Notes under the pieces: generated by a model
Seen by the model: the letters and a program-made list of their open reading frames with translations, nothing else
Databases searched by the model: none
What the model was told of the DNA's origin: nothing
Virus record (IMG/VR): IMGVR_UViG_2690316121_000001
Location: 1-4,487 of that record
Source: a virus
Taxonomy: Duplodnaviria > Heunggongvirae > Uroviricota > Caudoviricetes
Length of the DNA stretch: 4,487 nucleotides
Direction: 5' to 3' (one strand)
Part shown: one piece after another, positions 1 through 4,487 of the stretch
Position numbering within the stretch: position 1 is the stretch's first letter
Layout: each line of letters opens with the position of its first letter
Made by a program: the position numbers and the translations under genes

Positions 1-36
1 AAAGCTAAGTTCGGACTGAAAGGAGCAAGTGTATGA
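1..36 (+). CDS. P: 3' end of replication protein P-like gene (partial, start lies upstream of window)
   Basis: Frame 1 reads KAKFGLKGASV then TGA at 34-36, with no stop before it. The stop overlaps the ren ATG at 33-35 (ATGA), which is the P/ren arrangement I recall from lambda. Identification rests on memory of the lambda P C-terminus and on gene order only. Confidence 0.5.
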   Translation, partial: KAKFGLKGASV

Positions 37-323
37 CGGGCAAAGAGGCAATTATTCATTACCTGGGGACGCATAATAGCTTCTGTGCGCCGGACGTTGC
101 CGCGCTAACAGGCGCAACAGTAACCAGCATAAATCAGGCCGCGGCTAAAATGGCACGGGCAGGTCTTCTGGTTATCGAAGGTAAGGTCTGGCGAACGGTG
201 TATTACCGGTTTGCTACCAAGGAAGAACGGGAAGGAAAGATGAGCACGAACCTGATTTTTAAGGAGTGTCGCCAGAGTGCCGCGATGAAACGGGTATTGG
301 CGGTATATGGAGTTAAAAGATGA
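33..323 (+). CDS. ren: Ren protein (lets the phage escape Rex exclusion)
   Basis: 96-aa ORF, MTGKEAIIHYLGTHNSFCAPDVAALTGATVTSINQAAAKMARAGLLVIEGKVWRTVYYRF..., essentially identical to lambda Ren as I recall it. AGGAG at 21-25 sits 7 nt before the ATG; stop TGA at 321-323. Confidence 0.93.
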   Translation: MTGKEAIIHYLGTHNSFCAPDVAALTGATVTSINQAAAKMARAGLLVIEGKVWRTVYYRFATKEEREGKMSTNLIFKECRQSAAMKRVLAVYGVKR

Positions 324-348
324 CCATCTACATCACTGAGCTAATGAC

Positions 349-380
349 AGGCCTGCTGGTAATCGCAGGCCTTTTTATTT
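349..380 (+). terminator. tR2: Rho-independent terminator, matches lambda tR2
   Basis: Perfect 8-bp stem aggcctgc (349-356) pairing with gcaggcct (365-372), 8-nt loop tggtaatc, followed by TTTTTATTT. Sequence and position (just after ren) match lambda tR2 from memory. Confidence 0.85.
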
Positions 381-395
381 GGGGGAGGGTAAATC

Positions 396-722
396 GTGGC
401 TGACTGGCAAATACCAATCATCATTCTTGCCGGAGCTTCGCTGGTTGCTGGCTTTATCCTGCTGAAGAAGCATAAAGACCGTGATCAAAAAGTCGAAGTT
501 CTCTATGGGTATCCGGCGAACAGCACAACATGGCTGACTATTTACCACTACCGAAAATCAGGCCGTTGGGTATTCGAATGGGATGATCTGTTTGCTGAAA
601 AGCGACCAAAGTCATGGGGAGACATCAGCGAATGCATGATGTTTGAAGAAAGAAAATCCGGCGCAACCCGAGAAGAGTTTAACGAAGCGTGGAGGCGATT
701 AAGTGAGAGGGGGTATCAATGA
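396..722 (+). CDS. Hypothetical small membrane-anchored protein (108 aa), not present at this position in lambda
   Basis: GTG start at 396 preceded by a strong SD (GGGGGAGGG, 381-389). The N-terminus WQIPIIILAGASLVAGFILL is a hydrophobic helix followed by KKHKDRD (positive-inside), then a ~85-aa charged, Trp-rich soluble domain. Stop TGA at 720-722; the ninB SD/ATG follows 22 nt later. No homolog recognised. Confidence 0.65.
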   Translation: MADWQIPIIILAGASLVAGFILLKKHKDRDQKVEVLYGYPANSTTWLTIYHYRKSGRWVFEWDDLFAEKRPKSWGDISECMMFEERKSGATREEFNEAWRRLSERGYQ

Positions 723-744
723 GCAGAATTAAGTCGAGGTAACA

Positions 745-1191
745 ATGAAGCAAATATACATGCTTCGCAACGAAGCAATCAGAAACAACGCCATAGACGC
801 AATACTCTCACTTCCGATCGACGACAAGTCACCTCACGAAGTCCACATTAAAGAACCCAGGCGGAGCAATCCTCAAAACCGCCTTATGTGGGCGTTATTG
901 CAGGACGTATCACGTCAGGTGCTTTGGCATGGAAAGAGACTTGCGCCGGAGGACTGGAAAGATCTGTTCACTGCCCTGTGGCTTAAGACCAAAAAACTGG
1001 AGCAACGAAGTGCGCCTGGTATCGACGGTGGCGTTGTCATGCTTGGCGTGCGTACCAGCAAAATGCGAAAGGCCAGCATGACTGAGCTTATCGAAATCAT
1101 GTTCTGGTTCGGCTCAGAGCGCAACGTGCGGTGGAGTGATGACTCCCGGCGAGAGTATGAATGGTCACAACGAAAAGGTAGGGCTGCATGA
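745..1191 (+). CDS. ninB: NinB/Orf-family recombination protein (divergent from the lambda allele)
   Basis: 148 aa. The central block NPQNRLMWALLQDVSRQVLWHGKRLAPEDWKDLFTA parallels lambda NinB (DQNRKLWACLGDVSRQVEWHGRWLDAESWKCVFTA as recalled), and the C-terminus ends ...RAA as in lambda. GAGGT SD 5 nt before the ATG. Stop TGA at 1189-1191 overlaps the next ATG. Confidence 0.85.
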   Translation: MKQIYMLRNEAIRNNAIDAILSLPIDDKSPHEVHIKEPRRSNPQNRLMWALLQDVSRQVLWHGKRLAPEDWKDLFTALWLKTKKLEQRSAPGIDGGVVMLGVRTSKMRKASMTELIEIMFWFGSERNVRWSDDSRREYEWSQRKGRAA

Positions 1192-1715
1192 CTATCAAAT
1201 CAAATACGCCAGCACACGACAAGGACTGCTGGCAAACGCCGCTTTGGCTTTTTGATGCACTGGATATTGAGTTTGGATTCTGGCTGGATTAGGCAGCGAG
1301 CGACAAAAATGCTCTGTGCGCTCACTGGCTAACTGAGGCTGACGACGCGCTAAATTCTGAGTGGGTAAGCCACGGTGCAATCTGGAATAACCCACCGTAC
1401 AGCAATATCAGGCCGTGGGTGGAAAAAGCCGCTGAGCAGTGTATACAACAACGACAGACGGTAGTGATGCTTGTGCCAGAGGATATGTCAGTCGGATGGT
1501 TCAGCAAGGCTCTGGAGAGTGTCGACGAAGTTCGTATTATCACTGATGGACGGATTAATTTTGTCGAACCATCGACAGGACTGGAGAAGAAGGGAAACAG
1601 CAAAGGTTCCATGCTGCTGATTTGGCGACCGTTCATCAGTTCTCGACGGATGTTTACTACTGTATCCAAAGCGGCATTGATGGCGATCGGGCAGGGCGTC
1701 AGGAGGGCAGCATGA
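1188..1715 (+). pseudogene. Phage Dam-family DNA N6-adenine methyltransferase interrupted by an in-frame amber codon (TAG at 1290-1292)
   Basis: One frame (frame 0) reads MTIKSNTPAHDKDCWQTPLWLFDALDIEFGFWLD, then TAG, then AASDKNALCAHWLTEADDALNSEWVSHGAIWNNPPYSNIRPWVEKAAEQ...VRRAA. It carries the WxTP N-terminal motif and the NPPY catalytic motif IV of N6-adenine methyltransferases. ATG 1188 overlaps the ninB stop and TGA 1713-1715 overlaps the ninE ATG, so the gene is integrated in the operon. It occupies the slot of lambda ninC/ninD. Confidence 0.7.
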
Positions 1716-1888
1716 GACGACAGCGACGAAGTATCACCGACATCATCTGCGAAAACTGCAAATACCTTCCAACGAAACGCTCCAGAAATAAACGCAAGCC
1801 AATCCCAAAAGAATCTGACGTAAAAACCTTCAATTACACGGCTCACCTGTGGGATATCCGGTGGCTAAGACATCGTGCGAGGAAATGA
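1712..1888 (+). CDS. ninE: NinE protein
   Basis: 58 aa, [58 protein letters not shown], near-identical to lambda NinE as recalled. The ATG sits inside the ATGA overlap with the methyltransferase stop. Confidence 0.93.
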
Positions 1889-1890
1889 CA

Positions 1891-2292
1891 ATGCTTTTAA
1901 TTCAACCTGGGTTCGGTTTAAAGATAAAAAAAGGACATATGTTCGGTTTCGAAGAGTCGAAACGAAAAATTCTGTCCATTAGATTGCCGTTTATCACCAT
2001 TCATTGGTTAAACAAAGAGTCAACCGATTATTGGTATAAATGTGCTCTGGCCGCATTTAACGACCCTGACTGGTTTGTGAAAAACCACCACGCAGTTCGT
2101 CAGGCAAAGAGAAAGGCCAATACGACATACATGAAGGCGTATCGAAAAGCATGGAAAGAACACCGCGATCGATACCAACAAGACATGGAAAAGCTTGAAT
2201 CAGAAAACATGGAATTAAGACGAAAGCTCGGTGAAGCAAAACGAGACATTGATGCTTACAAGCGACTTTTTAATGGTGAAAGCCATGCTTAG
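1891..2292 (+). CDS. Hypothetical protein (133 aa) with C-terminal basic region plus leucine-zipper-like coiled coil; absent from lambda
   Basis: ORF in frame 1, tightly packed between ninE and ninF. Preferred start ATG 1891 has GAGGA 8 nt upstream; alternatives are ATG 1885 (ATGA overlap with the ninE stop) and ATG 1939. The 5' ~170 nt are AT-rich relative to flanks. C-terminus RQAKRKANTTYMKAYRKAWKEHRDRYQQDMEKLESENMELRRKLGEAKRDIDAYKRLF shows a heptad pattern L-N-L-L-A-I-Y-F at a/d positions. Stop TAG at 2290-2292 overlaps the ninF start region (ATGCTTAG). Confidence 0.6.
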   Translation: MLLIQPGFGLKIKKGHMFGFEESKRKILSIRLPFITIHWLNKESTDYWYKCALAAFNDPDWFVKNHHAVRQAKRKANTTYMKAYRKAWKEHRDRYQQDMEKLESENMELRRKLGEAKRDIDAYKRLFNGESHA

Positions 2293-2461
2293 CCCATCCC
2301 AAACCCTTCAATACCAGAAAGAAAGCGTCGAGCGAGCTTTAACGTGCGCTAACTGCGGTCAGAAGCTGCATGTGCTGGAAGTTCACGTGTGTGAGCACTG
2401 CTGCGCAGAACTGATGAGCGATCCGAATAGCTCGATGCACGAGGAAGAAGATGATGGCTAA
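2285..2461 (+). CDS. ninF: NinF protein
   Basis: 58 aa, [58 protein letters not shown], near-identical to lambda NinF as recalled, with a Cys-rich zinc-ribbon-like motif. Start taken at the lambda-equivalent ATG, not the upstream ATG of the track ORF. Confidence 0.9.
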
Positions 2462-3065
2462 ACCAGCGCGAAGACGATGTAAAAACGATGAATGTCGGGA
2501 ATGGTTTCACCCTGCATTCGCTAATCAGTGGTGGTGCTCTCCAGAGTGTGGAACAAAGATAGCACTCGAACGACGAAGCAAAGAACGCGAAAAAGCGGAA
2601 AAAGCAGCAGAGAAGAAACGACGACGAGAGGAGCAGAAACAGAAAGATAAACTGAAGATTCGAAAACTCGCCTTAAAGCCCCGCAGTTACTGGATTAAAC
2701 AAGCCCAACAAGCCGTAAACGCCTTCATCAGAGAAAGAGACCGCGACTTACCATGTATCTCGTGCGGAACGCTCACGTCTGCTCAGTGGGATGCCGGGCA
2801 TTACCGGACAACTGCTGCGGCGCCTCAACTCCGATTTGATGAACGCAATATTCACAAGCAATGCGTGGTGTGCAACCAACATAAAAGCGGAAATCTCGTT
2901 CCGTATCGCGTCGAACTGATTAACCGCATCGGGCAGGAAGCAGTAGACGAAATCGAATCAAACCATAACCGCCATCGCTGGACTGTCGAAGAGTGCTGGG
3001 CCATCAAGGCGGAGTATCAGCAGAAACTCAAAGACCTGCGAAATAGCAGAAGTGAGGCCGCATGA
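2451..3065 (+). CDS. ninG: NinG / Rap recombination protein
   Basis: 204 aa, [46 protein letters not shown]..., essentially identical to lambda NinG (Rap) as recalled. Overlaps the ninF 3' end by 11 nt; stop TGA at 3063-3065 overlaps the ninH ATG. Confidence 0.93.
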
Positions 3066-3268
3066 CGTTCTCAGTAAAAACCATTCCAGACATGCTCGTT
3101 GAAGCATACGGAAACCAGACAGAAGTAGCACGCAGACTGAAATGTAGTCGCGGTACGGTCAGAAAATACGTTGATGATAAAGACGGGAAAATGCACGCCA
3201 TCGTCAACGACGTTCTCATGGTTCATCGCGGATGGAGTGAAAGAGATGCGCTATTACGAAAAAATTGA
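3062..3268 (+). CDS. ninH: NinH protein (small, probable DNA-binding)
   Basis: 68 aa, [68 protein letters not shown], matching lambda NinH as recalled. The stretch [18 protein letters not shown] looks like a helix-turn-helix. ATGA overlap with ninG. Confidence 0.93.
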
Positions 3269-3911
3269 TGGCAGCAAATACCGAAATATTTGGGTAGTTG
3301 GCGATCTGCACGGATGCTACACGAACCTGATGAAAAAACTGGAGACGATAGGATTCGACACCAAAAAAGACCTGCTTATCTCGGTTGGCGATTTGGTTGA
3401 TCGTGGTGCAGAGAACGTTGAATGCCTGGAATTAATCACATTCCCCTGGTTCAGAGCTGTACGTGGAAACCATGAGCACATGATGATTGATGGCTTATCA
3501 GAGCGTGGAAACGTCAATCACTGGCTGCTTAATGGCGGTGGCTGGTTCTTTAATCTCGATTACGACAAAGAAATTCTGGCTAAAGCTCTTGCCCATAAAG
3601 CAGAAGAACTTCCGTTAATCATCGAACTGGTGAGCAAAGATAAAAAATATGTCATCTGCCACGCCGATTATCCTTGTGACGAATACGAGTTTGGAAAGCC
3701 AGTTGATCATCAGCAGGTAATCTGGAACCGCGAACGAATCAGCAACTCACAAGACGGGATCGTGAAAGAAATCAAAGGCGCGGACACGTTCATCTTTGGT
3801 CATACGCCAGCAGTGAAACCACTCAAATTTGCCAACCAGATGTATATCGATACTGGCGCAGTGTTCTGCGGAAACCTCACATTGATTCAGGTACAGGGAG
3901 AAGGCGCATGA
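3246..3911 (+). CDS. ninI: NinI Ser/Thr protein phosphatase (lambda PPase, metallophosphoesterase)
   Basis: 221 aa from ATG 3246 ([25 protein letters not shown]...), near-identical to lambda NinI as recalled. Metallophosphatase motifs GDLHG, GDLVDRG and GNHE are present. The track ORF begins upstream at 3171, but the lambda-equivalent start at 3246 gives the canonical 221 aa. Overlaps ninH by 23 nt. Confidence 0.93.
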
Positions 3912-4487
3912 GACTCGAAAGCGTAGCTAAATTTCATTCGCCAAAAAGCCCGATGATGAGCGACTCACCACGGGCTACGGCTTCTGACTCTCTTTCCGGT
4001 ACTGATGTGATGGCTGCTATGGGAATGGCGCAATCACAAGCCGGATTCGGAATGGCTGCATTCTGTGGTAAGCACGAACTCAGCCAGAACGACAAACAAA
4101 AGGCTATCAACTATCTGATGCAATTTGCACACAAGGTATCGGGGAAATACCGTGGTGTGGCAAAGCTCGAAGGAAATACTAAGGCAAAGGTACTGCAAGT
4201 GCTCGCAACATTTGCTTATGCGGATTATTGCCGTAGTGCCGCGACGCCGGGCGCAAGATGCAGAGATTGCCACGGTACAGGTCGGGCAGTTGATATAGCC
4301 AAAACAGAGCTGTGGGGGAGAGTTGTTGAGAAAGAATGCGGAAGATGCAAAGGTGTCGGCTATTCAAGAATGCCAGCAAGCGCCGCATATCGCGCTGTAA
4401 CGATGCTAATCCCAAACCTTACTCAACCCACCTGGTCACGCACTGTTAAGCCGCTGTATGACGCTCTGGTTGTGCAATGCCACAAGG
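3908..4487 (+). CDS. Q: Late-gene antiterminator Q (5' partial, continues past window end)
   Basis: ATG at 3908 in an ATGA overlap with the ninI stop. Frame 2 stays open to the window end and reads [73 protein letters not shown]...[12 protein letters not shown]...[50 protein letters not shown], matching lambda Q as recalled, including its Cys4 zinc-binding motif. Missing from the ORF track only because no stop falls in the window. Confidence 0.92.

Follow-up and report, generated by a model that had tools for sequence, protein, structure and literature searches.

The window analysed here, a 4,487-nt stretch of DNA, belongs to a lambda-like prophage of E. coli, and the genes listed for it all lie on the plus strand. 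The last gene before the region of interest is ren (33-323), which matched the Ren-like exclusion protein family phrog_142 (E 3.6e-42) and is annotated as 'protein ren' in RefSeq. It is followed by ninA (320-403), which encodes a hydrophobic protein of 27 residues (MTIYITELMTGLLVIAGLFIWGRVNRG) and is the same ORF as NinA of phages 21 and P22. The intrinsic terminator tR2 (349-380) was identified by a terminator scan and by RNA folding, and is annotated as tR2 in Sf6 and as a lambda-like terminator in P22. A Shine-Dalgarno (SD) sequence, GGAGG (384-388), recognised in the sequence and by alignment with lambda and phage 21, lies 7 nt 5' of the GTG start codon of a 108-residue CDS (396-722). This CDS belongs to the family of Sf6 gp46 (phrog_5903) and is hereafter called the gp46-like gene. 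Downstream of it lie ninB (745-1191; PF05772 NinB, E 4e-48), an allele that differs from lambda ninB, a Dam-like methyltransferase gene with an internal stop (1188-1715), ninE (1712-1888), an uncharacterised phrog_1511 gene (1891-2292), ninF (2252-2461), ninG (2454-3065), ninH (3062-3268), a NinI-like phosphatase gene (3246-3911) and a Q-like antiterminator gene (3908 onward). The interval 381-744 consists of the gp46-like ORF, its ribosome-binding site and a 22-nt spacer to the ninB ATG at 745. By its location between tR2 and Q, in the orientation of the nin genes and closely packed among them, the gp46-like gene occupies a nin-region position. An Rfam scan of the window gave zero matches.

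Two other genes of the window are of separate note. The N6-adenine methyltransferase gene (1188-1715) carries an in-frame amber codon (TAG, 1290-1292) and is a pseudogene with an internal stop in RefSeq; in the prophage of E2348/69 its homologue is intact. The phrog_1511 gene (E 4e-79, 'unknown function'), located between ninE and ninF, encodes a 133-residue protein with a charge-rich, helical-looking C-terminal part. Near the start of the window, the gp46-like gene is the least understood gene, which agrees with its earlier selection as the strongest uncharacterised candidate.

The terminator tR2 is composed of an 8-bp G+C-rich stem and an 8-nt loop (349-372) followed by TTTTTATT (373-380), and the whole hairpin and T-run lie inside the ninA ORF. 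The ATG of ninA overlaps the ren stop codon (ATGA), and the ninA stop codon overlaps the GTG of the gp46-like gene. NinA of phage 21 is a 26-residue ORF (MTIYITELITGLLVIAGLFIWGRGKS) that overlaps a tR2-type terminator, and the 26-residue NinA ORF of P22 is arranged likewise. Together, ninA, tR2 and the SD form an 84-bp cassette, with GGAGG as its last part, that was almost invariant behind three types of upstream gene: ren in the window, lambda and phage 21, a DnaB-type helicase gene in Sf6 and mEp213, and a primase gene in Oslo. The annotators of Sf6 labelled this cassette a mosaic boundary sequence. As a separate matter, translation through tR2 within ninA could modulate the efficiency of the terminator, and effects of ribosome-to-terminator distance at tR2 are the subject of PMC4824070.

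The preliminary description of this region had placed the gp46-like gene in the gap beside tR2 and suggested comparison with the NinA proteins of P22-like phages as occupants of the same slot. That comparison was negative, as NinA is a separate ORF of 26-27 residues around tR2, and the window carries its own ninA as well, with a stop codon that overlaps the GTG. NinA of P22, phage 21 and lambda is similar to the gp46-like protein in that its gene lies after replication genes or ren and before ninB and in that its product is small and hydrophobic. The two differ in that NinA starts with MTIYITEL, contains tR2 within its ORF and is coupled through ATGA, whereas the gp46-like gene begins at 396 in another frame. 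The gp46-like protein was rejected as a NinA homologue on the grounds of the separate NinA ORF at 320-403 and of there being no sequence common to both.

Alignment of the window with lambda indicated that ren, the ninA/tR2 cassette and the sequence GGGGGAG are identical in the two, and that ninB of lambda starts at once thereafter, preceded by the same G-rich run that provides the SD of the gp46-like gene. Homology to lambda ends at approximately position 389, after which the window carries the 327-nt gp46-like gene and the different ninB allele. These results bear out the earlier account of an extra gene relative to lambda, in which ninB comes straight after the tR2 cassette, and of a 108-residue ORF with a GTG start and an SD sequence.

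The content of the position behind the cassette was assessed in 112 IMG/VR contigs that contained the exact cassette, with the first downstream gene scored in each. NinB was encoded there in 56 of the 112 contigs, a 68-residue protein with two hydrophobic helices (by reading of the sequence) in 27, and a member of the gp46-like family in 11. The remaining contigs carried ORFs of 92 residues (8/112), 71 residues (6/112), 90 residues with one hydrophobic helix, again by reading of the sequence (2/112), and 60 residues (2/112). Given this diversity of first genes, the slot behind the cassette is polymorphic, and the gp46-like gene is one cargo among several alternatives. Three of the alternatives, the gp46-like family included, are predicted membrane proteins by reading of their sequences. 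The cassette is the fixed joint of this arrangement, and alternative small genes are swapped behind ninA, tR2 and the SD.

Rare database variants of 133-137 residues (P0001-P0014) were also encountered in which NinA is fused in frame to the gp46-like protein through short, G-rich linkers (GGGG, GGDGS, GEGS or GGGGEGS). Such a fused variant would be a two-helix membrane protein. Each fusion cluster comprised one or two sequences, and the fusions may stem either from genuine indels in the G-run or from errors in sequencing the homopolymer. Fusion was rejected as the normal form of the protein, as none of the 16 DNA loci inspected was fused.

The gp46-like gene is under strong purifying selection. 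Compared with the copies in Sf6 and Oslo it showed 10-12 synonymous and 1-3 non-synonymous changes, which correspond to pN/pS values of 0.03-0.13. It was present in 108 of 5426 complete E. coli genomes (approximately 2%), enteropathogenic strain E2348/69 among them, and in 107 of the 108 carriers at least 80% of its length was covered and counted as an intact frame. In these genomes it was always annotated as a hypothetical protein. Because of the purifying selection, the distant homologues described below, the intact frame and a confident domain model, the gp46-like gene is a real gene; a chance ORF was excluded by the selection together with the distant homologues.

The encoded protein matched phrog_5903 ('unknown function') over residues 1-108 of 108 profile positions (E 9.1e-76), and was 98% identical over 107-108 residues to the Sf6 gene 46 protein (AAQ12235.1) and to gp62 of vB_SosS_Oslo. 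In Sf6 and in Oslo the same protein occupies the same position directly behind the ninA/tR2 cassette. The surroundings differ, with a helicase or primase gene upstream in Sf6 and Oslo and not ren as in the window, and with other small ORFs downstream in Sf6 and not ninB. All of these records are annotated solely as hypothetical or of unknown function. The phrog_5903 profile was matched by all 42 members of alignment A2. The gp46-like protein carries the family motif GYP ... W.T.Y ... EWDDLF..RP, whose columns were invariant or nearly so. Residues G38, P40, D63, D64, F66 and R70 were nearly invariant across the family, and the close subfamily additionally kept YGYP, TWLTIYH, FEWDDLF and RP.

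Homologues with identities down to approximately 30% were found in other genera and phage types. An exhaustive HMMER profile search of 1.84 billion representatives returned 37 clusters (at 50% identity), all of 73-154 residues, with neither a domain fusion nor a named member, and a second profile search, of a set of 5.8 billion proteins, yielded no further member that was named or carried a Pfam domain. Scans of the gp46-like protein against Pfam and NCBIfam gave only noise (FG-GAP_3, E 0.083; DUF2627, E 0.19). PADLOC-DB models matched no family at E values up to 1 for this protein, NinA, the Goslar homologue and two distant members. The best PDB match to the single sequence had an E value of 1.3, and a 26-sequence profile found nothing in the PDB. 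Foldseek comparison of the predicted structure with the BFVD viral models returned family members alone and no other structural neighbour. No paper on the protein came up in the literature under its accession, locus tag, motif or PHROG identifier, and the literature on Sf6 gp46 and the nin region contained nothing about it. The earlier statement that the protein belongs to no recognisable family therefore stands for Pfam, NCBIfam, PADLOC and the PDB, where no confident match to a characterised family emerged, and for structural neighbours, but it does not hold for phage protein catalogues, in which phrog_5903 is matched over the full length and Sf6 gp46 at 98% identity. The protein is already catalogued and has never been characterised; it has been 'hypothetical' since the Sf6 genome deposit.

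The gp46-like protein begins with a predicted transmembrane helix, a signal anchor, at residues 6-23 (IPIIILAGASLVAGFILL; 411-464), for which the mean Kyte-Doolittle hydropathy was 2.54 over 17 residues and the structure model placed a helix at residues 5-27. The N-terminal flank (MADWQ) is acidic, with a net charge of -1. On the other side the helix is followed by a basic juxtamembrane linker, KKHKDRDQK (residues 24-32; 465-491), and flank charges were alike in the family members that have a membrane helix. These features match the single N-terminal membrane helix followed by KKHKDRD of the earlier account. The remainder forms a conserved soluble domain (residues 32-108; 489-719), delimited by the domain model and by alignments A1 and A2. 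The part beyond the helix is charged, and the protein contains six Trp among its 108 residues, so that the charged, Trp-rich C-terminal domain that had been noted was also recovered.

By sequence-based prediction, the protein has the properties of a bitopic inner-membrane protein, with one hydrophobic helix, a positive C-terminal flank and no signal-peptidase site. A cleavable signal peptide was considered and rejected, given the acidic n-region, the h-region of 18 residues and the lack of an AxA-type site downstream. We infer an N-out/C-in topology with the soluble domain in the cytoplasm, because the flank charges fit the positive-inside rule, which is a statistical rule, because the Cys/His-containing relatives described below would need a reducing compartment, and because neither a signal-peptide n-region nor a cleavage site was seen.

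Structure prediction and a Foldseek search had been proposed earlier, and the AlphaFold model of the domain alone was confident (pLDDT 92.6, pTM 0.82). It contains a three-stranded antiparallel sheet (residues 32-39, 46-52 and 57-63) and a long loop, after which come one more strand, which is short, and a helix at the C-terminus. The long conserved loop carries DDLF..RP. The most conserved motif in the alignments spans residues 60-71 (FEWDDLFAEKRP; 573-608), and this segment is a candidate interaction surface.

The N-terminus of the family was classified in 89 sequences. A membrane helix was present in 50 of the 89; its sequence was variable, and in the examples listed the N-terminal flank was acidic and the C-terminal flank mostly basic. 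Another 16 sequences had a short basic amphipathic helix, such as MGKFLGKILKCFNDWKWKIL in KookSpook and MRLLKWLLSVF in Enterobacterales prophages. A zinc-knuckle arrangement, with C-x4-H before strand 1 and CxxC in the hairpin of strands 2 and 3, occurred in 11, and the remaining 12 fell into none of the three types. Because the core is kept while the N-terminal module is swapped, the sequences suggest that the core carries the activity of the family and that the exchangeable N-terminus merely sets where the core acts. The Cys/His ligands were confined to the 11 distant members. The gp46-like protein itself has a membrane helix before strand 1 and the hairpin YHYRKSGRW, and it had no match to DUF1660 (PF07874). 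One distant knuckle member (P0077) aligned with the N-terminal half of DUF1660 at 18.8 bits (E 0.0025), against a cut-off of 21.4, and a shared zinc-knuckle beta-hairpin ancestry of the two is possible. All four ligands are missing from the gp46-like protein. DUF1660 is itself an uncharacterised prophage protein family, so the link offers no hint as to function.

The distribution of the family was sporadic and included both lambdoid prophages and virulent phages. In lambdoid prophages of other Enterobacterales, the homologue lay 3' of a replication module (lambda P-like, DnaB-type or Toprim primase), sometimes with a Ren-like HTH gene in between, and was followed by a run of small nin-type genes. 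It was found directly behind the gene for DNA polymerase A in a 78-kb contig, in the early region after the RNA polymerase gene in a T7-like contig, and, in two more phage contigs, surrounded by small early genes. In Skatevirus the homologue lay between the primase/helicase and helicase genes, and copies were also found in the jumbo phage Goslar (Goslar_00199; locus L003, 2453-2773) and in the T5-like phage KookSpook (CDS0038; locus L004, 2438-2740). The Goslar, KookSpook and Skatevirus (INT55, seszw and IME207) proteins have a 75-residue core homologous to that of the lambdoid protein (tblastn E 1e-10 to 1e-13; identity 42-45%) and are predicted to fold in the same way. They differ from it in having a short basic amphipathic N-terminus and no transmembrane helix, and they come from obligately lytic phages. 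In Skatevirus INT55 the homologue is an 87-residue ORF with a GTG start (locus L005, 2462-2725), and the deposited call is a 40-residue fragment (2603-2725); INT59 and three seszw entries had no annotated feature at the match.

Since the Goslar and KookSpook copies were 57% identical to each other and only approximately 42-45% identical to the lambdoid copies, the sequences indicate gene exchange between these unrelated virulent coliphages. At every locus examined the homologue was co-oriented with early or replication genes, and no conserved partner or neighbour gene was found across the 13 loci compared. A mobile accessory gene typically shows such sporadic spread across lineages within early regions.

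In lambda, transcription from pR enters the nin region only once N has brought about antitermination at tR2. A simple consensus scan found no sigma-70-like site in positions 1-1300, a scan that a weak or non-sigma-70 promoter could escape. The terminator scan found no strong terminator between the gp46-like gene and ninB, the sole strong terminator lying upstream of the gp46-like gene. A moron or lysogenic-conversion gene brings a promoter of its own and in most cases a terminator as well; this layout was not seen here, a weak result in that it comes from a consensus scan only. From this layout and from lambda biology, transcription of the gp46-like gene would require N-modified RNA polymerase that has started at pR and passed tR2, and the gene would be expressed in lytic growth or upon induction and not in the quiescent lysogen. 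Translation would proceed from the GGAGG of the cassette, and the overlap of the ninA stop codon with the GTG makes coupling to ninA translation possible. The nin region is dispensable for growth, and the nin genes are summarised as non-essential in PMC8022706.

The reading that we favour, tentatively and as possible rather than probable, is that the gp46-like protein is a membrane-tethered, lytic-phase host-takeover or counter-defence protein whose cytoplasmic domain binds its target at the membrane. The gene would be a mobile, non-core accessory cargo of the delayed-early (nin) operon. A lytic-phase role is suggested by the homologues in virulent phages and by co-orientation within early regions, and an accessory rather than a core role by the sporadic distribution, the 57% identity between Goslar and KookSpook and the lack of a conserved partner. 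Inserted in the inner membrane through its single N-terminal helix, the protein would expose its short acidic N-terminus on the outer side and keep the domain of 77 residues in the cytoplasm. This domain, as modelled, would be a compact beta3-loop-beta-alpha module with a conserved aromatic and acidic surface, EWDDLF...RP. It appears to have no enzyme-like features, and its action would most likely be stoichiometric; alternatively, residues D63, D64 and R70 could make up a small site for catalysis or metal binding instead of a surface for binding a partner. At the cytoplasmic face of the membrane, the domain may bind a protein of the host or the phage and inhibit it or change its location, and the outcome would be a host-takeover or counter-defence function that favours lytic development. 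A more ambitious form of this proposal, which we regard as unlikely, is that the conserved 75-residue core has an unrecognised fold and represents a new family of phage inhibitors of a host immune system or machine at the cytoplasmic face of the inner membrane, with N-terminal modules that direct the core to different places in each phage.

The position of the gene behind replication modules raises a different explanation, likewise unlikely, in which the tethered domain binds a helicase, primase, loader or polymerase of phage or host and thereby anchors or tunes replication complexes or protects DNA. Family members do lie directly behind lambda P and ren (the window and locus L010), a DnaB-type helicase gene (Sf6, L014 and L017), a Toprim primase-helicase gene (Oslo and L013) or the DNA polymerase A gene (L011 and L012), and the Skatevirus INT55 copy sits between primase/helicase and helicase genes. 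However, the lambdoid position is also the start of the nin region, and the ninA/tR2 recombination joint largely accounts for its synteny. Association with every type of replication module argues against a specific partner inside any one of them, small uncharacterised genes and not replication genes adjoin the homologue in Goslar, KookSpook, the T7-like contig and L018, and in half of the sampled contigs ninB follows the cassette directly, with no slot gene. A somewhat more doubtful explanation is superinfection exclusion during lytic growth, by a block of DNA entry like that of T4 Imm or of another early step of secondary phages. The T4 proteins Imm and Sp are early membrane proteins of a lytic phage that exclude superinfecting phages, and the homologues in virulent phages are compatible with such a role because lytic phages also make excluding early membrane proteins. 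The gp46-like protein is itself a small, predicted inner-membrane-anchored product of an early operon, and two alternative cargoes of the slot are also small, with membrane helices predicted by reading of their sequences. Against exclusion, it is the predicted cytoplasmic domain that is conserved; the sequence of the helix is variable, and approximately 30% of the classified sequences have an amphipathic helix or a Cys/His knuckle in its place. No exclusion or defence family was matched in Pfam, PHROGs or PADLOC. T4 Imm, HK97 gp15, P22 SieA and SieB and lambda Kil are all small, inner-membrane-anchored and non-essential proteins with early or moron-type locations. The gp46-like protein is similar to them in size class, predicted anchor, accessory character and early position, but no likeness in sequence, profile or fold was detected, and it differs from them in that its conserved part is a predicted cytoplasmic domain and in that its gene has no predicted promoter of its own.

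A host-toxic effector of the envelope or of division, Kil-like or similar to a holin or antiholin, in which the helix is active and the soluble domain regulatory, seems very unlikely. The single hydrophobic helix would suit it, and lambda-type early operons encode small division inhibitors, with kil annotated in the same prophage. Selection, however, acts on the soluble domain and leaves the helix free to vary or vanish, the lysis cassette lies further downstream in the same prophage with the gp46-like gene outside it, and comparison with Pfam and PHROGs gave no likeness to the Kil, DicB or holin families. Most improbable of all is defence expressed from the prophage, that is, superinfection exclusion or abortive infection in the lysogen. 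This idea, from the preliminary description, is in keeping with a small membrane protein in prophages of approximately 2% of complete E. coli genomes and with the adjoining ren, which is linked to Rex exclusion. It conflicts with the location of the gene 3' of tR2 in a pR operon that is repressed in the lysogen, with no promoter-like site in the consensus scan and without the usual moron layout of promoter and terminator. Homologues in obligately lytic phages, some of them lacking a membrane anchor, the predicted cytoplasmic location of the soluble domain and the absence of a PADLOC match likewise speak against it. Among the functions proposed earlier, prophage-expressed superinfection exclusion and abortive infection are thus the least favoured, and host manipulation, as lytic-phase takeover or counter-defence, would appear to fit better. 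Overall, the preliminary description was confirmed in what it observed and partly supported in how it interpreted the gene.

A small uncharacterised ORF in a nin region would not in itself surprise a phage specialist. The features that set the gp46-like gene above the average are its strong constraint, the confident model, its mobility across lineages and its swapped addressing modules. It is an easy target for testing in view of N-terminal modules that are swapped in nature and of a confident model that has no structural relative. If the proposed host-takeover or counter-defence role is true, the gene would represent a compact, horizontally mobile early-gene module common to lambdoid prophages, including that of enteropathogenic E. 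coli E2348/69, to unrelated lytic coliphages and to Salmonella phages, a distribution that is typical of counter-defence and host-takeover genes.

Follow-up and report, generated by a model that had tools for sequence, protein, structure and literature searches.

Within the TIGR01712/PF05869 family of phage adenine methyltransferases, the enzymes of HP1 and T1 have been reported to methylate GATC. Other orphan methyltransferases are carried by lambdoid and cryptic prophages. M.EcoPA8orf6770P, an MT-A70/DPPW prophage enzyme of E. coli, acts on 16S rRNA; this phiPA8 enzyme is encoded by a gene co-transcribed with its partner, gp6, and a natural disruption, by IS629 in phiPA2, is on record (PMC10810198). 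M.EcoGII is a beta-class, non-specific adenine methyltransferase (PMC5778455, PMC7544214). The gene described here is likewise an orphan methyltransferase gene of such a prophage; however, M.EcoPA8orf6770P and M.EcoGII belong to other protein families and occupy other genome positions. It specifies 175 aa with an NPPY motif and lies in the nin region, whereas the phiPA8 enzyme carries DPPW. Because the families differ, identity with M.EcoPA8orf6770P or M.EcoGII is ruled out.

The window, that is, the whole stretch of 4487 nt that was analysed, spans the late-early 'nin' region, from ren to Q, of a prophage of E. coli that resembles lambda; all its genes lie on the plus strand (Table 1). Gene assignments are based on profile matches and on the annotation of near-identical loci. 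An accessory phage N-6-adenine-methyltransferase gene sits between ninB and ninE in this prophage, and it is very probably an ordinary null allele, namely a rare, inherited nonsense pseudogene produced by a single hit.

Table 1. Features of the 4487-nt window and their positions
Feature	Position	Strand	Remarks
ren	33-323	+	
phrog_5903 ORF	396-722	+	
NinB (Orf-family recombination mediator)	745-1191	+	Intact; PF05772, E 4.1e-48; WP_000810177.1
Methyltransferase pseudogene	1188-1715	+	175 codons, broken at codon 35; TIGR01712/PF05869 with the stop read as X
N-terminal peptide, 34 aa	1188-1289	+	Translation; with WQTP, ending ...FWLD
Amber TAG	1290-1292	+	Codon 35; replaces Ser35 (TCG); causal C>A at 1291
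Antisense ORF, 174 codons	1322-1846	-	Within methyltransferase gene; no Pfam match
NPPY catalytic motif	1389-1400	+	Codons 68-71; 3' of the TAG, now untranslated
In-frame ORF from GTG 1419, 98 codons	1419-1715	+	Without NPPY and without N-terminal motifs
NinE	1712-1888	+	Intact; PF05322, E 7e-44
phrog_1511 ORF	1891-2292	+	133 codons; stop TAG
NinF	2252-2461	+	Annotated start overlapped 41 nt by phrog_1511 ORF
NinG	2451-3065	+	
NinH	3062-3268	+	
Ser/Thr phosphatase	3246-3911	+	
Antiterminator Q gene	Last in gene order	+	Start only

An initial annotation had described a Dam-family (PF05869-type) gene whose frame is open from ATG 1188 to TGA 1715 except for the TAG, with ATGA coupling kept at both ends and with the stop placed between a WxTP region and NPPY, and each of these points was confirmed at the same coordinates. 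The start codon (1188-1190) shares an ATGA (1188-1191) with the NinB stop and the terminal TGA (1713-1715) shares another (1712-1715) with the NinE start, both overlaps being intact, while W15-Q-T-P18 (codons 15-18) lies 5' of the TAG and NPPY lies 3' of it. With codon 35 read as X, the translation matches TIGR01712 (the NCBIfam equivalog for phage N-6-adenine-methyltransferase) over positions 1-165 of 165 (262.5 bits; curated cut-off 97.05) and PF05869 ('Dam') over positions 1-167 of 169 (E 4.7e-64; 215.6 bits; curated cut-off 28.1). The continuity of the frame across the TAG is not due to chance. The 34 codons 5' of the TAG match positions 1-33 of the TIGR01712 profile on their own and therefore belong to the gene, which rules out a gene that starts downstream of the stop, a case the initial annotation had allowed for. 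The 98-aa ORF from GTG 1419 covers positions 78-165 of that profile only. Motif IV of the family, (D/N)PPY, is present as NPPY, though it is encoded past the stop, and the unbroken reading frame of ~175 aa that marks a family member is lacking, given the TAG at codon 35. Because the frame is interrupted, the locus is a pseudogene of TIGR01712/PF05869 and not a functional member. No relative turned up when solved structures were searched by sequence.

The sense codon that was lost can be read from the homologues, as the initial annotation had proposed: in the alignment, the E. coli prophages and the phages HK140 and ECP1, together with an Stx1 phage, have TCG (Ser) at codon 35, and all aligned intact alleles encode Ser there. 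The nearest intact alleles, those of the E. coli O127:H6 E2348/69 prophage and of isolate SC477, carry C where the window carries A at 1291, and this is the sole difference. Among 106 complete IMG/VR copies, which were drawn regardless of the state of the gene, 86 carry TCG at codon 35, a further 18 carry TCA, and two are out of register. As judged from these alignments, the ancestral codon 35 is TCG. A sense codon in 104 of 106 orthologues, together with the finding of no second disabling change in the gene, fits a single-hit nonsense pseudogene, and the fact that a single nucleotide (TCG>TAG) separates the gene from its intact E2348/69 counterpart bears out the earlier view of a point nonsense change as opposed to decay. 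Intact alleles differ from one another mainly by synonymous changes, which points to purifying selection on a functional gene.

A single C>A transversion at 1291 converted Ser35 (TCG) into an amber codon (TAG), so that translation would halt after 34 residues, 33 codons short of NPPY. The stop falls within an LD-S-AAS stretch that, by resemblance only, may represent the AdoMet-binding motif I. No in-frame ATG, GTG or TTG was found between the TAG and NPPY (1293-1388); the first is GTG 1419, which is codon 78. The suggestion in the initial annotation that a product started at this GTG would retain NPPY was mistaken, the motif occupying codons 68-71, upstream of it. No in-frame restart thus preserves the catalytic motif, as is typical of a pseudogene, and because no start codon precedes NPPY, no catalytic product would be expected. 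The predicted product is solely the 34-aa N-terminal peptide, and we infer from the sequence that methyltransferase activity is lost. Low-level natural read-through of UAG may count against a complete null.

Suppression or read-through of the amber codon, which would make the gene a conditional allele that is functional in a suppressor background, deserves consideration, since the serU-derived supD would put back precisely the Ser lost through TCG>TAG, and the gene has not decayed beyond the TAG. The initial annotation had raised a suppressor host as one explanation and had proposed a look at host suppressor tRNA genes. From the K-12 glnV, glnU, tyrT, serU and leuX genes we derived 51-mers, each with the anticodon change of supE, supF, supD, supP, supB or supC at its centre, and joined them to the methyltransferase gene in a single query; the wild-type tRNA loci of K-12 share no 28-mer with them. 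In two complete carrier chromosomes, none of these six classical suppressor alleles, supD included, was found, the sole match being the gene part of the query; this result covers six anticodon alleles in two chromosomes. About 160 further matches in other genomes are consistent with laboratory supE strains and serve as a positive control. The 4487-nt window holds no tRNA gene. TAG is also the genuine stop of the neighbouring 133-codon ORF (at 2290-2292), which indicates that the standard code applies in the window. Further, the TAG allele occurs in many unrelated samples, metagenomes included, and 528 nt without further change are expected under neutrality at a flank divergence of ~0.1%. Suppression is therefore unsupported where it could be assessed, and we regard a conditional, functional allele as highly improbable.

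The distribution of the allele was assessed with a query of 53 nt that has the A at its midpoint, so that megablast seeds only if the A is present. Two of 5426 complete E. coli genomes matched (Z1323HEC0475 and Z1323HEC0477, both human, South Korea), and none of the phage records did. The TAG allele is therefore rare, accounting for 2 of 2193 gene copies in complete genomes. Draft, SRA and metagenome carriers were found by exact look-up of the 34-aa and 98-aa ORFs. In all, 16 other assemblies carry the allele (two closed RefSeq genomes, six NCBI drafts, six Logan SRA assemblies and two ENA metagenomes), and all 16 loci (L004, L007-L011, L018-L027) are identical to the window gene at 528 of 528 nt. 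When IMG/VR and JGI metagenomes were scanned by exact pattern for a TAG or TAA in place of codon 35, neither gave a match. The 34-aa product is found on more than 1000 contigs. A correspondingly common amber allele was considered and rejected; most of these contigs hold intact TCG genes cut at the contig end (L013-L017). Draft contigs very often end inside the methyltransferase gene, more than 1000 of them just past column 104, likely because strains with multiple prophages hold several near-identical copies, and such breaks yield many 'partial' database proteins of 27-66 aa that mimic truncations.

The flanks of the carriers fall into several SNP haplotypes, with mosaic breaks in L010, L019, L020 and L022: the clustered flank differences in L020 and L022 point to recombination, and outright mosaic junctions are seen in L010 and L019. 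The window differs from each retrieved carrier copy at no fewer than four positions. Identical genes within varied flanks indicate one origin followed by reshuffling, and the mutation has a single origin on an E2348/69-type haplotype, after which it spread by inheritance and recombination. The flanks themselves have diverged by only ~0.1%, so the unchanged 528 nt are uninformative about continued selection. In this way the mutation has moved among related prophages in many E. coli isolates, with the gene remaining unchanged. In the two Korean genomes, different repressor/cro modules (L004 versus L007, positions 1-790) stand beside a 99.9%-identical region, and in L019 two HNH endonuclease genes lie between NinF and NinG (5015-6141); both the module swap and the insertion are typical lambdoid mosaicism around the amber allele.

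The same data bear on the origin of the TAG itself. The allele is one base from an intact one, as a sequencing or assembly artefact in a gene that is really intact would be, and an error of this kind had been listed in the initial annotation. However, the A at 1291 recurs in the 16 other independent assemblies, which derive from varied projects and platforms and have differing flanks, and we give an artefact next to no credence.

A second nonsense allele affects the same codon. In a Logan assembly (SRR15209000; L012, 2975-3502), codon 35 is TAA on a haplotype that lies 19 nt from that of the window, whereas its intact relatives, UMNK88 and E2863, have TCA; the TAA thus represents an independent C>A hit. 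This allele also carries E50D and W77L, and transversions of the G>T or C>A type account for four of the eight changes private to it, a pattern resembling oxidative damage. L012 was found by a look-up conditioned on the 34-aa product. As control queries we used N-terminal fragments cut just ahead of codon 47, 50 or 59; all carry Ser35 and so are not strictly encoded by the window, which calls for some care with their results. They retrieved genuine nonsense alleles at W47 (TGA, TAG), E50 (TAG) and W59 (TGA, TAG), each on at least two haplotypes (L034-L047). Codon 35 as a mutational hotspot was rejected on these grounds, all three of the other codons tested having nonsense alleles as well. In L035, a deletion joins the C-terminal part of the methyltransferase to NinG.

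Such recurrence raises the question of whether the knock-out is positively selected, that is, whether the methyltransferase is lost repeatedly and independently because its loss benefits the lysogen or the prophage, the amber allele being one such lineage. A cost, which the initial annotation had also mentioned, is conceivable, as leaky orphan adenine methylation might be harmful or draw methylation-dependent restriction. Moreover, each of the four accessible codons examined (35, 47, 50 and 59) has nonsense alleles, on two or more haplotypes or with two stop codons. In the PHROGs database, phrog_22740 matches residues 10-84 only and phrog_6083 ('DNA methylase') residues 87-175 only; both families probably derive from phage records in which the gene is split, and their one-sided coverage suggests that split copies are common there. 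On the other hand, the look-ups that gave the nonsense alleles asked for truncated products from the outset, and in a collection as large as the one used, with 153 billion gene positions, any accessible nonsense allele is expected of a dispensable gene.

An unselected sample was therefore drawn by exact match to 50 nt around NPPY, which gave 119 IMG/VR loci, 94 of them with the complete three-gene stretch. Clear disruption was seen in approximately 3-4 of ~88 assessed methyltransferase copies (L076, L080, L099, L144), compared with 1 of 81 for NinB and 2 of 85 for NinE, counts that are small and come from non-independent copies. Six more methyltransferase copies in the sample have a different 5' context and no lesion. 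Per base, there is no excess of methyltransferase disruption over NinB and NinE, and no sign of faster loss. The mostly synonymous differences among intact methyltransferase alleles and the rarity of the TAG allele in complete genomes also speak against selection for loss, which we consider unlikely. The reading we favour remains a plain null allele of an accessory gene, and we infer that its loss is neutral.

The effect on the remainder of the operon is probably small. The downstream genes are all intact, and NinE has an AGGAGG of its own at 1698-1703, 5 nt upstream of its ATG, so its translation need not be coupled to that of the interrupted frame. Rho-dependent polarity is suppressed in lambda when transcription is modified by N. 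With intact neighbours, a strong ribosome-binding site for NinE and antitermination of the N type, which would be expected to blunt polarity, the rest of the operon, the expression of Q included, is probably little affected by the amber codon, as far as the sequence allows this to be judged. The consequences for annotation are more visible. On contigs with the amber allele, the 174-codon antisense ORF has been called as a gene (e.g. L008, 4135-4659), sometimes replacing NinE, and it is most likely a calling artefact of the broken sense gene; the 98-aa ORF is also sometimes called as a gene (contigs L018-L027). The 34-aa, 98-aa and 174-aa antisense ORFs are by-products of one broken gene. As an ordinary loss of an accessory gene in a prophage, the case is of low significance, and its value lies chiefly in annotation and in methylome predictions, in which lysogens with the amber prophage should not be credited with the methyltransferase.

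The pseudogene is already annotated: RefSeq/PGAP flags it with an 'internal stop' in both closed genomes (pseudogenes WHU72_RS17350 in NZ_CP148326.1 and WHU57_RS13850 in NZ_CP148323.1). Both copies are identical to the window gene over 528 nt, including the TAG, and the ren-to-Q gene order is the same; each genome differs from the window at 5 of 4487 positions, all of them flanking, which places the window in a third, closely related prophage. The intact counterpart, WP_000153283.1 of the E2348/69 prophage, occupies the same position between ninB and ninE and is the same as the window gene at 527 of 528 nt, and the two are alike in both ATGA overlaps, in the full-length profile match and in WQTP and NPPY. 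They differ at codon 35, where WP_000153283.1 has TCG and the window has TAG, the ORF of the window being interrupted and an enzyme not expected. Natural disruption is documented for orphan methyltransferases of prophages, by IS629 in phiPA2, as it is found here by a nonsense change in the window gene.

Follow-up and report, generated by a model that had tools for sequence, protein, structure and literature searches.

A gene between ninE and ninF of an E. coli lambdoid prophage encodes a PHROG 1511 protein with a predicted basic helix and leucine zipper

An ordinary, uncharacterised accessory gene of lambdoid phages fills the gap between ninE and ninF in an E. coli lambdoid prophage, and its product is distinct from P22 NinX and cannot be shown to be a bZIP protein. 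In the window, by which we mean the whole 4,487-nt stretch of viral DNA that was analysed, the open reading frame lies at 1885/1891-2292 and encodes 135 or 133 aa. Our analysis establishes a protein that is under selection and, by prediction, well folded, that combines a predicted basic helix with a probable dimer zipper, and that is a homologue of neither NinX nor the bZIPs. Lambdoid and Shiga-toxin phages have in their nin region a classic mosaic, made up of small accessory genes, and several nin products, namely NinB/Orf, NinG/Rap, and NinH, have been found to act on DNA. If the protein bound DNA in a bZIP-like manner, it would stand as a rare analogue, on the prokaryotic side, of a eukaryotic design, and a convergent bZIP counterpart would represent a nucleic-acid-binding architecture that has yet to be described in bacteria and their viruses. 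Otherwise, it would be one more ordinary phage 'hypothetical'.

Locus, family, and mosaic structure of the gene

The window carries ren (33-323), a hypothetical 108-aa ORF between ren and ninB (396-722), ninB (745-1191), a Dam-type methyltransferase pseudogene (1188-1715), ninE (1712-1888), the gene under study, ninF (2285-2461 from its lambda-type start), ninG (2451-3065), ninH (3062-3268), a Ser/Thr phosphatase gene (3246-3911), and the beginning of the Q antiterminator gene (3908 onward). The 133-135-aa ORF that the preliminary description had placed in the ninE-ninF gap is present in the frame given there and ends with TAG at 2290-2292. Two of the neighbours deserve separate mention. The 108-aa ORF occupies roughly the position of the ninA slot, has no Pfam match, and begins with a hydrophobic N-terminus (IPIIILAGASLVAGFILL) that suggests a membrane anchor. 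The gene for the Dam-type N6-adenine methyltransferase contains an in-frame amber codon at codon 35 (TAG, 1290-1292), where the intact Stx1-phage orthologue has Ser, and RefSeq labels it a pseudogene ('internal stop'). Because the remaining frame is intact and encodes a protein about 97% identical to the Stx1-phage orthologue (apart from the stop, 5 of 175 residues differ), the amber mutation is probably recent.

The junction with ninE (1879-1893, plus strand) comprises a GAGGA sequence (1879-1883), the ninE stop codon TGA (1886-1888), and two candidate start codons. The upstream ATG at 1885 overlaps the ninE stop (ATGA, 1885-1888), lies just 1 nt 3' of GAGGA, and would add Met-Thr to give 135 aa; the second ATG, at 1891, lies 7 nt 3' of GAGGA. 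Since the RefSeq entry WP_053896180.1 uses ATG 1891, with the same CDS coordinates, and the near-invariant Met1 of PHROG 1511 relatives aligns with that codon in the family alignment, the protein most likely has 133 rather than 135 residues, judged from these alignments. Residue numbers throughout refer to the 133-aa protein, whose CDS (1891-2292, plus strand) is documented by the ORF list, the RefSeq entry, the phrog_1511 match, and dN/dS. At the other end, an 8-nt overlap (ATGCTTAG, 2285-2292, plus strand) joins the stop to the lambda-type ninF start, as read from the sequence and the NinF Pfam match on 2285-2458. RefSeq begins ninF at ATG 2252, giving 69 aa and a 41-nt overlap with the 133-aa gene; the lambda-type start at ATG 2285 gives 58 aa and the 8-nt overlap, with GGTGA 7 nt upstream. 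Both candidate starts lie 5' of the whole Pfam NinF match. These tight stop/start overlaps with ninE and ninF agree with the translational coupling on both sides that had been claimed. Promoter- or terminator-like sites in and around the gene did not exceed the level found in shuffled sequence, so the gene is read within the delayed-early pR operon. In lambda, the delayed-early, dispensable nin region of the pR operon is not needed for plaque formation (PMC10695390).

On profile evidence, the gene can confidently be assigned to PHROG 1511, a phage family of uncharacterised proteins related to PHROG 8749. The phrog_1511 HMM matches residues 1-133 over profile positions 1-133 (E 4.1e-79, 264 bits), and all 39 members of our wide alignment match it as well. 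Using tblastn, full-length copies were found in 58 phage records; carriers include Stx1 and Stx2 phages (among them VT1-Sakai, where the gene is H0039), HK629, HK630, mEpX2, and P22-like Salmonella phages, and the copy in Yersinia phage PY54 is 45% identical. Large protein collections yielded 69 clusters at 90% identity, and 1.8 billion proteins yielded 55 representatives at 50% identity, almost all of about 125-140 aa. Full-length conservation thus extends over E. coli, Klebsiella, Yersinia, and metagenomic phages. The gene was found in 392 of 5426 complete E. coli genomes (~7%), Stx1 and Stx2 prophages among them, and its annotation is always 'hypothetical protein'. A literature search covering ninX, the nin region together with leucine zippers, and phage bZIP-like proteins returned no mention of the gene. 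One putative relative, P0110, was discarded as spurious: it is a 556-aa repetitive protein with six matches to profile positions 13-35 only.

This is a real gene whose reading frame is under purifying selection, with dN/dS of 0.09-0.16 against HK629, an Stx1 phage, and Salmonella phage SE1, the synonymous sites being saturated. Loss of the frame in related phages, which had been named in advance as the outcome that would speak against the gene, was looked for and the frame was found conserved. The idea of a chance ORF or a decaying remnant in an AT-rich spacer draws on the missing annotation and on truncated or frameshifted copies in some prophages (P0013-P0019, P0047-P0058; phrog_18832, phrog_28676). 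It is refuted by the full-length conservation, the dN/dS values, and a confident AlphaFold2 model, and its probability is negligible.

The 5' part of the gene had been described as AT-rich and, on that ground, as horizontally acquired. The composition is as claimed: GC content is 40.5% in the gene and 38.0% in its 5' half, compared with 48.5% in the window, 46.3% in ninE, and 51.4% in ninF. The idea of horizontal acquisition calls for refinement, however: the gene has long been one of the mosaic modules of lambdoid nin regions, and only its AT-rich first ~180 bp are a divergent allele here. Against HK629 and the Stx1 phage, positions 1891-2070 retain 20-25 identical bases per 30-nt window (67-83%), whereas ninE upstream and 2071-2460 downstream retain 27-30 of 30 (97-100%). 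Because synonymous divergence (pS) falls from 0.63 before codon 64/65 to 0-0.05 after it, the alignment points to recombination within the gene, with the joint at the conserved hinge motif described below. The joint coincides with the invariant stretch coding for NHHAVRQAKR, so that the N-terminal domain acts like a cassette that can be exchanged. Databases also contain chimeric proteins in which the C-terminal helix of the family follows an unrelated N-terminus. P0059, with an unknown N-terminus, and P0060, with the N-terminus of a CII-like regulator, join exactly at the hinge motif, and P0077 carries the N-terminal half of a cytosine-5 DNA methyltransferase joined a few residues after it. 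All three probably arose in decaying prophages by deletion or recombination.

Predicted fold, basic segment, and zipper

AlphaFold2, run with the wide alignment, returned a model with a mean pLDDT of 92.5, in which strands span residues 2-6, 11-16, 26-31, and 35-40 and helices span 42-57, 59-65, and 67-127. The last of these is a single, continuous helix of 61 residues with pLDDT 97-98; the preliminary description had regarded a non-helical C-terminus as the result that would count against it, and the model points the other way. The predicted architecture, which we hold with confidence, is a four-stranded sheet with helix (residues 1-65), followed by a basic helix and a C-terminal zipper. The N-terminal globular domain (aa 1-65; 1891-2085, plus strand) is delimited by conservation and a pLDDT of ~90, and its coding sequence is AT-rich (38% GC).

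Conservation is concentrated where this domain meets the long helix. M1, W61, and N65 are near-invariant in the family, and D58, V/I69, R70, A72, K/R73, and A76 are strongly conserved. The most conserved motif, N65-H-H-A-V-R-Q-A-K-R-K-A (2083-2124, plus strand), was delimited by conservation, a helix break at 66, and the recombination joints; its family consensus is N-x-P-[SA]-[VI]-R-x-A-[KR]-x-K-A. In the wide family, N65 is present in 37 of 39 members and V/I69 in 97%, while position 70 is basic in 82% and position 73 in 77%. Since the long helix starts after a break at which N65 stands, and since Pro follows two residues later in many relatives (N-A-P-S-V-R), the motif probably forms the N-cap and first turns of that helix and the start of the basic segment. 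A second set of residues, E115, R118, D119, and A122, is conserved on the zipper surface in the close family.

The basic helical segment (aa 66-94; 2086-2172, plus strand) is defined by a conserved net charge, a variable sequence, and a seam of Ala and Tyr. The Lys/Arg-rich stretch noticed earlier, RQAKRKANTTYMKAYRKAWKEHRDRYQQ, was found here, and residues 66-95 contain 10 K/R against 2 D/E (pI 10.7). Between residues 65 and 88, the net charge is +7 in the window protein and +5 as the family median, although the sequence itself varies. Over whole proteins, the family medians are pI 9.6 and net charge +7, and the zipper (89-129) is neutral. The Ala/Tyr seam follows i+4 spacing (69, 72, 76, 80, 84, 88, 92) and lies upstream of the zipper, so the basic segment could also join in helix-helix packing.

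As read from its heptads, the C-terminus is a genuine, canonical leucine zipper (aa 95-127; 2173-2271, plus strand), charge-neutral and with Asn106 at an a position; heptad pattern, shuffling, and pLDDT of 97-98 all define it. The a positions are M99, N106, L113, I120, and F127 and the d positions Y95, L102, L109, A116, and Y123. The earlier account of hydrophobic a and d positions with an Asn at a is borne out, and its count of about four heptads becomes five. Core hydrophobic residues occupy 8 of the 10 a/d positions, a score equalled by 55 of 100,000 shuffles of the segment (p ~5e-4). Across the wide family, d is Leu in 96 of about 190 cells, a is mostly I39/N30/L29/V25, and Asn stands at a106 or a113 in 22 of 39 members. 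Attractive g-e' pairs link 105-110 in 28 of 31 close relatives and 112-117 in 26 of 39 members of the wide family. At least four heptads, Leu-rich d positions, beta-branched residues or Asn at a, and attractive g-e' pairs are the marks of a parallel two-stranded zipper, and all are present. Coiled-coil rules reportedly set out by Harbury et al. in 1993, together with what is said of Asn16 of GCN4, link such a/d residues to parallel dimers. Because of the Leu at d, the I/V/N at a with Asn in 22 of 39, and the attractive g-e' pairs, the protein likely forms a parallel homodimer through its zipper.

Relation to bZIP proteins and candidate roles

A true bZIP-type binder would use the zipper dimer to hold splayed basic helices in one major groove of a short palindrome, and the geometry of the helix is in keeping with such a mode. 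In the AlphaFold2 model, the zipper directly follows the basic region within the single continuous helix 67-127, with zipper d positions at R85+10, +17, +24, +31, and +38 and Asn at +21. Compared by eye with bZIP sequences, N77-x7-R85 with d at R+10, +17, and +24 and Asn at R+21 reproduces what we take to be the register of GCN4 and C/EBP. Weak matches point in the same direction: C/EBP, Nrf2, and FosB appear among the PDB hits of the single window sequence, and Pfam bZIP_2 aligns residues 73-117 with its profile positions 8-52. However, all of these are non-significant (E 0.3-4 for the PDB hits; E = 1 and 9.9 bits against a cut-off of 22.3 for bZIP_2), bZIP_1 is without a listed match, and no bZIP family is among the 25 most frequent Pfam matches of family members. 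When two family profiles were searched against the PDB, the bZIPs gained no score and ranked among or below tetherin, GpsB, Rad50, prefoldin, and designed coiled coils. In a profile-profile comparison with 12 bZIP domains aligned by hand-typing, hhalign placed residues 87-128 on the zipper columns 23-64 (probability 73-78%) and left the basic region unaligned.

The residues that would contact DNA in a bZIP also argue against kinship. The window protein has N77 and R85, but in 39 relatives these positions vary (77 = K8/E7/T6; 85 = E7/R5/Q4), so that an N-x7-R signature is not conserved. We also considered N65-H-H-A-V-R-Q-A-K as a counterpart of the C/EBP-type N-N-I-A-V-R-K-S-R and rejected it: compared with the bZIP arrangement, this conserved N65...K73 motif is displaced by 12 residues away from the zipper, a shift that cannot be divided into full heptads and puts it out of register, and N65 stands at a helix break, like an N-cap. 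Membership of the bZIP family was rejected on the sub-threshold Pfam score, the zipper-only hhalign alignment, and the variable signature residues, and a bZIP-type binder in the strict sense is very unlikely. The bZIP-like arrangement noted earlier, a basic helix leading into a zipper with Asn at a, stands; bZIP kinship fails in every homology test. By this comparison, the resemblance is one of architecture and not of family membership.

Genomic neighbourhoods were compared across the family. In lambdoid phages, the gene always occupies the ninE-ninF slot, whether or not Dam lies upstream; in Tbat2_3 it is directly 3' of Dam, and in PY54-like elements it is found amid Lar, RdgC-like, exonuclease, Dam, and DinI genes. 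Distant members adjoin Dam, adjoin YbcO and SSB, or follow an HTH_3 gene. Taken over the whole family, the neighbours are NinB, Dam, NinG, RusA, Lar, RdgC, DinI, SSB, YbcO, KilA-N, and HTH_3. A Dam-family gene lies within one to three genes of the family member in many otherwise dissimilar phages, namely the window, the Stx1 phage, Tbat2_3, PY54, and two metagenomic contigs. An obligatory link to Dam was discarded, as the gene has no Dam next to it in HK629 and SE1; the association is frequent only. Two metagenomic-phage members of ~25% identity (L016, 7001-7402; L018, 5960-6361) are found within a group of clustered small genes that come after the terminase and MuF-like genes. A portal-like gene follows this cluster in L016; in L018, the member comes directly after a KilA-N domain gene and the contig then ends. 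Both positions are outside the early region, so the family is not tied to the nin context. The context fits a phage accessory gene, often near DNA-metabolism genes, and nothing more precise.

Function searches returned little beyond coiled coils. Foldseek against the PDB gave no informative fold match (E >= 1.1), BFVD yielded only a truncated copy of the PHROG 1511 family, and sequence searches of the PDB with the single protein and two family profiles produced nothing specific. Pfam, NCBIfam, and PADLOC gave only sub-threshold generic coiled-coil families (CagS, UPF0242, Kbp-5, TMF_DNA_bd, LmuB).

The role that we tentatively prefer, with somewhat less than even confidence, is that of a dimeric delayed-early accessory protein whose basic helices bind DNA, RNA, or another polyanion. 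Coupled to ninE and ninF, the gene would be transcribed and translated as one member of the delayed-early pR/nin operon, which is dispensable. The zipper, formed by the last ~35 residues of the long helix, would generate a parallel homodimer, and the two basic segments (the first ~30 helix residues) together with the mildly basic N-terminal domains would create a positive surface. This surface would bind a polyanion, most probably DNA or RNA, and the N-terminal domain may serve as a specificity or effector module swappable by recombination at the hinge motif. Binding of nucleic acid or another polyanion is favoured because the conserved positive charge adjoins the dimerisation element and because of the genomic company that the gene keeps.

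The chief alternative is that the protein acts as a protein-protein adaptor or inhibitor, its N-terminal domain or hinge binding a host or phage protein, such as a recombination, replication, or defence factor. The zipper would then give bivalency only, and the positive charge would be incidental or matched to an acidic target. Many nin-region and other phage accessory proteins act on host proteins, and the best-conserved residues (D58, W61, N65, V69, and R70, with E115, R118, D119, and A122 in the close family) fall outside the basic stretch, in clusters at the hinge between domain and helix and on the surface of the zipper. The exchange of N-terminal alleles as cassettes is likewise expected of a target-recognition module. 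However, the adaptor leaves the conserved positive charge of residues 65-88 unexplained, and the protein matches no defence or anti-defence protein, the PADLOC hit to LmuB (E 0.004, 13.6 bits) being confined to a coiled-coil segment. The N-terminal half, with dN/dS of 0.08-0.11, shows no sign of arms-race diversification. We consider such an adaptor possible but somewhat unlikely.

Two narrower readings concern the ligand and the mode of binding. In one, the Arg/Lys/Ala-rich helix would act as an arginine-rich motif on a structured early-operon or host RNA. The composition of residues 66-95 (R, K, A, Q, W, Y) presumably resembles that of arginine-rich helical peptides such as the lambda N N-terminus, and Foldseek relates the N-terminal domain to the dsRBDs of ADAR2 and DGCR8 (probability 0.15-0.21, non-significant). 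These dsRBD matches are far below significance and the family is without a fixed genomic neighbour, which makes a dedicated RNA binder improbable. In the other, the protein would be a phage-borne convergent counterpart of bZIP, an Asn-zipper homodimer that places two basic helices, with swappable N-terminal domains as caps, on DNA or RNA and either regulates in the delayed-early phase or modulates recombination or replication. We offer this reading as speculative and decidedly doubtful.

Comparison with known systems

In P22, the slot between ninE and ninF is filled by ninX with overlapping start and stop codons, so the positional match to P22-type nin regions pointed out in the preliminary description is confirmed. 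The correspondence ends with position. NinX, with 112 aa, is without a basic helix or zipper, unlike the window protein, and homology was rejected: BLASTP between the two gave E = 13, NinX matching phrog_444 and the window protein phrog_1511. The comparison with NinX that had been proposed thus finds no sequence similarity and two separate PHROGs, 444 and 1511.

The closest known counterparts are the members of PHROG 1511 and 8749 in named phages, including VT1-Sakai H0039, ORF B69 of an Stx1 phage, HK629 gp55, and PY54 ORF53. They are full-length, 45-90% identical to the window protein, equal in length, and alike in architecture, and those in lambdoid phages occupy the ninE-ninF slot, as the window copy does. 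The window copy differs in that its N-terminal domain is of a rarer allelic type: identity of at least 99% was seen in only 7 E. coli records, most being 80-90% identical.

Among eukaryotic proteins, the bZIPs (GCN4, C/EBP, Fos/Jun; PF00170, PF07716) share with the window protein an unbroken basic helix that leads into a parallel zipper with Asn at an a position. In contrast to them, the window family adds a 65-residue N-terminal globular domain, is restricted to phages, gives no significant profile match, carries its conserved motif 12 residues out of register, and does not conserve the signature residues of the basic region. The nearest prokaryotic parallel is RptR, a 79-aa bacterial repressor called bZIP-like by its authors (PDB 9R2Z; PMC12255303). 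Among the PDB chains searched, including RptR if it was in the copy used, none matched the window protein in sequence or fold. RptR differs from the window protein in being all-helical, with four helices and without a long zipper. It is nevertheless a small prokaryotic dimer for which splayed basic helices on a short palindrome have been proposed (PMC12255303), and a bZIP-like mode has therefore already been suggested outside eukaryotes.
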